Shown here: in pieces, positions 1 to 64,000 of the stretch
How the letters are laid out: every line of letters begins with the position of its first letter
Numbering within the stretch: position 1 is the stretch's first letter
Sequence record: PP400782
DNA length: 64,000 nucleotides
Reading direction: 5' to 3' (one strand)
DNA from: Escherichia phage FL31
Translations under genes and position numbers: made by a program
Notes under the pieces: model-generated
The model's database searches: none
Told to the model about the DNA's origin: nothing
The model's input: only the letters and a program-made list of their open reading frames with translations

Positions 1-236
1 CGAGTGGCTAATGTGAACTCAATAAAATCCAACATGTCATCTAATTCAAGAAGACCATACGCTTGAGACCTTTCACCTGGTCCTGGCCATTTCTTAATAT
101 AATACTGGATACCACGTGCATATGTTAAACGATACACACGTTCAAGTAATTTGTTGTCCTTATTTTTCTTAAGGATTTCCTGTTTTGTTTTAGTAGAACC
201 GATCGCAGCTATTTGGTTTAAAATATCTAAAATCAT
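1..236 (-). CDS. 30: ATP-dependent DNA ligase, N-terminal fragment (gene runs off window start)
   Basis: Minus-strand ATG at 234-236 overlapping upstream stop (ATGA); hand translation MILDILNQIAAIGSTKTKQEILKKNKDNKLLERVYRLTYARGIQYYIKKW matches T4 gp30 N-terminus. Confidence 0.8.
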   Translation of the reverse strand, partial: MILDILNQIAAIGSTKTKQEILKKNKDNKLLERVYRLTYARGIQYYIKKWPGPGERSQAYGLLELDDMLDFIEFTLAT

Positions 237-502
237 TTGATGTCCTCGATTTTGGTTACGGTTCTATTATAAGCCACTTCATCTAGAAGCGATTTCAGCG
301 TTTTCTGATAAGTGGTAATCCATTTACCGAGACCTTCAACATAGTATTCTGAAATGTAGATGAACCCTTGTTCAACACACTCTTTAAATATTTCTGCGTC
401 TTTTACTAAACGAAACAACGGCCAGTCTCGAAAGAACATGTTAACGTGACCGTAGTCACGCGTTGTGTTTTTGCCATCTGTAATATCATGAACTACAAAC
501 AT
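233..502 (-). CDS. hypothetical protein (89 aa)
   Basis: ORF track; stop overlaps ligase start; no recognisable motif. Confidence 0.5.
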   Translation of the reverse strand: MFVVHDITDGKNTTRDYGHVNMFFRDWPLFRLVKDAEIFKECVEQGFIYISEYYVEGLGKWITTYQKTLKSLLDEVAYNRTVTKIEDIK

Positions 503-511
503 AATTAACCC

Positions 512-1327
512 TTAACAATTTATAGACCAAGTCCATTTGGACGAATCTAAAGGAAAGTTTTGAATCGTCCACCATGGCTGCATATCGGTTGGTCCTGGAG
601 TTCGCCAGGTATACGGATTCGACGGAGCGCCGATTTGATTAGGCCATGCGCCTGGACTTGTTGCACCAGATTCTTTAAGCAAATCCGCCAATCGTTTTAA
701 AAGGTCTTCACGATCTGAATCTGAATTATGCTCAGGTGGAACCAAACGAGATTCAATATCATCCCACGTGTGTACACGTTGTGCAGTACGAGGAATGGCA
801 TCACGTTCACCACGAGCCAACCAATAAATCGGTACATTAAGAATTTCTGCCGCATGGTCACAGTGATGAGCTAAATCGTCAACGTAACAAATCACGTTAT
901 ATTTTGTTTTAGCTAGTTCAAATAATTGTTCCTTTGACGAATCATGACCACACATCATTACTTCAGAAAAAGCGCCTGGGAACAAAGCATTCAAATTAAA
1001 TTGTCTATTCAATCGAGCATCAATTGAATCACCTAGCGCCGTCACGGCTACAAAATTATAGTCTTCTTTTAGTTTATTGATAACTCGAAGAGCATCAGAA
1101 TAAGGCGCTAAGTAACGAATAAAATCAGAGCTATTATATTTTTCTATTAATTGTTTACCAAGGTTATCGTCGGTATTGAACAGTTTACCAGGAGAAATAA
1201 ATTTTTCGTCCTGAATCATTTTTAAAATATGTTCTAATGGAAGGTTATATTTTTGGGCAAAATAAGGAAGTCCAGATTGCCAGCTTAAACATACACCATC
1301 AATATCAGTCAAAATAGTAGGCTTCAT
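512..1327 (-). CDS. HAD-superfamily hydrolase/phosphatase-like protein (271 aa)
   Basis: N-terminal DIDGV (HAD motif I); Trp/Pro-rich C-terminal tail; motif-level call only. Confidence 0.5.
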   Translation of the reverse strand: MKPTILTDIDGVCLSWQSGLPYFAQKYNLPLEHILKMIQDEKFISPGKLFNTDDNLGKQLIEKYNSSDFIRYLAPYSDALRVINKLKEDYNFVAVTALGDSIDARLNRQFNLNALFPGAFSEVMMCGHDSSKEQLFELAKTKYNVICYVDDLAHHCDHAAEILNVPIYWLARGERDAIPRTAQRVHTWDDIESRLVPPEHNSDSDREDLLKRLADLLKESGATSPGAWPNQIGAPSNPYTWRTPGPTDMQPWWTIQNFPLDSSKWTWSINC

Positions 1328-1791
1328 AAAGAGTCTCTTAATAGGTTTAACACGTCAATAAATTCATCTTCAGTTAGTATTGTATCATCTTTTGTTAGGT
1401 GGCTGGCCATGCTGTGCTTCAAAATTTTTCCTTTAGAGGCTTGTAAGGCATCACGAAACCCCTTGTTTTGGATCGCGGCTTCAAAATATGCATTTGTGTA
1501 TAATTCTTTCCACGCTTCAGAGTATCTTGAAAATGGAACTCCTAACCAGAAGAGAGTCCCACGGTCCTGAGCTCTTGCGTAAGACCTTCCAGCTTGCTGT
1601 GCAGCCAATCCAGACAACCCAAATATACGTCTTTGTTGTTCAACATTTTTCACCTTACATCCTTGGAGAAATCCTTCAAGACCTCCGAATTGAATACCAT
1701 CCATAACAAAAGGCCATTGAGCAAAGTTACTTAATGCACATGATGGCCATTTGAAATTACTTCTTATTTCTAATTCAGACATCTTTAACAC
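1324..1791 (-). CDS. NADAR (YbiA/DUF1768)-like protein (155 aa)
   Basis: LSNFAQWPFVMDGIQFGGLEGFLQGCK resembles YbiA core FSNFAAWPIKVDGKTWPTSEHYFQAQKF; 4-nt overlap with downstream gene. Confidence 0.45.
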   Translation of the reverse strand: MLKMSELEIRSNFKWPSCALSNFAQWPFVMDGIQFGGLEGFLQGCKVKNVEQQRRIFGLSGLAAQQAGRSYARAQDRGTLFWLGVPFSRYSEAWKELYTNAYFEAAIQNKGFRDALQASKGKILKHSMASHLTKDDTILTEDEFIDVLNLLRDSL

Positions 1792-1993
1792 TTATAATTT
1801 CAACATCAGCCCAATGACCGTATCCAGGTATACGGTCTTCGATAGATAAATTTCTGTCATTTTTAGGCATTTTAATTGACGTAACGTATGGTTCTAAACG
1901 GTTTTCCGCGTAATATGGAAAAACGTCGGTTACACGATAAGTAACTTCAATCATTTCCGTACCAAACAATTTCTGCATCAGTTTCTTAAACAT
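1775..1993 (-). CDS. hypothetical protein (72 aa)
   Basis: ORF track, tightly packed in minus-strand operon. Confidence 0.45.
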   Translation of the reverse strand: MFKKLMQKLFGTEMIEVTYRVTDVFPYYAENRLEPYVTSIKMPKNDRNLSIEDRIPGYGHWADVEIISVKDV

Positions 1994-1994
1994 A

Positions 1995-2189
1995 TTATCC
2001 TCGCTTTAAACATTTGATTACAGACAGTTCTTGGCTCATGCGGACGTCTTCAGTTCCATCAACCCACAGGACTGCATAGGCTTCTTTAATTAAATTACCG
2101 TTAATTTTAAAAGCAGGTAAAACCTTTGAAATCATTCCGGGGATACCTATACCTTTTAACTGGACAGTTTGTGATAAGAATAGTTGCAT
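1995..2189 (-). CDS. hypothetical protein (64 aa)
   Basis: ORF track, abuts neighbours. Confidence 0.4.
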   Translation of the reverse strand: MQLFLSQTVQLKGIGIPGMISKVLPAFKINGNLIKEAYAVLWVDGTEDVRMSQELSVIKCLKRG

Positions 2190-2509
2190 TAGAACCTCAT
2201 CTGAAATCCGTGTGATTTAACATTACCGCCATAGATGTCAGAGGTATTGACTTCACGAGCGTCGCTAGGGTCGATGTTAATATCATGGTTGAGCTTAGTG
2301 ATTGCTAGGGTGTCACGACCATTGACTGTACGGAATTCTACTGGACAAACCACATCAGCATAAGCCTTAATGGATTCACGGGTGGGCTGTTTGTCGGCAG
2401 GAACATCTTTACCTGCTTTAGAGAAAACAACTTCACAGAAATTTTTACGAGTATCGAAATAAGTGGTCATAAACATAATATTTTCCTCAATGGAGGCCGA
2501 AGCCTCCAT
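2189..2509 (-). CDS. hypothetical protein (106 aa)
   Basis: ORF track; start may be an internal Met. Confidence 0.45.
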   Translation of the reverse strand: MEASASIEENIMFMTTYFDTRKNFCEVVFSKAGKDVPADKQPTRESIKAYADVVCPVEFRTVNGRDTLAITKLNHDINIDPSDAREVNTSDIYGGNVKSHGFQMRF

Positions 2510-2517
2510 TTTTAAGA

Positions 2518-2883
2518 TTAGATATCGAATTCATTCAGAACTACATCAAAGATTGCTTCCAGGTGTTCAGGTTTAGCTCGGTTGCTCAGGATGTGACGAA
2601 TCCAAGTTTTAACCAGAAGCTTACGATTAACACCGTTCCAGCAAGGATGAGTACCTAAATCACGTTGACGGAAATCGTCATCTAATGCAATTTTGAAGTT
2701 GGAACCTTCCATCGTGATTGAAACCGTGATGCCATTTTCAAATCGCATATAAACGTAGTTAGGAGTCATGCACTGTTCGATTTCACAAACTGTACCATTT
2801 TCGTGTTTCCATAAGCAAATAACTTCAGAAGAACCAGCGATACCGTTAGAAACATATTTACGTTCGAAGTTGATGTAGTTCAT
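2518..2883 (-). CDS. hypothetical protein (121 aa)
   Basis: ORF track; early-type promoter immediately upstream at 2913-2953. Confidence 0.5.
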   Translation of the reverse strand: MNYINFERKYVSNGIAGSSEVICLWKHENGTVCEIEQCMTPNYVYMRFENGITVSITMEGSNFKIALDDDFRQRDLGTHPCWNGVNRKLLVKTWIRHILSNRAKPEHLEAIFDVVLNEFDI

Positions 2884-2912
2884 TTTATTCTCCAGATGTT
2901 TAAGTTATTTGT

Positions 2913-2953
2913 TGGTACAGGACTATAATAACATAACCTGTACCAAAGTAAAC
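2913..2953 (-). promoter_or_regulatory. early-type promoter (GTTTAC -35, 17-nt spacer, TATTAT -10)
   Basis: Minus-strand read; 8-bp inverted repeat GGTACAGG/CCTGTACC flanks the -10. Confidence 0.5.
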
Positions 2954-2957
2954 ATTT

Positions 2958-3329
2958 TTATTTGATTTTTGTCCACTTAGCTGAATCAATAACACCTTTT
3001 GCTTTAATCTTCTCAATTAATGACTCTGCGCGATTTCTGGCATTTTCGTACCATACAACATCTTCAGAGTAACCAGTTTCTTCATCTTCGTAAGTTTTAG
3101 AACGAATACAGCCATAAACTGTAGAATTCAGACGGTAAATTTCACCAGTGAAAAAGTTTTCGATTTCGATATGATAACAAAAATCGTCTGAAGGGCCGTC
3201 AGGAGTTGTACAATAAACCACATCACCTTGAACTGAACGAACCATCCACTGTAACTCGTTAACAACTTGAGATTTATATCCATCATGGTCACGGCATTTA
3301 ATTGTAGCATTTAAATTGATAGTGTTCAT
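2958..3329 (-). CDS. hypothetical protein (123 aa)
   Basis: ORF track; early-type promoter upstream at 3362-3400. Confidence 0.5.
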   Translation of the reverse strand: MNTINLNATIKCRDHDGYKSQVVNELQWMVRSVQGDVVYCTTPDGPSDDFCYHIEIENFFTGEIYRLNSTVYGCIRSKTYEDEETGYSEDVVWYENARNRAESLIEKIKAKGVIDSAKWTKIK

Positions 3330-3361
3330 TTTATTCTCCGGTTGTTTTATTGATTAGGTGG

Positions 3362-3400
3362 TACAAGTCTATAGTAACACATCCTACAGGAGAGTAAACA
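3362..3400 (-). promoter_or_regulatory. early-type promoter (GTTTAC ... TACTAT)
   Basis: Minus-strand read, upstream of ORF 2958-3329. Confidence 0.45.
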
Positions 3401-3435
3401 TCTTTTTAAACTTTTTCTGCCCTAAACGCACAAAA

Positions 3436-3453
3436 GGGAGACCGAAGTCTCCC
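3436..3453 (-). terminator. intrinsic terminator hairpin with UUCG tetraloop
   Basis: GGGAGAC-UUCG-GUCUCCC on minus strand followed by UUUUG. Confidence 0.6.
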
Positions 3454-3458
3454 TAAAA

Positions 3459-3638
3459 TTATGCAACAACCTTTCCAAAACGAGAAGCATCATCTCGAAG
3501 AACTGCACGTGCTCTGCGCATGATCTTCTCAACTGTTTGATTAATACGAGAGTTCGACCCACGCTTGTATCCAGCGCGTTTAGAGGTACCATCAACTTTC
3601 TTTTCAACTGCTTTCTTTGCTTTAGCTTGTTTTGCCAT
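3459..3638 (-). CDS. small basic protein (59 aa), below ORF-track size cutoff
   Basis: Hand translation MAKQAKAKKAVEKKVDGTSKRAGYKRGSNSRINQTVEKIMRRARAVLRDDASRFGKVVA; followed by hairpin terminator 3436-3453. Confidence 0.4.
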   Translation of the reverse strand: MAKQAKAKKAVEKKVDGTSKRAGYKRGSNSRINQTVEKIMRRARAVLRDDASRFGKVVA

Positions 3639-3902
3639 TATAAATTCTCTTTAAATGAAAATGCAGGACTTATTGACATTGCCTGCGCAAGCCCTCAAGG
3701 GGAACATAGGTTTTGGATATTTAACGACAGGATAACCATAAACCTCGTCATCATACCAACCACGTCTTAGACAGATAACCTTTTTCTGACGCGTGATAGT
3801 ACAAAATACATTCAAGAGGTACACCGTAAAACTGCCGGGGACTTAAAACTATAATGATTCGCAAATCATTAATCAGACAGTTCGACGGCTCCTCGATTTA
3901 AC

Positions 3903-4151
3903 TTACTTTAGGGTAATAACAAAATGACGAACTGCTTTACGTGCGGCAGAAGCCAAAGGCTTAGCATATTTCAGTTCATCTTTTGCTTCCAGTTCAGAGG
4001 CCAAAGCTGCCTGGACCGGGTTCAGATGTTTGAAATATCGCAGGATTTCAAGAGCTTCGGCTTCAACATCGATAGATGCGCCATAGTTTTCGTGACCATT
4101 ATTCCATGCGTTACGTTGCAGTTCAAGAGCGTGTTGTAATTGTTTAATCAT
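3903..4151 (-). CDS. rIII: lysis inhibition accessory protein rIII
   Basis: 82 aa, MIKQLQHALELQRNAWNNGHENYGASIDVEAEALEILRYFKHLNP near-identical to T4 rIII. Confidence 0.9.
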   Translation of the reverse strand: MIKQLQHALELQRNAWNNGHENYGASIDVEAEALEILRYFKHLNPVQAALASELEAKDELKYAKPLASAARKAVRHFVITLK

Positions 4152-4267
4152 TTTAAATTCTCAATTCGAGATAATATTTAGTAACCACGTTTGTCTGAAT
4201 TTCACCTTCTTTCGACAAGTCTCTCAGTTGTAGGCTACCGCTTAGAAGAGTGTTCTCTTCATATAGT

Positions 4268-4275
4268 TATTTATA
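4268..4275 (-). promoter_or_regulatory. possible late promoter TATAAATA upstream of rIII
   Basis: Minus-strand TATAAATA about 115 nt upstream of rIII start. Confidence 0.4.
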
Positions 4276-4608
4276 TCACTTATAAAGACACGGAATAGCT
4301 TTATAGTGGCATGTTACGAATTTCTGTTTAATTTCTTTAGGTTGTTTAAGTCCCAAAGCCACAAATGGATGTGGAACATTTCGAATTTGTCCAACCGGTA
4401 GTGGAGTCAAATCACCGACTTCAACAAAACCTTCAGGAACATCAGGACCTACAGAATGAACTACACATAGTTCAGGAACTTCACCTTGAACACGTTTACC
4501 AATCACAAGTCCTGATTCGGTAACTTCTTCATCACCTGCTTGAGCGGGTTCAGAAACCAGAATAACATATTCACCAACAGCACGAATTGGGAGTTGTACT
4601 TCAGACAT
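4276..4608 (-). CDS. 31: co-chaperonin (GroES-like) gp31
   Basis: 110 aa, [34 protein letters not shown]...[14 protein letters not shown] matches T4 gp31. Confidence 0.92.
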
Positions 4609-4665
4609 CTTATTTCCTTGTTGTTTGACGATAGATTAATAATACCATACTATTCGTAAAGCATA

Positions 4666-4974
4666 TTACATAAGAAGCAAACGTTCTACCGGAGTACCAT
4701 CAACCGAAATTACTTTATCAAGACGGAAAGAACGCCACTGACCTAACTTGGTATCGAATGCTCGAACTGATTCACGAGGTTCATAACGAACTTCTGTTGC
4801 CGGATTGTTATTTTCATATTTGACTTCAAGTTCATCGCGGGAAGCAAACATAGTACGAACATCACCGTTAGCCTTTTCAAATACAACACAATGAACGCCT
4901 ACAGACAGAATAGTTTTAATACGTTCACGAAGAACCATAGTTTCTTGTTCAGTTAAAATCATATTATTCACCAC
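4666..4974 (-). CDS. hypothetical protein (102 aa)
   Basis: ORF track; between cd and 31. Confidence 0.5.
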   Translation of the reverse strand: MVNNMILTEQETMVLRERIKTILSVGVHCVVFEKANGDVRTMFASRDELEVKYENNNPATEVRYEPRESVRAFDTKLGQWRSFRLDKVISVDGTPVERLLLM

Positions 4975-5545
4975 AAAAGTTTCGGATTTGTTCCCAATTC
5001 AGAGAACGAAGATTATTACGAGAGTACTGAATTACTTCAATACCAGCTTGTTTAAGAATGTCTGCCCAATTTTCAGGAGACCGGTCATATAATTCTGCAT
5101 ATACAACCTTTTTAATGCCTGACTGTGTGATAGCTTTAGTGCAATCAGGACATGGAGAAAGTGTCGTATACAACGTAGCACCTTCAATAGAATTACCTTT
5201 GCGAGCTGCAAATAAAATTGCATTCAGTTCCGCATGGATTTCGTTATTAGCAGACCATGCACTATGAGCGGCCCGATGTTCTTTAGCCAAAACAAAATTA
5301 TCTGCCCGTCCAAATGCTGTAGTGCCTTCTTTATGACCAACAACGATGACCGGGCTTGGTTTATTCTTCAACCAGCCGTTTTCGGATGCATGTTCGCAAC
5401 AGTTAACGCCACCTGAAGGAGAGCCATTATAACCTGTAGAAATAATGCGTCCATCTTTTTCAATGACTGCGCCAACTTTCCATGAACAACATTTTGATTC
5501 TTGAGAAATCAGATATGCAATCTGAAGGTATGTGCTAGCTTTCAT
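4964..5545 (-). CDS. cd: dCMP deaminase
   Basis: 193 aa; zinc-binding HAELNAI and SPCPDCTKAI motifs; same length and position as T4 cd. Confidence 0.9.
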   Translation of the reverse strand: MKASTYLQIAYLISQESKCCSWKVGAVIEKDGRIISTGYNGSPSGGVNCCEHASENGWLKNKPSPVIVVGHKEGTTAFGRADNFVLAKEHRAAHSAWSANNEIHAELNAILFAARKGNSIEGATLYTTLSPCPDCTKAITQSGIKKVVYAELYDRSPENWADILKQAGIEVIQYSRNNLRSLNWEQIRNFCGE

Positions 5546-6537
5546 TATTGAACCTTATTAATATAAGTTAACAGCTCTTTAGTTTGTTCCCAACTGATGC
5601 ACGCATCGGTAACGGAAACGCCATAGGACATATTATCAGAAATTTTTTGATTTCCTTCATGTAGGAATGATTCTATCATAATTCCTTTGACCAAATCATT
5701 AGCTGCTAAATTTTTACCAATACCAATTTGATTGCTATAATGCCCAGCAGCGTTTGCATGGCTACAGTCAACCATTACATAATGATTCAGACCTACTGCC
5801 CTTGCTTTGTTAGAAGCTTCTTGAATATCAGAAGAATGATAGTTCGGACCGTTGGTCCCACCACGCAATACGATATGCGTATTCTGATTACCTTCAGCTT
5901 CAACAATGCCTACAGTACCATCGACGTCCATACCCATATACCGATGAGGCCAGGCGGCACTATACATCGCGTCTGTAGCTACTTTAATAGAACCATTGGT
6001 TGCGTTCTTGAAGCCTACGCACATCGGTAGACCTGAAGCAATTTCACGATGTGTCTGGCTTTCAGTAGTACGGGCGCCAATAGCAACCCATGAGAAAATA
6101 CCAGAAAGATACTTAATCGTGAATGGGTCTAATACTTCAGTTGCTAATGGAAGTCCCATACGTAGAAGTTTACGACACAATGTTCGTGCAACTATAAGAC
6201 CGTGGTTCATATCAAAACTTCCGTCAAGATATGGATCATTTACAAGACCTTTCCAACCTACGGTAGTTCGAGGCTTTTCAAAATAAACGCGCATCACTAA
6301 CAGAACATTAGGAAGACGAGTTTGAAGTTCAGCCAGACGTTTGCCGTATTCAACAGCAGCAATAGGGTCATGAATTGAACAAGGACCTACAACAATAAGT
6401 TTGCGTGGGTCTTCACCGTTCATAATCGAATTAACTTGTTCGCGATGAGAAGCCACTTGTGATGCGTAAGCTTCCGACAAAGGAATAATCTCAGCCAGTT
6501 CTTTTGGAGAAATAAGTTTTCCGACGACAGGTAACAT
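5545..6537 (-). CDS. 3-deoxy-D-arabino-heptulosonate-7-phosphate (DAHP) synthase-like protein, class I AroG/AroF/AroH type
   Basis: 330 aa; VVGPCSIHDP, MRVYFEKPRTTVGWKG, GARTTESQ, VGFKNAT, ILRGG, ESFLHEGNQ, SVTDAC align with E. coli AroG; stop overlaps cd start by 1 nt. Confidence 0.75.
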   Translation of the reverse strand: MLPVVGKLISPKELAEIIPLSEAYASQVASHREQVNSIMNGEDPRKLIVVGPCSIHDPIAAVEYGKRLAELQTRLPNVLLVMRVYFEKPRTTVGWKGLVNDPYLDGSFDMNHGLIVARTLCRKLLRMGLPLATEVLDPFTIKYLSGIFSWVAIGARTTESQTHREIASGLPMCVGFKNATNGSIKVATDAMYSAAWPHRYMGMDVDGTVGIVEAEGNQNTHIVLRGGTNGPNYHSSDIQEASNKARAVGLNHYVMVDCSHANAAGHYSNQIGIGKNLAANDLVKGIMIESFLHEGNQKISDNMSYGVSVTDACISWEQTKELLTYINKVQ

Positions 6538-6657
6538 AACAATCCTTAGGAGATATAAACAGATTCTGATTCAACAATACCTTTAACCGGATTAGACAGG
6601 CTAAGTTGGTAGTGCTCAGATTTATGACCATTCTCGATAGTAATGAGATAGCTCTCA

Positions 6658-6894
6658 TTATAGTGTTCCATATACTCGAGTTGCTTCAACAAGACCATCA
6701 CTGCCTAATTTAAGATTAGTAATTTGGTCACCATCTTTAGGATTAACGATTATGAGAAAAGAACGTGGAGATTCTTGAATAACTCGTAATGTTGCATCTT
6801 GGAAACGTTCAGACACTTTATTGATGAGTGCTTGAGCAAATTCTTTTACTTTAATCTGAAATTCGTGTACTGTAATTGGGTTTTCACTTAGCAT
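6658..6894 (-). CDS. hypothetical protein (78 aa)
   Basis: ORF track. Confidence 0.45.
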   Translation of the reverse strand: MLSENPITVHEFQIKVKEFAQALINKVSERFQDATLRVIQESPRSFLIIVNPKDGDQITNLKLGSDGLVEATRVYGTL

Positions 6895-6910
6895 TTCTAT
6901 TTCCTCATTT

Positions 6911-6950
6911 TGGTAGAGTCATCATATCACAACTCTACGGTGTTGTAAAC
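6911..6950 (-). promoter_or_regulatory. early-type promoter (GTTTAC ... TATGAT)
   Basis: Minus-strand read; 7-bp inverted repeat GTAGAGT/ACTCTAC flanks -10. Confidence 0.45.
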
Positions 6951-7226
6951 TTAAATTGCAAAACATTTAATTTCTTGTGAATCGAAATCAACTTCGCACT
7001 GAATTACTAGTTCAGCATCAAGTCCAAACACAACAATCACATGAGCCGAGCTGGGCAACAGTGTAACGGACACAGAATCCACTTGGTCAGGCACCAGCGT
7101 ATTCAAAACGTAGAGTAGTTCAGAGTGGATCTTAAGCTCTGTAGCCGTGTCCAGCTTATCAAAGAAATGATTTGCGATAATCTGACTAAAAACGACCTTT
7201 ACAATTTCAGAATATTTAGGGAACAT
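6951..7226 (-). CDS. hypothetical protein (91 aa)
   Basis: ORF track. Confidence 0.45.
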   Translation of the reverse strand: MFPKYSEIVKVVFSQIIANHFFDKLDTATELKIHSELLYVLNTLVPDQVDSVSVTLLPSSAHVIVVFGLDAELVIQCEVDFDSQEIKCFAI

Positions 7227-7233
7227 AATTACC

Positions 7234-7458
7234 TCAGTGTACAGTATTTACTTTAACTCGAACAACAAATTGCTCGGTCGGTTCGCCTACAGGAACAAAC
7301 TCTACATGATATTCACCTTTGTAACGAGTATTCAGATCATTACGAATTCCTGCGAGTTTGTTGATTAATGTAGGACTCATATTAAGTCCCACTAGTTTAC
7401 GAAGCATTTTGTATGCTTCATCTTCGATTTCATGATGTTTATCGTACATAGTTTTCAT
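7234..7458 (-). CDS. hypothetical protein (74 aa)
   Basis: ORF track. Confidence 0.45.
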   Translation of the reverse strand: MKTMYDKHHEIEDEAYKMLRKLVGLNMSPTLINKLAGIRNDLNTRYKGEYHVEFVPVGEPTEQFVVRVKVNTVH

Positions 7459-7629
7459 TTAACCATTCAATTGCCTGGTCGACGTTATCAAATATACCGC
7501 CGTCCAAACGTTCTTCATGCTCATAGTCCAGCACATCAATATCGAACTGTCCATTTACTAAAGGCCAGGCTACAAACAAATATTCTTTATGATGTTCGAT
7601 GGCCTCAATCACTTCATATAATCGTTTCA

Positions 7630-7630
<1 letters not shown>
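7439..7630 (-). CDS. hypothetical protein (63 aa)
   Basis: ORF track; abuts pseT start. Confidence 0.4.
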
Positions 7631-8716
<1,086 letters not shown>

Positions 8717-8717
<1 letters not shown>

Positions 8718-9016
8718 TATTTTATTCCTAAGAAAGTTTCAAGAATACGAATGTTATGCTCGCGCCGGTCTTTATTAATTTCAGCAACGTTTTTATTAAT
8801 TGACGTACTTCTAACGTTTGAAGAAATAAATTTAATCATATGACTTTTGAGTTGTTGCAAATCCAACCCTTTTTCTTTAGCAGCTTTACGAAGAGCTTTA
8901 CCTGCTTCATCTAGTGCCTTTGCTGCATCTTTGTCATAATTGACAAGTGACATTCCACGGCAGATATCAATATACTCATCAGACCGTTTGATGTAATTCT
9001 CTAGTAATGTTTTCAT
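8717..9016 (-). CDS. hypothetical protein (99 aa)
   Basis: ORF track; SD GAGGAAA upstream; early-type promoter 9037-9074. Confidence 0.5.
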
Positions 9017-9036
9017 CTAGATTTCCTCAATTATCC

Positions 9037-9074
9037 ATAGGAGCATTATACTCTGCTCCCGAGAGTTTGTAAAC
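9037..9074 (-). promoter_or_regulatory. early-type promoter (GTTTAC ... TATAAT)
   Basis: Minus-strand read; inverted repeat GGAGCA/TGCTCC flanks -10; near-duplicate of promoter at 38200-38237. Confidence 0.5.
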
Positions 9075-9298
9075 TATTTTACTAAAGATTCAATATACTC
9101 ATGAAGAGCTTTAGTAGCTACTGCCCACTTATTCTGATATTCATTTTTCAGATTAGCACGAGACTGAACTAACAAGCTGTCATTAGTCGGAGGCAAAGAT
9201 TCTAATCGTTGAATCTGGCGCCCATAAATCATAGCCGCCATTTCAGATTCATAGATAAGCCCTTTAATGTGTTCAAGCTGTTCTTTAGTCATTGGCAT
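9074..9298 (-). CDS. hypothetical protein (74 aa)
   Basis: ORF track. Confidence 0.45.
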   Translation of the reverse strand: MPMTKEQLEHIKGLIYESEMAAMIYGRQIQRLESLPPTNDSLLVQSRANLKNEYQNKWAVATKALHEYIESLVK

Positions 9299-9579
9299 TT
9301 TTCCTCTTTTAAACCACTACGATAATAACATAACATAGTCTTCTGGTCATGTACATATCTTTTTACGTCGTTTAACCAGATACGAAATTCTTGAGAGTCT
9401 TCAAATGGCATTCCAACCCACGGATTACCATCAATAACCTTTACTTGCCATTTCTGGTTGTATTCGGAAATAGGCGTAGGCCATGAAGGATGTAAAGTTT
9501 CTTTAGGGCTTACTGGCACATCCTGGGTACATCCAACTAGGAGACCAATAGATAATACAACTGCGGTTAATTTAATCAT
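9289..9579 (-). CDS. outer-membrane spanin (o-spanin lipoprotein), PseT.2-like
   Basis: 96 aa; signal peptide with lipobox LLVGC; immediately downstream of i-spanin, as in T4 pseT.3/pseT.2. Confidence 0.6.
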   Translation of the reverse strand: MIKLTAVVLSIGLLVGCTQDVPVSPKETLHPSWPTPISEYNQKWQVKVIDGNPWVGMPFEDSQEFRIWLNDVKRYVHDQKTMLCYYRSGLKEEKCQ

Positions 9580-9932
9580 TCTGAGAGCTTCCTGAGGTCT
9601 TCTGCAAAGGAATCGAAGGACCTGTTGATTTGTTTTTCGACCAATCCTGGTTTACTTGCCACCACGTTCTTCTTCTTCGAATCCTTACGGAGCTTTTCAT
9701 TTTCAGCCTTAAGTTGGTCAACTAAAACACGGTTCTTATAAGTCATTTCTTCGATTGACTGATATTGAACCTTGAAGTCGTCTAATACTTTAGCATTGTT
9801 TTTAGCAGTCTCTTTTACTGTAGCCAATTCAGTATTCAGCGAATCGACTTTATGGTTCAGAAATGCTATTGTTACAGTAGCAACAACCGCAAAAGCTGCC
9901 ACTACAATATATGATGCATTTACTTTAAGCAT
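9576..9932 (-). CDS. inner-membrane spanin (i-spanin), PseT.3-like
   Basis: 118 aa; N-terminal TM segment YIVVAAFAVVATVTIAFL then charged coiled-coil region. Confidence 0.6.
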   Translation of the reverse strand: MLKVNASYIVVAAFAVVATVTIAFLNHKVDSLNTELATVKETAKNNAKVLDDFKVQYQSIEEMTYKNRVLVDQLKAENEKLRKDSKKKNVVASKPGLVEKQINRSFDSFAEDLRKLSE

Positions 9933-10420
9933 GTTTGAATAATCTCAATGATTTCGTCTCGGGATAATCCATTGATAAGAACTGTTTTAGGCCCGTCAGT
10001 TTGGATTTTGTATGATTCAAACAATACACACAACTCTTCTGCTGTATGATATGGGCTTGAGATTCCGAGACGGTTGAATTTGTCGGTAAGAGGGTCGCAA
10101 ATGATGTAGAATTTGATACCTGCGATATGTACGTTTGGTTGACTAATATTAATGAACACATTAGCGTCATATTTAGTCAAATTGTTTTGAAGAAATTCTA
10201 CCATAGCATTAACTGCTTCCGGCATCGCTTCGCGTTTCTCTTCAGCGTATCGGGTGGAATACTCTTTTTGTTTTACTTTCTTTTTAAGATTTTTGGCCAG
10301 TGTAACACGTAGGTCAGTAAGATAACCAACTGGACGTCCTTTCTTAAAGACCCGGATTCCGTCAGTTGTGTCTCCAAAAGCGGTTACGACCATATCGTTA
10401 GTAATCAATTGCATATTCAT
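9920..10420 (-). CDS. alc: Alc-like protein (transcription termination on cytosine-containing DNA)
   Basis: Position between 63 and spanins as in T4; start moved to internal ATG (MNMQ...) because SD GAGGAG precedes it and the longer ORF would overlap promoter 10441-10480. Confidence 0.5.
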   Translation of the reverse strand: MNMQLITNDMVVTAFGDTTDGIRVFKKGRPVGYLTDLRVTLAKNLKKKVKQKEYSTRYAEEKREAMPEAVNAMVEFLQNNLTKYDANVFINISQPNVHIAGIKFYIICDPLTDKFNRLGISSPYHTAEELCVLFESYKIQTDGPKTVLINGLSRDEIIEIIQTCLK

Positions 10421-10440
10421 AATTTTCTCCTCGTATTGTT

Positions 10441-10480
10441 GATAAAAGCCATAGTAACACCTTCCTTGGTGTTTGTAAAC
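10441..10480 (-). promoter_or_regulatory. early-type promoter (GTTTAC ... TACTAT)
   Basis: Minus-strand read; between gene 63 stop and alc. Confidence 0.45.
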
Positions 10481-10482
10481 CA

Positions 10483-11616
<1,134 letters not shown>

Positions 11617-11627
11617 TCAGTTAGTTT

Positions 11628-11662
11628 TTTAAATTGTACCACAATCCTTGTGGTATGTAAAC
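11628..11662 (-). promoter_or_regulatory. early-type promoter (GTTTAC ... TACAAT) upstream of gene 63
   Basis: Minus-strand read; -35 overlaps denA stop codon. Confidence 0.4.
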
Positions 11663-12072
11663 TACTTTTTCTTATGTTGGATATTCCAAGGCGGGTTGAA
11701 CTTTTTGATAAAAAGCGGTTCTTCAAGGTCCATTGTTGCGATGGTCATTGAACCAAGTTCGTTGGTGACTGAAAGGTCAAAACATTGGCGGGCCCAGAAT
11801 TCAACCTTTTTGCCTTGCATTAAGGCATCCAAAATCATAAGTGATTTTCTTGAATCTGAAGTCTGGTCTTTTCGATTTATGGCTGTTCGATAATAGTTAA
11901 TGCGTTTCTTTAAATTCTTGGTTTTACCAATATACACAAGTTCGTCATCTATAGCAATAGCATATATGACATTTTTCTTATTAGGGACATCAACTGTTTT
12001 AATTGTTGCATCTTCTAATAGCTCCAATTCTGTATATTTAATAAAGGAATATTCGGCGGCGATATCTTTCAT
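11662..12072 (-). CDS. denA: endonuclease II
   Basis: 136 aa; GIY-YIG-like VYIGKTKNLKKRINYY; position between 63 and nrdB. Confidence 0.8.
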   Translation of the reverse strand: MKDIAAEYSFIKYTELELLEDATIKTVDVPNKKNVIYAIAIDDELVYIGKTKNLKKRINYYRTAINRKDQTSDSRKSLMILDALMQGKKVEFWARQCFDLSVTNELGSMTIATMDLEEPLFIKKFNPPWNIQHKKK

Positions 12073-12080
12073 AATAAAGT

Positions 12081-12094
12081 GGGACCGAAGTCCC
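12081..12094 (-). terminator. UUCG-tetraloop hairpin between nrdB and denA
   Basis: GGGAC-UUCG-GUCCC followed by U-rich tract. Confidence 0.45.
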
Positions 12095-12098
12095 GTCC

Positions 12099-12601
12099 TT
12101 AGAAATATTTTTTGTATGAATTGATTACATTTTGGTCTACATCATTATCAATTTGTGCGACAAGATAAGAACTGATTTCAACTTCCTGAGGAGCTGCTTG
12201 AACTAAATCAGAGTTCAGATATTCACGAATCCAAGGATACGGATGCTTGGTCGGAGCATCAGTAATTGGACATGGCAAACCACACTGTTTCATACGAGAC
12301 ACAGTCAAGTAATCAACAAAAGCACACATACTCTGCGTATTGATACCTGGACATGTACCATCTTTAAAGAGGTGTGCAGCCCATTCCTTCTCTTGACTAT
12401 TTACTTCCATAAAAATGTCAACTGCTTCTTGTTCACATTCTTTAGCAATTTGAACCCACTCATCACCGTCAGTACCAGATTGAAGTTGACGGATAATGTA
12501 CTGAGTACCCTTGAGATGGAGTTGTTCGTCACGAGCAATGAACTTCATAATCTTTGCATTACCTTCCATAATTTCCATGTTCTTATGGAAGTTAAAGGTA
12601 C
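12099..12601 (-). CDS. nrdB: ribonucleotide reductase small subunit NrdB, exon 2
   Basis: In-frame continuation ...TFNFHKNMEIMEGNAKIMKFIARDEQLHL... of NrdB; proposed 3' splice site after intron-terminal G at 12602. Confidence 0.75.
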
Positions 12602-13692
12602 CGTTATGTTCGATTGAGCTCGCTAATTCTCAACCCGTTCTCTTATGAACTGCTACATATTACTATGCAGACCAGACTATATCACAATCCCAGAGGGATT
12701 CTCCCCATTTCGAGTCGCTTGACCCTACGTCCGAAGACTAGTCGTTGAACCTTGCTTTGCAATTGTCGCCGTGCCATCGTTTATATGTTGATGGTGATAA
12801 ATCTTTCTTATCACAATATGGACAATTCAATTGAATTCTATTTGGATTTAATTTACATCTATCATTATGTTTTAGATAAAATCCAGGACCTTTACCAATG
12901 TGACCGCAGAAATCACATGTGATTTCTTTTTGTGCAGGATGGGTTCCGTTCTTAACCATTTCTAATGTTTTTGCTGATGTTCTTTTCTTATGGTCTTCTG
13001 ACAAGAAATGATGTGAACCGTCATTTACCCGTTTTGATTGAGTTTCTGACTGCATTTTACCACCGCAAAATACATGAGTACCTTCTTTTATAGCTGCAAT
13101 ATTGCGTTCTTTAACTTTTGCAATATGCTCAGCTTGTTGAAAATTATGTATACCTAATGCAACTCTATTTAAATTAGATTTACGCTGTATTTCACCGTCT
13201 AAAAGATGAAATGTACCATTTTCTATCTTAGATTTAATAGAGGCAATATTTTTAGCTCGTACTTCAGGGATATTAAAAATCTGGATTTCTCTAGATTTTG
13301 CGGCTTTAGAAGCTAATTCAGAAATTTCTTCAGGAGAATATTTCATTCTAAGCTTTATAGCGTGACAAGCCTGGTAATCTTTTTGAGCTAAATGTATATC
13401 ATAATGTTCCTGTATAGAAAGGCACATCAAATTATCTAAATCATTATTTTCACGGTTACCGTCTTTATGATGGATTTCGTATGTTCTTCCATCAGAATCT
13501 TTAGGTATAGGTCCGTTAGCATCTATCCAAATTTTTCTATAGTTCAATTGTGCATCCTCTTAAAAGTATAATCATATTTATATTATACTAATTAAAGGTG
13601 CAAGCAAAACCTTGGCTGCTAGTTTTCCTATAAAGGACTTTCCAGCAATTAAAGGAGTTTTCGATAAACGTTACCGTTTAAAGGCGCATTTT
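12602..13692 (-). mobile_element. group I self-splicing intron in nrdB carrying a homing endonuclease ORF (about 1091 nt)
   Basis: NrdB reading frame interrupted between RFYVSFA and (C)TFNFHK; exon 1 ends in U, intron ends in G; boundaries inferred by frame reconstruction, not by folding. Confidence 0.7.
12738..13547 (-). CDS. HNH homing endonuclease, I-TevIII-like, full length (269 aa)
   Basis: N-terminal HNH motif YEIHHKDGNRENNDLDNLMCLSIQEHYDIH; C-terminal Cys/His-rich region CDFCGH...CPYCDKK...WHGDNCK; lies inside nrdB intron. Confidence 0.8.
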   Translation of the reverse strand: MNYRKIWIDANGPIPKDSDGRTYEIHHKDGNRENNDLDNLMCLSIQEHYDIHLAQKDYQACHAIKLRMKYSPEEISELASKAAKSREIQIFNIPEVRAKNIASIKSKIENGTFHLLDGEIQRKSNLNRVALGIHNFQQAEHIAKVKERNIAAIKEGTHVFCGGKMQSETQSKRVNDGSHHFLSEDHKKRTSAKTLEMVKNGTHPAQKEITCDFCGHIGKGPGFYLKHNDRCKLNPNRIQLNCPYCDKKDLSPSTYKRWHGDNCKARFND

Positions 13693-14368
13693 ACGCAAAA
13701 GATACATAAAAACGAATAGCTTCTAAGGCATTAATAACGTGTAAACAGAGGTAAAGAGATTTCATTAAAGCACGTTTAGCTTCGGCTTCTTGTTTAATAG
13801 CTCGGTTTAAACGAAAATCAGCATCAGGAGATTCTTTAGCTAGTTCTACAAATTCTTTAGCATTTTCCCAATAACGAGTTTTAACCAGAACATCATCGTA
13901 ATATTTACCTATTGATTCAGCTCGTTTCATGATTGCTTCGTCTAATACAATCTCATCAAATACCTTAGATGGATCGGTATAAAGATTTCGCATAATATGA
14001 GTGTACGAACGAGAGTGAATAGTTTCACTGAATGTCCATGTTGCAACCCACGTATCTAATGAAGGGTCGGAAATCAGTGCCATAAGTACCGCAGATGGGG
14101 CCCTGCCTTGGATAGAATCTAATAATGATTGATACTTAAGATTGTTTGTAAAGATGTCCTGTTGGAACTGAGGAAGCTTATTGAACTGCGCAGAGTCCAA
14201 CATCAAGTTTACCTCTTCTGGGCGCCAGAAAAACGACAATTGCTTTTCAATAAGTTCTTCAAAAACTTTATGTCGCTGAATATCATAACGTGCGAGGCCA
14301 AGACCAGAACCAAAGAACATTGGTTCATTCAAAACATCGACTTGTTGTGTGTTAAAAACTGTACTCAT
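13693..14368 (-). CDS. nrdB: ribonucleotide reductase small subunit NrdB, exon 1
   Basis: MSTVFNTQQVDVLNEPMFFGSGLGLARYDIQRH...LHVINALEAIRFYVSFA matches NrdB; start placed at ATG matching T4 N-terminus. Confidence 0.8.
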
Positions 14369-14422
14369 TATATTTCTCACTTAGTTATTAACTCATCCAT
14401 GAGTAAATTATAATCAAAAGTC

Positions 14423-16678
14423 TTAAAGCTTACAAGCAGAACAATCTTCAGCTTTAGGTGTTTCTAATTCATAGTCATCTGTACCTGACCCATCACGGGT
14501 GTTATGATAGTAGAGGTTTTTTCCGCCAAAGTACCAGAAGTAAAGCAGATCGTCAAGCATTACTGACATTGGCACTTTACCTTTCTCAAATACTGCAGGG
14601 TCATAGTAAGTATTAGCAGAAGCAGATTGGCACACCCATTTCAACATGATAGCAACTTGGGTCAAATAAGGTTTATTACCTTTCTTAGCAAGTTTCCACG
14701 CGTAGTCGTAAAGACTCATGTTATGTTCTATATTAGGAACAACCTGTCGGAAGTTGCCTTCTTTAGATTCTTTAATACTTACTGGACCACGTGGGGGCTC
14801 AATCCCGTTTGTAGAGTTCGATACTTGACTGCTTGACTCACAAGGCATGAGTGCAGACAACGTTGAGTTACGAATTCCATGTTCTTTGAGTTCAGCTCGA
14901 AGTTCTTCCCAGTCACAGACATAGTTCGGGGCTGCGATTTGGTCAATCTTTTTATTGTACCAGTCGATAGGTAATTCGCCTCTAGACCATTTAGTGTCTG
15001 AATAATACTCACAAGGTCCTTTTTCTTTGGCGAGTTTGATTGATGCTTTGATAAGGCCATATTGCAATCTCTCGAACAATTCATGGGTCAAATCGTTAGC
15101 GTCTTCATATGAAGCAAAGTTAGAAGCTAACCATGCAGCATAGTTCGTCACACCAACACCAAGATTACGACGCTTTTTAGCTTTTAAAGCTTCTGGAACC
15201 GGATAATCTTGATAGTCTAACAGGTTATCAAGTGCACGTACTTGTACTTCAGCAAGTTCATTAATTTTATCTTGGTCTTGCCAATCAAATTTATCTAATA
15301 CAAAAGCAGATAATGTGCATAAACCAATTTCAGCATCAGGACCATTCACATCATTAGTTGGAATAGCGATTTCACAACATAAGTTACTCTGACGAATTGG
15401 AGCTTTTTCACGAATAAACGGAGTGTAGTTATTCGTGTTATCAACAAACTGTGGATAAATTCGAGCAGTGCCAGAACGTTCAGTCATGAACAATTCAAAG
15501 AGTTCTAGTGCTTTGATTCTTTTCTTTCTGATTGTTGGGTCTTTTTCAGCTTTCTCATAAAGCTCACGGAATTTATCTTGATCTTCAAAGAACGAGTAGT
15601 ATAGTTCGCCTGACATTTCGTGAGGGCTAAATAAAGTAATATAATCATTTTTACCAAGGCGTTCCATCATAAGGTCATTAATCTGAATTCCGTAGTCCAT
15701 ATGTCGAATACGGTTTTCATCCACGCCTTTGTTATTTTTCAGAACTAATAGGTTCTCTACTTCTAAGTGCCACATCGGATAATACGCTGTAGCAGCACCA
15801 CCACGAATACCGCCTTGAGAACAAGATTTTACTGCAGTTTGGAAATGTTTCCAGAATGGAATAACACCTGTATGTCGAACTTCACCCATACCGATCTTAG
15901 AACCTTCTGCACGAAGCATACCAACGTTGATACCAATACCAGCTCGTTTAGAAATATATTCAATAATTGATGCTGAAGTTTTGTTAATAGATTTTAACGA
16001 ATCACCGGCTTCAATAACTACACAACTAGAGAACTGGCGAGTCGGAGTACGAGCACCTGCCATAATTGGAGTTGGCAATGAAACTTGATGAGTAGAAACG
16101 GCATCATAAAAACGAATAATATGTTTCAAACGGTCATGAGTTTCGTCTTGGTGTAAGGCCATACCAATAGCCATGATAGCAAACTGCGGAGTTTCATAAA
16201 TCTTACCAGTTGTTTTATCTTTAACCAGGTATTTTTCTTTAAGCTGCATAGCACCAGCATAAGTCAGGTCAAAGTCTCGTTCATGTTTAATCTGTGAATC
16301 GAGATAAATGATTTCTTCTGCTGAATATTGAGACAACAGCTCAGGGTCATATTTGCCTTCATTAACACAGTAAGAAATATGGTCGATAAAAGCAGGTGGT
16401 TCAAACTGCTCATATACATCTTTACGAAGTGCAAACATTAGACCTTTGGCGGCGACATACTGATAATCAGGTTCTTCGACAGAAATCGAGTTAGCTGCAA
16501 CTTTAATACAAATCTTCTGAATATCTTTGGTGCTCATCCCATCAACCAGATGAGTCTTAATTTCTTCATACAATTCGTATGGGTCAATTTGTGTTCCTTC
16601 ACATTGCCAAGTTAAGACTTGAATAATTTTCTGTGCATCAAAATTTTGTGATACACCACTGCTCTTAGTTACTTGCAT
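14423..16678 (-). CDS. nrdA: ribonucleotide reductase large subunit NrdA
   Basis: Class Ia RNR alpha motifs (NLCCEIAIP, C-terminal CSACKL); start moved to ATG preceded by SD GAGGAA; no intron. Confidence 0.92.
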   Translation of the reverse strand: MQVTKSSGVSQNFDAQKIIQVLTWQCEGTQIDPYELYEEIKTHLVDGMSTKDIQKICIKVAANSISVEEPDYQYVAAKGLMFALRKDVYEQFEPPAFIDHISYCVNEGKYDPELLSQYSAEEIIYLDSQIKHERDFDLTYAGAMQLKEKYLVKDKTTGKIYETPQFAIMAIGMALHQDETHDRLKHIIRFYDAVSTHQVSLPTPIMAGARTPTRQFSSCVVIEAGDSLKSINKTSASIIEYISKRAGIGINVGMLRAEGSKIGMGEVRHTGVIPFWKHFQTAVKSCSQGGIRGGAATAYYPMWHLEVENLLVLKNNKGVDENRIRHMDYGIQINDLMMERLGKNDYITLFSPHEMSGELYYSFFEDQDKFRELYEKAEKDPTIRKKRIKALELFELFMTERSGTARIYPQFVDNTNNYTPFIREKAPIRQSNLCCEIAIPTNDVNGPDAEIGLCTLSAFVLDKFDWQDQDKINELAEVQVRALDNLLDYQDYPVPEALKAKKRRNLGVGVTNYAAWLASNFASYEDANDLTHELFERLQYGLIKASIKLAKEKGPCEYYSDTKWSRGELPIDWYNKKIDQIAAPNYVCDWEELRAELKEHGIRNSTLSALMPCESSSQVSNSTNGIEPPRGPVSIKESKEGNFRQVVPNIEHNMSLYDYAWKLAKKGNKPYLTQVAIMLKWVCQSASANTYYDPAVFEKGKVPMSVMLDDLLYFWYFGGKNLYYHNTRDGSGTDDYELETPKAEDCSACKL

Positions 16679-16764
16679 ATATTCCTCGGATAGATTGATA
16701 GACATTACTCCAAACGGGATAGTATTTATCCCGTTAATTTATTATACACTTTTAAACTGAAGCG

Positions 16765-17019
16765 TTAATTATTCTTAGCAATAATTTCTTTGTATTCTTT
16801 AGGAGTCAAGACCGTAATATCGAAATAAACCAATGGTTCTTTTTCCATACCGTAACCACCACAAAATTCGCGATATTCATAAATTCGTTCGTGTGAATGG
16901 CAAATGAATCGTTCACCTTTAACTGTGATTTCACTATTTGGTGAAGGGATATCCAGTTCACTTGGATTTTTCATTTCAAAAATTGTGGTGCCATATGAAT
17001 TAATAAAACGTAAAATCAT
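16765..17019 (-). CDS. hypothetical protein (84 aa)
   Basis: ORF track; between td and nrdA. Confidence 0.5.
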   Translation of the reverse strand: MILRFINSYGTTIFEMKNPSELDIPSPNSEITVKGERFICHSHERIYEYREFCGGYGMEKEPLVYFDITVLTPKEYKEIIAKNN

Positions 17020-17020
17020 T

Positions 17021-18716
<1,696 letters not shown>

Positions 18717-18778
18717 TTTATTCTCCTTCACTTTTGATTTGATAGGGCTACTATAACATAACCCTATCTGATTATACA

Positions 18779-19171
18779 CTACTTTTTAAAAGTTTTTTGC
18801 AAAAGTTTGATGATTTCGTCGACGTTGGTTTCATCTACGATACAATGGATTTTTGTTACACCTAAAGTTATACCTTCGTTAGTAGGTTGAGGCTTTACTA
18901 AATCTACCTCAGTAAAGTATTTGAACTCGTCATGATAAATCTCAAAATAAGTTTCAATTTCACCACCGGCAGAACATACCGTACCGTCTTCCATAGTTAC
19001 ACTTACTACGTTTGACGTATCGCTATCATAATCAGGTTCCATTCCGTTTACAACAAAACTAGGCCCGTGGAGTTCAATCAATTTTAACATCTTAGCGTTA
19101 TTGTGTGGTGCTTCTTGAACAAAGTCGTCTTTAAATAAAGGGTTAATGATATAAGATTTTCCGATTTTCAT
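18779..19171 (-). CDS. hypothetical protein (130 aa)
   Basis: ORF track; early promoter 19192-19229 upstream. Confidence 0.5.
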   Translation of the reverse strand: MKIGKSYIINPLFKDDFVQEAPHNNAKMLKLIELHGPSFVVNGMEPDYDSDTSNVVSVTMEDGTVCSAGGEIETYFEIYHDEFKYFTEVDLVKPQPTNEGITLGVTKIHCIVDETNVDEIIKLLQKTFKK

Positions 19172-19191
19172 TTTGATTTCCTCATGTTGTT

Positions 19192-19229
19192 GATAGGTCT
19201 ATACTAACACATCCAGGTAAGAAGTAAAC
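19192..19229 (-). promoter_or_regulatory. early-type promoter (GTTTAC ... TAGTAT)
   Basis: Minus-strand read; directly downstream of gene 32 terminator. Confidence 0.5.
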
Positions 19230-19260
19230 AACTTTTTCGGCAATTTACAGATACTCAAAA

Positions 19261-19278
19261 GGGAGACCGAAGTCTCCC
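19261..19278 (-). terminator. intrinsic terminator after gene 32
   Basis: GGGAGAC-UUCG-GUCUCCC then UUUUGAG, 6 nt after gene 32 stop. Confidence 0.65.
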
Positions 19279-19284
19279 AATTTA

Positions 19285-20184
19285 TTATAGACCAGCTAAC
19301 AGGTCATCGAGGTCGCCATCGTCAGAAGACGAGGAACTCATGAAGTCATCTTCAGTTTTTGCAGAACCAAAGGCTTCCATGTCTTTATCAAAATCGTCAA
19401 GGTCAGAAGCAACTTTATCTGCAACAGAAGCTGCTGCGGCTGCTGCACCACCAAGAGCGGCAGTACCAAGAACTTGATTAAATTTAGTATTCAATTCTTC
19501 AAACGATTTGAACTTATCTTTAGAAGTCATTTCAGAAAGGTCAACCATTTGTTCGAACAATTCTTTCTGGAAAGATTCATCATCAATGTTTGGAATCGCA
19601 GATTGATTCAGGAATTTAGATTCGTCGTAGTTACTGAAACCAGAAACCTGTTTAACTTTCAGCACAAAGTTAGCACCTTCCCATGGGCAAGTTACATCAA
19701 CAGGAGTTTCACCCATTTCAGTATCGACTGCAATCATTGCATTGATTTTGTCCCAAATCTTTTTACCGAAACGATATTTGAATACTTTACCTTCATTATC
19801 TGGAGCTTGAGGGTCTTTAACAACCAGAATATTAGCCCAATAAGAAGTTTTACGTTTCAGTTGAGAATATTCAGTTTTGTTGGTATTGTACAGGTCATTT
19901 TTACTAATGTACTGACATACAGGACAAGAGTCATAATCGCCGTGTGTAGATGAACAGGTTTCAATATACCATTTACCATTTTTCTTGAACCCGTGGTTAA
20001 CAAGAATTGTAAACGGAAGTGCGTCATCTGTTTTTGCCGGCAGGAAACGAATTACCGCTTGACCATTACCGGATGCATCGAGTTTCAGCTTCCATTCACC
20101 TTTATCTTCTGAAGAGAAACCTTTGTTACCATTCAGTTTAGCCATCTGAGCTGCGAGGTCTGCGGTACTTTTACGTTTAAACAT
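19285..20184 (-). CDS. 32: single-stranded DNA-binding protein gp32
   Basis: 299 aa; [36 protein letters not shown]..., zinc-site cysteines and acidic C-terminus match T4 gp32. Confidence 0.95.
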
Positions 20185-20230
20185 TTTATTTGCCTTTATT
20201 TAGATTATTAATTAAATTTTACAGTTGGTT

Positions 20231-20254
20231 GCTACGACACTTATACCTCGTAGC
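20231..20254 (-). promoter_or_regulatory. gene 32 mRNA leader hairpin (candidate autoregulatory operator/pseudoknot) followed by A/U-rich leader
   Basis: Minus-strand RNA GCUACGA-GGUAUAAGUG-UCGUAGC about 45-70 nt upstream of gene 32 start. Confidence 0.5.
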
Positions 20255-20264
20255 TGGTATGTTT

Positions 20265-20272
20265 TATTTATA
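20265..20272 (-). promoter_or_regulatory. late promoter TATAAATA upstream of gene 32
   Basis: Plus strand tatttata = minus TATAAATA, about 80 nt upstream of gene 32. Confidence 0.6.
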
Positions 20273-20301
20273 CGGTAATTCTAACACAGATAAAATAAAG
20301 C

Positions 20302-20955
20302 TTAATACTTACATGATTTGATTGTTTCTATGAACAATTTCTTAGCAGCATTTCCATCGATTTGAAGTATTTTTCGATATGCCTTTAATTTGATAGAATA
20401 ATTTTGCCAGACTAAGTTATCGGTGAGTTCGTCGTGCTTATCTATAATATTCAAAAATGAGTCCAACAATAAGAAAGTCTCAAATGAAATTATATTGCTT
20501 TGTAGCAATTTGAATATGTAGCTCGACTGAACGTTGTTATTATAATCAAATATCTCTTGAAGCGCACTAACTTCAACTTTCTTACTGAAATAGTAGATGT
20601 TACGTACGTCTTCAGCAAACGTCTCTTTAGCTTGTTTGAGACGTCCAATATATTCCCTATAGAAAACTAATGCATCAGCGTCTGATATCTCACCAATCCA
20701 TGCGTCTTGGTTAGCAACTAAGTTGCTTATGAATATCAAGGTGAGTTCCTTCAATTTATATTTCTCTGCTAGTTTTTCAAAGAAATATTTATCTCGGCGT
20801 TTTTGATACGCATTATCCGAAACACGCATGCACCAGTTATATTTGATTACGTCATACCGACCATTAAAATGTTGTTTGCACATCAAGTATAGTTTGTATA
20901 CCGATTTTCCGTTAATATAACGTTCTCCATCAGGAGGCATGCGTATTTTAATCAT
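20302..20955 (-). CDS. 59: helicase loader gp59
   Basis: 217 aa; near-identical in length and sequence to T4 gp59. Confidence 0.88.
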   Translation of the reverse strand: MIKIRMPPDGERYINGKSVYKLYLMCKQHFNGRYDVIKYNWCMRVSDNAYQKRRDKYFFEKLAEKYKLKELTLIFISNLVANQDAWIGEISDADALVFYREYIGRLKQAKETFAEDVRNIYYFSKKVEVSALQEIFDYNNNVQSSYIFKLLQSNIISFETFLLLDSFLNIIDKHDELTDNLVWQNYSIKLKAYRKILQIDGNAAKKLFIETIKSCKY

Positions 20956-21290
20956 AATAAGAAATCTAACGTATTAGTTTTTTCACCACGAGCAACTGAC
21001 GGGCGAAGCATGTTTTCGTCAATTGCTTCGCTTGTAATTTTTTCAACAATTCCTGTAGGAATAAATTTAGCAAATTGTGTTTCCGGAATAGAATTTTCTT
21101 CCAAGAAAGCAGTTGTTGCTTCTAAATAAGACATACCAAATTGTTCAACCATAGATTCGATAATGAATCCGTTTTCTTGCCGGTCAAGCAATTTAGCGAT
21201 ATCATCTTTATCGTGTTTTACTGCTAATTCTTGTTCAGATAAACCGGCCTCATCAACCGGTTTAATATCACTTAGTGAAAACTGTGTCAT
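20952..21290 (-). CDS. 33: late transcription co-activator gp33
   Basis: 112 aa as T4 gp33; position between 59 and dsbA; 4-nt overlap with 59. Confidence 0.7.
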   Translation of the reverse strand: MTQFSLSDIKPVDEAGLSEQELAVKHDKDDIAKLLDRQENGFIIESMVEQFGMSYLEATTAFLEENSIPETQFAKFIPTGIVEKITSEAIDENMLRPSVARGEKTNTLDFLL

Positions 21291-21537
21291 AAAGCTCGAC
21301 TACCTCTTCGTTTTCAGCTTCAAATTGGTCACGAGCGTCTTTATGATAAAGAGCTAACAAACGATTAAACATTTTTCCATCGACACCAAGCTCTTCTTTA
21401 GCACGAGTACGAATGTCTTTAATCAGTTCATTATAACCAGAAATTTTAAGTTTGTTATCGGAAGCTTCCTTGACTAGTTTAGCCAGTTCTTCACCGTGCA
21501 CATCTTGATTAAATTCAACTGCTTCTTTCTTAGCCAT
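21268..21537 (-). CDS. dsbA: dsDNA-binding protein DsbA
   Basis: MAKKEAVEF... start chosen to match T4 DsbA N-terminus; position between 33 and rnh. Confidence 0.7.
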   Translation of the reverse strand: MAKKEAVEFNQDVHGEELAKLVKEASDNKLKISGYNELIKDIRTRAKEELGVDGKMFNRLLALYHKDARDQFEAENEEVVELYDTVFTK

Positions 21538-21544
21538 GTTTACC

Positions 21545-22462
21545 TCAGAATTCATTAATTACACTTGTTAATTTAGAAAGACCAGATTTTACAAAATATG
21601 AATAAATCTTGCCTTTAGGTTGTTGTTTATATGAGTTATAATACTCTATAATGGTTGAAGCAATATTATCAGGGATATAATCAAAATCAATGAGAACCAA
21701 ATTTTCTTGATACCGTTTATATTCTTCTGCACTTAATAATACTTCAGCTTGAGAACGATCGTTGGCAATTGCTTCAATAATCGTTGTTTTCATGCTCGGA
21801 GTTCGTTCACCATCAACTCTGGTAAACCAGAAATCGCCACGAACTCGAACAGATGCAACACCATCCTTACGGTCGCCTTTAAGAATTTTAGTCATGCAAT
21901 CAATTTCAGCAGAACCGTTCTTAATTTTAACCCATTTTTTCTGTGGTGGCGACCACTGTTTAACGTTAGGATATTTGTGTAATTGTGTAAAGTCACCATC
22001 TGATGCAACAATACATACCTTATGACCAGCTAATGACAAATATTTAGTTAATACACCGATATGGTCGTCCGCTTCATACTTGTCAATATCCATTACAACG
22101 TATGGCATGTATTTCTTAATCTCATCAACAACTTGATGGAGTGCAGTAAAATATCCTTCCCAATCCCACTTTGAAGCTTCACGATCGGTTTTACGATTTT
22201 TCTTATAATAGTAAGCAAAGTCACGACGCCAATAACCTGAAGTAGCATTATCCATACACAATACAAATTTTGTATAGCCTTGCTTACGGAACATCACTAC
22301 GTTTTTACGAATTGAATTCAAGATTACATGTCGAACCATTGGAACAGTAATTTTATCACCGTCTTCAAAGTTGTTTAATGCGGCTGCTAATGCAATGTTA
22401 CTAAAGTCAGCAAGTGCAATACCTTCTTTGTAATCTTCATCCAACATCATTTCTAAATCCAT
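21545..22462 (-). CDS. rnh: RNase H (5'-3' exonuclease, FEN-1 family)
   Basis: 305 aa; MDLEMMLDEDYKEG...YWRRDFAYYYKKNRK...SDGDFTQLHKYPNVKQW matches T4 RNase H. Confidence 0.92.
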   Translation of the reverse strand: MDLEMMLDEDYKEGIALADFSNIALAAALNNFEDGDKITVPMVRHVILNSIRKNVVMFRKQGYTKFVLCMDNATSGYWRRDFAYYYKKNRKTDREASKWDWEGYFTALHQVVDEIKKYMPYVVMDIDKYEADDHIGVLTKYLSLAGHKVCIVASDGDFTQLHKYPNVKQWSPPQKKWVKIKNGSAEIDCMTKILKGDRKDGVASVRVRGDFWFTRVDGERTPSMKTTIIEAIANDRSQAEVLLSAEEYKRYQENLVLIDFDYIPDNIASTIIEYYNSYKQQPKGKIYSYFVKSGLSKLTSVINEF

Positions 22463-22487
22463 ATGAACCTCTTGTTCAGTTAGTCAA

Positions 22488-22525
22488 CTTGGACTATAGT
22501 AACATACTAGTTCGAAAGCGTAAAT
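22488..22525 (-). promoter_or_regulatory. early-type promoter (ATTTAC ... TACTAT) for rnh, divergent from gene 34 late promoter
   Basis: Minus-strand read in the rnh-34 divergent region. Confidence 0.4.
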
Positions 22526-22540
22526 AGTCTTTTACTCATT

Positions 22541-22548
22541 TATAAATA
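22541..22548 (+). promoter_or_regulatory. late promoter TATAAATA for gene 34
   Basis: Exact TATAAATA 35 nt upstream of gene 34 ATG. Confidence 0.75.
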
Positions 22549-22582
22549 GTAAAATAGAACACATAATGATAAGAGGACTACC

Positions 22583-25500
22583 ATGGTTGACATCAAACGT
22601 AAGTTCAGGGCCGAAGATGGTCTTGACGCAGGCGGTGATAAGATAGTTAACGTTGCGCTTGCTGACCGCACAGTTGGCACCGATGGCGTGAACGTTGACT
22701 TTTTGGTGCAAGAAAACACCGTACAGAATTATGACGATACGCGCGCGTATACAAAAGATTTTATTGTTCTTTATGATAATCGTTTTTATCAAGCTTTAAG
22801 CGATATTCCAGCTCCGGCAGGCCCTTTCTCTTTGGGTAAATGGAAGGCAACTCGTACAGATGCAGATTGGATTACAGTTCAAGGCGGAGATTTCCAATTA
22901 TCAGTAGGTAACTCTATTGCGGTTGATACTTCAGCTGGCACTGATATTAATTTCACTTTGCCTCAAAATCCTTTAGATGGCGATACAGTTATTTTGTCTG
23001 ATATTGGCGGTAGAGTAGGCTATGTAAAAGTTCAAATTACTGCAGCGGCTCAAAGTATTGTAAACTTTAGAGGACAACAGGTTCGTTCAGTTTTAATGAC
23101 GCACCCAAAATCTAAAATGGTCTTCATTTTTAGCAACCGCCTATGGCAAATGTATATTTCTGATTATGAACGTAATGCAGTCACAGTAACTCCTGCTAAG
23201 CCGTATCAGGCGCAACCTAACGATTTTATCATTCGTCGTTTTACATCAGCCGCTCCTATTAATATTACATTGCCTCGCAATGCTAATAATGGCGATATTA
23301 TTAATTTAGTTGATTTAGACAAATTAAACCCGTTATATCACACAATTGTCAAAACTTACGATGATACAACTTCTATACGAGAAGCTGGTGTTCATGTAGC
23401 AGAAGGACGTAATACTGCGGAAGCGTTCTTTGTTTATGATTCTGCTAATAGCTTATGGCGTGTTTGGGAAGGTGACCAGAAATCTCGTTTACGTATAGTT
23501 CGTAATGATACTGATTTACGCCCTAATGAAGAAGTTCTTGTGTTTGGAACTAATAATGATACAATCTCGACGGTAAATCTTACTTTGCCTACAGATATTT
23601 TGTCTGGCGATACTGTTAAAATATCGTTGAATTATATGCGTAAAGGGCAAACTGTAAAAATTAAAGCTGCTGAAGGCGATACAATTGCTACCAGTATTTC
23701 TTTATTACAGTTCCCAAAACGTTCAGAGTATCCACCTGATGCACAATGGGTTTCTGTTAGTGAGCTGGAATTTAATGGCGATACTTCGTATGTACCTGTA
23801 CTTGAGTTAGCTTATATAGAAGATTATTCATCTGAAACAAAATATTGGGTAGTTCAACAAAACACTGTAACCGTCGAACGAGTCGATGCATCGAGCAATA
23901 CAACTCGAGCTCGTTTAGGTGTTATTGCTCTTGCTTCTCAAGAGCAAGCAAATGTTGATTTAGAAAATGCTCCTGGTAAAGAACTGGCTATTACTCCGGA
24001 AACATTAGCAAATCGTACAGCAACTGAAACTCGTCGTGGTATTGCTCGTATTGCAACAACTGCACAAGTTAACCAGAATACCGATTTTGCATTCCAGGAT
24101 GATTTGATTATTTCTCCTAAGAAATTGAACGAACGTACAGCAACTGAAACCCGTAGAGGTGTTGCTGAAGTTGCAACTCAGGCTGAAACTAATGCTGGCA
24201 CAGATGATACCACTATTATTACTCCTAAGAAATTGGATGCCCGTCAAGGTTCTGAAGTTTTATCCGGTATTGTAAAATACACATCTACGACTGGTACTAC
24301 AGCTGCTACTATTCGTGGTAATGCTGGGACTAACGTTTATAACAAATCCGTAGATAATTTAACTATTTCTCCAAAGGCTCTTGACCAGTATAAAGCTACC
24401 CCTACTCAACAGGGCTCAGTAATTCTTGCTATTGAAAGCGAAGTTATCGCTGGCGAATCACAAGCTGGTTGGGCTAATGCTGTAGTGACCCCTGAAACTC
24501 TGCATAAGAAAACTTCTACTGATGGACGTATTGGTTTAATTGAAATTGCTACGCAAGCAGAAACTAACACTGGAACTGATTATACTAGAGCAGTAACGCC
24601 TAAGACGTTAAATGATAGGAAAGCTACGGAAGGATTATCTGGTATAGCCGAAATTGCTACGCAAGTTGAATTTGATACTGGAACTGATGATACTCGTATC
24701 TCAACTCCACTGAAAATTAAAACTCATTTTGATTCTTCTGACCGTACCAGTGTTAATTCTGATTCCGGACTTATTGAAGAAGGAACCTTGTGGAACCATT
24801 ATACTCTTGATATTTCTAAAGCAAATGAAACACAACGTGGTACACTTCGTGTAGCGACCCAAGCTGAATCTAATGCAGGAACTTTAGATGACGTTCTTAT
24901 TACTCCTAAAAAGCTTTTAGGGACTAAGTCCACTGAAACATCTGAAGGTGTAATTAAGGTTGCTACTCAAGATGAAACTGTAACGGGAACTTCCACTAAT
25001 ACTGCTGTATCACCTAAGAATTTAAAATGGATTGTTCAATCAGAACCATCATGGACTGCTACTACAGCAATTCGTGGATTCGTTAAAACTTCGTCTGGTT
25101 CTATTACATTCGTTGGTAATGATACAGTTGGTTCAACACAACCTTTAGAATCATATGAAAAAAATAGCTATGCTATATCTCCATATGAATTAAACCGTGT
25201 ACTTGCTAACTATTTGCCATTAAAAGCAAAAGCAGCTGATAGTAATTTGTTAGATGGTCTAGATTCTCTTCAGTTCATCCGTAGAGACATCGACCAGACG
25301 GTTAATGGTTCTTTAAGTCTTACTAAACAGACCAACCTGAGTGCCCCTTTGGTATCTACAAGCACCGCTTCTTTTGGTTCCGAAGCATCTGTTACTCGTA
25401 GATTAACTCTTAATGACTCTAGCGGTTCCGAAATAGTTTTCACTAAAGGAACCCAATCTCTTAGTAATAAAGAGAATTTCGTTGTTAGAGTATGGGGTAA

Positions 25501-26416
25501 TAGCGCTACAGATGGTGCCCGCGATACAGTATTTGAAGCGGGTGACGAAACCGGATACCATTTCTATTCTCAGCGCGCTGCTGATAATAAAGTATCATTT
25601 AATATTAATGGAACACTTTATTCAACAGGTATTGTTTCTACAAATGGATTAAATGTTACAGGTGTTTCTACCTTTACCGGGTCTATTAGTGCTACAGGCG
25701 AAATTGTTTCTAGTTCTCCTATTGCATTCAGAGCTATTAACGGTAACTATGGTGTTATGCTTTATAACGCTGGTAACAGTTCTTATATTGCATTAACTAA
25801 CTCAGGTGACCAGACCGGGACGTTTAATAACTTACGCCCGATCACGATTAACAACGCCACAGGCTTAGTTCGTCTTGACAATGGTGTTCAAATCACAAGT
25901 GGTGCAACAATAACTACCGGCGGGTTAACTGTAAATAACAGAATTATTTCTAACGGCGTTAAAACTGCCACGGTTTATACCGATAAACCAACAGCTTCTA
26001 CTGTAGGTTTTTGGTCTATTGACATTAACGATTCTGCTGTATATAGCCAATTCCCTGGATACTGGACGCGTGATAACAAAGGTAACCGTGACCAAGAAAT
26101 TAAATATCCTGGTACTTTGACTCAATTCGGCAATAGCTTAGATTCGCTTTATCAGGATTGGATTTGTTATCCTACGGGTGCAAATGGTGGTAGTATTCGT
26201 TATACTCGTACCTGGCAGAAAAATAAAGATGCTTGGACTTCATTTGCAATGGTATTTGATAGTGGCAACCCACCTTCACCTAGCGATGTCGGTGCTATCC
26301 CATCTGATAATGCTGTTATTGGAAACCTTACTGTTCGAGACTTCTTACAATTAGGAAATGTGAGAATTGTTCCAGACCCGGTTAACAAAACAGTTAAATT
26401 TATATGGGTTGAATAA
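22583..26416 (+). CDS. 34: long tail fibre proximal subunit gp34
   Basis: 1277 aa; MVDIKRKFRAEDGLDAGGDKIVNVALADRTVGTDGVNVDFLVQENTVQ matches T4 gp34; TATAAATA late promoter 22541-22548. Confidence 0.95.
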   Translation: MVDIKRKFRAEDGLDAGGDKIVNVALADRTVGTDGVNVDFLVQENTVQNYDDTRAYTKDFIVLYDNRFYQALSDIPAPAGPFSLGKWKATRTDADWITVQGGDFQLSVGNSIAVDTSAGTDINFTLPQNPLDGDTVILSDIGGRVGYVKVQITAAAQSIVNFRGQQVRSVLMTHPKSKMVFIFSNRLWQMYISDYERNAVTVTPAKPYQAQPNDFIIRRFTSAAPINITLPRNANNGDIINLVDLDKLNPLYHTIVKTYDDTTSIREAGVHVAEGRNTAEAFFVYDSANSLWRVWEGDQKSRLRIVRNDTDLRPNEEVLVFGTNNDTISTVNLTLPTDILSGDTVKISLNYMRKGQTVKIKAAEGDTIATSISLLQFPKRSEYPPDAQWVSVSELEFNGDTSYVPVLELAYIEDYSSETKYWVVQQNTVTVERVDASSNTTRARLGVIALASQEQANVDLENAPGKELAITPETLANRTATETRRGIARIATTAQVNQNTDFAFQDDLIISPKKLNERTATETRRGVAEVATQAETNAGTDDTTIITPKKLDARQGSEVLSGIVKYTSTTGTTAATIRGNAGTNVYNKSVDNLTISPKALDQYKATPTQQGSVILAIESEVIAGESQAGWANAVVTPETLHKKTSTDGRIGLIEIATQAETNTGTDYTRAVTPKTLNDRKATEGLSGIAEIATQVEFDTGTDDTRISTPLKIKTHFDSSDRTSVNSDSGLIEEGTLWNHYTLDISKANETQRGTLRVATQAESNAGTLDDVLITPKKLLGTKSTETSEGVIKVATQDETVTGTSTNTAVSPKNLKWIVQSEPSWTATTAIRGFVKTSSGSITFVGNDTVGSTQPLESYEKNSYAISPYELNRVLANYLPLKAKAADSNLLDGLDSLQFIRRDIDQTVNGSLSLTKQTNLSAPLVSTSTASFGSEASVTRRLTLNDSSGSEIVFTKGTQSLSNKENFVVRVWGNSATDGARDTVFEAGDETGYHFYSQRAADNKVSFNINGTLYSTGIVSTNGLNVTGVSTFTGSISATGEIVSSSPIAFRAINGNYGVMLYNAGNSSYIALTNSGDQTGTFNNLRPITINNATGLVRLDNGVQITSGATITTGGLTVNNRIISNGVKTATVYTDKPTASTVGFWSIDINDSAVYSQFPGYWTRDNKGNRDQEIKYPGTLTQFGNSLDSLYQDWICYPTGANGGSIRYTRTWQKNKDAWTSFAMVFDSGNPPSPSDVGAIPSDNAVIGNLTVRDFLQLGNVRIVPDPVNKTVKFIWVE
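23990..25030 (+). repeat. internal tandem repeats in gp34 coding sequence (about 8 copies of a roughly 36-45 aa fibre repeat)
   Basis: Reiterated TATETRRGxAxxATxAExNxGTDxTxxxTPKKL units in the translation. Confidence 0.6.
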
Positions 26417-26424
26417 GAGGTTAT

Positions 26425-27549
26425 ATGGAAAAATTTATGGCAAGGTTTGGACATGGATACGTCCAAACGCCGTTTTTATCGGAAAGCAATTCAGTTAGAT
26501 TTAAGCTAAGTATAGCGGGTTCATGCCCGCTTTCAACAACTAATCCGTATATTTTGTTCCAAAACGAGCCTTTAGGGTTGCAGTCTTTTGGTATTGGACT
26601 AAATGTTAGGGTGATAAATCCTGAAAATGGAACTATAGTTGATAGTAAATTATACAATTTTGCGCCTACAAATAATGCAACTTCGGCAGCGTTTATTTCG
26701 TTTGTTAATACATACGCGGATAATTTCATTTTCGCATTTATTTCTAATAACAAATTTAATTTGCCACCAGAAATAATTGAATGGTTTAAAGCTGCTGGGA
26801 GTTCAGTTATACCGTCAATTGAAGTTGCTAGTCTTGTTGATATTTCATATTCAGCGTTTTATGTTTCAGGTAAAAATACTATTGCATTAGAACACATAAA
26901 ATACAGTAATAAGAAAACAATTTCTGATTACGCAACTCCATTAGATATTGTATATGACTCTATTGCTGATATAGGTGCTACCGGCTATCCTAGACGCACA
27001 TATGAAGCTCTAGAAACGTTTTTATCTCCTGTTGGAGGAACTAACAATGAAATAAAAAGGATGCCTACATCATCCCTTGTTACTCCTATCGCAAACTATG
27101 GATTAAAGCCTACAGATTTTCTTTATTTGAAATTTCAATTAATGGCTGATGAAGAATTATTAGAGGAAGGAACCACAAGACTTTCAATTCGTTTCTTTAA
27201 GTCTCCATCTAGCTCTCCTATATCATCTAAAGATATAAACTTTGATGGAACTGCTGGTGAATGGAAGTTATACGAAGAATATGTTGAAATACCAGCCGAA
27301 GCTGATGGCTTTACGGTATATTGTTACCGTACGGCCCCAGTCGGTCAAGGTGGACTAAGAAATGTTATTTTCACTGAAGTATCATGTAACGGAAGTATAG
27401 CAAAACCTGCCGAGTTTGGTATAAACGGTATTCGTGTTAATTACATTGATGAATCATTAACCGGTAATGATATAATGGACTTGCCTACTCAGTTATCTAA
27501 CGACACAGGTAAGGTATTTGGGCAGGAATTTAAAGAGTACACAGAATAA
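26425..27549 (+). CDS. 35: long tail fibre hinge protein gp35
   Basis: 374 aa; MEKFMARFGHGYVQTPFLSESNSVRFKLSIAGSCPLST matches T4 gp35; SD AAGAGG. Confidence 0.88.
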   Translation: MEKFMARFGHGYVQTPFLSESNSVRFKLSIAGSCPLSTTNPYILFQNEPLGLQSFGIGLNVRVINPENGTIVDSKLYNFAPTNNATSAAFISFVNTYADNFIFAFISNNKFNLPPEIIEWFKAAGSSVIPSIEVASLVDISYSAFYVSGKNTIALEHIKYSNKKTISDYATPLDIVYDSIADIGATGYPRRTYEALETFLSPVGGTNNEIKRMPTSSLVTPIANYGLKPTDFLYLKFQLMADEELLEEGTTRLSIRFFKSPSSSPISSKDINFDGTAGEWKLYEEYVEIPAEADGFTVYCYRTAPVGQGGLRNVIFTEVSCNGSIAKPAEFGINGIRVNYIDESLTGNDIMDLPTQLSNDTGKVFGQEFKEYTE

Positions 27550-27550
27550 A

Positions 27551-27566
27551 GGAGACTTCGGTCTCC
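27551..27566 (+). terminator. intrinsic terminator after gene 35
   Basis: GGAGAC-UUCG-GUCUCC followed by UUUU. Confidence 0.65.
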
Positions 27567-27574
27567 TTTTCGCG

Positions 27575-27582
27575 TATAAATA
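27575..27582 (+). promoter_or_regulatory. late promoter TATAAATA for gene 36
   Basis: Exact TATAAATA between terminator hairpin and gene 36 SD. Confidence 0.7.
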
Positions 27583-27608
27583 CTTTAATATTAATAAGGA
27601 GACACGAA

Positions 27609-28265
27609 ATGGCCGATTTAAAAGCCGGAAGTACAGTTGGTGGTTCCGTCATATGGCATCAAGGCAATTTTCCTTTAATGCCAGCTGGCGATGACATCCT
27701 ATATAAAACATTTAAATTATACACCGAATATAACAAGCCAAAAGCGGCTGATAACGATTTCGTATCTAAAGCAAATGGTGGGACATATCTCAAAAAGGTA
27801 ATCTTTAACGAAGGTGTTGCAGTCAAAACAGCAGATGACCAAACGAATGGCATTTTTTCTGGCGGTGGTGACGCCGCGACATTCGACCAAACAAACATGG
27901 ATATTGTTTCGTGGTATGGTATTGGGTTTAAATCATCTCAAGGTACAGGTGAAAGAACTGTTGTAATTGATACTCGCACCGGTAATATAAGTTCTAAAGG
28001 CGTTATTGAAGCATCTCAATTCAGAGCCACAACGTTAGCACCTTTAAATAATTACGACCTTACTCGCAAAGATTATGTTGATAGTCAAATAAATACAGTT
28101 AATGCTAATGCAAACAGTCGTGTACTCCGTTCAGGAGATACGATGACCGGCGCGCTAACCGCCCCAAACTTTTTCTCACAGAATCCTGCATCTCAACCCT
28201 CGCATGTTCCACGATTTGACCAAATTGTTATTAAGGATTCTGTTCAAGATTTCGGCTATTATTAA
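27609..28265 (+). CDS. 36: long tail fibre distal connector gp36
   Basis: 218 aa; position and size as T4 gp36; late promoter TATAAATA 27575-27582 and SD AAGGAG. Confidence 0.85.
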   Translation: MADLKAGSTVGGSVIWHQGNFPLMPAGDDILYKTFKLYTEYNKPKAADNDFVSKANGGTYLKKVIFNEGVAVKTADDQTNGIFSGGGDAATFDQTNMDIVSWYGIGFKSSQGTGERTVVIDTRTGNISSKGVIEASQFRATTLAPLNNYDLTRKDYVDSQINTVNANANSRVLRSGDTMTGALTAPNFFSQNPASQPSHVPRFDQIVIKDSVQDFGYY

Positions 28266-28273
28266 GAGGACTT

Positions 28274-31200
28274 ATGGCTACTTTAAAACAAATACAATTT
28301 AAAAGAAGCAAAACTGCAGGAGCACGTCCTGCCGCTTCAGTATTAGCCGAAGGTGAATTGGCTATAAACTTAAAAGACCGTGTACTTTTTACTAAAGATG
28401 ACCAAGGAAATATTATTGATCTGGGTTTTGCTAAAGGTGGTAGTATTGACGGGAATGTTATTCATACTGGCAATTATAACCAAACTGGCGATTATACTTT
28501 AAATGGCACCTTCACTCAGACAGGTAATTTTAATTTAACCGGTATTGCTCGAGTAACTCGTGATATTATTGCCGCTGGGCAGATTATGACTGAAGGCGGA
28601 GAACTTATTACAAAAAGTTCAGGTACAGCGCATGTTCGTTTTCATGATTCAGCTAATCGTGAACGTGGAATCATTTATGCCCCGGCTAATGATGGATTAA
28701 CTACGCAAGTAGTTAATATCCGCGTTCAAGACTACGCCGCCGGTGATGAAAGCACCTATGCATTTTCAGGCAGTGGCCTATTTACTTCACCTGAAGTATC
28801 AGCATGGAAATCTATGTCAACTCCTCAGATTTTGACAAATAGAGTTATTACTAATAATAAATCTACGAGCGATTATGATATTTATTCTATGGCAGACAAC
28901 GTTCCATTGTCTGAAAGCACTACTGCTATTAATCATCTCCGTGTTATGCGCAATGCTGTAGACGCTGGTGTATTCCATGAAGTTAAAGATAATGATGGAA
29001 TAACTTGGTATACCGGAGATGGCTTAGACACTTATCTTTGGTCGTTTACCTGGTCCGGCGGATTGAAAGCAGGCCATTCTATTTCTGTTGGTACTCCTGG
29101 TGGCAATAAAGGATACTCTGAATTAGGGACTGCTTCAATTTCTCTTGGCGATAATGATACCGGGCTAAAATGGCATCAGGATGGATATTATTTCAGCGTC
29201 AATAATGGAACGAAAACATTTTTATTTAGCCCTAGCGAAACAACTAGCCTAAGAAAATTTGTAGCTGGATATTCTACTAATGGAACAGATTTAACTACTC
29301 CTCCGACTGAAAACTATGCATTAGCCACTGTTGTTACTTACCATGATAATAACGCGTATGGTGACGGTCAAACTCTTTTAGGTTATTATCAGGGCGGTAA
29401 TTATCACCACTATTTCCGCGGTAAGGGTACTACAAACATTAATACTCATGGCGGTTTGTTAGTTACTCCTGGTAATATTGACGTTATTGGTGGTTCTGTT
29501 AATATCGATGGTAGAAATAATTCTTCTACACTGATGTTTAGAGGTAACACAACTGGTGCTAGTTCAGTTGATAATATGACAATTTCTGTATGGGGTAATA
29601 CGTTTACTAATCCTAGTGTAGGTAATCGTAAAAACGTTATGGAAATTTCTGACGCAACTAGTTGGATGAGCTATATTCAAAGACTTACTACTGGTGAAGT
29701 AGAAATGAACGTCAATGGTTCATTTGAATCATCTGGTGTTACTGCTGGAAATAGAGGAGTTCACACAACAGGCGAAATTTCATCCGGAGCAGTGAATGCG
29801 CTTCGCATTTGGAATGCAGATTATGGAGCTATTTTTAGACGTTCAGAAGGCAGTCTTCATATTATTCCAACTGCTTATGGTGAAGGTAAACATGGTGATA
29901 TCGGTCCACTTCGCCCGTTTAGTATGGCTTTAGATACCGGTAAAGTTACTATTCCAGATTTACAATCAAGTTACAATACGTTTGCTGCTAACGGTTATAT
30001 TAAATTTGTTGGTCATGGAGCGGGTGCCGGCGGTTATGACATTCAATATGCTCAAGCGGCCCCTATTTTCCAGGAAATTGATGATGATGCTATAAGCAAA
30101 TATTATCCTATTGTTAAACAGAAGTTTTTAAACGGCAAAGCTGTTTGGTCTTTAGGTACTGAAATTAATTCGGGTACATTCGTTATTCATCATCTGAAAG
30201 AAGATGGTTCACAAGGCCATACGTCTCGTTTTAATCAGGACGGTACTGTTAACTTCCCGGGTAACGTTCAAGTTGGTGGTGGCAGAGCTATTATTGCTGA
30301 AAATGGTAACATTTTCTCTGATATCTGGGAAACATTTACTTCAGCTGGAGACACTACAAATATTCGTGATGCGATAGCTACTCGTGTTTCTAAAGAAGGT
30401 GACACGATGACTGGTAAATTGACTTTATCTGCTGGAAATGATGCCCTTGTTTTAACTGCAGGCGTGGGTGCTTCATCGCACATCCGTAGCGATGTAGGTG
30501 GTACAGGTAACTGGTATATAGGCAAAGGCGGCGGCGATAATGGTCTAGGTTTTTACAGTTACATTACACAAGGCGGTGTATACATAACAAATAATGGCGA
30601 AATATCGCTTTCTCCTCAAGGTCAAGGAACATTTAATTTTAATAGAGACCGCCTTCATATAAACGGTACACAATGGGTTGCGCATAAATCTGGCGCCTGG
30701 GGTGACCAATGGGGTTTAGAAGCTCCTATATTTGTAGATTTTGGATCCGTCAGCAATGACTGCTATTATCCTATTATTAAAGGAAAATCTGGTATTACTA
30801 ACGAAGGATATTTTTCCGGCGTAGATTTTGGTATGCGACGCATTACTAATACCTGGGCGCAAGGTATTATTCGTGTAGGTAACCAGGAAAATGGCCATGA
30901 CCCACAGGCTGTCTATGAATTCAATCATAACGGCACTTTTTATTCTCCTAACATGGTTCAAACCGGCGCAAAACTATCAGCTGGTGGTGGTGACCCGGTA
31001 TGGACTGGACCGTGTCTTGTTATTGGTGATAATGACACTGGGTTAGTTCATGGCGGTGACGGCCGAATCAATATGGTTGCCAATGGTATACATATTGCAA
31101 ACTGGGGAGCAGGCTATCAATCTCATCCTGGGCTTTGGGATTCAACCGGTGCTTTTTGGACAGAAGTTGGAAGAGCTATCGTTTCTCATGGGCATCTCGT

Positions 31201-31585
31201 TCAGGCAAATGATAGTTATTCAACGTTTGTCCGTGATGTTTATGTCCGTTCTGATATTCGTGTTAAAAAAGACCTTGTTAAATTTGAAAATGCTTCTGAG
31301 AAGCTTTCTAAAATTAACGGTTACACTTATATGCAGAAGCGAGGCCTAGATGAAGAAGGTAATCAGAAATGGGAACCTAACGCCGGTTTGATAGCTCAAG
31401 AAGTTCAAGCTATTTTGCCTGAATTAGTTGAAGGTGACCCTGATGGCGAAGCTTTACTTCGTTTGAACTATAACGGTGTAATTGGTTTAAATACAGCTGC
31501 AATCAATGAGCATACTGCAGAAATTGCGGAACTTAAATCAGAAATTGAAGAACTTAAAGCATTAGTTAAATCATTGTTAAAATAA
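28274..31585 (+). CDS. 37: long tail fibre distal subunit gp37 with C-terminal intramolecular chaperone domain
   Basis: 1103 aa; N-terminus [52 protein letters not shown] matches T4 gp37. Confidence 0.92.
31250..31585 (+). other. gp37 C-terminal intramolecular chaperone / autoproteolytic (peptidase S74-like) domain
   Basis: SDIRVKKDL...[13 protein letters not shown]...[15 protein letters not shown]...[26 protein letters not shown] resembles endosialidase and T5 pb1 C-terminal chaperone domains. Confidence 0.6.
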
Positions 31586-31590
31586 TAAGA

Positions 31591-31604
31591 GGGGCTTCGG
31601 CCCC
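31591..31604 (+). terminator. GC-rich UUCG hairpin between genes 37 and 38 (attenuator or RNA-stability element)
   Basis: GGGGC-UUCG-GCCCC; no strong U tract, overlaps SD region of gene 38. Confidence 0.4.
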
Positions 31605-31616
31605 TTGGAGGTTTAT

Positions 31617-32390
31617 ATGGCAGTAACAGGACCATGGGTAGGATCGTCTGCAGTAGTTAATACAGGACAAAATTGGATGGGTGGCGCGGCCCAACGATTA
31701 AGAATGGGCATTCCGTTTTGGATGAGTAATATGATAGGTCGATCTGTTGAAATAATTCACACGCTTGGAGCAGACCATAACTTCAATGGCCAATGGTTCC
31801 GAGATAGATGTTTTGAGGCAGGTAGTGCACCTATAGTGTTTAATATCACTGGAGATTTAGTATCATATTCTAAAGATGTTCCTTTATTCTTCATGTACGG
31901 AGATACACCAAATGAATATGTTACTTTGAATATTCATGGTGGAGTTCATATGTGGGGACGAGGTGGTAACGGTACTGTAAACGGAAACCCAGGTACAAAT
32001 GGCGGCGATGTAATCCAAAATGATATCGGCGGAAGACTTCGTATTTGGAACTATGGCGTTATTGCATCAGGCGGCGGTGGTGGTGGTGCAGTGTCATTAC
32101 AGAATAGCTGGGCGCCAAATGCTACAGCAGGTGGCGGTGGTGGTAGACCATTTGGCCTCGGCGGCGGTGGCGTTAATTGGCCGGGTGGTAATGCTAGTTA
32201 TGACGCCCCGGGCGGTGCCGGTTACACTTCCCAATTCGGCGGAGGCAATGGTGGTGATGCTGGAGGTCGGGGCGGAGATGGATGGGGTAATCACTTATCT
32301 AGATCTGGCGGTGGTGCTCCTGGCAGAGCAGTATTCGGAAGTTCACCGTCATGGGGTGCTACAGGCACAATCTACGGCTCCTGGATTTAA
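31617..32390 (+). CDS. 38: receptor-recognising adhesin gp38 (T2/T6 type)
   Basis: Start at ATG 31617 preceded by GGAGG (ORF track used upstream TTG); [36 protein letters not shown] plus Gly-rich blocks match T2-type gp38. Confidence 0.8.
31950..32345 (+). repeat. glycine-rich motifs (GGY codon runs) alternating with variable segments in gp38
   Basis: [49 protein letters not shown] in translation; ggcggtggtggt runs in DNA. Confidence 0.7.
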
Positions 32391-32408
32391 ACGATAATAC
32401 CTCTCAAT

Positions 32409-32416
32409 TATAAATA
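32409..32416 (+). promoter_or_regulatory. late promoter TATAAATA for holin t
   Basis: Exact TATAAATA 20 nt upstream of t ATG. Confidence 0.7.
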
Positions 32417-32435
32417 TTGATAAATGGGAGGTAAT

Positions 32436-33095
32436 ATGGCAGCACCAAAAGTATCATTTTCGCCTAGTGATATTTTATTTGGGTTGCTAGACCGCATTTT
32501 CAAAGATAACGCCTCTGGAAATATTCTTATTTCCAGAGTTGCTGTTGTAGTTCTTTTGTTCCTAATGGCACTAATATGGTACAAAGGGAATATTTTTATG
32601 GATTATTACGTGAGGTCGAAATATGATACTTACACAGAAGTAATTCAAAAAGAAAGAAATACACGATTTGAATCTGCGGCTTTAGAACAACTACAAATAG
32701 TCCACGTCACATCAAGGGCGGATTTTAGTTCGGTGTATTCTTTCAGACCTAAAAATCTAAATTATTTCGTCGACCTTATTGCGTATGAAGGTAAGTTACC
32801 TAGCACAGTAACTGAAAAATCTATGGGAGGATTTCCTGTCGATAAAACGACAGCAGAATATTCGGTCCATTTAAGTGGACTTCACTTTACTTCTAAAACA
32901 GATTTTGCTTTCTTACCTACCAAATCAAAAACTCCGGAACTGGCATATATGTATAGTTGTCCTTACTTCAATTTGGATAACATATATGCTGGAACTGTTT
33001 CTATGTATTGGTATAAGGGGTCAGATGTGTTAAATGAAGAACGCTTGGCCGCAATATGCAACCAAGCTGCAAGGATATTAGGGCGGGCTAAATAA
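32436..33095 (+). CDS. t: holin / lysis inhibition sensor T
   Basis: MAAPKVSFSPSDILFGLLDRIFKDNASG...RVAVVVLLFLMALIWY...CNQAARILGRAK matches T4 holin; SD GGGAGG; late promoter 32409-32416. Confidence 0.95.
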   Translation: MAAPKVSFSPSDILFGLLDRIFKDNASGNILISRVAVVVLLFLMALIWYKGNIFMDYYVRSKYDTYTEVIQKERNTRFESAALEQLQIVHVTSRADFSSVYSFRPKNLNYFVDLIAYEGKLPSTVTEKSMGGFPVDKTTAEYSVHLSGLHFTSKTDFAFLPTKSKTPELAYMYSCPYFNLDNIYAGTVSMYWYKGSDVLNEERLAAICNQAARILGRAK

Positions 33096-33368
33096 TTAGT
33101 TGTTAGAATACATCGTCAAATGGCGATAAATATTTTCAAAACCTTCATTGAATTCACTAATCAGTGTTTTCTTTTCTTCGGCAGTTAAATTTGTAATTAG
33201 TTTTCTGAACGAATTCTGATTTAGCTGCCGACCATCTTTTTTAATTCCAATCTCATTCAAGAATCCGATGAAATTTGCTCGGTCTTCAACAATATCTTCC
33301 CTCGAGAATTTAATCAAAATAGAAGCAACCGTAATAATTTCACGTACAATTTCAATATCTTTATTCAT
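33096..33368 (-). CDS. asiA: anti-sigma70 protein AsiA
   Basis: 90 aa; MNKDIEIVREIITVASILIKFSREDIVEDRANFIGFLNEIGIK matches T4 AsiA. Confidence 0.92.
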   Translation of the reverse strand: MNKDIEIVREIITVASILIKFSREDIVEDRANFIGFLNEIGIKKDGRQLNQNSFRKLITNLTAEEKKTLISEFNEGFENIYRHLTMYSNN

Positions 33369-33414
33369 AACGTTTTATTCATTCCATTTGGTTGATATGA
33401 GTATAGTACCATTA

Positions 33415-33576
33415 TCAGTGTTGATTGTAAACAGCTTTTTCTACACTTTTAACGTAATCAGTGTAGTCTTCCTGTTCATACGAGTGTAAGGCCAAGAACG
33501 TGGCTAATAGTTCATTATAGACTAAAGCCTCACGCTCACGTTCTGCCTCTACTACGTTCTGAAGATTATGGCTCAT
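33415..33576 (-). CDS. hypothetical small protein (53 aa)
   Basis: ORF track, start moved to internal ATG to avoid overlap. Confidence 0.35.
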   Translation of the reverse strand: MSHNLQNVVEAEREREALVYNELLATFLALHSYEQEDYTDYVKSVEKAVYNQH

Positions 33577-33577
33577 A

Positions 33578-33865
33578 TCATTCCTTATAACTATCAATGT
33601 AGTCCTGTATGTCAAAGAATGACATTTCATATTCTAGGACATTAAGAGCCCGTTCTTCAGTATAGTCAGAACCAAATACGATAGTGATTTCACCAGGCTT
33701 CATATGATTGAAATCGACACTAAAAGGAATACGAGAACATACTTCGTCTGCCATATCTGCAACAACACTACGATATACTTCTCGGTTAACCTGATAAAGC
33801 TCTGCAAGTTCTTCGCAACGAATAACAAGTTCAGTGGCAGGATTTTCTTTTATTTTAGTAAGCAT
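33578..33865 (-). CDS. acidic small protein (95 aa), possible Arn-like anti-restriction protein
   Basis: About 20 acidic versus 9 basic residues; T4 arn (92 aa) lies in this interval; no sequence-level confirmation. Confidence 0.45.
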   Translation of the reverse strand: MLTKIKENPATELVIRCEELAELYQVNREVYRSVVADMADEVCSRIPFSVDFNHMKPGEITIVFGSDYTEERALNVLEYEMSFFDIQDYIDSYKE

Positions 33866-33939
33866 AGTCTTTACCCTTATGTTTTTGTTTACGTTTAGAT
33901 TGAAGTTCTGATTTCTTCTTGTCCTTATGGACAGAAGCC

Positions 33940-34167
33940 TTATTGAAATCGTGTTTTGCTACAAGATTGTTCATAATGATTTATAACCTCATTTAAACAT
34001 TTATCGGTAAAAGAAAACTTTTTAGCCACAGAACATTCGATGATGTGTTCTTTCAAATCTTTAGAGTCAGTATAACCCATCTCAGTAATAAAGTGGCGAA
34101 TTAAAGCTTTATTCTTATCATTAACAGAATTAAAATAATCTGCTTTAGAATCAATTATTCTCATCAT
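33940..34167 (-). CDS. hypothetical protein (75 aa)
   Basis: ORF track. Confidence 0.45.
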   Translation of the reverse strand: MMRIIDSKADYFNSVNDKNKALIRHFITEMGYTDSKDLKEHIIECSVAKKFSFTDKCLNEVINHYEQSCSKTRFQ

Positions 34168-34432
34168 CTAATTTCCTTAATTGATATTGCAACGAGCTAA
34201 TAATTTCTTCGTTCATTTTAATATACATGTCGCGCAAGAAAGGTTTTAACCCATCACGAATAATTGCCAACGTATCACCTTTACATAAATTAACCAAATA
34301 AGGATGATCTAAAGCATCCCAACCCGGCTGATTAGCATACATACCATAGTTTTCTTCCATCATATGATTAAGACGTTTGATATCTTGGATACGTGATTCA
34401 ATAGCATCTTTCTGGAGTTGTTTAATATTCAT
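34151..34432 (-). CDS. hypothetical protein (93 aa)
   Basis: ORF track. Confidence 0.45.
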   Translation of the reverse strand: MNIKQLQKDAIESRIQDIKRLNHMMEENYGMYANQPGWDALDHPYLVNLCKGDTLAIIRDGLKPFLRDMYIKMNEEIISSLQYQLRKLDDENN

Positions 34433-34893
34433 TAATAAAGGTCCTCTGAATAAAGTTCTTTCTCACTTCCACCACGTTCAATATGTACCTGTCCAGCATA
34501 CGTTGCAATAATCATTGCTTCTTCACGAGTCCAGTAATTAGAGTATTGGTCGATAAAGCCTTGGTCATCGCCACAAACTTGTTGCGAGACTAATTGAGGA
34601 CCAACTATATCAAGTACTTCAGCCATATCTTTAGAGTAATGACGAACTCCAGGAATAACCAGAGTTCCACCGCTCTTCAATTTAAACCTATTAGCTGCAC
34701 ATACTATAACACGTTGAACTTTTTGGTCATTATTCCAATAGCACGTTTGCCAACAGATTTCAGGAACTTCATTCATTATATCATCAGCAGAATAATTATA
34801 ACCGTAGGACTGGAATTTTTCTGCTAGACTTTCAGGAGTCTCACGAGACAAGGCCAAATCTAATAGCTCTAAACGTTCTTTAAATGATTTCAT
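34432..34893 (-). CDS. hypothetical protein (153 aa)
   Basis: ORF track; conserved-looking blocks [34 protein letters not shown]; function unknown. Confidence 0.5.
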
Positions 34894-35219
34894 TTAAACC
34901 ATTCCTTAATACGTTGCCAAATAGATTTTTGTGCTTGTTTATTTACACCAATCGAACGAATAACCGGTTGTGACTGCTGGTATTCTTTGTAATCTTCTTT
35001 ATAGATTTCGTAAGGTGCATCAACAAATGAACTGATCGCTGCCATGTAGTTTTTACGAAGGCCAAATGGCGCGTCATTATTTTCACGAATAACCGTATAT
35101 TGGCCTGCTTTAATCTTTACAATTGTCCCTAAATAAGCCCCGTGGTACCAAATATCCCATCCTTCCTGAGTAGGTTCTGCACATTTACGAAGTTCGTTAA
35201 TAATATTCAGCTTATTCAT
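34890..35219 (-). CDS. hypothetical protein (109 aa)
   Basis: ORF track; 4-nt overlap with upstream gene. Confidence 0.5.
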
Positions 35220-35229
35220 TATGTATTCC

Positions 35230-35862
35230 TCACAGTACGTTAGTTACAAGGGTAATGATTTCTTTGGACACATTAGGGAAGTCAATGTAAGTATATTTAC
35301 CACCGATCTTAATCTTAACATCATTTTCAAGAGAAGTAAACAGCTTTGATTCAGTTTCTGACATGTTGTATGCAAAGATTCTAAGAGCGCCATCTCGACG
35401 AATTTCGATCTGACGAATACCTAGAACTCGTTTTGCAAATCGAACTTCCAAGTTACTACGGTTTTCACCAATTTCCTTAACTTCAACTTTATCTTTAATA
35501 TTTTCAAAAACAAAGTTTGCTAGTTCATGCATTTCAGGAGTAACTCCACGTGCTTTTCTAGTGTTACGTTTCTGAAGAAGTTCTGGAGCATTTTCTTGAG
35601 CAAATAGGTCTGCAGCTTTTTGGATAATATTCATTGCTTCGCCTGTTGCTACAAGTCCATCACCAGATTTTTCGACTAAACCTTTCTTAATCAATACACC
35701 AATGTTAGAGTTAACAACCGATGCATTGTATTCTGCTTCCAGAGCTTCACGGACATTGGCAGCAGTGGTGAAGTTGTTCTTAATGATATAAACCATTATT
35801 GCAGCAGTTTTTTCATTCAGAACGTTTTCAGAAGCTTTGATGATGTAAGTAACTTTAGACAT
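35230..35862 (-). CDS. motA: middle-transcription activator MotA
   Basis: 210 aa; MSKVTYIIKASENVLNEKTAAIMVYIIKNNFTTAANVRE...NSNIGVLIKKGLVEKSGDGL matches T4 MotA. Confidence 0.88.
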   Translation of the reverse strand: MSKVTYIIKASENVLNEKTAAIMVYIIKNNFTTAANVREALEAEYNASVVNSNIGVLIKKGLVEKSGDGLVATGEAMNIIQKAADLFAQENAPELLQKRNTRKARGVTPEMHELANFVFENIKDKVEVKEIGENRSNLEVRFAKRVLGIRQIEIRRDGALRIFAYNMSETESKLFTSLENDVKIKIGGKYTYIDFPNVSKEIITLVTNVL

Positions 35863-35892
35863 TTTATTTCTCCAATTTGGTTGTTTTGTTTT

Positions 35893-35930
35893 GATAGGTC
35901 TATAATATCATGTTTGAAGCACATGTAAAC
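35893..35930 (-). promoter_or_regulatory. early-type promoter (GTTTAC ... TATTAT) upstream of motA
   Basis: Minus-strand read; directly downstream of gene 52 terminator. Confidence 0.5.
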
Positions 35931-35955
35931 TGTTTTGTGAGAAAAATGCACAAAA

Positions 35956-35971
35956 GGGAGCCGAAGCTCCC
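35956..35971 (-). terminator. intrinsic terminator after gene 52
   Basis: GGGAGC-UUCG-GCUCCC then UUUUGUG. Confidence 0.6.
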
Positions 35972-36047
35972 TAATCATGTTTGTCCAACCAATACAGCCA
36001 AATCACTAGTGCAGCTATTGCACCGAGAAATCCTAAGGCTAGGGCAC

Positions 36048-37373
36048 TCAAAGTGCCTCCAAGTCTTTAGTGTACTCTGTCACAACATCAGTAGACTTCC
36101 AATACTCATTTTCTTCTTTCTTAGCTTTAGCTTCTTCTGCCAGTTTACGTGCTTCATCGGAAGTGATATGGAAGATATTAAGACCTACCAGTTTATCGAC
36201 ATGTTCTTTATACATTTCGATTTGTGCTAGCTCTTCAGTCAAAGCTTTACGGGTCTTGCCTTGAATCACAATTTCACCGTTGATAACTTTTTTGATGAAG
36301 TGTGCCTTAGCAAAAGCCAGTTTAAATGCTTTTTCAGATTCAAGGATTTTGTTATCAATACGTTTCTGAACGTAAGTCTTACGGACTTCAACAAAATCTT
36401 TGATTAAGTCCACTACGTTATCGTAGACCGCTAATTTACCCTTTTCATTAATCACTGTGATGTTTTGTGAACGACGTTCGATGAGACTAAAATCTTTCAT
36501 GATTTTTTCATGACGTAGCTCTTCATCATCAGGAAGCGAGTACTCTTTACGGAACTTCACCTTAAACCCAAAGCCGTGTTCACCGCAATCATCTTCCCAT
36601 GAGATTAGACCTTTGTCTTCCAACGGGTCAAGAACCTTACTCACATACGTTTCACGGTCGAATTTATATGGGATTTCAGTTATCTGCATTTGAGTGCGAG
36701 ATGTGAACTTATATGTTCCGTGAATCTCATAACGCCCATCAACTTCATGTACTTCGCCATGGAATTCCGGGAATTCAACTTTTGGCTTAGTGACATTTTT
36801 ACCTTGAAGAGCTTGTAATACAGCCTTTTTGACTGATTTAAAACTATGAGGCAGAATATTTGTTGCGTAACCGGTTGCAATACCAGATACACCATTCAAA
36901 AGAACTGTCGGAATAATAGGAAGATAGAATTTTGGCGGAATGTGTTCTTTATCTTCATGAGCTGGAGCATATTCAGTATCTTTATATACGTTATAGAAAT
37001 TTTTACTTACACGAGCAAAAATATAACGAGATGCTGCAGCCTTTTGGACTGTTCTAGAACCAAAGTTGCCTTGGCCATCTAACAGTGGATAGTTGTTATT
37101 CCATGTGTTAGCCATCAATGCACCTGCATCTTGTGCAGAAGATTCACCATGGTGATAACCTAAATCTGCAACACCTCCTGCAATTGACGCAAGTTTATGA
37201 AATTTTTCTTTATTACCACGAGCCAAATCTAATGCACGATGAACCACAAAACGTTGAACCGGCTTAAATCCATCAATCATGTTCGGGATTGCACGGTTTT
37301 CAACGGTGTACATCGCATATGCTAAGGCTTCGTTATCAATAATACTTTTTAGATTACGAGAATTCAATTGCAT
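36048..37373 (-). CDS. 52: DNA topoisomerase II medium subunit gp52 (GyrA-like)
   Basis: 441 aa; ALAYAMYTVENRAIPNMIDGFKPVQRFVVHRAL... matches T4 gp52. Confidence 0.92.
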   Translation of the reverse strand: MQLNSRNLKSIIDNEALAYAMYTVENRAIPNMIDGFKPVQRFVVHRALDLARGNKEKFHKLASIAGGVADLGYHHGESSAQDAGALMANTWNNNYPLLDGQGNFGSRTVQKAAASRYIFARVSKNFYNVYKDTEYAPAHEDKEHIPPKFYLPIIPTVLLNGVSGIATGYATNILPHSFKSVKKAVLQALQGKNVTKPKVEFPEFHGEVHEVDGRYEIHGTYKFTSRTQMQITEIPYKFDRETYVSKVLDPLEDKGLISWEDDCGEHGFGFKVKFRKEYSLPDDEELRHEKIMKDFSLIERRSQNITVINEKGKLAVYDNVVDLIKDFVEVRKTYVQKRIDNKILESEKAFKLAFAKAHFIKKVINGEIVIQGKTRKALTEELAQIEMYKEHVDKLVGLNIFHITSDEARKLAEEAKAKKEENEYWKSTDVVTEYTKDLEAL

Positions 37374-37377
37374 ATTT

Positions 37378-37518
37378 TCACCATATTAATGAATGAATAA
37401 CCATTATAACATCTGAAATGAAAAGCACTACTTGGACTAGTCCAAACATCACACCATAGTACAGAACCGTAAGCAACAACAAGAGCCCGAAGGCTCCTGC
37501 TAAGATTTTCTTAATCAT
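37378..37518 (-). CDS. small hydrophobic membrane protein (46 aa)
   Basis: Hand translation MIKKILAGAFGLLLLLTVLYYGVMFGLVQVVLFISDVIMVIHSLIW; start overlaps upstream stop. Confidence 0.4.
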   Translation of the reverse strand: MIKKILAGAFGLLLLLTVLYYGVMFGLVQVVLFISDVIMVIHSLIW

Positions 37519-37664
37519 TACTCGCCTTTTAACACGTTAAGAAGAGCTAAGACCGCTAAGGTACCTTGTGATATGGCCTGTTGAAATACTGTTGTTTCGC
37601 CTGTAACTAAAGTGTTAACGAATAAAAACGACCAACACAGCAATGCAATAATCCATGCTACCAT
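37518..37664 (-). CDS. small hydrophobic membrane protein (48 aa), possibly ac-like
   Basis: Hand translation MVAWIIALLCWSFLFVNTLVTGETTVFQQAISQGTLAVLALLNVLKGE; SD GAGGT upstream. Confidence 0.4.
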   Translation of the reverse strand: MVAWIIALLCWSFLFVNTLVTGETTVFQQAISQGTLAVLALLNVLKGE

Positions 37665-37716
37665 TTTAATTACCTCAAAAATAAATTAAAGGCCTAACTT
37701 AATAGGCCTGTATAAA

Positions 37717-38163
37717 TTAATAACTCTGCAGAATGAATTTGAAATTATCTGCCAGAAGACGGTTCATTTCAGTGAGTGTTTGATATTCTGATGTATGGTT
37801 GCGAGTGAATGCCAGAGCCAATTGACCTTTACCATAACCAGTGGTCAGTGGTTTCATGTTCTTAGCTGCAACAAAGATTACATCATATTCAATATTGTTA
37901 GTGCCCATGGTACGGGCTAGTTGCGAACGGCCTTGACGAATGTGAGAAAGAATTGCATCCAACCCTTGTTTAGAACGTTGACGTCCTACAAAGAACCGTG
38001 CTGCTACTTGTCGCCAATCGGATGAACCTTTAACAAAGAAGTAAAAACCTTCACGAGAACGAAACTCTTTAGAAACTTCGGAACCGTATTCGCCATTACG
38101 AACTACTGCAACAACTTCACCGCCAACTGCCAGAAGGTCTTTACGAGTTAAATATTTGGACAT
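37717..38163 (-). CDS. ndd: nucleoid disruption protein Ndd
   Basis: 148 aa; [30 protein letters not shown]...[40 protein letters not shown] matches recalled T4 Ndd. Confidence 0.65.
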
Positions 38164-38199
38164 GCTAATTTCCTCAATTGATTAATGTTTTTGTAATCC

Positions 38200-38237
38200 A
38201 TGAGAGCATTATACTCTGCTCTCAAGAGTTTGTACAA
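38200..38237 (-). promoter_or_regulatory. early-type promoter (TTGTAC ... TATAAT) upstream of ndd
   Basis: Minus-strand read; inverted repeat GAGAGCA/TGCTCTC flanks -10. Confidence 0.5.
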
Positions 38238-38239
38238 TT

Positions 38240-38440
38240 TTATTCGGCCATATCAGAACGTTCAAAAAGCTCTTCAACAGTTAAACATTCAGTGTCATCT
38301 TCAATAAAGAATCGAGTCCAACACGTTGGGGCGATACAGTTATGAGTTTGTCCGGCGATAGAAGCTACACGAATAAGCTGCTGACCATTATTCAGAACAA
38401 ATTTTTCACCAATTTCAACATCTTTAAAAAGCTTAGCCAT
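38240..38440 (-). CDS. hypothetical protein (66 aa)
   Basis: ORF track; promoter 38463-38498 upstream. Confidence 0.45.
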   Translation of the reverse strand: MAKLFKDVEIGEKFVLNNGQQLIRVASIAGQTHNCIAPTCWTRFFIEDDTECLTVEELFERSDMAE

Positions 38441-38462
38441 TTTGTGTTCCTCATGTTTCAGT

Positions 38463-38498
38463 AAGACTACTATACCATAATCCTACCGTGATGTAAAC
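38463..38498 (-). promoter_or_regulatory. early-type promoter (GTTTAC ... TATAGT)
   Basis: Minus-strand read. Confidence 0.45.
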
Positions 38499-38690
38499 AA
38501 TTAAATTACATTAAAATATGTTAAAGCCAACCATGTTCCAGTGAACGAACATGCAATGTAAAAAACCGTATCACAAATTGTTCTTAGTACAATAAGAAGT
38601 GCATTTTTCATAAGTACCTCAACACAATTGAAAATATTATACAAATCATTGGGATACTAAGCAACCATATTCCTATCCACATTTTAGAGC

Positions 38691-38954
38691 TCATATCTCA
38701 ACTTCCGCGAGTTCCATATATCCTTTGTTGATAACCTCTTTAAGGTCTTTAGAAAGGATAACACTAAAATGGTCGTTCATATGTCCGTTAACTAAACGAG
38801 TTATTTCGGCTTCAGATGACATATAAGGCACGTCTGAGTCCCAGTGAGATAGTCCCAAATGGGTATAAATCATCCCTTCGTCATCTGCGGTGTTGTACAT
38901 TGAAACAAATTCGCCTGTTACTTTATGTTTTGCGTAGAAAAATTTAAATTTCAT
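38691..38954 (-). CDS. hypothetical protein (87 aa)
   Basis: ORF track; promoter 38971-39010 upstream. Confidence 0.45.
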   Translation of the reverse strand: MKFKFFYAKHKVTGEFVSMYNTADDEGMIYTHLGLSHWDSDVPYMSSEAEITRLVNGHMNDHFSVILSKDLKEVINKGYMELAEVEI

Positions 38955-38970
38955 GATGTTATCCTCTTTT

Positions 38971-39010
38971 AGATAGGACTACTATATCATAGTCCTACTT
39001 AGTTGTAAAC
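38971..39010 (-). promoter_or_regulatory. early-type promoter (GTTTAC ... TATAGT)
   Basis: Minus-strand read; inverted repeat TAGGACTA/TAGTCCTA flanks -10. Confidence 0.5.
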
Positions 39011-39022
39011 ACTTTTATGAAA

Positions 39023-39580
39023 TTAAAGATGAAGATACCACCCGTTGTAGTTGCTCTTGCGGACGATTTTCTTTAGGTCTTCATGGTCTCCCACGAACTT
39101 TATAGAATAAGAGAAGACGTCAGGTGAGGTTTCTTTGACATCTAATATAATAATACAATCTGCGACTCGATGATTCAAGAAGGGCCCTATGTTGATTCCG
39201 TTGCCACCCGGATAATCACCACCGTATCCTGTGGTAACCGAAATCCATTTCGAATCCATCTGATGGGTCTTTACTTCTACGCGTAGACCACAGTACTTAG
39301 GATGAGCTAAAACGTCCCATGCATACGTGTACGGGTCTTCTACGTCTTCATTACCTTTATTAACATATCCGTCTAGCCAATTTGCTACTACATACTCTGC
39401 AAAGACTGCAACCTTACAACGTCGAACAACGTCTTCTTTTATTTGACCTGGATCTTGTTTCAACGAGTACCGAGCAGTATCAGCAATCTTAACCTTCATT
39501 TCGCTAGTCAAAAACTCATTCGACAGGATAAATGTCGGAAGACTCTTCAGCCTCAACAGTCCCAAGTTCGTCTTTACCAT
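39023..39580 (-). CDS. denB: possible endonuclease IV (DenB)
   Basis: Assigned by position (two genes from rIIB) and size (185 aa from internal ATG); no catalytic motif recognised. Confidence 0.35.
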   Translation of the reverse strand: MVKTNLGLLRLKSLPTFILSNEFLTSEMKVKIADTARYSLKQDPGQIKEDVVRRCKVAVFAEYVVANWLDGYVNKGNEDVEDPYTYAWDVLAHPKYCGLRVEVKTHQMDSKWISVTTGYGGDYPGGNGINIGPFLNHRVADCIIILDVKETSPDVFSYSIKFVGDHEDLKKIVRKSNYNGWYLHL

Positions 39581-39803
39581 AGATACCTCTGATGTGTAGT
39601 TCGCCAAAATAAATGCGGTCACCTTCTTCAAGATATTCAGCATCTACCGGTGGGATTTCAATAACAACTTCGTCGCATTCTAACCAGCCGTAGTGTGCAT
39701 CACCAGGATGTTTTACCAATTTAGCACAATAAACTGATTTACACTTATGATGACCACGAAGATTAGCAATTTTGGATTCTGATACGTCAAATGGATGAAT
39801 CAT
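39516..39803 (-). CDS. hypothetical protein (95 aa)
   Basis: ORF track; Cys/His-containing; adjacent to rIIB. Confidence 0.4.
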   Translation of the reverse strand: MIHPFDVSESKIANLRGHHKCKSVYCAKLVKHPGDAHYGWLECDEVVIEIPPVDAEYLEEGDRIYFGELHIRGIYGKDELGTVEAEESSDIYPVE

Positions 39804-39823
39804 AATTACCCCTAAAGAAAAAA

Positions 39824-39839
39824 GGGGACCGAAGTCCCC
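39824..39839 (-). terminator. intrinsic terminator after rIIB
   Basis: GGGGAC-UUCG-GUCCCC then UUUUUUCUUU. Confidence 0.65.
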
Positions 39840-39844
39840 AATTA

Positions 39845-40771
39845 TTATTCTGCAAATAATTCAGTAACGTCTGAAATTACTTCGTAACGACAAGTACGCA
39901 TCTTAGCATCGCCATAGTCAACTGGGATAGATACAACATCACGTGGATGAACTTTAACTTTCACAACTTTATCTGAGCTTGAACCAAAGTGGCGAATATA
40001 AGATTTAGCACAAACGTGGAGACCGCGAGAACAGGTTTGAGTATCATCGTCGTTAACTCGAGTACGAGGCATTGAAACAACTTTACCTGGGGAGTTATCA
40101 AATGTACCACTATAGCAGTCTAAATAGTCCTTACGAACTACTTTCCACGCATAGAAATGACCATCTTCAGTGATTTCAATATCGTTTGCAACCAAGAAGT
40201 CGAATAAACGTTGTACAGCTTTTTCGCTTGGGTTTTCTAACAGGTTTTCAAGGAATGGCAGATAGAATTTAAAGTCTTCGCCTTTTTCCATAGAATCAAT
40301 AATACGATTAACCAGGCCAGAACGAATCTCTATACCTTGATAAAATAAACTACCACCTTCAATAACAACATTACCGTCAACAAACTTACTAATAGCTTTC
40401 TTGATGTTAATAAGTTCGACAGCTTTACTAAGGTTTCCTGCGACCAGATTAGCTTTAATTTCTTCAAAATTTGCATGACTTGATGGAGTCGCATTGTATG
40501 CTACGCGTCCTTCAATAATTGAAATAAATTTAGATGACGCATTCCATACGATTTCAGGACGATGGCCGCCGATAATAGGTTCATCATTTTCTGGAACTTC
40601 TTCAACTTTCGAAGTCTCATCTTCGGCTTTAAAATTCTTAACAATCTTACGAAGAGTATCTGTTGAAATGTCAAAGTAATCGGCAATTTCTTTACGGGTC
40701 CATTTGCCTGATTCAACCAGGCCGTAAGCTTCTAACTGTTCTTCTTGGGACAAGCATTTGATATTGTACAT
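39845..40771 (-). CDS. rIIB: rIIB protein
   Basis: 308 aa; MYNIKCL..., FYLPFLENLLENPSEKAVQRLFDFLVANDIEITEDGHFYAWKVV, MPRTRVNDDDTQTCSRGLHVC match T4 rIIB. Confidence 0.92.
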   Translation of the reverse strand: MYNIKCLSQEEQLEAYGLVESGKWTRKEIADYFDISTDTLRKIVKNFKAEDETSKVEEVPENDEPIIGGHRPEIVWNASSKFISIIEGRVAYNATPSSHANFEEIKANLVAGNLSKAVELINIKKAISKFVDGNVVIEGGSLFYQGIEIRSGLVNRIIDSMEKGEDFKFYLPFLENLLENPSEKAVQRLFDFLVANDIEITEDGHFYAWKVVRKDYLDCYSGTFDNSPGKVVSMPRTRVNDDDTQTCSRGLHVCAKSYIRHFGSSSDKVVKVKVHPRDVVSIPVDYGDAKMRTCRYEVISDVTELFAE

Positions 40772-40780
40772 AATGTTTCC

Positions 40781-42994
40781 TTATTTGGCCGCTTCCACGG
40801 CCTTCATGAATTTAACGATTTGAGCGACCTGTTCTTTTGAAAGAGTACCACGTCGTCCCATGTATTCTGACACAATATGATAATTGGTTTCGAATTCGAT
40901 AACCATTTTATCATCATTATCGTAAGCATTATCTTTAAGCTTATCGAAAATTTTAGCACACAATTCTAACTTCTTATTCAGGTCTCTGTTATCAGCACCT
41001 GCGAATCGATTCCATCCCCAACGATTATTTACTGTTGAGAGTTTTGCAAAGTCTTTACTGATTTCTTTGTTCTTAGAGCTAAAATACTTACTAAGGAAGT
41101 TAAGCTCTTCATTACGAGTAATATGATTCAAATAAGGCTGTGCTCTACGACTTGGTGATACATACTCATCATAATCCACTTTATCGATTAGCGTAATATA
41201 GTCATTAATTGATTTTTCGAACAAGCATTCTACTTCACCAAGTTTACGAACTTTCTTAGCAATCTGTGGACGAACTACAGTGAACTCTTTAATACCTGAC
41301 AAATCAGCAATACGGGTCAAGAAATTGGAGTCATAGTTCAACCAACCTTTATCTGAGTCAAGACATTCAGCATTAGAACGATTACGAACTATAGCATAAC
41401 CTTGGATTTCATCTGCTTCACTTGCCGGAATAAAGAGGTCTTCTGATACCCAAACATCGTTTTCATTCTTAAAGAATCGATGAGCACTTGGGGATTTAGG
41501 ACGAGGCTCATTAGTCCGTTTCCTGACTTCAATCCATGGCTTAACGATTTGTAAAAGCTCTGAAGTCTTGTACATGTTAATGTTGTCGCCATCAAAGATA
41601 CCTTTAAGGCGTTCCAGAAGTTTCATTGCATCTTCGTCTGTAGGGTCAACGAATAGTACGCTTTTACCAAAACCGCGTGGAACTTTACCAGTTAATTTAA
41701 CCTCGTCTTTAGACATTTCAATTGAATTAAGAGCTCGCATTAATGGAACGCGTCCCTTAACGTCGTCAATAACAATTTCAACGTTTTTAATGTTAATGCC
41801 AATCAGGCTGTTAATTGAAATGGTTGATGATGAGCTACCACTTTCACGAATACGACGAAGACGAGGGGATTCAACGATATCGTATACGACGCCAAGATTA
41901 CACCACTCAGGCCCCATTTTAAAACGTTTGTACAACTCGGAATAAGTTAGTTGTTCTTTAGAGTATTTCAGTGATTCAATATTAGACCCAGCCTTTTCCA
42001 TGTATTTACGAGCGGTATAGCCAAGAGAATCAATTTCACGGAACACACGACGTGGGTATTTACAATCAATCCATTTCTTAGAATCTTCAGCGAACAATTT
42101 AGCATCGATTTCTGCAACGCGTTTATGGATATTTGCTACTGTACGTTTATCAAATGACAACGCTTCACGAGACGGGGCTACATCTAGTTCACCCATAGGG
42201 AATTTAATATAAGCTGTAGTGCATCGCGTCATCATCCATGTTTGTTCTTTAATAACACTTCCGATTGGATATACAATACCACCATAAACAGCCATGATAT
42301 TACCACGTTCACCCCATGGAGCTTCCTTGGCCAAATAAACGTCATCGAATTCCGGGAAGTATTTGATATCTTTAACACCGCGAACTTCTGCAATATCACC
42401 TAGAGGACGCATAACATATGCAATTTCGGATGCGAACTTTTCAAAATCTTCTGGATTAACCGGTACAACTACTTCTACACCCGTACGGTCATCAGGGCCC
42501 ATCTTATCTACAAAGGTTGGCTTAATTTGTGGACCTGTGTCATCTTGGTAGATTACGTAACCACGAACTTCACCATTATGATAAGAAGTAATGTTAAACG
42601 TATCGGTATATGCTAGTGGAGCTTTAGAGCCGAGTCCGAAACCACCAATGAAATCGTTACTCGATGTTTTAGTTGAAGCAAAATATGAGTTATAGATTCC
42701 TGGCTCTTCATCATTACCACGAATAGTGAAATCACTCATACCAGGACCAAAGTCTCGAACTACAAAACGTGGGTCTAAACGACCTGGAGCCTGAACAATA
42801 AACTTATCAGTGCAACCATTAAGAATTTGTCCATCGATACAGTTTGTGATTAATTCACGTACACAAGCCAATTCTTTGTTTGTATAAAGGTCATTAGACA
42901 AAATCTTATAAACTTTACTATTGCCTTGAATAGTAAATGCTGTGCTTTTACCACCAGAACCAATAATCGTTTCTTTAGCCGTTTCAATAATCAT
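40781..42994 (-). CDS. rIIA: rIIA protein
   Basis: 737 aa; N-terminal ATPase-like region ELITNCIDGQ...DFGPGMS...GGFGLGSKAP; size and position as T4 rIIA. Confidence 0.92.
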   Translation of the reverse strand: MIIETAKETIIGSGGKSTAFTIQGNSKVYKILSNDLYTNKELACVRELITNCIDGQILNGCTDKFIVQAPGRLDPRFVVRDFGPGMSDFTIRGNDEEPGIYNSYFASTKTSSNDFIGGFGLGSKAPLAYTDTFNITSYHNGEVRGYVIYQDDTGPQIKPTFVDKMGPDDRTGVEVVVPVNPEDFEKFASEIAYVMRPLGDIAEVRGVKDIKYFPEFDDVYLAKEAPWGERGNIMAVYGGIVYPIGSVIKEQTWMMTRCTTAYIKFPMGELDVAPSREALSFDKRTVANIHKRVAEIDAKLFAEDSKKWIDCKYPRRVFREIDSLGYTARKYMEKAGSNIESLKYSKEQLTYSELYKRFKMGPEWCNLGVVYDIVESPRLRRIRESGSSSSTISINSLIGINIKNVEIVIDDVKGRVPLMRALNSIEMSKDEVKLTGKVPRGFGKSVLFVDPTDEDAMKLLERLKGIFDGDNINMYKTSELLQIVKPWIEVRKRTNEPRPKSPSAHRFFKNENDVWVSEDLFIPASEADEIQGYAIVRNRSNAECLDSDKGWLNYDSNFLTRIADLSGIKEFTVVRPQIAKKVRKLGEVECLFEKSINDYITLIDKVDYDEYVSPSRRAQPYLNHITRNEELNFLSKYFSSKNKEISKDFAKLSTVNNRWGWNRFAGADNRDLNKKLELCAKIFDKLKDNAYDNDDKMVIEFETNYHIVSEYMGRRGTLSKEQVAQIVKFMKAVEAAK

Positions 42995-43006
42995 ATTTTT
43001 CTCTCA

Positions 43007-43207
43007 TCACAAGTTACGTTTAAAAATTTCTGCCACTTCGAGAAGTTCTTCTTTAGTAGCTGTATCGGTTTGTATTTTATATCGAATTTCTTTAAAGCGT
43101 TCTTTAAAGGACTCTGCTGACTCGATATCAAAAAATCTTTGGATAAGCCGGAATTCCCGGAGCACTGCTTTATCAAAAAGTTCCAAGTCCACATTATATG
43201 TTCTCAT
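43007..43207 (-). CDS. hypothetical protein (66 aa), rIIA.1-like
   Basis: ORF track; position upstream of rIIA. Confidence 0.5.
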   Translation of the reverse strand: MRTYNVDLELFDKAVLREFRLIQRFFDIESAESFKERFKEIRYKIQTDTATKEELLEVAEIFKRNL

Positions 43208-43299
43208 AATATTCTCTTCAGTAGATTCCTAGGGCACTATTACTAAAGACCATATAATCTATCATCTTATGTGTAATAGTGCCTCAGGCGATTCAGGAT

Positions 43300-44400
43300 T
43301 TACGCTGTGAAGATTTTATCCCACATCGCAACAACCGCATCTCGGTTATACTTCTTCCATACTGCTTCAGCACGTTTAACTCGAGCTTCGTATGTGTCAG
43401 TGAATTCTAATACAGCTTTTGTGTAAAGCGCAACTACTTCTTTCTTAGGAGTAGAGGAATCAATTTCTACACGCACAGTATCTGGGTCATATTCGAATGT
43501 CGCGTGCGGATAATCCTTAAAAACTAACTGGATTACAGGGACACCTTTAGAGATGGCTTCAATAGAACTATTCTCTACCGTACCTGTGTCAGGACACGTA
43601 TTAATAAGTGCTTTAGCTGTTTTAAGACGTTCCATGATTTCACTGTGTGGAGCATCAATAATAACAGGATATTTAGCTGGTGGCGCCCATTTGCTTGGAC
43701 AGTATCCTGCACCATTTTCGCCTAGTGCTTTAATCGCTTCAAGAGCAACATCAGTACGACGCATTTTAGTGTCATAACGTTGTGCACTAATAATCAGATC
43801 CGTCGCCGGAAGAACTTCAGGTTTCTCATTCAAACAAATAACCGGATAATCTTCGGCTTCAAACAACGGATTTGCTCGCCAATAATCATAATCAATTTTG
43901 TCAGTCAGACCTGAAGTCATATAACAATATTTGCGTTCAAATTCACGGAAGGCTTTAGTAGGAGCATAACTCTTACCACCGTTCTTATGAATTTGAATAG
44001 TCTGGTCCCAAATTTGAACAATGCCACGAGATACCGGTTCAAATGGTGTTGCCATAAAATTCTTATGAACTTTAGAGAGACCCGCGTCTTTAATTGCCTG
44101 AACGGTTAGTTTGGTCGGTTCCATTGTAACAACGAAATCATACTCATTAATGCCGGCTAGTTCAACAATCTTACGAGCCATAGTATAACTCATACCTAGA
44201 CTGAATTTAGTCAGATGACCAACAGGATGATGATTAACCTTCCAGTCACCAAACGTGTCATTATCAAAGCCGATATAATCAATATCAGCACCGATGGACA
44301 CAAGATATTTCAACACATTTAAATGTACTGCTTCAAGACCACCTTGTACACGTTCTGGGTTAAATGGGACTGCGCGAGATGGGATAAACATAACTTTCAT
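43300..44400 (-). CDS. putative GT-B fold glycosyltransferase (366 aa)
   Basis: C-terminal half has the GT4-type E-x7-E-like segment GTVENSSIEAISKGVPVIQ; lies between rIIA.1 and gene 39. Confidence 0.5.
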   Translation of the reverse strand: MKVMFIPSRAVPFNPERVQGGLEAVHLNVLKYLVSIGADIDYIGFDNDTFGDWKVNHHPVGHLTKFSLGMSYTMARKIVELAGINEYDFVVTMEPTKLTVQAIKDAGLSKVHKNFMATPFEPVSRGIVQIWDQTIQIHKNGGKSYAPTKAFREFERKYCYMTSGLTDKIDYDYWRANPLFEAEDYPVICLNEKPEVLPATDLIISAQRYDTKMRRTDVALEAIKALGENGAGYCPSKWAPPAKYPVIIDAPHSEIMERLKTAKALINTCPDTGTVENSSIEAISKGVPVIQLVFKDYPHATFEYDPDTVRVEIDSSTPKKEVVALYTKAVLEFTDTYEARVKRAEAVWKKYNRDAVVAMWDKIFTA

Positions 44401-44426
44401 AATTAAGCCTTATTAAAATTAAAATG

Positions 44427-44444
44427 AAGCTCCCGAAGGAGCTT
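44427..44444 (-). terminator. UUCG hairpin overlapping gene 39 stop codon
   Basis: AAGCUCC-UUCG-GGAGCUU then U/A-rich tract. Confidence 0.45.
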
Positions 44445-46260
44445 AGGACATCCATTCTTTACGAAGTTCTGAATCATCACCCAACAACATTTCAAAGAGT
44501 TCTTTCCAATTTTCAGGAAGTTTAACTACGTCGTACACAGGGTTCTGAATCATTTCACGATACTCTGACTTTTCAAGGGAGCCTAATCCCTTGATGTATC
44601 GAATACTATGCTTAGGCAGTGTATCTTTAACTTCTTCATACTCAGCTACAGTATAAAACCATTTTTGAGTTTTGCCAATTTGTGCAATAATTACAGGTGT
44701 TTTAACAAAGCGAATACGTCCTTGTTCAAACAATTCAGGCCAATTACTAAAGAAAGCAAGCAAAGCAGGATAAATACTTCCAAGACCGTCATGATCGGCA
44801 TCGGTCATAATTGCAATATTACGATAGTTCGTATTCTCTGCCTTTTCACCAAGAATAAGACCTGTGATAGCACAGATATCGAAGAGCTCTTTGTTCTTCA
44901 TCATATCAGCATATGACATACCCCAGCTATTCATCACCTTACCACGTAGTGGGAATCCGCCGTGTAGTTCACGGTCACGAACATCAATGAGATAACCAAT
45001 TGCAGAATCACCTTCTGTTAAAAACAATGTCGTATCTGCATCTTTACCACATTGGTTAGCTTTAATATGCTTATGAACCTTAGCTTTAGTTGCCTTTTTA
45101 GCTGCTTTAGTTTCTGCAGCCTTTTCTGCCGCCAATTTACGAGCTAATGCTGCTTCAACAATAGGCATAATCAAGGCTTCGTTTTTAAGAAGTGCTTGAG
45201 CAATTTTCTTAGCATCTAATTGGATATGATTACGAATATCACCATACGTTGACGTTAAACGTTCTTTAGTCTGAGAATCAAAACGCATGTTGCTCATGTC
45301 TCTAATAAACATCAACATTGTGAGACATTCTTTAACACGAGCTTTAGTGACTTCAATACCCTTATATTTCTTTTTAATACCCGGCAAAAGATGTTCGCAG
45401 ATATCGTCCATTACACATTCAACATGATGTCCACCATTTTTAGTATGGATATTATTCACATAAGTTAAATGACGGAAGCCATCTGGTGATGTTGTGAATG
45501 CTATAGAGACTTTATCATTTTCTTGAATGATGTTATCTTCACCAAATTGTTTAGCAAATCGTTTAAAATTACCGTCAACCTTTTTACCATTAAATGTGAA
45601 CTTGATATCAGGATAAACGACTGCCAATGTTTGAAGTCGGTCTAAAGTAATATCTAAATAAATTTGAGATAAATTATGCTCTTCAAATGAAGAGAAATCA
45701 GGAGTGAAGATTACTTTAGTGCCTTTATCTTTAGATTTCTTAGAAGACCATGATTTGTTTTCCATTCCGTTTGAACAGTTAACAGTGATTTCGTTTTCGC
45801 CATCTGACGTGATGCCTGTAAACAACGTAGAGAAGATATTAGTTAAACTACTTCCGACGCCGTTCATACCACCAGTCTTGCGTTCAGAATCATCACCAAA
45901 GTTACCACCAGCCTTTGGAATAGTCCAGGCTGCTACAGGCCCAGGAATTTGTTCACCTGTTTGGTCGGTAACTAAACCTTGAGGAATACCACGTCCGTTA
46001 TCTTCCACCGAAACTTGATTATTTTTAATTTGCACATCAATTTTATTTGCAAACTTAAATGATGTACGAATAGCTTCATCAACCGAGTTGTCAATAATCT
46101 CATCGATTAATTTAACCAGACCAGGAACATATTCAACTTGTTGATATTTACCAAACAAAAAACGCTCATGTGCTTCTTTAGCAGAAGAACCAATATACAT
46201 ACCACTACGTTTCTTAATATGTTCTACATCTGACAATACCTTAATTTCATTTTTAATCAT
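44443..46260 (-). CDS. 39: DNA topoisomerase II large subunit gp39 (fused 39+60, GyrB-like ATPase plus Toprim)
   Basis: 605 aa continuous ORF; ...NSVDEAI..., DNGRGIP, GGMNGVGSSL ATPase motifs. Confidence 0.92.
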   Translation of the reverse strand: MIKNEIKVLSDVEHIKKRSGMYIGSSAKEAHERFLFGKYQQVEYVPGLVKLIDEIIDNSVDEAIRTSFKFANKIDVQIKNNQVSVEDNGRGIPQGLVTDQTGEQIPGPVAAWTIPKAGGNFGDDSERKTGGMNGVGSSLTNIFSTLFTGITSDGENEITVNCSNGMENKSWSSKKSKDKGTKVIFTPDFSSFEEHNLSQIYLDITLDRLQTLAVVYPDIKFTFNGKKVDGNFKRFAKQFGEDNIIQENDKVSIAFTTSPDGFRHLTYVNNIHTKNGGHHVECVMDDICEHLLPGIKKKYKGIEVTKARVKECLTMLMFIRDMSNMRFDSQTKERLTSTYGDIRNHIQLDAKKIAQALLKNEALIMPIVEAALARKLAAEKAAETKAAKKATKAKVHKHIKANQCGKDADTTLFLTEGDSAIGYLIDVRDRELHGGFPLRGKVMNSWGMSYADMMKNKELFDICAITGLILGEKAENTNYRNIAIMTDADHDGLGSIYPALLAFFSNWPELFEQGRIRFVKTPVIIAQIGKTQKWFYTVAEYEEVKDTLPKHSIRYIKGLGSLEKSEYREMIQNPVYDVVKLPENWKELFEMLLGDDSELRKEWMS

Positions 46261-46277
46261 GTTGTCTCCTCGTTATG

Positions 46278-46310
46278 AAGGTATTCTATCATCCGAAATC
46301 TAAAGCAAAA
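46278..46310 (-). promoter_or_regulatory. possible MotA-dependent middle promoter for gene 39
   Basis: Minus-strand TGCTTTA (MotA-box-like) 14 nt upstream of TAGAAT -10-like hexamer. Confidence 0.3.
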
Positions 46311-46325
46311 AGGGCCGAAGCCCTT
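46310..46325 (-). terminator. intrinsic terminator upstream of gene 39
   Basis: AAGGGC-UUCG-GCCCUU then UUUGCUUU. Confidence 0.55.
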
Positions 46326-46746
46326 ATTTAAATTTAATTTTCTGAAGTGCATCAATTGCAGCCAAACGTCCTTGTTCACTTTTAACTGTAATGACCACAT
46401 CGCCTGATACGATCACCGAACCATCAACAAATTCTATAGAGCCTTTTTTGAAATCGACAGCTGTATCTGGTTCCGGAACTTCTTCAAAGAATTTAAATTC
46501 TGCACCATAAATTAGAATATCACCTTGCATACTAATGATTGTACGTCCAGGTCCATCGGTTTCAGCGGCAATCATTGAAACACCGTAACCAATCATCTCT
46601 TCTACAATAAAATCTCTTGATAATAAAACTGTATGCAGAGTAGTGTTAAGACGTTTACCAGTCGTATTAAGAATTCTCAAGAAATTATCTTCCTGTCCTT
46701 TGATAATACGATATTTCTTACCAACTTCAAAACCTTTAAAAGCCAT
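46324..46746 (-). CDS. hypothetical protein (140 aa)
   Basis: ORF track; terminator hairpin 46310-46325 immediately downstream. Confidence 0.5.
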   Translation of the reverse strand: MAFKGFEVGKKYRIIKGQEDNFLRILNTTGKRLNTTLHTVLLSRDFIVEEMIGYGVSMIAAETDGPGRTIISMQGDILIYGAEFKFFEEVPEPDTAVDFKKGSIEFVDGSVIVSGDVVITVKSEQGRLAAIDALQKIKFK

Positions 46747-46748
46747 AA

Positions 46749-46928
46749 TTAACCCTTCTTAAGTAAGTCGTAAAAACCACCGTTCACATGTTTAGGAGCA
46801 GAAACCCGACGAGTAGACAGACGATGACATTCAGGGCAAACATCGTTTTCTCGTTCAGAAATCCTTTTAATTTTTTCATATTCATGTCCGCAATCTTCAG
46901 ATTGGCATTTATAGTCGTATAACGGCAT
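46749..46928 (-). CDS. small zinc-ribbon protein (59 aa)
   Basis: Hand translation MPLYDYKCQSEDCGHEYEKIKRISERENDVCPECHRLSTRRVSAPKHVNGGFYDLLKKG with CxxC...CxxC. Confidence 0.45.
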   Translation of the reverse strand: MPLYDYKCQSEDCGHEYEKIKRISERENDVCPECHRLSTRRVSAPKHVNGGFYDLLKKG

Positions 46929-46930
46929 TA

Positions 46931-47359
46931 TTATTCCTTAAAATGTGCTTTCAACATTTGATACAAAGACCATGCCTGGTCGTTATTTTCGATAGTAATC
47001 GTCATCACCGGAAATTCAGACAATTCGTCAAGTTCACTAGAATCTTGCTCTTCGGACGCTTGATACGGATTTCCAACTTCGTCAAAGAACTCTGCTTCAT
47101 TCGTGGAAAGCCAGATAAAGTTTTCATCAAGAATATCACCGCCTGTTGCGTATCCAACCATGCCGGTAGATGTCACAATTTTAGTAGGACGACCAAGATG
47201 GTCAACATCTAATACTTTAAATGGTTCCATGCCAAGACGTCGTGCATAAATCCCATTATCAGTATGGTCTTTAATAAACTCTTCTTGGGCACGTTTATCT
47301 TTAAATTGGTACCACGAGTTAACGCGGAATTTATTAGCCATTAGTAAGTTTCCTTCCAA
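46931..47359 (-). CDS. hypothetical acidic protein (142 aa)
   Basis: ORF track; size and position compatible with T4 goF but not verified. Confidence 0.5.
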
Positions 47360-47568
47360 TAAGTTGTACCGTTTTCAGTGATTTCACGGAAGATACCATA
47401 GATAGGCATTTCATCACCAAGTTTTTCGTAAACGTAAACCACTTCGGTGTAGCATAAAAATCCGGTCCAGCTTTTCTGTACAACAACTAAATCAGGATTA
47501 AACAGAACATCTTCAAACTCATCGATGTTTGAATCAGTAGTTACGTTTTTAATGATTTGACGTTTCAT
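47341..47568 (-). CDS. hypothetical protein (75 aa)
   Basis: ORF track; promoter 47588-47626 upstream. Confidence 0.45.
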
Positions 47569-47587
47569 AATATTCTCCTCTTGTTTT

Positions 47588-47626
47588 GATAGGTCTATAG
47601 TATCATAGACTATAGTTGTTGTACAT
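47588..47626 (-). promoter_or_regulatory. early-type promoter (ATGTAC ... TACTAT)
   Basis: Minus-strand read. Confidence 0.4.
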
Positions 47627-48150
47627 CATTTTAGCAAAATAAAATCAACTTGTTCTGCCAATGAACGTCTAAACATTAATTGACAACTTCCGAGGATGAA
47701 ATCAGGTGCTTCATAGACCGCGATGTAGTATCCTTTAGCTTTCAAGAGTTCAACATCTACCTGGTCATCAAACCATGCATAAACCGCGTCAACGCTTTCA
47801 AATCCAAAATAGAACCCTTGAGCCCAATCTTCACTCAATTCAAATGTGTACTCAATTCTATGGTATCTTAAGATATTTTGTTCAAGAAGTTTGTCTTCAT
47901 TTACTGTAGGACGATTAGGGACATTATAGTTGTCGCCGTGATGGTAGAAGTTACCTGAGAGTATTCCATGCTTATCAAGGAACTCCCATGTTTCTTCAGA
48001 GTTGTCAGTGCCGGACCAACCATAAGGTGAGCGAGGTTCTTTATTCCAAGAGGTTTCCCAAATTCTGACGGCTTTACCGTCTTCGATAGCAATTCCTGGT
48101 AATGATTCACGTTGAGTACAAAAACTACGTTCTACGCGGTAAACTAACAT
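47626..48150 (-). CDS. hypothetical protein (174 aa)
   Basis: ORF track; SD GAGGAG; promoter 48164-48205 upstream. Confidence 0.55.
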   Translation of the reverse strand: MLVYRVERSFCTQRESLPGIAIEDGKAVRIWETSWNKEPRSPYGWSGTDNSEETWEFLDKHGILSGNFYHHGDNYNVPNRPTVNEDKLLEQNILRYHRIEYTFELSEDWAQGFYFGFESVDAVYAWFDDQVDVELLKAKGYYIAVYEAPDFILGSCQLMFRRSLAEQVDFILLK

Positions 48151-48163
48151 ATTATTCTCCTCT

Positions 48164-48205
48164 GGTTGATATGGTTATAATATCAAAACCAGAGGAGAAG
48201 TAAAC
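48164..48205 (-). promoter_or_regulatory. early-type promoter (GTTTAC ... TATTAT)
   Basis: Minus-strand read; 10-bp inverted repeat TCCTCTGGTT/AACCAGAGGA whose downstream arm contains the SD of ORF 47626-48150. Confidence 0.5.
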
Positions 48206-48209
48206 AACT

Positions 48210-48629
48210 TTATGCGAAAGCAGCTGGGCTATATTTTTTAATTTGGAATTCAGGAACTACCATGAACTGACCAGCGAAAACGATGTTATAAAGCTTAACA
48301 CCATCTTCTACCCAACGGTCGCTAATAAATCCGGCGATTTGCTTAGTTTTCCATGGCGTTCCATCAGTTGCCGCAGCAATAGTGAATTCATGGTCTTTTT
48401 CAACAGAAACTGATCTGCATAGTCCCCATTTGAACGCTTTTTCTTCTGGCTCAATGAACTGGCTTGAGACGTAGCCAATATTACCATTAGCATCACGAAC
48501 TTTAACTTGGTTACGACCAAAAACCGGATCACTCACAGAAAGAACTTCAACCAACTTCCCGGCAACTTTAGAGCGAGAAGCAACAGATACATATACGTAA
48601 TCACCTGTAGAGAGATTTACAATATTCAT
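48210..48629 (-). CDS. paralogue A of tandem gene family (139 aa)
   Basis: Shares SASRSKxAGxLVEV, FKWxLC and GFISDxWVEDGxKLYNIVFxGxFxVV blocks with paralogue B. Confidence 0.55.
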   Translation of the reverse strand: MNIVNLSTGDYVYVSVASRSKVAGKLVEVLSVSDPVFGRNQVKVRDANGNIGYVSSQFIEPEEKAFKWGLCRSVSVEKDHEFTIAAATDGTPWKTKQIAGFISDRWVEDGVKLYNIVFAGQFMVVPEFQIKKYSPAAFA

Positions 48630-48638
48630 AATAATTCC

Positions 48639-49094
48639 TTAAGCTTTACGAGGAGACACGTAGCGAGTGATTTCAGATTCTTTAACAACTCGGAAGTCAC
48701 CTAAGAATACGATATTGTATAACTTTTCACCATCTTCAACCCATTGGTCACTGATGAAGCCGCACATAATATCAGTTTTGTTTGGATAACCATATTCGTC
48801 GATGAAATCAAATTCTTTATCAGTCCGGAATTCAACGCCTTTGCAAAGGGCCCATTTGAACTGTACATTAGGTTCAGTAGAAGCAAAATGAGCGCTCACA
48901 TGAGTTTCCAAGAATTTAGGACTTACGTAAGCGTACTGAGTTTCAGTTTTTCCAGAACTAGGAATGATTCGAACTTTAACTTCTTTAACACGACCAGTAC
49001 CATTAGTACGAAGTCCTACCACTTCAACTAGACGACCTGCAGCTTTAGAACGAGATGCAGACGATACACGCTTAATTTCACCAATAGTAATCAT
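48639..49094 (-). CDS. paralogue B of tandem gene family (151 aa from internal start)
   Basis: Start moved to ATG (MITIGEIK) because promoter 49118-49154 overlaps the longer ORF; SD AGAGAG. Confidence 0.55.
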   Translation of the reverse strand: MITIGEIKRVSSASRSKAAGRLVEVVGLRTNGTGRVKEVKVRIIPSSGKTETQYAYVSPKFLETHVSAHFASTEPNVQFKWALCKGVEFRTDKEFDFIDEYGYPNKTDIMCGFISDQWVEDGEKLYNIVFLGDFRVVKESEITRYVSPRKA

Positions 49095-49117
49095 AATTTC
49101 TCTCTCTTTGTTTAAGT

Positions 49118-49154
49118 TGAATTCATTATACTCCATCCGTCCTTGGATGTACAA
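49118..49154 (-). promoter_or_regulatory. early-type promoter (TTGTAC ... TATAAT) for paralogue B
   Basis: Minus-strand read; near-duplicate of promoter at 49672-49712. Confidence 0.45.
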
Positions 49155-49156
49155 CA

Positions 49157-49651
49157 TTAATTAAGGATATTAACCACAGCACTACGTGGAACTACACTAA
49201 AATCACCTGCATGAACTACGTTCAGAAGTTCAACACCGTCTTCAATCCACTGATCAGTTACCCATCCATTTACTGGACCAGCGAATGGGCGTCGAATTGA
49301 AACATATTTACACAACAAATCAGTAGGCTCAATAGGCTTAATCAGAGTACCGTACATACAAGCGATATCCATATCAATACAGATATCTTTAACGGGTTCT
49401 ACTTCTTCAATCAACAGTTCAAAGTCGGTGCTTGGAATGGCGGTAGTAGAAATTGTACCATATGAATTTTTAATTTCTAAGAATAACCAAGGGCCTTCGG
49501 CTTGTTTGATGAAGTTAACAATAGTGAAACTATTACCTTGAGTGGCGCCTAAAATTTCACAAAACTTTTCATAAGCTCGCACTGAAGCACCGTACCAGTT
49601 AATTTGTTTTTCGTCTTTCAGGATGTAAGTAGCCGTAGTATTGATATTCAT
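49157..49651 (-). CDS. paralogue C of tandem gene family (164 aa)
   Basis: C-terminal GWVTDQWIEDGVELLNVVHAGDFSVVP matches the conserved C-terminal block of A and B. Confidence 0.55.
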   Translation of the reverse strand: MNINTTATYILKDEKQINWYGASVRAYEKFCEILGATQGNSFTIVNFIKQAEGPWLFLEIKNSYGTISTTAIPSTDFELLIEEVEPVKDICIDMDIACMYGTLIKPIEPTDLLCKYVSIRRPFAGPVNGWVTDQWIEDGVELLNVVHAGDFSVVPRSAVVNILN

Positions 49652-49671
49652 AATGTTTTTCCTGTTTGGTT

Positions 49672-49712
49672 AGGATAGAAAGATTATACTCCAACCGTCC
49701 TTGGTTGTAAAC
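49672..49712 (-). promoter_or_regulatory. early-type promoter (GTTTAC ... TATAAT) for paralogue C
   Basis: Minus-strand read. Confidence 0.45.
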
Positions 49713-49717
49713 TGGTT

Positions 49718-50395
49718 TTATCGCTGTTTTACACTTAACGGGTCAGGATTCTCAGGGACATCTTCAAGGCCAAGCGCATAACGCTGAGCATATTTTAACA
49801 TCAAAATATCTTTAGCACAATCATGAATACTATCATGGGCAACGAATCCTTTTAGCGCACCCATCGGTAATGGACACATACTTAATCCTCGTGTCAACGA
49901 GTAAGCTTCGATTGCCGTACGAATATCGCGTTGAGCCCAGAATTTAACAGGTTCTAATTTATCGGTATCAATATCTGGTTCAAGAACACCTTCATCACGA
50001 TAGAGGTCACGAATCAAATCGACCAAGATCGGGAAGTCAAAGCTCATACCACGGCACCACATCTGTGATTTCCATTGGTCAACTTTATTAGCTCGACAAT
50101 AATCTAAAAAGATTTTAATGCCTTCAAGCGTAGTGACATCGTCTTCAGACGGGGCCAAGTTTTTACGCGCTTCCGCCGATTGTTCTTTCCACCATTTCAT
50201 AGTGGATTTAGCGAAAACTCGCTTCCCTTTCTGAGAAGCTAAATTAAATTTAATTCGCTTACCTCGTTGAACAAGTTCTTCAAATGATTCAACAACTTCA
50301 GGGTCGGAATTATATGCAATAACCGCAAGATCAATAACAGCCGCTTTTGATGTATTGCCGAATGTTTCAAAATCTATAATAACATCAGTGCTCAT
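49718..50395 (-). CDS. dexA: exonuclease A (DEDD-type 3'-5' exonuclease)
   Basis: 225 aa; N-terminal IIDFETFG exo motif; adjacent to dda as in T4. Confidence 0.8.
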   Translation of the reverse strand: MSTDVIIDFETFGNTSKAAVIDLAVIAYNSDPEVVESFEELVQRGKRIKFNLASQKGKRVFAKSTMKWWKEQSAEARKNLAPSEDDVTTLEGIKIFLDYCRANKVDQWKSQMWCRGMSFDFPILVDLIRDLYRDEGVLEPDIDTDKLEPVKFWAQRDIRTAIEAYSLTRGLSMCPLPMGALKGFVAHDSIHDCAKDILMLKYAQRYALGLEDVPENPDPLSVKQR

Positions 50396-50404
50396 AATTT
50401 TCTC

Positions 50405-51718
50405 TCAAATAAAATGGACGTCAAAACGACCACGAGTTGTGCCGACATACAATAACTGTTTAGCTAGTTCTGAATCGGCATAATGGATACACGGTGTATA
50501 AACAAAGGCAGTGTCAACAGACATACCCTGGGCCTTATGGAAGGTTGATACTGGTAGTGCCTTCACCTTAGTGAACATACGTTTAGCATCCCAGAATTCG
50601 CTCCATGGAGCTTTACCACCTTTATTCCAGAATTTGTATGTTTCTGCGGTCTTAGCCAAAAACAAATTGAATTTATAAAGCTCTTCTTCAGAAGAAATAA
50701 CCTTTATATCTTCGCGGATGTATTCTTCATCATCCCCATATGTTTCTACTGTAAGATTCCAGTATCGTATCATATATTCGCCTGAAACACCACGCGCTTT
50801 AACGAATGTAGACGTTTCTACAGCATCTCGAATACGAACGAATTGCCCGTTATTGAAAAGCATTTCGGTCATATTTTTACCGTCTAGCTTATATGTCTTA
50901 GTAAATGGCTCTTGTAGAACAATGACTTCATCTTTAATAAATGGTTTTTCTGTTTCAAGAAGTTTTCGGCGAATAATTGAATTTAACTTGTCCACCGACT
51001 TATTTGTGAATGCCATCATTCGATTTTCGAAAAGGTCTTCAGGAGTTTTAACAACGTTAAAATAGTTCATCATATACGATTTAAGGTCTGTATATCCATG
51101 AACACCGTGCCCATCAACTACTTTATCGTAAATCCATTTGCCATTACGAATATCAGTCGCAACATCAATAATTGGTGCATTGCTACGTTTAACTTCTGTA
51201 AGGTTGCATTGCACGAAGTCTTTGTGAGTGAAGAAAGGACTTAGATACGCAGTTGATTCGCCTGGGTCTACCGGACGGATCTGGCATCGGTCGCCGATTC
51301 CAATTACTGTACACCATTTAGGGATACTAGCTAACATTATTTTAAACAGAGAACGGTCGCACATTGACGCTTCATCAAATAACAGTACACGACACAAGGC
51401 TAAGTCGGGAACCTTTTTCTGTTCAAACAATACGTTTTCTTCGTATGTAGTTGGGTTGATTTTAAGAATGCTATGAATAGTCGATGCTTCTTGACCCGCA
51501 AGTTTGCTTAGAACCTTTTTAGCAGCATGTGTAGGGGCTGCTAAAATAATACCTGATTCTCCAGAAGAAATAAGGGCTTCAACGATGAATCTAGTAAGGG
51601 TTGTTTTACCTGTACCAGCAGGCCCGTTAATAGTTACGTGATGTTTCTTTTCTTTAATAGCGTTCATAACAACGTTGAAGGCGTTTTTCTGGCCTTCAGT
51701 CAAATCATCAAATGTCAT
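50405..51718 (-). CDS. dda: Dda DNA helicase (SF1B)
   Basis: 437 aa; MTFDDLTEGQKNAFNVVMNAIKEKKHHVTINGPAGTGKTTL, Walker B LLFDEASM; matches T4 Dda. Confidence 0.93.
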   Translation of the reverse strand: MTFDDLTEGQKNAFNVVMNAIKEKKHHVTINGPAGTGKTTLTRFIVEALISSGESGIILAAPTHAAKKVLSKLAGQEASTIHSILKINPTTYEENVLFEQKKVPDLALCRVLLFDEASMCDRSLFKIMLASIPKWCTVIGIGDRCQIRPVDPGESTAYLSPFFTHKDFVQCNLTEVKRSNAPIIDVATDIRNGKWIYDKVVDGHGVHGYTDLKSYMMNYFNVVKTPEDLFENRMMAFTNKSVDKLNSIIRRKLLETEKPFIKDEVIVLQEPFTKTYKLDGKNMTEMLFNNGQFVRIRDAVETSTFVKARGVSGEYMIRYWNLTVETYGDDEEYIREDIKVISSEEELYKFNLFLAKTAETYKFWNKGGKAPWSEFWDAKRMFTKVKALPVSTFHKAQGMSVDTAFVYTPCIHYADSELAKQLLYVGTTRGRFDVHFI

Positions 51719-52026
51719 CGTAAAGTCCCTGCAATTGGAATACTAACAATATGGCCTGTGTCCAGAATTCGTTGATACAATCTTTGCGTCTCCGCATCTA
51801 GTTTAACGTGTTTCATTTCAAGCTTATTAAACCAGAACTTACGCGGAGTTTCGACCATTCTTAGAACTCCCATTTTTAAATCTGTTTTATACTGTGTTTT
51901 CAAAGTATCGAAAACTTTATCTGCAATATCCTTTCTAAAAAATACTGCAGGACGATGCTCATCAAGTGGAACCGGGACAGTAAATCCTTCCATATCTCGA
52001 TAAACTATTGCATATACATAAACCAT
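51715..52026 (-). CDS. hypothetical protein (103 aa), dda.1-like
   Basis: ORF track; 4-nt overlap with dda. Confidence 0.5.
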   Translation of the reverse strand: MVYVYAIVYRDMEGFTVPVPLDEHRPAVFFRKDIADKVFDTLKTQYKTDLKMGVLRMVETPRKFWFNKLEMKHVKLDAETQRLYQRILDTGHIVSIPIAGTLR

Positions 52027-52028
52027 AA

Positions 52029-52775
52029 TTAACCTTTAATCAGTTGGAATAATGATGCGCTAAGTGGTAAGCCACGTTTCAATTTTAATTTACCAATGAA
52101 ACCAATCTTTTCAAAACGTTGCAGACCTTGGATAACTTTATCATATGTATCGAAAAGCGATTCAGCGTCAGTTAATTTAGTTTTAGTTTTCCAGTCAGAG
52201 CCTTTAAGAAGAACGTTGAGTTTAGTAAGTTCATGGCCTTCTGCTTGATGTGAGCCATTAATGCGTGCTTTCAAAGCAACAATTCTAAGTTTAGATTCGT
52301 TAGATAAATGTTGATTTTTCATCATGTTCGCCATATGCTTAACACGATTTTCACGTTTTGCTCGGATTTTTAAAATAGTATCATAAACCTTTTTAATTTG
52401 GGTCCATTTCTTCTCGTCGAGATTAAGTTTCTCTACTTTACGGACAGAAGGATTAGCAATACGTCTTGCAACAGCGTCACGTTTCTCAATAAGTTCTTCT
52501 AATGTTAAATCAGAACGAGCCGTGTTATATTTTTTCTTAACTGGGATAACATTACCTTTAATGTAGCCTATATCGTTATTAAAACGTTCTAAGGATAATT
52601 TCTCACCTTCAACAGAGTTATTAAAAGATTCACCTGAGTAAGCGCAGACCTTTTGATCAAGAATGTTTTTAAGGTAATTAAAGTCTAAGTTAAAATCCTT
52701 AGAGCGTCTCTTCGCAGAAGCTCTGGTGTGGTCAAGACGACGATTGATTTTGTTAATTTTATTATTTGATAACAT
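52029..52775 (-). CDS. srd: Srd-like protein (248 aa)
   Basis: Assigned by position between dda.1 and mod genes and size; sequence not independently recognised. Confidence 0.4.
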   Translation of the reverse strand: MLSNNKINKINRRLDHTRASAKRRSKDFNLDFNYLKNILDQKVCAYSGESFNNSVEGEKLSLERFNNDIGYIKGNVIPVKKKYNTARSDLTLEELIEKRDAVARRIANPSVRKVEKLNLDEKKWTQIKKVYDTILKIRAKRENRVKHMANMMKNQHLSNESKLRIVALKARINGSHQAEGHELTKLNVLLKGSDWKTKTKLTDAESLFDTYDKVIQGLQRFEKIGFIGKLKLKRGLPLSASLFQLIKG

Positions 52776-52814
52776 AATATTTTCCTCTGTCTTACGGACG
52801 TTAGGTCATTTAGC

Positions 52815-52853
52815 TGATAAGTTTATAATATCATGCCCTCAGGTAGTGTACAC
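52815..52853 (-). promoter_or_regulatory. early-type promoter (TGTACA ... TATTAT) upstream of srd-like gene
   Basis: Minus-strand read. Confidence 0.4.
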
Positions 52854-52927
52854 TCCTTTTTCATAAAATGCTTTAATTTTTTATGTGTTATAATGGTTCT
52901 GAGTTCCATCCGGTTATTCCAATCCAG

Positions 52928-53536
52928 TCAGTAACTGACAATAGTCAGATTCCAGATTGTATAATTTCCATCTTGAATAATAGAATCTACACGCAGTGTA
53001 GTCCCTATAGGGAGCATAAATTCACATTCGTCAGATATAAGTCTAGCATTAGACCGTCTTGTCGCTTCAGGGAAAGCTCCATTGAACTCACAAGATGGCG
53101 CAGCCAGAATCATGTTAAGCATATGTTCACGGAAGTTGAAAGCAAATGGTGCATCTTTGATGCAGAACATATTAAATGTTCCGTAAAAATTATACGAAGC
53201 AAAGTTACGTGCTACACCGAACACTGGGCTGAAGCTCATTACTCTGTCAAATTTAATAATACTACCAATGCCTTTATCATCGAGTGTGGCCATAGTTTTC
53301 TTAGAGATTCCACGATACATTGTCTCAGGAACAGAAGACGTCCAATTTCTACGAACGATTGAACTTAACTCCTGTTGAATACAATCTGGCTTGTTTTCCA
53401 TACACTGCCACAATACACTTTGTTCAATGTCGCTGAATTGACTATCAATTTCGTACTGCAATACATCTTGATATTCGGGGTTTTGAGCACGACGAACCAT
53501 TTCTTCAATTTCACACTCGTTATACGGCATAAACAT
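52928..53536 (-). CDS. modA: Mod-family ADP-ribosyltransferase (202 aa), ModA-like
   Basis: R-S-E motif candidates: MYRGIS (Arg), SFSPV (Ser), ISDECEF (Glu-x-Glu); paralogous to adjacent gene; T4 order. Confidence 0.55.
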   Translation of the reverse strand: MFMPYNECEIEEMVRRAQNPEYQDVLQYEIDSQFSDIEQSVLWQCMENKPDCIQQELSSIVRRNWTSSVPETMYRGISKKTMATLDDKGIGSIIKFDRVMSFSPVFGVARNFASYNFYGTFNMFCIKDAPFAFNFREHMLNMILAAPSCEFNGAFPEATRRSNARLISDECEFMLPIGTTLRVDSIIQDGNYTIWNLTIVSY

Positions 53537-53554
53537 TTAGGTTTCTCCTGTGGT

Positions 53555-53594
53555 TGATAAAGGTATAGTATCATCATCGGAAGAGTTTGTACAC
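53555..53594 (-). promoter_or_regulatory. early-type promoter (TGTACA ... TACTAT) between the two mod genes
   Basis: Minus-strand read. Confidence 0.4.
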
Positions 53595-54175
53595 TAAAAA
53601 TTCAACATTTTCAAATGAATGATTTTGTATAATCTAGATAAAGGGTCATATTCTAAGTCTTCAATTTCCACAATCTCAAATCTAGAGATACCTGAGACCA
53701 TGTACTCTTGTTCAGATTCAATCATATCTAGGACGTCAACACGCTTTTCTTCCATAACATGCTTAGGGTTCTTTCCGGCGAGTACAATGTTAATCATGTT
53801 TTGGTAGTAATCAAAAATGAATGGAGCATTCCTGAGACTAAGAATAGTGTACGTCTGATATTCCCATCTCCCAGAGAATTGACGAGCTGTACTGAAATCA
53901 GTTGTGAACGATGTTACTCGTCCAGGAGACCAATGGCATCCAACAGAAAGAAGAGAAAGACGTTCTACTTCTTCTGGAGTTACACCACGGTAGAGTTCTA
54001 CTGGTACTGTAGAAGTCATATGCTTACGAACAAGATGGTCTAATTCATAGTGGAAATCCGGGTCTTCCTTAGAATCAGTGCAAGCCCAGAGAATGTTTTG
54101 TTCTTGGCGGGTGAATTTGCTATCAATAAGATTTGTTAGGTATTCACGTTCTTGAAGTTCAGATTGACATGTCAT
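53594..54175 (-). CDS. modB: Mod-family ADP-ribosyltransferase (193 aa), ModB-like
   Basis: R-S-E motif candidates: LYRGV, FSTARQ, ESEQEYMV; shares ILW(A/Q)C..., YRG, F(I/A)F(D/N)... blocks with ModA-like gene. Confidence 0.55.
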   Translation of the reverse strand: MTCQSELQEREYLTNLIDSKFTRQEQNILWACTDSKEDPDFHYELDHLVRKHMTSTVPVELYRGVTPEEVERLSLLSVGCHWSPGRVTSFTTDFSTARQFSGRWEYQTYTILSLRNAPFIFDYYQNMINIVLAGKNPKHVMEEKRVDVLDMIESEQEYMVSGISRFEIVEIEDLEYDPLSRLYKIIHLKMLNF

Positions 54176-54192
54176 GATAGACCTCCATTTAA

Positions 54193-54231
54193 AGATAAGC
54201 CTATCATAACATGAGAGGAGGGAATGTAAAC
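54193..54231 (-). promoter_or_regulatory. early-type promoter (GTTTAC ... TATGAT) upstream of modB-like gene
   Basis: Minus-strand read. Confidence 0.45.
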
Positions 54232-54391
54232 TACTTTTTAAGCTTTCCTACTAAAGGTCCATCAGGGCCAGGTTGTTCTAACATGAATAACGATGCTTTA
54301 AAAAGCAATGTCAACCCTTTCACCATTCGATACCATGTCTCAAAGTCTTTTTCCTTGATTTCTAGTAAGAATTTCTCTTTCAATTTCTCTT

Positions 54392-54580
54392 TCATTTCCA
54401 AGGACTCCATGGCGGAGGGTCGTCATAATAAGAGGCAAGGTCTTTCAGGGCTTCAACAGGTAAACTAAAGCCATGACGCTGTATAATACTATCTAGTTCA
54501 TCAACAAGTTCACTACGATGCACTTTAGGAGCCTCAACTTCAGGCTCGTCAAACATACTCATAAGGTCCATATTACTCAC
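54392..54580 (-). CDS. hypothetical protein (62 aa)
   Basis: ORF track. Confidence 0.4.
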   Translation of the reverse strand: MSNMDLMSMFDEPEVEAPKVHRSELVDELDSIIQRHGFSLPVEALKDLASYYDDPPPWSPWK

Positions 54581-55037
54581 CTAAATAAAAACTAGGCTGC
54601 TCGGAGAATGTTTCTAGCGCTACACCTTTTGTCTTAAAAAATTTCCAAATAGCTCGTTGCAAATGGATTAAATCTGCTAATGATGTAATAAAGTATTTTT
54701 TGGCAAAATACTTATGGTCTCGCTTTTCAAACAAGTCTAAACGCTTTTCAGGATTCACATAAACGGCATTTTCCGTAGATTCATAACCTAAGTCCTTTAT
54801 GCCTTCTTCAAGACTAAACGGAGAATTTTTAGAACGAGTAATAGCTCCAACTCGCTCTACACGAATTTTGTAACCTTTAGGAATCTGCAATTTGCAGAAT
54901 TCTTCTACGATATATTGCGGATTATTTAGACTTTTGTTAATGAGAATAGCTATTTCTAGTGGAGTCTTATCTTCCACTGGTATATGTTTAAATGACTTGG
55001 CTTCAAGCAAATACATTTTAAATAGCATAGCATCCAT
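54573..55037 (-). CDS. hypothetical protein (154 aa)
   Basis: ORF track. Confidence 0.5.
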   Translation of the reverse strand: MDAMLFKMYLLEAKSFKHIPVEDKTPLEIAILINKSLNNPQYIVEEFCKLQIPKGYKIRVERVGAITRSKNSPFSLEEGIKDLGYESTENAVYVNPEKRLDLFEKRDHKYFAKKYFITSLADLIHLQRAIWKFFKTKGVALETFSEQPSFYLGE

Positions 55038-55243
55038 TATAATTTCCTCGATGGTTCACCCATATAAAGTTTTACAATACGTTCGCCTTCATCTTCGACG
55101 AGCTTTTCTTCATGTTTCTGGAATTCTTTAGCCATATTCTCTTCAAGAACATCCAGCCAATCTTCTGGACCGACACCATCGTCCCAGCTTTTAAACCATT
55201 TAACTATCTTGTTCATTCGCAGCTCCCTGAGCTTGAACCACAA
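55037..55243 (-). CDS. hypothetical protein (68 aa)
   Basis: ORF track; start overlaps upstream stop. Confidence 0.4.
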   Translation of the reverse strand: MWFKLRELRMNKIVKWFKSWDDGVGPEDWLDVLEENMAKEFQKHEEKLVEDEGERIVKLYMGEPSRKL

Positions 55244-55426
55244 TCAGAATAACTTGACCCAGAATCACCAGGCCAAGACGATACGTATGAATGATTATAA
55301 CTTGAAGAGCTTGAAGCATTAACCTGTTTTGTTTTTGGACGAACAACTTCTTCCATCATTCCATCACCGATATATTCCCAACTTTTTTCGTGTGTATCAG
55401 GAATAGGCATCATACCTTCGCCTGGT

Positions 55427-55654
55427 TTAACAGCAAACAACTTCTTCAGTATCGTAAGCATTAATTGTTCCTCGAACAAAACGAACACCACCATCATCCC
55501 AACGGATTTCGGCATTAAATTTGACGTCTTCACCATCCATCATGAATGAGTGTACGACTACATCATCGTAATATCCAAGACCGTACTTTAATGAAACTTC
55601 TTGAGCAATCAAAGCACCTAATGTGTTATTAGGTTTAATCCAACGATTTAACAT
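55427..55654 (-). CDS. hypothetical protein (75 aa from internal start)
   Basis: Start at ATG (MLNRWIK) preceded by SD GAGGAG and promoter 55672-55712; overlaps alternative-frame ORF 55213-55536. Confidence 0.4.
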   Translation of the reverse strand: MLNRWIKPNNTLGALIAQEVSLKYGLGYYDDVVVHSFMMDGEDVKFNAEIRWDDGGVRFVRGTINAYDTEEVVCC

Positions 55655-55671
55655 ATTGTTCTCCTCTTGAG

Positions 55672-55712
55672 TAAGTAAGAATATCTTAACACAGTTTTTA
55701 GCGGTTGTAAAC
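55672..55712 (-). promoter_or_regulatory. early-type promoter (GTTTAC ... TAAGAT)
   Basis: Minus-strand read; downstream of soc terminator. Confidence 0.4.
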
Positions 55713-55726
55713 TGTAGAAACAAAAA

Positions 55727-55748
55727 AAGGAATCCCGAAGGATTCCTT
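55727..55748 (-). terminator. intrinsic terminator after soc
   Basis: AAGGAAUCC-UUCG-GGAUUCCUU then UUUUUUG; 9-bp stem. Confidence 0.7.
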
Positions 55749-55755
55749 AAATTAT

Positions 55756-55992
55756 TTAACCACTTACTGGTGTAGGGGTAAACATTGCAGCGTTCTTAGT
55801 TTTCCAGTCAGCTGCATCAGAAACTACAGTAGAATAAGCTGCCTTTTCTGATGGAAAGATTTGGTAATGAGAATCTGCAATCCGATGTTCGTTTGAATAA
55901 ATCTCAAACGGTACAGAAACTTCCATACCTTTAACTTCTTTGCCTTCACCAGCAGGATGCGTAAAGGTTTTGATATTAACGTAACCACCCAT
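55756..55992 (-). CDS. soc: small outer capsid protein Soc
   Basis: 78 aa; GYVNIKTF...HYQIFPSEKAAYSTV matches T4 Soc; late promoter 56024-56031; terminator 55727-55748. Confidence 0.88.
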   Translation of the reverse strand: MGGYVNIKTFTHPAGEGKEVKGMEVSVPFEIYSNEHRIADSHYQIFPSEKAAYSTVVSDAADWKTKNAAMFTPTPVSG

Positions 55993-55994
55993 AA

Positions 55995-56219
55995 TTAACT
56001 CCTTTGTTGTTTAATTACAGGTGTATTTATAATGAATTTCTTCGGGACAATAAAATATCCGAATTTAGCTAATATAACAACATCACCGTTAATTATTACC
56101 GGAGAATAATCATCTGGAGTATTAAATTTCCAGTGGAGTCTAGTATTATATCCATCAGAGCCGAATGCTTTATTAGCCGGTCTCCCGGCTTTTTGCCATG
56201 CATAAAAATCAAGTTTCAT
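55995..56219 (-). CDS. hypothetical protein (74 aa; alternative longer start at 56333)
   Basis: ORF track frame; short form MKLDFYAWQKAGRPANK chosen because upstream region is occupied by another frame coupled to gene 56. Confidence 0.35.
   Translation of the reverse strand: MKLDFYAWQKAGRPANKAFGSDGYNTRLHWKFNTPDDYSPVIINGDVVILAKFGYFIVPKKFIINTPVIKQQRS
56024..56031 (-). promoter_or_regulatory. late promoter TATAAATA upstream of soc
   Basis: Minus-strand TATAAATA about 32 nt upstream of soc ATG. Confidence 0.6.
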
Positions 56220-56382
56220 TTGCAACCCAATCAACCACATGTAGATGGTCTGATAATTGACTAACATGCTGAAGCTGATTAGACAGGAGCTTACAAATAA
56301 GCTCACTGTTATCATTTTTAAATAGTTGGTCAATACGTTTCTTATGAGCTTTCTTAAGCTGACGTTTATTTAAACGAGCCAT
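56209..56382 (-). CDS. small basic protein (57 aa)
   Basis: Hand translation MARLNKRQLKKAHKKRIDQLFKNDNSELICKLLSNQLQHVSQLSDHLHVVDWVANET; ATG overlaps gene 56 stop (TAATG). Confidence 0.35.
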   Translation of the reverse strand: MARLNKRQLKKAHKKRIDQLFKNDNSELICKLLSNQLQHVSQLSDHLHVVDWVANET

Positions 56383-56903
56383 TAATAACCTCGGTCTTGA
56401 CGAGCAAAGTTTTCAGCATTCTTCAGATAATACAGTTTAAAGATTTCTTCGGCAGAAAGACCCAGACCTTGGAACATGTTCAGAACGAAGTGCAGAATAT
56501 CAATCATTTCGAATTTAATTTCGAGCTGGTCTTCAGGAGACAGTTCATCAATACGACGATTACGATATTCAGCATGTTGTGCTTTCCATGGCTTCCACAC
56601 AGAGCTGGCAGCTTTTTCACCGTTGGACATACCACCAAGTGAAGTCAGCAGTTCACGAAATTCATCATCAATATAATCTTTCTGATTACGCAGCCAATCA
56701 ACAACATCGCCAGCAGTGGCCAATTCATCAGGATGTTTGTTATGTTCAGGCTTGTCATTTGCCAAACGAACCTGTAAAGATTTCTGCATATCAAGCATTA
56801 CCTGCAGTGGGTCTTTATCTTCGTGAATCAGAGCATTAAAATAAGCTTCTTCTGCTTTATCAACACCAGAAATAAGTTGTGAACATTCGTTAAAGTGTGC
56901 CAT
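56382..56903 (-). CDS. 56: dCTPase/dUTPase gp56 (MazG-like)
   Basis: MAHFNECSQLISGVDKAEEAYF...DPLQVMLDMQKSLQVRLAN...ELATAGDVVDWLRNQKDYIDDEFRELLTSLG matches T4 gp56; start at ATG after SD AAGGA. Confidence 0.88.
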   Translation of the reverse strand: MAHFNECSQLISGVDKAEEAYFNALIHEDKDPLQVMLDMQKSLQVRLANDKPEHNKHPDELATAGDVVDWLRNQKDYIDDEFRELLTSLGGMSNGEKAASSVWKPWKAQHAEYRNRRIDELSPEDQLEIKFEMIDILHFVLNMFQGLGLSAEEIFKLYYLKNAENFARQDRGY

Positions 56904-56991
56904 TATTTTTCCTTTCAATTCAGTATAAGAGAGTTAATTCTAACATTAATTTTATAAAGCGTAATAAATAATAGGTAACTAAGGAGATATC

Positions 56992-57189
56992 ATGTTTAAA
57001 CTTCCATCGTTAATCAACGCTATTAAAGGCAATAAAAAGAAAACTGCTATCGCTGCAATAGTTGTAGGTGGCATTATTTCATGGAACTTCGGGATTGCAC
57101 CATTGCTAGTTGCCCATGGTGTTATGGTTCCTTCTGTTCCATTGGATACTGTAGTTGATTTGGCCTTTGCTATTATAGGGCTTGTTTAA
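56992..57189 (+). CDS. small hydrophobic protein (65 aa) on the opposite strand, convergent with primase
   Basis: Strong SD AAGGAG 5 nt before ATG; predicted TM segment TAIAAIVVGGIISWNFGIAPLLVAHGV; lies in the only sizeable gap between 56 and 61. Confidence 0.45.
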   Translation: MFKLPSLINAIKGNKKKTAIAAIVVGGIISWNFGIAPLLVAHGVMVPSVPLDTVVDLAFAIIGLV

Positions 57190-58208
57190 ATCTTCGAATA
57201 ACGAGATAATCTCATTTTAGCATGCAACCCACTTGAAATATTCTGTTTCATATATTCTAAAATTTCTTGTGGTGTTGCATTTTCTTTCATTACCATATCA
57301 TTCACATCCTTTGATCTCCATGGAGCTCGATCCCAGAACATGACACGTTCGCCTGCATCAACTAATCGCTTCATGCGAGCTATAGTATCCGGATGCCTAG
57401 GTTCATTATCCATTACCCATACCCGACGTTCTTTAAACGGTACCACATCTAAATCTATTGAGCCGCCTGTAATAGCGATTGCATTGGGTATGAATAAACT
57501 ATCAATAGGGCCTTCCATTACCCAGACGTCCCCTTCCTTAACACGTTCAACACCATAAATTTTTGTTGCAGACTCAAACGCTTTAATAGTGATATATTTC
57601 TGAGGAGCATCTTTACGAAGTGCACGTCCTTGGAATGACTCGGCCTTCCCATCTTTATTAAAAATAGGAATCACTAAACGTGGTTCGGGGATCTCTTTCT
57701 TATACGTACCAGGTTGAATCTTGTTGACCAATTTGGGCCATTCTAATGTGAACCATAATCTGTTCCACGATTCTTTAGGAATACACCGAGACTTAACATA
57801 TTTCACAATAGGATGCTCTTCAGGCAACTTGTCCAGACGAGAACAAGACGGCAAAGAATTTATAGTCTTTTTCTCTGGCTCTGGCTTAGCTTCAGGAACC
57901 TTTTCAATCTTTGGTTCCATTCTAGCTTTTTCTTTACGAACTTCCATTAGATATTCGCGATAAAGCTCTTCATCATACTCCTTTAAGTATCCGGAAATTG
58001 TATTGTGGTATTGACAGTTATAGCAATGTACATTACCAGGAGTACCGCCATAATACCAACCGCGAGCTTTCATTGCATCTGTCTGAGAGTCGCCACAAAC
58101 TGGACATCGAAATGTTAATTTAAATGTGCTTGAATTATTGATTTGTCTAAAACGAGGTAGGTGAGAAAACGCACGATAAGCAAATTCATTATCTATCCAT
58201 TCAGCCAT
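57186..58208 (-). CDS. 61: DNA primase gp61
   Basis: 340 aa; WIDNEFAYRA, zinc ribbon CPVCGDS...CYNC, Toprim ITGGSIDLDVVPFKERRVWVMDNEPRHPDT match T4 gp61. Confidence 0.93.
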   Translation of the reverse strand: MAEWIDNEFAYRAFSHLPRFRQINNSSTFKLTFRCPVCGDSQTDAMKARGWYYGGTPGNVHCYNCQYHNTISGYLKEYDEELYREYLMEVRKEKARMEPKIEKVPEAKPEPEKKTINSLPSCSRLDKLPEEHPIVKYVKSRCIPKESWNRLWFTLEWPKLVNKIQPGTYKKEIPEPRLVIPIFNKDGKAESFQGRALRKDAPQKYITIKAFESATKIYGVERVKEGDVWVMEGPIDSLFIPNAIAITGGSIDLDVVPFKERRVWVMDNEPRHPDTIARMKRLVDAGERVMFWDRAPWRSKDVNDMVMKENATPQEILEYMKQNISSGLHAKMRLSRYSKI

Positions 58209-58247
58209 AGTATTCTCCAGAGGCCTTAAATTAATAAGGCCATCTTA

Positions 58248-58742
58248 TCACAACTTATTAATATTTACTTTAATTCGCTTTCTTTTCTTGGAAGGAATTT
58301 GTTCGGGACCTTTATTTACGACTGCACCTGTAGTAGTTCCTGATGCAATAGCTTGAGGACTGCCACCTGAATCACCAGCAACCATATCCTCAAATAAAGG
58401 GAGTTCTTTAAATATTTCTTTCTGCTGTTCTTCGGTAATGTTATAGCGTGAAGCTACAGCACTCCAAGCAGACATCATTGAGGCCATTCCATTAAGACCT
58501 GGAACAGTGCTCATCATTCGCTTCATTGAACGAACTGAAGCATGAAAAGGTGTATAAGCCGCTTTCTCTTCAGGAGTGGAAGGGCGTTTAAGAACACTTC
58601 CACGTTCATCGATGATTTTGGCTTCGTATGCTTTCCATTCGGTAAAAGGTTTTTGCATTAGTCGAATAAACTTATATGCATAAACAGAATCTATTGCAGT
58701 GTTAATAATACCCATAGGTACCTCCTGAGTATATTTAATCAA
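58248..58742 (-). CDS. hypothetical protein (164 aa)
   Basis: ORF track; basic C-terminal tail KKRKRIK. Confidence 0.5.
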   Translation of the reverse strand: MIKYTQEVPMGIINTAIDSVYAYKFIRLMQKPFTEWKAYEAKIIDERGSVLKRPSTPEEKAAYTPFHASVRSMKRMMSTVPGLNGMASMMSAWSAVASRYNITEEQQKEIFKELPLFEDMVAGDSGGSPQAIASGTTTGAVVNKGPEQIPSKKRKRIKVNINKL

Positions 58743-58932
58743 TTACAAAGATTGCTTTGTCACCATTTATATCTGTGACTTCATATGTAGTGCCTTCATA
58801 CTGTGGAATATTCCAAATTACACCATCATTAGCTTTTACGCTAATATGGCATTGGTGTTTTGAAACAACTTCATAATCTTCAAAACTTGTAAAAACACTA
58901 ATTTTAGAACCAGTGCAAATTGCAGTAGTCAT
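58735..58932 (-). CDS. hypothetical protein (65 aa)
   Basis: ORF track. Confidence 0.4.
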   Translation of the reverse strand: MTTAICTGSKISVFTSFEDYEVVSKHQCHISVKANDGVIWNIPQYEGTTYEVTDINGDKAIFVID

Positions 58933-58933
58933 T

Positions 58934-59593
58934 TTAACCTCGATTCATAAATGCATTAAATATTTGGTCATCAACAGAAATTTCTAATTCGACTTCAATT
59001 GCTTCAGCCTTTTCTTCAGGTGGTAATTCGTATCCACACACTACAATTTTTTCATCGATATCAAAATATACAGAAGCAATACGATTAATGTTATTTTCAG
59101 TTAAGTCCAAATCAACATCAACATCTTTTTGGCCTACACTTAGAGGATAACTAATACGGGTTATTTTATTATCTTTAACAAAGAGTCCACCAACATACTC
59201 TGTACTGCGTTTGAAGTTTACACGTTTCCGAATTGAAAGATATGATACATCTTTACCGTGAGCTCGGCTCATAGGACATAATGAATAGCTAGAATAAGAG
59301 ATGTCAAATCCTACACCTTCAATATGAGCCAACGCGTCATGATTAAACCAATTATAATCATATGCCAAATCCATTATATTGTAATATGTGAAAGGCACTG
59401 GATTAACATCATATGTTGTACCTTTAAAATCAGCCCAGGCAACGATTTCGTTATCTTTAACAATTACAAAAATTACACCAATATGGTATCCGTTATTATT
59501 TTCATTCGGCGTTATATTATAACATTGTGCATTAGGAAATTTACCATATTTAAATGGTGCGTTTTTGTGCATGTAATAAATCATATTATTCAC
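58934..59593 (-). CDS. hypothetical protein (219 aa)
   Basis: ORF track. Confidence 0.5.
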   Translation of the reverse strand: MNNMIYYMHKNAPFKYGKFPNAQCYNITPNENNNGYHIGVIFVIVKDNEIVAWADFKGTTYDVNPVPFTYYNIMDLAYDYNWFNHDALAHIEGVGFDISYSSYSLCPMSRAHGKDVSYLSIRKRVNFKRSTEYVGGLFVKDNKITRISYPLSVGQKDVDVDLDLTENNINRIASVYFDIDEKIVVCGYELPPEEKAEAIEVELEISVDDQIFNAFMNRG

Positions 59594-59879
59594 CTGTGAT
59601 TTCGGTTACGATATCTTTGTTATCGAAATTAGGGTCACAATACAAAACATAGTTGTACTGCATAATACCGCCAGACTTAAGTTGTTCAACAACTTTATTA
59701 ACCATGTTAGGACGGTCTCGTTTAGTGATGTTCATGATATCAGAGAAGATTTGTTGTTCAACCTCTTCTTGATTTGCAGTCATTGACCACTCACAGAGGT
59801 CTTTATCATAACCTGCCGTAACTGGAGCCGGTGCACATGATACTGCAAGTAAGATTGCTGCCAATGATAACTTTTTCAT
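59586..59879 (-). CDS. sp: spackle periplasmic protein Sp (superinfection exclusion / lysozyme inhibitor)
   Basis: 97 aa; signal peptide MKKLSLAAILLAVSCA then GYDKDLCEWSMTA...GGIMQYNYVLYCDPNFDNK matches T4 Sp. Confidence 0.82.
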   Translation of the reverse strand: MKKLSLAAILLAVSCAPAPVTAGYDKDLCEWSMTANQEEVEQQIFSDIMNITKRDRPNMVNKVVEQLKSGGIMQYNYVLYCDPNFDNKDIVTEITGE

Positions 59880-59899
59880 TTTAACTCCTTAGTTGATTT

Positions 59900-59938
59900 G
59901 ATAGGACTACTATACTATAGTCCATCTATAATGTAAAC
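59900..59938 (-). promoter_or_regulatory. early-type promoter (GTTTAC ... TATAGT) upstream of sp
   Basis: Minus-strand read; inverted repeat GGACTAT/ATAGTCC around -10. Confidence 0.5.
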
Positions 59939-59942
59939 AAGT

Positions 59943-60191
59943 TTATTCTTTTTCGCGAATAATAATTACTTGTTGAGGCTGCTGAGCCGATTTCTTTTCG
60001 GCAACGATAGACCAAATTAAAGTTCCAATCCAACCAACCATCGTCCAGTTAAAGAGTAAAGATACAAAGAAGATTGCTGTTGTGCTTTTTGTGCCACGAA
60101 TAAGTGCGATTACCCAAGGCAACATGTAAATGATGATTGAACCAATACCTGCGATTAAAACTGCTACTGAACTAGCTACGAATAATTCCAT
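59943..60191 (-). CDS. small integral membrane protein (82 aa)
   Basis: Two predicted TM segments (VAVLIAGIGSIIIYMLPWVIALI, IFFVSLLFNWTMVGWIGTLIWSIV). Confidence 0.5.
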   Translation of the reverse strand: MELFVASSVAVLIAGIGSIIIYMLPWVIALIRGTKSTTAIFFVSLLFNWTMVGWIGTLIWSIVAEKKSAQQPQQVIIIREKE

Positions 60192-60252
60192 GTTAATTTC
60201 CTCTTGATTTGTTATGTTTATAGTATCTTGTTTTAACTTTGGTGTAAACCAA

Positions 60253-60621
60253 TTAATTAAATTTGTTTAAACGTTCAATACACTGGACGTAGTTATTCGC
60301 GATTTGTTTCTGGGTAGGCTCTTTACCAGTTGTTTCAACATAGCGAATGAATGCGATTTCAGTGGCCTGTAGACAATGTTCTTTAACGCGTTGTTCTTTT
60401 GACAATGCTACAGTATCAGAGTCACGATAACGTTGAGCATGGGCATCAGCTTGAATCATTCGATTACCTACAGTAACCGGGTCTTCCACTTCAACTTTAG
60501 GTTGGTCATACTGTTTAACATTCGGATTGTAAATTAATTGGCCAACGTTATTAGGGATAAAGCCATGGGCACCACATCCGGTTAATCCAAATACCATTGC
60601 TAAAGCGATTAATTTTTTCAT
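60253..60621 (-). CDS. putative lipoprotein (122 aa)
   Basis: Signal peptide with lipobox MKKLIALAMVFGLTGC. Confidence 0.5.
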   Translation of the reverse strand: MKKLIALAMVFGLTGCGAHGFIPNNVGQLIYNPNVKQYDQPKVEVEDPVTVGNRMIQADAHAQRYRDSDTVALSKEQRVKEHCLQATEIAFIRYVETTGKEPTQKQIANNYVQCIERLNKFN

Positions 60622-60639
60622 TTCAATTTCCTCTGTAGT

Positions 60640-60679
60640 TGATAGAAAGATAGTAACACAGTATGTGGTGCTTGTAAAC
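60640..60679 (-). promoter_or_regulatory. early-type promoter (GTTTAC ... TACTAT)
   Basis: Minus-strand read; between dmd and lipoprotein gene. Confidence 0.45.
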
Positions 60680-60692
60680 AGTTATTTTAAAA

Positions 60693-60881
60693 TTATTGAA
60701 AACCTGCTTCGAAAACTTTCTCGTCATTAATAAATGCTTTAACTAATGCTTTGTTCACTTCAGCAAGTTGTACCGTAACCCACTCGATTTCTTCGCGATC
60801 ACCTGATAACATGATATCTTTAGTGAACATCTCACCGCTTTTAAACCAACCGATAAAAGTAACTTTAGTTAATTTGCTCAT
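60693..60881 (-). CDS. dmd: Dmd antitoxin (inhibitor of host RnlA/LsoA RNases)
   Basis: MSKLTKVTFIGWFKSGEMFTKDIM...EVNKALVKAFINDEKV matches T4 Dmd; ATG overlaps upstream stop (ATGA). Confidence 0.75.
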   Translation of the reverse strand: MSKLTKVTFIGWFKSGEMFTKDIMLSGDREEIEWVTVQLAEVNKALVKAFINDEKVFEAGFQ

Positions 60882-61195
60882 ATTTCCTCGCAAAATGCCC
60901 ATTCAGCGTGATAAACTGTAGCGCCTTTAGTATCATTCATTTGAACTACATCTACCGGAGAAATTACTCGATAGAGACGTGGTTCACCTCCATAAGAGCG
61001 TGCTGCTCGTCCTGCATAAATCTTTGCTAAACCGATATCTTCAGTAAAGAATACACGATCCAAGTTTTTCTTACGTCCAGTTTCAGACAGAACTCCTGTT
61101 TCTTCAGGAGGACAAAGCATGTTTTCGATGTTAGCTGAACTACTTGAACCGTGATAAAAAATCTTAAATTCTGCTTTACAATCGATGGTTTTCAT
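60878..61195 (-). CDS. hypothetical protein (105 aa) translationally coupled to dmd
   Basis: ORF track; contains FYHGSSS followed by Tyr/Arg-rich segment; promoter 61209-61249 upstream; no T4 counterpart recalled here. Confidence 0.5.
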   Translation of the reverse strand: MKTIDCKAEFKIFYHGSSSSANIENMLCPPEETGVLSETGRKKNLDRVFFTEDIGLAKIYAGRAARSYGGEPRLYRVISPVDVVQMNDTKGATVYHAEWAFCEEI

Positions 61196-61208
61196 TTTGT
61201 TCTCCAGT

Positions 61209-61249
61209 AGTTGATAGGTCTATAATAACACAACTACTGGAGAAGTAAA
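61209..61249 (-). promoter_or_regulatory. early-type promoter (GTTTAC ... TATTAT) for the 105-aa ORF/dmd pair
   Basis: Minus-strand read; 9-bp inverted repeat CCAGTAGTT/AACTACTGG, downstream arm overlapping the SD. Confidence 0.5.
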
Positions 61250-61250
61250 C

Positions 61251-61625
61251 TTAAAAACGTAATTTAGATACATCTGCGTTGATTTCGGTTTGGTTTGCGT
61301 CGTATGCAATTAAACGAACCGCTTTAGATGGGTCATTCAATGCATAGAAATGATGGAACATTGCTCGAACGATATCACCATTTACGAGTTCTACCTGGAT
61401 AGGAGAACCTTTTTCGAGTTGGAAATGTTCATAAGCTTTGATGGTTCGCAGATAATCAAGTTTTTGATTTCCGGCTCCAACAATTTGTACGATACGTTTG
61501 CCCATGTTTTCCATACGAGATACAATAGTTTTAGGAGCAAGAATAACGTAGGTTGCCAGCGGAGAAACTACTTCAACAGTTGTGTTTTCGGTGATTGCAG
61601 TAAAAATTGCTTGAGACATATTCAT
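61251..61625 (-). CDS. hypothetical protein (124 aa)
   Basis: ORF track; own promoter 61645-61684; no T4 counterpart recalled between dmd and 41. Confidence 0.5.
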   Translation of the reverse strand: MNMSQAIFTAITENTTVEVVSPLATYVILAPKTIVSRMENMGKRIVQIVGAGNQKLDYLRTIKAYEHFQLEKGSPIQVELVNGDIVRAMFHHFYALNDPSKAVRLIAYDANQTEINADVSKLRF

Positions 61626-61644
61626 AATGTTTTCCTCTTGGTTT

Positions 61645-61684
61645 GTGTAAGTACATCATATCATGCCTAGAGGAAGATGTAAAC
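61645..61684 (-). promoter_or_regulatory. early-type promoter (GTTTAC ... TATGAT) for the 124-aa ORF
   Basis: Minus-strand read; directly downstream of gene 41 terminator. Confidence 0.45.
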
Positions 61685-61688
61685 CCCG

Positions 61689-61710
61689 AAAGGAGACCGA
61701 AGTCTCCTTT
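61689..61710. terminator. hairpin after gene 41, potentially bidirectional
   Basis: AAAGGAGAC-loop-GUCUCCUUU; U tract follows on plus strand, UUUCGGGG on minus strand. Confidence 0.55.
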
Positions 61711-61713
61711 TTA

Positions 61714-63156
61714 TTAAAATTTTAACTCATTGGCTAAGCTATCTAGGTCAGCACGTGTTGCTTTGGCTTTACCTACGCGTTCCGTACGATTCACCTCTGC
61801 CTGACGCATCTGAGCACCTGCGTTTTCATTTACTGTGTTAGGTGTGTTCATGCCTTCTTGCTCAATCTCAACCCATTTCTGGTTGCCTTTACGTACACCC
61901 ATCAGGAATTTATTCCACTTATTCTTATCACCATATCGTGATTTGATTTGTTTGATAAGTTGTTGTTCAGCTTGTGCAAGTTCTTCGGTTTCAATTACAG
62001 CCAACATGAAATCTGCCGTTGCTGGTAAACCTGCTGATTCTGCGATATCACTCATGTTCATGTCTGAAGCATCCCATGCTGCACGTCCTACTTGAGCTGC
62101 AGTCCATAGAACTGTTTCAGATTCTACTGCTAATGCACGAAGTTCTTCTGCGATAGCTTTAACTAATGTGTAGCTATTTTCAGTGTAAACTCTGATACGA
62201 CAAGACCCACAAATACCTAAGTAATCAACCATGATTACAGATGGCACAAAGTTCTTCTTAAGTTTTAACTCATTAAGCAATGCACGAAATGTATTAGCGT
62301 TAGCTCCACCAGTAGGATACTGTTTAACTACTAAACGTCCTAATGTTGTTTTTGAACGCCATTTTTCCATCTTGGCTTTATATTCAGCATAAGATACGTT
62401 ACCATCATCGATATCATCGAGTGATACGTCAAGCATGTTTGCATCTATACGCTTAGCACAAACTTCTTCAGCCATTTCCATGGAAATATAAAGAACATTA
62501 TGACCTGTTTGAAGATAATCTGCAGCAAGTGAACAAAGGCCTAAAGATTTACCGACGTTAACACCGGCCATTAAAACGTTTAGTGTACCTGTTTCAGCAC
62601 CACCTTTAGTGATTTTATTCAAAATGTTTAATTTGAACGGGACCTTACGTGCTTTATTTAGATAAGAAAGCCAGCGTGCTTCGTAGTCTTCCATCCAGTC
62701 ATGTCCAACATAACTATCGAACGAAATTGAAAGTGCTTGACGCATAATATCAGGAATAGCTCCTACGTCAGGCATTTTCTTGTTACGTTGTTCTGGAGGT
62801 AGTTCAGCATTAGACTGAATCTCAATGATTTTGGACGTAGCATTATACATCGCTTTTTGCTGGACATATTTCTCAGTTTCTTTAACCAACCATTCGTGGT
62901 CTTCAGGAGTATCAGCCAATTTTTCAATTAGGTCTGAAGTTCCTTTATATTCGGCTTCAGTTAAAGAACTGTTATCTAAAGCCACCTTTAACGCATTGAT
63001 AGATGGCATTGCATTATATTCGTTAACGTGGCTCTTTATAATTTTAAAGACATTTTTTGCCGGTCCACGCTCAAAATACTCAGAATCCATATAAGGCCAG
63101 ACCTTAGAAAAATAAGCCTGGTCATATACTAGATGAGACAAAATAATTTCTACCAC
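61714..63156 (-). CDS. 41: replicative DNA helicase gp41 (DnaB-like)
   Basis: 480 aa; Walker A GVNVGKS, DnaB-family helicase blocks. Confidence 0.9.
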   Translation of the reverse strand: MVEIILSHLVYDQAYFSKVWPYMDSEYFERGPAKNVFKIIKSHVNEYNAMPSINALKVALDNSSLTEAEYKGTSDLIEKLADTPEDHEWLVKETEKYVQQKAMYNATSKIIEIQSNAELPPEQRNKKMPDVGAIPDIMRQALSISFDSYVGHDWMEDYEARWLSYLNKARKVPFKLNILNKITKGGAETGTLNVLMAGVNVGKSLGLCSLAADYLQTGHNVLYISMEMAEEVCAKRIDANMLDVSLDDIDDGNVSYAEYKAKMEKWRSKTTLGRLVVKQYPTGGANANTFRALLNELKLKKNFVPSVIMVDYLGICGSCRIRVYTENSYTLVKAIAEELRALAVESETVLWTAAQVGRAAWDASDMNMSDIAESAGLPATADFMLAVIETEELAQAEQQLIKQIKSRYGDKNKWNKFLMGVRKGNQKWVEIEQEGMNTPNTVNENAGAQMRQAEVNRTERVGKAKATRADLDSLANELKF

Positions 63157-63165
63157 GATAACTCC

Positions 63166-63528
63166 TTAAAAGAATTTAAATTTTTTCTTGGTCCGTTCAT
63201 TAAAAGCTTGTTGTACTTGCATTGTAACACATTTTTCAACATGTGGTGCAAGTTCTGCTTTTCTGTCCTGGTCAAGAACTGCAAAGTCCATTACGATTTT
63301 ACCATCAACCCAGTCTAGTTTTGTAATATAGACTATATGATGAGAACCATCTTCAAGCGTAATCAGAATCTCTTGAATGACATTTTCCATTGCTGAACGG
63401 ACAATTTTAAGAGATTCATTAAACACTCGTTCTTTGCGAATGTCTTCCCCTTCCGAAGAAGGGGATTCATCAACGATTTCTAGATTTAAATCATCGAGAT
63501 TATTCATCGAAATCTTCCATTTCGTCAA
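63166..63528 (-). CDS. 40: hypothetical protein (120 aa), gene 40 position
   Basis: Position between 41 and uvsX as T4 gene 40; no independent motif. Confidence 0.4.
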   Translation of the reverse strand: MTKWKISMNNLDDLNLEIVDESPSSEGEDIRKERVFNESLKIVRSAMENVIQEILITLEDGSHHIVYITKLDWVDGKIVMDFAVLDQDRKAELAPHVEKCVTMQVQQAFNERTKKKFKFF

Positions 63529-64000
63529 GGTCGTTTTCTATATCTGCTGCAGACGGAGCATCAGAAGTTTTAACCGGAACTTTAGTTGTTGCTTTGCAAT
63601 TAATAAGGTCGTTAACAGCGTCATCAACTTCTTTAATAGAAGAGATAGCACCTAGTTTATATTTAGTTTCAATTGCATCTCGGAAAGGTTTGTGTTTAAA
63701 CAACGGTCCCCAGAATTCTACACAATCAGTAGCTTTAGCACGCCATGATTTTTCTTCACGAATCATTTCGCCTGTTTCTTCGTCAAGGAATTCACGAGCA
63801 TACCACCCGGCTTTAGGCTTAACTACAAAACCAATTTCAGTTGCCATTTCTAACAAGCCACTGAATGGGTCAATACCGCCATCAAAATTAACCGTGATCG
63901 GGAAAGTAGATTTCTCTTTAACTGTACGAGATTTTTCTGCTTTCAACGTGAAGTCATAACCGGTCAATTCAGTGCCATCTTTAACCTGACGTTTAGAGAT
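63500..64000 (-). CDS. uvsX: UvsX recombinase, C-terminal part (gene continues beyond window end)
   Basis: Frame open to window edge; acidic C-terminus ...DIENDLDEMEDFDE and position next to 40/41. Confidence 0.65.
   Translation of the reverse strand: MSKRQVKDGTELTGYDFTLKAEKSRTVKEKSTFPITVNFDGGIDPFSGLLEMATEIGFVVKPKAGWYAREFLDEETGEMIREEKSWRAKATDCVEFWGPLFKHKPFRDAIETKYKLGAISSIKEVDDAVNDLINCKATTKVPVKTSDAPSAADIENDLDEMEDFDE

Follow-up and report, generated by a model that had tools for sequence, protein, structure and literature searches.

A conserved small open reading frame convergent with the primase gene of an RB69-like phage and its predicted single-pass membrane product

The interval between genes 56 and 61

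The stretch of DNA analysed here (64,000 nucleotides, in the following called the window) belongs to an RB69-like phage (Mosigvirus) of the T4 type. In the 2 kb around the small open reading frame (ORF) that is the subject of this work, the DNA is 99.7% identical to that of Escherichia phage mobillu and 97% identical to that of RB69. The ORF itself lies on the plus strand at positions 56992-57189 and encodes a candidate single-pass inner-membrane protein of 65 amino acids (MFKLPSLINAIKGNKKKTAIAAIVVGGIISWNFGIAPLLVAHGVMVPSVPLDTVVDLAFAIIGLV). Its left neighbour, on the minus strand at 56382-56918, is the gene for the gp56 dCTPase/dUTPase (PHROG 173, E 1.4e-45; Pfam dUTPase_2), for which the ATG at 56903 is likely the true start. 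The right neighbour at 57186-58208, also on the minus strand and convergent with the ORF, codes for the gp61 DNA primase (PHROG 47, E 8.9e-102; gene 61 of RB69). The gap between the genes for gp56 and gp61 measures 267 nt, and it is inside this gap that the ORF is located.

Upstream of the ORF, a Shine-Dalgarno (SD) sequence, AAGGAG, is present on the plus strand at 56981-56986, followed by five nucleotides (ATATC) and the ATG at 56992. At the downstream end, the stop codon of the ORF (TAA, 57187-57189, plus strand) and that of the primase gene (57186-57188, minus strand) overlap in a common TTAA at 57186-57189. A preliminary description of the window had pointed to a hydrophobic plus-strand ORF of 65 amino acids with a near-ideal SD sequence, in convergent layout with the primase gene and with its stop overlapping the primase stop. 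Every detail of this proved correct in the sequence, and one transmembrane (TM) helix is predicted in the product. An ATG-initiated ORF of at least 65 amino acids was obtained by chance in only 1.0% of shuffles of this 271-nt stretch, and the arrangement AAGGAG-N4-8-ATG occurs just six times in the 64 kb when both strands are counted.

Furthermore, the relation of the ORF to dam was assessed, as the preliminary description had stated that no ORF of methyltransferase size lies between genes 56 and 61 and had brought the small ORF into connection with this absence. The first part is confirmed: the gap is far too small for the 259-aa Dam. A tblastn search for a homologue of T4 Dam was blank both in the window (best E 0.25) and in RB69, where the whole genome was covered (best E 0.16), and the annotation of RB69 contains no methyltransferase. 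Thus, of the interpretation offered there, the real ORF, the SD sequence, the convergence and the missing dam all stand, but the link between the ORF and the absence of dam does not. In T4, dam is located between gene 56 and the homologue of the ORF, so that dam and a 66-aa homologue coexist in the same phage, which rules out the ORF as a replacement for dam. T6 and RB3 (Tequatrovirus), which are without dam at this locus, have likewise retained the ORF. A tblastn search with the ORF retrieved 858 phage records, as compared to about 180 records for a T4-like Dam of at least 90% identity. Judged by these gene contents, the missing dam is ordinary lineage-specific variation that is unrelated to the ORF.

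GATC is the only strongly avoided 4-bp palindrome. Its ratio of observed to expected sites is 0.22 for the window and 0.23 for RB69, and it amounts to 0.35 for a 50-kb stretch of T4 (76-126 kb). An explanation of this scarcity by the lack of dam was considered and rejected, since the site is avoided in the dam-plus T4 too. The avoidance of GATC is a general trait of T-even phages, dam-plus and dam-minus alike; McClelland is said to have described it for enterobacterial phages in 1985.

The interval between gene 56 and the primase gene is variable and can contain dam, segF or other homing endonuclease genes, with the small ORF as the constant element. The left neighbour of the ORF differs between phages and may be gp56, dam, a homing endonuclease or other ORFs. 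On the other side of gene 56, two small ORFs are found on the minus strand of the window at 55995-56382, in the interval between soc and gp56. They encode a DUF7422/PHROG 5773 protein and a 57-aa 'soc.2'-like protein of PHROG 5782. Both are also present in mobillu; RB69 is unmatched there, the alignment beginning at window position 56380, and has an unannotated gap of 234 nt from soc to gene 56. T4 carries segF at the equivalent place. This difference is another sign that the interval is a hot spot for insertions and deletions.

Conservation as a coding sequence

The ORF is a homologue of RB69ORF029w (NP_861719), and the two products are 95% identical, differing by three substitutions in 65 amino acids. 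The orthologue in RB3 (RB3_032) is noted as 'dam.1'. The product matches PHROG 2024, a family of unknown function, over its entire length (E 2.6e-27, with residues 1-65 aligned to all 65 positions of the profile), and the identical protein is found on 156 public contigs, where it is called 'hypothetical protein' each time. The ORF is an already catalogued conserved hypothetical gene, a member of PHROG 2024, and not a novelty; T4-type phages whose records list it as a hypothetical protein number in the hundreds. Literature searches on RB69ORF029w or 'dam.1', on ribosome profiling of T4 and on unannotated small ORFs retrieved nothing on this gene, and no transcript, ribosome-profiling or proteomic record of the ORF family was found in the literature for any phage. 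In a profile search, 117 clusters at 90% identity were obtained with lengths of 63-68 amino acids, save for a few shorter sequences that are probably partial. An exhaustive profile search of 1.84 billion protein representatives returned only 19 clusters at 50% identity; the family is therefore small and restricted to phages.

A homologue on the plus strand and tail-to-tail with the primase gene is present in seven genera of the Tevenvirinae, namely in Mosigvirus (RB69), Tequatrovirus (T4, T6 and RB3), phages of the Gaprivervirus type (P479 and Yersinia phage P8, with two tandem paralogues), Moonvirus (KM16), Gelderlandvirus (Proteus phage ABTNLPp2), Jiaodavirus (KpV477 and KP1079) and Slopekvirus (Marfa). 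RB69ORF029w is the sole plus-strand CDS of RB69 from coordinate 1 to 80.6 kb. The tandem paralogues of the Gaprivervirus type are highly diverged (positions 2001-2407 of the P479 extract, L005, and 2001-3053 of the P8 extract, L006). In P8, a homing endonuclease is inserted in the second copy, and a remnant of 33 amino acids is mislabelled 'DNA packaging ATPase'.

Within Tequatrovirus, three further observations concern individual genomes. The T4 homologue, with 66 amino acids (MVQKLMALVNAIKGNKKRIAF...), is located at 17738-17938 of NC_000866, where dam and gene 61 are 309 bp apart, and is preceded by the SD sequence AAAGGAGG. It is unannotated both in NC_000866 and in the 1984 record X01416, and the exact T4 protein is present in the protein collection only from raw-read assemblies that are without an NCBI accession. 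In T6 (extract L002, about 2480-2510), ATT stands in place of the ATG with which the small ORF begins in T4, and the start is annotated five codons further on, at a distance of 19 nt from the SD sequence. The small ORF of T6 may therefore be translated poorly or from a non-canonical start. In RB3 (extract L013, 490-520), the annotated primase CDS ends 28 nt from the small ORF without overlap. The 3' end of this primase gene shows a one-base difference (taaccccctggg as compared to taacccctggg in T4), which suggests a frameshift or a sequencing difference.

Decisive for the reality of the ORF is its conservation as a coding sequence. For 16 pairs, dN/dS according to Nei-Gojobori ranges from 0.08 to 0.5. 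Synonymous sites have reached saturation between genera (pS 0.6-0.75), and both the frame and the length are maintained, the homologues ranging from 63 to 70 amino acids. The differences at codon positions 1, 2 and 3 amount to 30, 12 and 41 between the window and T4, second positions being the most conserved, and to 21, 8 and 31 between KM16 and the Proteus phage. At the protein level, 64 sequences all share W31, N32, P37 and G43, P47 and G63 are nearly invariant, and the motif W-N-[FY]-h-h-h-P-h-h-A-x-x-G-h-x-L-P-x-h-x-L-[DE] is retained even in those members of the family that are most distant. The coding-type substitutions together with the constant length indicate a protein gene under purifying selection. 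By all comparative measures applied here, the ORF is a genuine conserved protein-coding gene.

Distant members of PHROG 2024 (E 4e-10) were detected in uncultured phages and prophages that are not T4-like, on the contigs L023 (2279-4089), L027 (2260-4082) and L028 (777-3213). Two of these homologues (L023 and L027) follow directly on a lambda-J-type tail-tip gene and an endonuclease VII gene, and the third (L028), located at a prophage border, is the final gene of the phage. One of the distant homologues lies at a distance of about 1.5 kb from a Phage_lysozyme gene. No primase gene is found near the distant homologues. They are accompanied by a TM-plus-coiled-coil protein of 81-98 amino acids and by conserved proteins with lengths of about 180 and 105 amino acids, and this neighbourhood may represent a conserved accessory module.

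Upstream signals and probable timing

The late promoters of T4 carry the consensus TATAAATA at -13 to -6. A late-promoter-like box, AATAAATA, is present on the plus strand of the window at 56963-56970, 21 nt before the ATG of the ORF, and would place a putative transcription start near 56976-56978. The only conserved blocks in ten homologous upstream regions (seven genera and one metagenomic contig) are the AGGAGG-type SD sequence, which is nearly invariant, and (N)ATAAATA; the remainder is unalignable. In 13 of the 15 homologues, the box NATAAATA is found at a distance of 20-31 nt ahead of the assigned ATG, provided that T6 is counted from the T4-equivalent start (measured from the ATG annotated for T6, the distance is 45 nt), and the other two have ATTAAATA. 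The canonical TATAAATA is rare in the family. It is found in the Klebsiella phage Marfa, and a metagenomic relative has CATAAATA. As the box is seldom canonical, the late promoter would be weak at best.

Nolan et al. 2006 (PMC1524935) report A or T at position -13 in RB69-type phages, and in their scan of RB69 with a hidden Markov model no late promoter was called ahead of ORF029w. Sites with the sequence AATAAATA precede e, rI, inh and gene 15 of RB69. The pattern VATAAATA is depleted in RB69, with 25 sites observed as compared to about 55 expected. Similarly, [ACG]ATAAATA occurs 8 times on both strands of the window with about 20 expected, and TATAAATA is found at or above expectation in RB69 and the window. 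Selection against stray late promoters would fit the depletion of [ACG]ATAAATA.

Promoter predictions of the sigma-70-like, early and MotA types gave none that is directed into the ORF. In the opposite direction, a MotA-type middle promoter for gp56, divergent from the ORF, is predicted on the minus strand at 56937-56960 (GCTTTA at 56960-56955, a spacing of 12 nt, and TAGAAT at 56942-56937). The identical sequence of RB69 is listed as Pm:16038 with a score of 21.6 (Nolan et al. 2006, PMC1524935). This promoter is the positional counterpart of the T4 promoter P(M) 16.53, the oriA promoter, which is annotated in X01416 and NC_000866, and an oriA-like origin may have been retained at this place in the RB69-type phage in spite of the absence of dam and segF. 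The AATAAATA box of RB69-like phages abuts the divergent middle promoter of gp56, and part of the conservation of the box could serve the gp56 promoter instead.

With regard to timing, a late, gp55-dependent transcription of the ORF appears probable from the position and recurrence of the box. The gp55-RNA polymerase would transcribe the ORF late from its own (N)ATAAATA box, and early and middle transcription would cross it in the opposite direction, from the primase gene to gp56 (in T4, to dam).

Predicted product, possible roles and known systems

In the predicted product, a TM-like insertion energy is reached only by residues about 18-41. For six members of the family, the best 19-mer of the C-terminal part, where the hydrophobic stretch AFAIIGLV lies in the ORF product, scores between +5 and +11 kcal/mol. 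The charge bias, a net +5 ahead of the helix and -2 behind it, predicts that the N-terminus faces inside and the C-terminus outside. The model that AlphaFold2 built from the family alignment has a pLDDT of 84 and helices at residues 4-12, 15-41 (27 residues) and 51-62. For RB69ORF029w, a TM segment at 21-41 and no signal peptide have been reported (Nolan et al. 2006, PMC1524935, Additional File 2). A membrane protein with a single pass, the N-terminus in and the C-terminus out, is thus very probable on the basis of these models. The basic N-terminus (KGNKKK) would then be cytoplasmic, the helix at about 18-41 would lie in the cytoplasmic membrane, and a periplasmic tail of about 24 residues would carry the conserved motif G-x-x-[LVI]-P-x-[VIM]-x-[LM]-[DE] and a short helix. 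Searches of Pfam and NCBIfam, PDB profile searches and BFVD fold searches gave no functional match beyond the PHROG 2024 family itself or above chance level.

Overall, we explain the locus as a protein gene with a single-pass membrane product and a late box of its own, and we assign to this explanation a probability of roughly three in four. As to the role of the product, our guess is a tentative one: an accessory factor would bind a membrane partner via the conserved WN...P helix and the periplasmic motif and would modulate a late event at the envelope, either the timing or inhibition of lysis or the exclusion of incoming phage DNA. This guess is based on the small size, the single-pass topology, the conserved periplasmic motif, the probable late timing and the accessory positions of the relatives.

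Several other readings of the locus have to be weighed against this explanation. That the product is a superinfection-exclusion or moron-type membrane protein, which blocks DNA entry or protects the envelope in the way of the unrelated Imm, Sp and HK97 gp15, seems unlikely. The predicted N-in/C-out single pass with its conserved periplasmic motif would suit such a protein, as would the accessory positions of the distant homologues, after the tail-tip gene in L023 and L027 and at the prophage border in L028. However, the context of three metagenomic contigs is weak evidence, searches of PHROGs, Pfam and NCBIfam revealed no resemblance to Imm, to Sp or to an exclusion family, and the exclusion genes of T4 are early, whereas no early promoter is predicted for the ORF. 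Rather unlikely, too, is a dual reading, in which the ORF would be an overlooked core late gene of T-even phages whose microprotein tunes lysis, lysis inhibition or exclusion and whose terminator-less transcript in addition silences residual primase mRNA. If this were true, a single small locus would combine a protein function with an RNA function.

A function as a small holin or pinholin-like lysis protein is improbable. It is suggested by the small size, the hydrophobicity and the likely late promoter, by its annotation as 'putative holin' in the record of Klebsiella phage KP1079 and as 'Holin' in the UniProt entry for phage OE5505, and by the Phage_lysozyme gene in the vicinity of one distant homologue. 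However, only one TM-like segment is present instead of two, the insertion energy of the C-terminal stretch (+5 to +11 kcal/mol) being unfavourable. The charge cluster is N-terminal and there is no charged C-terminal tail, and no holin family of Pfam or PHROGs was matched. In addition, the phage already has a T holin (window 32424-33095), with rI, rIII and the spanins encoded elsewhere, and the ORF is not adjacent to the endolysin gene e (65200-65673 in RB69). The labels 'holin', 'head morphogenesis' and 'DNA packaging ATPase' that are found in some records are unsupported automated names.

The preliminary description had also raised the possibility that the convergent gene acts through an antisense effect on the primase 3' end. 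In its full form, this would be a cis-antisense regulator whose plus-strand transcript lowers primase mRNA or its translation, the ORF being secondary. The arrangement as such permits it. The stop codons overlap in TTAA, and the 4-nt tail-to-tail overlap recurs in most genera, being present also in RB69, T4, T6, KM16, Proteus phage ABTNLPp2 and Marfa. No intrinsic terminator was predicted after the ORF by a scan of the window, by TransTerm in RB69 or by folding (z -1.6), so that any plus-strand transcript would continue into gene 61 as antisense RNA. The element GAGA-TAA-TCTC-ATTTT was considered as a terminator and rejected as too weak; it is conserved since it encodes the C-terminus of the primase. 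However, an antisense effect is not what is conserved at this locus. The substitution pattern is of the protein type, with a third-position bias, a dN/dS below 0.5 and a conserved SD sequence. Furthermore, the overlap is absent from Jiaodavirus, where an 18-nt spacer with a GC-rich hairpin (GGGGC-TTTG-GCCCC) separates the ORF from the primase gene. In Yersinia phage P8, the homing endonuclease lies between the two, and the distant members of the family have no adjacent primase gene at all. Because of the constraint on the protein, the Jiaodavirus hairpin, the insertion in P8 and the primase-free homologues, antisense regulation would not be the conserved function, and we regard it as highly improbable; the antisense crossing may be a side effect.

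Finally, a chance ORF in a regulatory region (the gp56 middle promoter or an oriA-like element) that annotation pipelines call repeatedly could account for its shortness, its AT-richness, its place beside a strong predicted middle promoter and its absence from the T4 RefSeq annotation, but by the comparative data this reading is already refuted, as such an ORF arises in 1% of shuffles only, frame, length and SD sequence are kept in seven genera despite saturated synonymous sites, dN/dS is well below 1, four residues are invariant, and the promoter takes up only about 40 nt at the beginning of the gap and leaves the ORF free.

The locus is of modest interest for its omission from the T4 reference annotation and for its unique strand. 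T4 is among the most thoroughly annotated genomes, and yet its RefSeq record omits an ORF that is kept under purifying selection in seven genera. The ORF is, moreover, the only late-strand gene in an 80-kb minus-strand block of mostly early and middle genes. If a phenotype were defined, the envelope toolkit of the T-even phages would gain another small membrane protein, and the locus would offer a clean case of convergent early and late transcription across the primase gene.

When compared with known systems, the ORF agrees with RB69ORF029w, RB3_032 'dam.1' and PHROG 2024 in position, strand and primase overlap, and nothing material differs. With Dam of T4 it has only the location in common and is unrelated in sequence. 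The late genes of T4 that lie in early regions (soc, e and rI) resemble it in being short genes with a late-type box and a strong SD sequence. However, these genes are on the same strand as their early neighbours, whereas the ORF is on the opposite strand and convergent with the primase gene, and they have TATAAATA promoters, whereas the promoter of the ORF is only inferred and mostly non-canonical at -13. The T4 proteins Imm, Sp, RI, RIII, Ac and gp52.1 are similar to the product in their size of 50-100 amino acids, in their predicted membrane anchor and in their dispensable-looking character, and sp and imm belong to the same neighbourhood, being 1.5-3 kb away in RB69. In contrast, there is no sequence or profile similarity to any of these six proteins, and the strand and the probable timing of the ORF are opposite to theirs.

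Follow-up and report, generated by a model that had tools for sequence, protein, structure and literature searches.

The stretch of DNA analysed here, referred to as the window, covers 64,000 nucleotides of Escherichia phage FL31 (PP400782), a Mosigvirus, i.e. an RB69-like T-even phage. Two small open reading frames of 82 and 122 aa are found on its minus strand, flanked by sp and dmd (Table 1). An earlier examination of the letters, here called the sequence-only reading, had described them as a protein with two transmembrane segments and a lipoprotein with the lipobox LTGC; coordinates, hydrophobicity and lipobox were all as described. Both are real genes and not chance reading frames, since they have Shine-Dalgarno sequences, promoter-like boxes and Pfam matches above threshold, and are conserved in about 150 genomes. 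Their identity is already known, as the genes are annotated imm (82 aa) and imm.1 (122 aa) in RB69 and many relatives. The 1.8-kb region has more than 95% identity (98-99% to Mosigvirus) in about 150 phage genomes, and the G+C content of the imm.1-imm locus equals the window average.

Table 1. Features of the imm.1-imm locus in the window, listed by gene and followed by spacers and neighbours.
Feature	Position	Strand	Basis or content	Remark
imm, inner-membrane superinfection immunity protein (predicted), 82 aa	59943..60191	-	ORF, Pfam, PHROG, RB69/T4 identity	
Imm hydrophobic segment 1, about residues 3-31	60099..60185	-	19-residue Kyte-Doolittle windows reaching 1.6 or more across residues 1-34	
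Imm hydrophobic segment 2, about residues 38-63, Trp-rich	60003..60080	-	Kyte-Doolittle windows 40-59 of at least 1.6	within Imm_superinfect domain
imm.1, predicted secreted lipoprotein (DUF5481 / phrog_1754), 122 aa	60253..60621	-	ORF, Pfam, PHROG, RB69/T4 identity	
Imm.1 predicted signal peptide, lipobox L13-T-G-C16	60574..60621	-	regular expression and reading of the sequence	Cys16 codon 60574-60576; +2 residue Gly17
Imm.1 predicted C-terminal helical hairpin	60280..60375	-	C83 (60373-60375), C114 (60280-60282)	probable disulfide
imm-sp spacer	59880-59942	-	promoter-like box 59937 to 59909, TTTACA-17-TATAGT	Shine-Dalgarno AAGGAG
imm.1-imm spacer	60192-60252	-	promoter-like box 60248 to 60220, TTTACA-17-TACTAT	Shine-Dalgarno GAGGAAA
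dmd-imm.1 spacer	60622-60692	-	promoter-like box 60678 to 60650, TTTACA-17-TACTAT, preceded by TG	Shine-Dalgarno present
sp (spackle)	59586-59879	-	Pfam T4_Spackle 1.1e-42; phrog_1586	immediately downstream of imm
dmd (antitoxin against RnlA/LsoA)	60693-60881/60902	-	Pfam Dmd 2.6e-20; 189-nt CDS in relatives	upstream neighbour
AdfA (anti-DarT factor A, T4 61.2)	58934-59593	-	Pfam 1.9e-119	directly downstream of sp

Within 2 kb are found dmd, which is an anti-toxin-antitoxin counter-defence gene, the exclusion block, and an anti-DarTG gene. The helicase gene 41 is located further upstream of dmd. Two additional minus-strand reading frames lie between gene 41 and dmd, one of 105 aa (60878-61195, phrog_2110), overlapping the start of dmd by 4 nt, and one of 124 aa (61251-61625, phrog_10668). 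Neither gave a credible Pfam match, and at this position T4 has no counterpart of either. A hairpin, GGAGAC-TTCG-GTCTCC, follows right after the stop of gene 41 (about 61690-61712).

Promoter calls were made as consensus matches only. A GTTTACA-17-TACTAT box is present ahead of imm and of imm.1, inside spacers of 61-71 bp, and both genes have a GAGGAAA Shine-Dalgarno sequence 6-8 nt 5' of the ATG. The 124-aa and 105-aa reading frames, imm.1, imm and sp are five consecutive small genes on the minus strand (59880-61716), each with its own GTTTAC(A)-17/18-TAnnAT box and Shine-Dalgarno sequence in spacers of about 60-90 nt. The boxes bracketing the small genes look like mobile promoter cassettes of the PeSL type.

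The sequence-only reading had also noted that T4 has a single small ORF between dmd and sp, which is correct: this is gene 61.4, encoding 85 aa in T4 and 70 aa in RB69. The gene is cleanly absent from the window, where the putative promoter region of imm.1 follows straight after the dmd stop. RB69 has a 206-bp block here (compare L004:5691-5964), and several close relatives, which match the window in two pieces, also carry the block. The missing block is the sole difference between the window and RB69 at the locus.

Hydrophobicity was evaluated by a Kyte-Doolittle scan using 19-residue windows and a cut of 1.6, and the two segments given in Table 1 belong to an 82-aa protein without cysteines. 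This protein matches PF14373 (Imm_superinfect) with 56.9 bits, where the gathering threshold is 27.9 (E 1.8e-15, residues 21-62 aligned to domain positions 1-42 of 42), and phrog_1039, 'immunity to superinfection', with 1.2e-30. Its identity is 100% with RB69 Imm, annotated under this name in NC_004928, and 65% with T4 Imm over 82 aligned residues, i.e. the full length; on these similarities it is the T4 Imm orthologue. By tblastn against 1040 phage records imm was found at one place per record, and the window has one copy. Sequence searches found no solved structure among relatives of Imm or Imm.1, and neither protein falls into an NCBIfam or PADLOC family.

The 122-aa protein matches PF17578 (DUF5481) with 37.3 bits (gathering threshold 27, E 3.7e-9) and phrog_1754 over its full length with 5.1e-29. 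It is 99% identical to RB69 Imm.1, so annotated in NC_004928, and 34% identical to T4 Imm.1; imm.1 is likewise single-copy, with one per genome by tblastn and one in the window. The N-terminus reads MKKLIALAMVFGLTGC, in which MKK-LIALAMVFG-LTGC has an n-region, a hydrophobic core and a lipobox of the pattern [LVI][ASTVI][GAS]C. The protein would consequently be exported and is probably lipid-modified at Cys16. Sorting to the inner face of the outer membrane is probable because the residue at +2 is not Asp (Gly17).

Apart from Cys16 the protein has two cysteines, C83 and C114. Two AlphaFold runs gave a mean pLDDT of 58 and 64; confidence is confined to the C-terminal helices, and no structure is predicted for about the first 45 residues. 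The helices cover residues 75-98 and 104-120, reach a pLDDT of about 90 in the better model, and carry one conserved cysteine each. The model suggests a flexible tether of about 45 residues with a conserved motif, followed by a helical hairpin probably stapled by a disulfide. Fold searches with the Imm.1 model returned no informative match.

Two other assignments for Imm.1 were considered and rejected. For an o-spanin (Rz1-like) there is no adjacent or embedding i-spanin gene, and imm.1 is linked to imm and has an early-type promoter-like box, unlike a late lysis gene. A lysozyme inhibitor like Sp, MliC or PliC has neither sequence nor fold support. In T4 (NC_000866), imm.1 (L003:16637-17014) is named 'iduronate sulfatase' in RefSeq, a label that has been propagated to some relatives; it looks like an annotation error because T4 Imm.1 is a protein of 125 aa with a DUF5481 match only. 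Imm.1 is among the gene-content differences reported between the T4 and RB69 groups (PMC5885020). In the searchable literature we found no functional study of or experiment on Imm.1 and no paper on DUF5481.

Among the proteins of the locus Imm.1 is the most diverged between the T4 and RB69 types, with 34% identity as compared to 54-87% for Dmd, Imm, Sp, AdfA and gp41. Within each genus it is nearly constant: identity never falls below 95%, either among the 502 Tequatrovirus records, T2 and Yersinia phages included, or among the 154 Mosigvirus records. Conservation outside this phage, the lack of which the sequence-only reading had named as speaking against its proposal, is therefore wide.

By sequence the Imm.1 family is narrow. 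A word-index search gave 6 clusters among 5.8 billion proteins (another such search gave 3), exhaustive HMMER gave 8 representatives among 1.8 billion, and a profile of 14 Imm.1 sequences gave 20 clusters. Further members came to light when the genes next to imm were inspected in other lineages of T-even phages; all members from these other lineages, given below, match phrog_1754, with E from 5e-9 to 7e-52. In Tequatrovirus and Mosigvirus Imm.1 has a lipobox and is encoded directly upstream of imm. The gene is also upstream of imm in Klebsiella phage JD18 (Jiaodavirus; gp024, lipobox LTGC), Citrobacter phages Merlin and Ursula (Moonvirus; Merlin46 and Ursula_0059, LTGC), Salmonella phage NP4 (Gelderlandvirus; NP4_043, LAGC), Serratia phage PS2 (Muldoonvirus; PS2_047, LTGC), Serratia phage 4S (4S_45, LSGC) and a metagenomic lineage (P0005, with a signal peptide ending in AHA and no lipid cysteine). 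It is downstream of imm in Shigella phage SP18 (Gaprivervirus; gp045, LSGC) and in Escherichia phage fDHCT2 (a 167-aa protein, LSGC). This means that the phrog_1754 gene adjoins imm in all 10 T-even lineages where it was found (61 bp upstream in the window), the export signal being a lipobox in nine and a plain signal peptide in one. This adjacency across lineages, maintained through at least two rearrangements, is what the present analysis adds to the existing annotation.

One of the 11 imm-bearing lineages examined, Providencia phage PSTRCR_127 (Gualtarvirus), has imm and sp with no phrog_1754 gene nearby. Here (L015:1519-1952) a 64-aa Imm homologue is followed at once by an 80-aa Spackle homologue (phrog_1586, 4e-17), both annotated as hypothetical, making this the second lineage with imm next to sp.

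In the 14-sequence alignment, C83 and C114 are invariant, as is a tyrosine corresponding to Y31 of the window protein, and the number of cysteines besides the lipid cysteine is even throughout the family. After the lipid cysteine the family has the motif G-x-(I/V)-V-x-A-x-x-V-G-(K/Q)-(I/V), and the +2 residue is never Asp. The lipobox is kept in 12 of the 14 aligned members, and in the remaining two the signal peptide ends in AHA. These two, P0002 and P0005 (L005:4001-4372), are from a metagenomic T4-like lineage; their lipobox has another residue instead of the cysteine (LAGF, LAFS) and is followed by a site of the signal-peptidase-I type, AHA. They would be soluble periplasmic variants of Imm.1. 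Genes of this type keep the place immediately upstream of imm, in the interval from 43 to 42.

Imm is a textbook exclusion protein. It would be made within minutes of infection and stop the DNA of later T-even phages from crossing the inner membrane. Blocking of DNA entry is established for T4 Imm, and by orthology the window protein is expected to act likewise. The T4 protein is located in the plasma membrane and is thought to act where the tip of the tail tube meets the inner membrane (PMC6832632); Imm and Sp of T4 are both made early and guard the infected cell against secondary adsorptions (PMC7677548; PMC6832632). The sequence-only reading had suggested superinfection exclusion for the pair. 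For the two-TM protein this stands, given the 65% identity to T4 Imm, the Imm_superinfect match and the 100% identity to RB69 Imm, while for the lipoprotein the role is one we infer. We consider it highly probable that, jointly, the two ORFs are the RB69-type imm.1/imm cassette upstream of sp and that Imm.1 is an accessory in the same protection.

The position of the pair differs between the two groups of phages. The gene order is 43 - imm.1 - imm - 42 in T4, and 41 - two small ORFs - dmd - 61.4 - imm.1 - imm - sp - 61.2 in RB69, where the interval between 42 and 43 has sugar-nucleotide (sugar-modification) genes and no imm. The order of imm.1 and imm within the pair is identical at the two sites. 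Since the same single-copy pair is found in the same order at another site, it is, on gene order and similarity, one conserved two-gene cassette relocated with respect to T4 and not an addition to the T4 repertoire. As a result of its position, the Mosigvirus block imm.1-imm-sp has three envelope genes contiguous, with an early-promoter-like box on each. PeSL promoter cassettes mediate the shuffling of modules in the hyperplastic regions of T4-type phages (PMC2839356; PMC4122927), and recombination between repeated early-promoter cassettes of this kind is the most likely way in which imm.1-imm would have moved. The sequence-only reading took the pair to be an extra module relative to T4, and this part has to be given up, as T4 has the same imm.1-imm pair between 43 and 42 and the RB69 type has a single copy. 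That the pair sits where T4 has 61.4 alone is what an additional lineage-specific exclusion module, on top of T4 imm and sp, would have in its favour. We give this explanation practically no credence: both proteins are single-copy orthologues of T4 proteins, the 42-43 interval of RB69 is without imm, and the window contains no second copy.

Receptor masking was the other function proposed in the sequence-only reading. Imm.1 would then be an independent lipoprotein of the T5 Llp or phi80 Cor type. Held by its anchor in the outer membrane, it would bind the outer-membrane protein that serves the phage as receptor, from the periplasm, and block further adsorption, and the adjacency to imm would reflect shared early timing only. 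The lipoprotein signal with a +2 residue other than Asp, as in Llp (Llp mechanism: PMC9586334), agrees with this, as does the large extent to which Imm.1 differs between genera (34% identity, compared with 54-87% for the neighbouring proteins); PS2_047 also gives a weak match to a Cor PHROG (8e-4), which is confined to the signal-peptide region 1-40. Masking is nevertheless very unlikely because Imm.1 is conserved within a genus regardless of receptor. Adhesins and receptors vary widely inside Tequatrovirus and Mosigvirus. Despite these differing receptors, Imm.1 keeps its identity of at least 95% throughout the 502 and 154 records, a constancy which, as an indirect test, is unlike that of a protein tracking a hypervariable receptor specificity. 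Furthermore, Pfam, PHROG and PADLOC connect the window protein with none of the Llp/Cor families, some Imm.1 family members are without a lipid anchor, and classical work on T4 shows that infected cells still adsorb secondary phages, as lysis inhibition requires (PMC6832632).

A less easily dismissed explanation, to which we give an appreciable though minor chance, is that Imm.1 is unrelated to exclusion, has another early envelope role, and merely travels together with imm in a mobile promoter-bounded cassette. Possible roles would be to modulate lysis timing or lysis inhibition, to stabilise the envelope, or to counteract an envelope defence of the host. Lu and Henning (1989) reportedly found that imm on a plasmid excludes T4 by itself; Imm alone would then be sufficient, and Imm.1 could not be strictly required. 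Gualtarvirus, many non-T4 phages and bacteria moreover have imm and no such lipoprotein, and as each gene has its own promoter-like box, co-transcription is not required. An obligatory role is also opposed by PSTRCR_127, which is without the lipoprotein, and by the two family members without the anchor cysteine. Against mere co-travelling, the adjacency outlasts both the relocation between the T4 site and the sp site and the inversion of gene order in Gaprivervirus and fDHCT2. Small neighbouring genes turn over freely, as does 61.4, which is present in RB69 and absent from the window, so that the linkage exceeds what is expected from passive hitch-hiking.

We therefore prefer the reading of Imm.1 as an accessory envelope partner of Imm, to which synteny points. 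That its linkage to imm survived both the relocation of the pair and the inversion of gene order is the reason for assigning it to the same protection. Imm.1 would be accessory to an envelope-level protection against secondary adsorption, directed at some conserved element of the injection route instead of the variable receptor. The pattern of an Imm.1 that is constant in a genus and diverged between genera fits a genus-conserved partner, either the injection machinery or Imm, better than a variable receptor. In T4, Sp is established to bind the tail lysozyme gp5 in the periplasm and to inhibit it (PMC7677548), and Sp of the window would act in the same way on incoming gp5.

A more far-reaching form of the accessory-partner reading, in which the 'immunity' of T-even phages is a two-component device with outer-membrane-tethered Imm.1 cooperating with inner-membrane Imm, is put forward tentatively and we rate it as rather unlikely. 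Imm.1 might then capture or mis-guide the tail-tube tip or the tape-measure protein of a secondary phage, or position Imm at injection sites. The genus divergence of Imm.1 (34% between, at least 95% within) might help to determine the pattern of mutual exclusion among T-even genera. In such a device the Mosigvirus early block would unite three layers, Imm.1 tethered to the outer membrane, Imm in the inner membrane and Sp in the periplasm.

There is little direct consequence of the result as such. The useful residue is the question of what Imm.1 does as a constant, exported neighbour of imm. If it takes part in exclusion, it would provide a handle on the passage of the T4 tail tube through periplasm and inner membrane, and would bear on why the T4 and RB69 groups exclude each other.

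Compared to T4 Imm, the window protein has 82 instead of 83 aa, the same two hydrophobic segments, the same C-terminal tail QVIIIREKE and imm.1 in front, whereas the T4 gene is located between 42 and 43 and the window gene beside sp; the 35% divergence between the two proteins could affect the range of phages excluded. T4 Imm.1 and the window Imm.1 share the lipobox, the motifs YNPNVK-x-Y and AQ-x-YR-x-SD and two C-terminal cysteines, and the T4 type differs in having an extra N-terminal cysteine pair, which is missing from the window protein.

T4 Spackle, an envelope protein that is made early and exported, belongs to the same protective programme as the pair, and its gene is here the immediate downstream neighbour. 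It differs in being a soluble periplasmic inhibitor of gp5 with no similarity in sequence or fold to Imm.1 or Imm (PMC7677548). Llp of T5 and Cor of phi80 and N15 are small early phage lipoproteins, probably of the outer membrane, with a stabilising disulfide (PMC9586334), and are thus functional analogues without detectable homology to Imm.1. Llp and Cor both follow a single receptor, FhuA. Imm.1, in contrast, stays invariant among phages whose receptors differ, and is tied to the gene of an inner-membrane partner.

Follow-up and report, generated by a model that had tools for sequence, protein, structure and literature searches.

An Arr-like ADP-ribosyltransferase-fold protein encoded next to dmd in Mosigvirus and related T4-like phages

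Introduction

What do the two genes that separate gene 41 from dmd in some T4-like phages encode, and does their position reveal what they do? The dmd product is an antitoxin against the RNase toxins RnlA and LsoA. In T4-type phages its gene adjoins gene 41, as in RB51, where dmd follows gene 41 directly after a spacer of 58 nt. In Escherichia phage FL31 (sequence record PP400782), of which a stretch of 64,000 nucleotides (the window) was analysed, ORFs for proteins of 124 and 105 amino acids (ORF124 and ORF105) lie between the two genes. An earlier note, made from this sequence without database searches, described an expanded dmd locus, loosely compared the 105-aa protein to ADP-ribosyltransferase (ART) or Tpt1-like folds, and held that genes coupled to a known antitoxin are good candidates for further counter-defence factors.

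The explanation that we favor, at slightly better than even confidence, is that ORF105 acts early in infection and modifies a conserved target with the use of NAD+, and that it is co-transcribed with dmd without forming a dedicated toxin–antitoxin (TA) system with it. A literature search found no experimental papers on the ORF105 family.

Layout of the locus

FL31 is a Mosigvirus, that is, a T-even phage of the RB69/JS98/HX01 type. Over bases 60600–61750, the window shares 99.6% identity with Escherichia phage AV118 and at least 95% with about 140 further records. The order on the minus strand is uvsX, gene 40, gene 41, ORF124, ORF105, dmd, a DUF5481 lipoprotein gene, imm, and spackle. The features of the locus are as follows.

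61714–63156, minus strand: gene 41 helicase (ORF and annotation)
61692–61707, minus strand: terminator-like hairpin 3′ of gene 41 (GGAGAC-TTCG-GTCTCC, then a T-rich tract; read from the sequence)
61655–61683, minus strand: early-type promoter of ORF124 (TTTACA-17 nt-TATGAT, extended TG, 10 of 12 consensus matches)
61251–61625, minus strand: ORF124, 124 aa, lineage-restricted early orphan (phrog_10668 at 3e-85)
61222–61249, minus strand: early-type promoter of ORF105-dmd (TTTACT-16 nt-TATTAT, with TG; consensus scan)
61200–61244, minus strand: 14-bp perfect hairpin over the ORF105 promoter and Shine-Dalgarno sequence (RNA fold)
60878–61195, minus strand: ORF105, 105 aa, single-domain protein with a predicted Arr-like ADP-ribosyltransferase fold
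60878–60881, minus strand: ATGA stop/start overlap of ORF105 and dmd (GAG GAA ATA TGA / ATG AGC)
60693–60881, minus strand: dmd, 62 aa, antitoxin against the RnlA and LsoA RNase toxins (Pfam PF17587, phrog_2102)

The layout given in the earlier note, with both ORFs between gene 41 and dmd, the ORF105 stop overlapping the dmd start, and a separate early promoter for ORF124, agrees with these coordinates in every respect. The promoter of ORF124, read from 61683 to 61655, is a match to the sigma-70/T4-early-type consensus in a consensus scan. A second early-type promoter directly upstream of ORF105 (61249–61222) had been missed. A GC-rich hairpin followed by a T-run also precedes the ART promoter in related phages.

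The dmd product belongs to the Dmd family, matching Pfam PF17587 at 73.4 bits (E 1.8e-20) against a cut-off of 27 bits. Its GAGG Shine-Dalgarno sequence lies inside the last codons of ORF105, E103-E104. No promoter-like site is present between ORF105 and dmd; dmd thus depends on the promoters upstream.

Several observations concern the neighborhood. The adjacent genes imm (59943–60191) and spackle (59586–59879), both on the minus strand (window 59586–60191), lie just downstream of dmd, such that three superinfection or anti-toxin functions cluster between genes 41 and 61. In HX01 (L001, 4008–4220) and some other Mosigviruses, an additional ORF of 70 aa is found between dmd and the DUF5481 lipoprotein gene, where the window has a promoter-bearing spacer of 71 nt (60622–60692). 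The RefSeq names of this ORF and of the lipoprotein in HX01, “DNA polymerase” and “iduronate sulfatase”, both look mis-annotated. Farther along the minus strand, 58934–59593 is a gp61.2-like ORF, which we take to be AdfA, the anti-DarT factor of LeRoux et al. Its residue 164 is Arg if translation starts at the third in-frame Met. Arg at this position is that of the RB69-type allele, reported to be inactive against DarT1 (PMC11825919).

ORF105 is a remote relative of Arr

ORF105 matches phrog_2110 at 3e-60. The protein alone has no match in Pfam or NCBIfam (none at E ≤ 1 or 0.1) and none in PADLOC or among PDB sequences, and a profile of its close homologs (A1) finds no PDB sequence either. A profile search of 1.84 billion representative proteins returned 222 clusters, many of which are domains inside very large proteins. 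When the profile was broadened to 53 sequences (A2) and run against 177,635 PDB sequences, the only matches were the rifampin ADP-ribosyltransferases Arr (2hw2/9iaf, E 2.3e-4) and Arr-2 (E 5e-3). Profile searches had been suggested in the earlier note for both ORFs, and for ORF105 they lead to Arr.

In the A2 alignment, H15 of ORF105 pairs with the histidine of the Arr HGT motif, F49 with the strand-2 tyrosine of Arr IY(I/F)(T/S), and the E38-x-G-R41 loop with E-x-G-R of Arr. The alignment spans Arr residues 13–82 of 143, and positions 1–67 of the 99 in the Pfam model for the relatives. The Pfam family Arr-ms is matched individually by 23 of the 53 members, with a best E-value of 1e-8 and some scores above 25 bits; in three relatives (P0127, P0131, and P0151), the same region scores above its gathering threshold. 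Two of these, P0127 and P0131, are also matched by NCBIfam rifampin_ARR, at about 1e-5.

The fold prediction gives ORF105 the split β-sheet core of ARTs, so the comparison drawn in the earlier note was apt. A Foldseek search of the model against the PDB returned nothing significant, the best hit being Tpt1 at E 0.18. The two-lobe architecture of Tpt1/KptA, with its N-terminal RNA-binding lobe, is absent from ORF105. So is a full-length Arr domain with its C-terminal part, and ORF105 does not reach the threshold of the curated Arr models (PF12120 and NF033144). Since the A2 and Arr-ms matches are joined by the conserved residues described below, while ORF105 itself passes no threshold, sequence comparison places it in the ART superfamily, remotely related to Arr but a member of neither Arr nor Tpt1. 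The RefSeq label of the HX01 ortholog is “ADP-ribosyl transferase”.

Could ORF105 then act on a small molecule, as Arr does, inactivating a diffusible antibiotic that blocks the host RNA polymerase, which the phage needs, or else an immune signal or toxin of small size? The rifampin ARTs are its only sequence-level relatives with solved structures, some phage records already name the gene “rifampin ADP-ribosyl transferase”, and the idea has been raised for genuine phage Arr proteins by Iyer et al. (PMC9503650). The same authors, however, treat the present family as distinct from Arr. Moreover, ORF105 has 105 residues against about 140, lacks the C-terminal part of Arr, and has relatives that score about 26 bits with rifampin_ARR, far below the cut-off of 130 bits. 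A small-molecule substrate is thus improbable.

The ART family is widespread in Straboviridae

By tblastn, the ART family is found in 609 phage records across Straboviridae. The hosts are Escherichia (215), Klebsiella (116), Acinetobacter (68), and Aeromonas (62), as well as Enterobacter, Cronobacter, Vibrio, and others. Identity to ORF105 is 60–70% from E. coli phages to those of Acinetobacter, Aeromonas, and Vibrio, which is unusually high for a small accessory protein. ORF124 is present in 134 records. The lack of conservation that would have spoken against both ORFs was not found, and this comparison shows both to be genuine genes and not ORFs that arose by chance.

Outside Mosigvirus, the ART gene comes directly after gene 41 in most Tevenvirinae. 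It was not found in T4-type phages (Tequatrovirus), either among the 609 ART records or at the RB51 locus. Because the gene is family-wide and missing from T4-type phages, it is T4 that lacks it; for ORF105 the locus of FL31 is not expanded, and that description fits only ORF124, which is an insertion.

Some relatives are parts of proteins of up to 3,900 aa, where they are joined to portal, ART-PolyVal, NUDIX, 2H/Acb1-like, GNAT, and Toprim domains, and Pfam places Arr-ms on exactly the ART-matching region of these proteins. The large fused relatives are injected polyvalent proteins of phages. ORF105 would be, as a protein in its own right, the counterpart of Arr-like domains that are injected by other phages within polyvalent or portal-fused proteins.

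The family is nearly absent from cellular genomes, with four hits among 185,579 scanned. A T4-like phage genome that is filed under Flagellimonas accounts for one of them; of the others, one has a transposase as its neighbor in a CPR MAG, and two come from tiny contigs. These four loci were considered as possible cellular homologs with an antidote partner, and the idea was rejected. The Flagellimonas entry (L074; NZ_JBHSCL010000010.1, 178 kb, “Flagellimonas marina”) matches Klebsiella phage Roth27 in gene order throughout, carrying a deoxyribonucleotidase, phrog_7439, the ART, an Srd-like sigma-70 decoy, RNA ligase 2, and a DprA-like protein; evidently, the bacterial assembly includes the genome of a T4-like phage.

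A protein of 250–300 aa (phrog_7439/phrog_7204, no Pfam match) is encoded directly upstream of the ART in 14 of 66 loci (L002:1593–2468, L004:1680–2441, and 12 others), from Klebsiella, Enterobacter, RB43-type, and Aeromonas phages. The window encodes no homolog of this protein, which may be better conserved as a neighbor of the ART than Dmd is.

ART and Dmd: partners or neighbors?

ORF105 and dmd are very probably the pair that Iyer, Burroughs, Anantharaman, and Aravind (2022, PMC9503650) describe as “p0068-family ART + Dmd”, an identification made from the description in that paper. It was predicted there to be a type II TA system, with speculation on RNA targets for the ART; a second, Mod-like ART family was reported next to Dmd in Klebsiella phages. 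The gene pair, with its predicted function, is thus already in print. KVP40.0068 was considered as the origin of the name “p0068” and is an unrelated protein.

In a TA-like pair, the ART would be the toxin, with RNA or protein as its substrate. Dmd, made from the overlapping cistron downstream, would bind and restrain it, besides or instead of inhibiting RnlA and LsoA. The arrangement lends itself to this reading, which section 3.7.1 of PMC9503650 proposes with the Klebsiella pairing of Dmd and the Mod-like ART: toxin precedes antitoxin, the two overlap by 4 nt, and one promoter serves both. Furthermore, no locus that has both genes keeps them apart; they abut closely in 12 of 12 loci, and in L069 as well. 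The joint is ATGA in Mosigvirus and TAAATG in the Dhakavirus and Gaprivervirus types. However, since the phages with both genes are all related Tevenvirinae, inherited synteny can account for the adjacency.

The co-occurrence and co-evolution expected of a type II TA pair are not seen. The 797 records with Dmd come almost entirely from phages of Escherichia, Shigella, Yersinia, and Salmonella, with T4-type phages in the majority, and their host spread overlaps little with that of the 609 records with the ART. Hosts in whose phages Dmd is not detectable account for more than half of the ART records, and most Dmd-bearing phages (Tequatrovirus) lack the ART. Among 66 ART loci with flanks, a Dmd-like gene is directly downstream in 12, all from Tevenvirinae. 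In Klebsiella phage Roth27, the first 50 kb, including the region after gene 41, contain no Dmd-like ORF.

Elsewhere the slot of dmd is filled by other genes. Klebsiella-type phages have a membrane protein of 55–58 aa there, also with an ATGA overlap, and further loci have Cys-rich acidic proteins of 41–46 aa, lipoproteins, unrelated proteins, or nothing. The close joint at the end of the ART gene, whose conservation the earlier note had proposed to check, is kept as ATGA or TAAATG in most orthologous loci; it is kept irrespective of which gene comes next. The acidic proteins in L014, L019, L020, and L021 contain two CxxC-like pairs (e.g., MEEFECVVCGCS...ATCLDCD...) and may be zinc-ribbon mini-proteins.

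Where dmd is present, its sequence changes independently of the ART. Two Dhakavirus-type genomes from IMG/VR (L007 and L008) encode identical ARTs (100%) beside Dmd alleles that are only 56% identical (MSESIKVKFVGHF... vs MYKLENVVFIGWF...), a sequence pattern that suggests cassette-like exchange of dmd alleles beside the ART. Across genera, ART identity is 85–90% and that of Dmd falls to 44–68%.

These comparisons fit a variable slot behind a conserved early gene and not a dedicated TA pair. The invariable adjacency when both genes are present means that a functional link between ART and Dmd is weakened, not excluded; a toxin restrained by Dmd is unlikely. What joins ORF105 and dmd would instead be that they are transcribed early as one unit, dmd occupying a slot of variable gene content; their translation may be coupled as well, and the two genes may be co-transcribed for reasons of gene packing.

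Conserved residues and predicted activity

H15, G16, E38, and Y60 are invariant over 219 sequences; R41, F49, and T51 are at least 97% conserved, and A57, G69, G70, and G91 are nearly invariant. By group, H15 and G16 are found in 98 of 98 distant relatives and in 118–119 of 121 close ones, giving the H-G-[ST] motif of ARTs, with its NAD+-contacting His on strand 1. The second position, aligned with the Arr tyrosine, is F49, with Phe in 217 sequences and Tyr in two. Aromatic character is kept there and the hydroxyl is lost; the invariant Y60 follows 11 residues later. At the third position, the start of strand 5, the conserved catalytic Glu, Asp, or Gln of the H-Y-[EDQ] clade is absent. The candidate residues N87 and D88 vary (N/S/D/Q/H and D/K/N/A/P, respectively), and E103, whose codon in Straboviridae also serves in the Shine-Dalgarno sequence of the next gene, is invariant in that family only.

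With Phe in place of Tyr or His at the second motif and no conserved third catalytic residue, catalysis is not assured. An ART fold that does not transfer ADP-ribose could bind or sequester NAD+ or ADP-ribose derivatives, hydrolyze NAD+, or inhibit a protein by binding it, and both departures from the motif speak for such a protein. Nevertheless, H-G-[ST], F49...Y60, and the E38-x-G-R41 loop shared with Arr persist through all 219 sequences, in keeping with a preserved active site. ARTs without the acidic residue, such as the H-H-h clade of Tpt1 and the H-Y-I PARPs, are active. We consider a protein without transferase activity quite unlikely.

It is hypothesized that ORF105 is a minimal single-domain ART of the Arr-like branch of the H-Y-[EDQ] clade. 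NAD+ would be bound through H15-G-S, F49, and Y60, probably with a contribution from the invariant E38-x-G-R41 loop, and ADP-ribose would then be transferred to a highly conserved target in the infected cell. The predicted structure of ORF105 resembles Tpt1, and its loop is invariant and basic (E-x-G-R-K-K-N). There is a slim chance that the family is a new, phage-specific class of minimal ARTs that modify nucleic-acid ends or a conserved RNA-handling protein and that, in coliphages, act from a common operon with Dmd in protecting phage mRNA from host RNase toxins.

Promoters and a hairpin upstream of ORF105

An early-type promoter (GTTTAC...TAtTAT) precedes the ART gene in every lineage and ortholog examined. 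ORF105 would accordingly have its own T4-type early promoter and be transcribed in the first minutes of infection, on a single mRNA with dmd.

In FL31, this promoter is embedded in the 14-bp hairpin, which folds at −25 kcal/mol (z = −6.2); none of 200 shuffled sequences folds as well. The −35 box marks the start of the 5′ arm, the −10 box falls in the loop, and GGAG, the Shine-Dalgarno sequence of ORF105, is part of the 3′ arm. HX01 keeps the hairpin through a G-U change. Conservation across genera was also considered, and amounts to a TCTCC/GGAGA core of 5 bp, with neither covariation nor compensatory changes and with shuffled sequences faring equally; the hairpin is therefore claimed for Mosigvirus alone.

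Promoters placed inside a hairpin that occludes the ribosome-binding site are known for the T4 genes e, soc, and I-TevI. In transcripts that start at the ORF124 promoter and read through, the ribosome-binding site of the ART would be buried in the hairpin, while RNA from the ART promoter would start in the loop and leave this site free.

ORF124 and the question of counter-defence

The 134 records of ORF124 are all Mosigvirus-like. Beyond Mosigvirus, relatives are found in a metagenomic contig (51% identity) and in Gaprivervirus TH54 (36%), and only two clusters are present among 5.8 billion proteins. The gene always lies between gene 41 and the ART gene, also in these relatives. Searches of Pfam, NCBIfam, PADLOC, and the PDB gave no match, such that the profile searches suggested for this ORF yielded no family, structure, or defence-library entry. 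No similarity is seen to the 250–300 aa proteins encoded upstream of the ART in other phages. Its AlphaFold2 model, built on an alignment of three usable sequences, has a pLDDT of 35 and is unusable. ORF124 is a conserved orphan of the Mosigvirus lineage, probably early, inserted between gene 41 and the ART gene.

The claim that coupling to dmd marks both ORFs as counter-defence factors is not borne out by the comparative data, because most phages with either the ART or Dmd lack the other, the slot downstream of the ART holds no conserved gene, and different Dmd alleles are swapped in beside an unchanged ART. That both proteins act with Dmd against host defences, with the ART disabling a defence protein as AcrIF11 ADP-ribosylates Cas8f, is quite unlikely, given that 60–70% identity across very different hosts is unlike fast-evolving, host-specific anti-defence genes, that PADLOC and the other searches link ORF105 to no defence system, and that ORF124 gives no signal at all.

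Significance and comparison with known systems

An early NAD+-dependent modifier, the reading favored here for ORF105, would be conserved from coliphages to phages of Acinetobacter, Aeromonas, and Vibrio, while other phages inject the same domain in polyvalent proteins. Its target, once found, would add a new host-takeover or counter-defence reaction and would settle the published prediction of Dmd as an antidote. As T4 lacks the gene, this ART escaped sixty years of T4 genetics; RB69 and the Mosigviruses of the BASEL collection make it directly testable.

Arr (PF12120; PDB 2HW2, 9IAF, 9IBA) is the closest system in sequence. Beyond the difference in length and the restriction of the alignment to Arr residues 13–82, Tyr49 of Arr is Phe in ORF105, and the position of Asp84 is not conserved. 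ORF105 is below the Pfam and NCBIfam thresholds, and a rifamycin substrate is not indicated.

Tpt1/KptA, the RNA 2′-phosphotransferase, shares a likeness in the NAD+-binding lobe. Its N-terminal lobe carries most of the R-H-R-R catalytic tetrad. ORF105 lacks this RNA-binding lobe and has no match to Tpt1 at the sequence level.

AcrIF11 (PDB 6KYF) is an anti-CRISPR ART of phages and plasmids. ORF105 has no sequence similarity to it, and the ORF105 family is conserved regardless of the defence repertoire of the host.

The p0068-family ART + Dmd (PMC9503650), reported from T-even phages of Escherichia, Shigella, and Salmonella, is almost certainly the same pair as ORF105-dmd. The difference is one of interpretation, in that the co-occurrence expected of a dedicated pair is not seen here.

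T4 Alt, ModA, and ModB are, as ORF105 is predicted to be, early or injected ARTs of T4-like phages, and they reprogram host proteins. They are larger and belong to the R-S-E clade, in contrast to ORF105, which is of the H-Y type and absent from T4. If ORF105 proves enzymatically active, it is a fourth early ART, as yet unstudied, that is present in T4-like phages other than T4 and belongs to a clade unlike that of Alt, ModA, and ModB.
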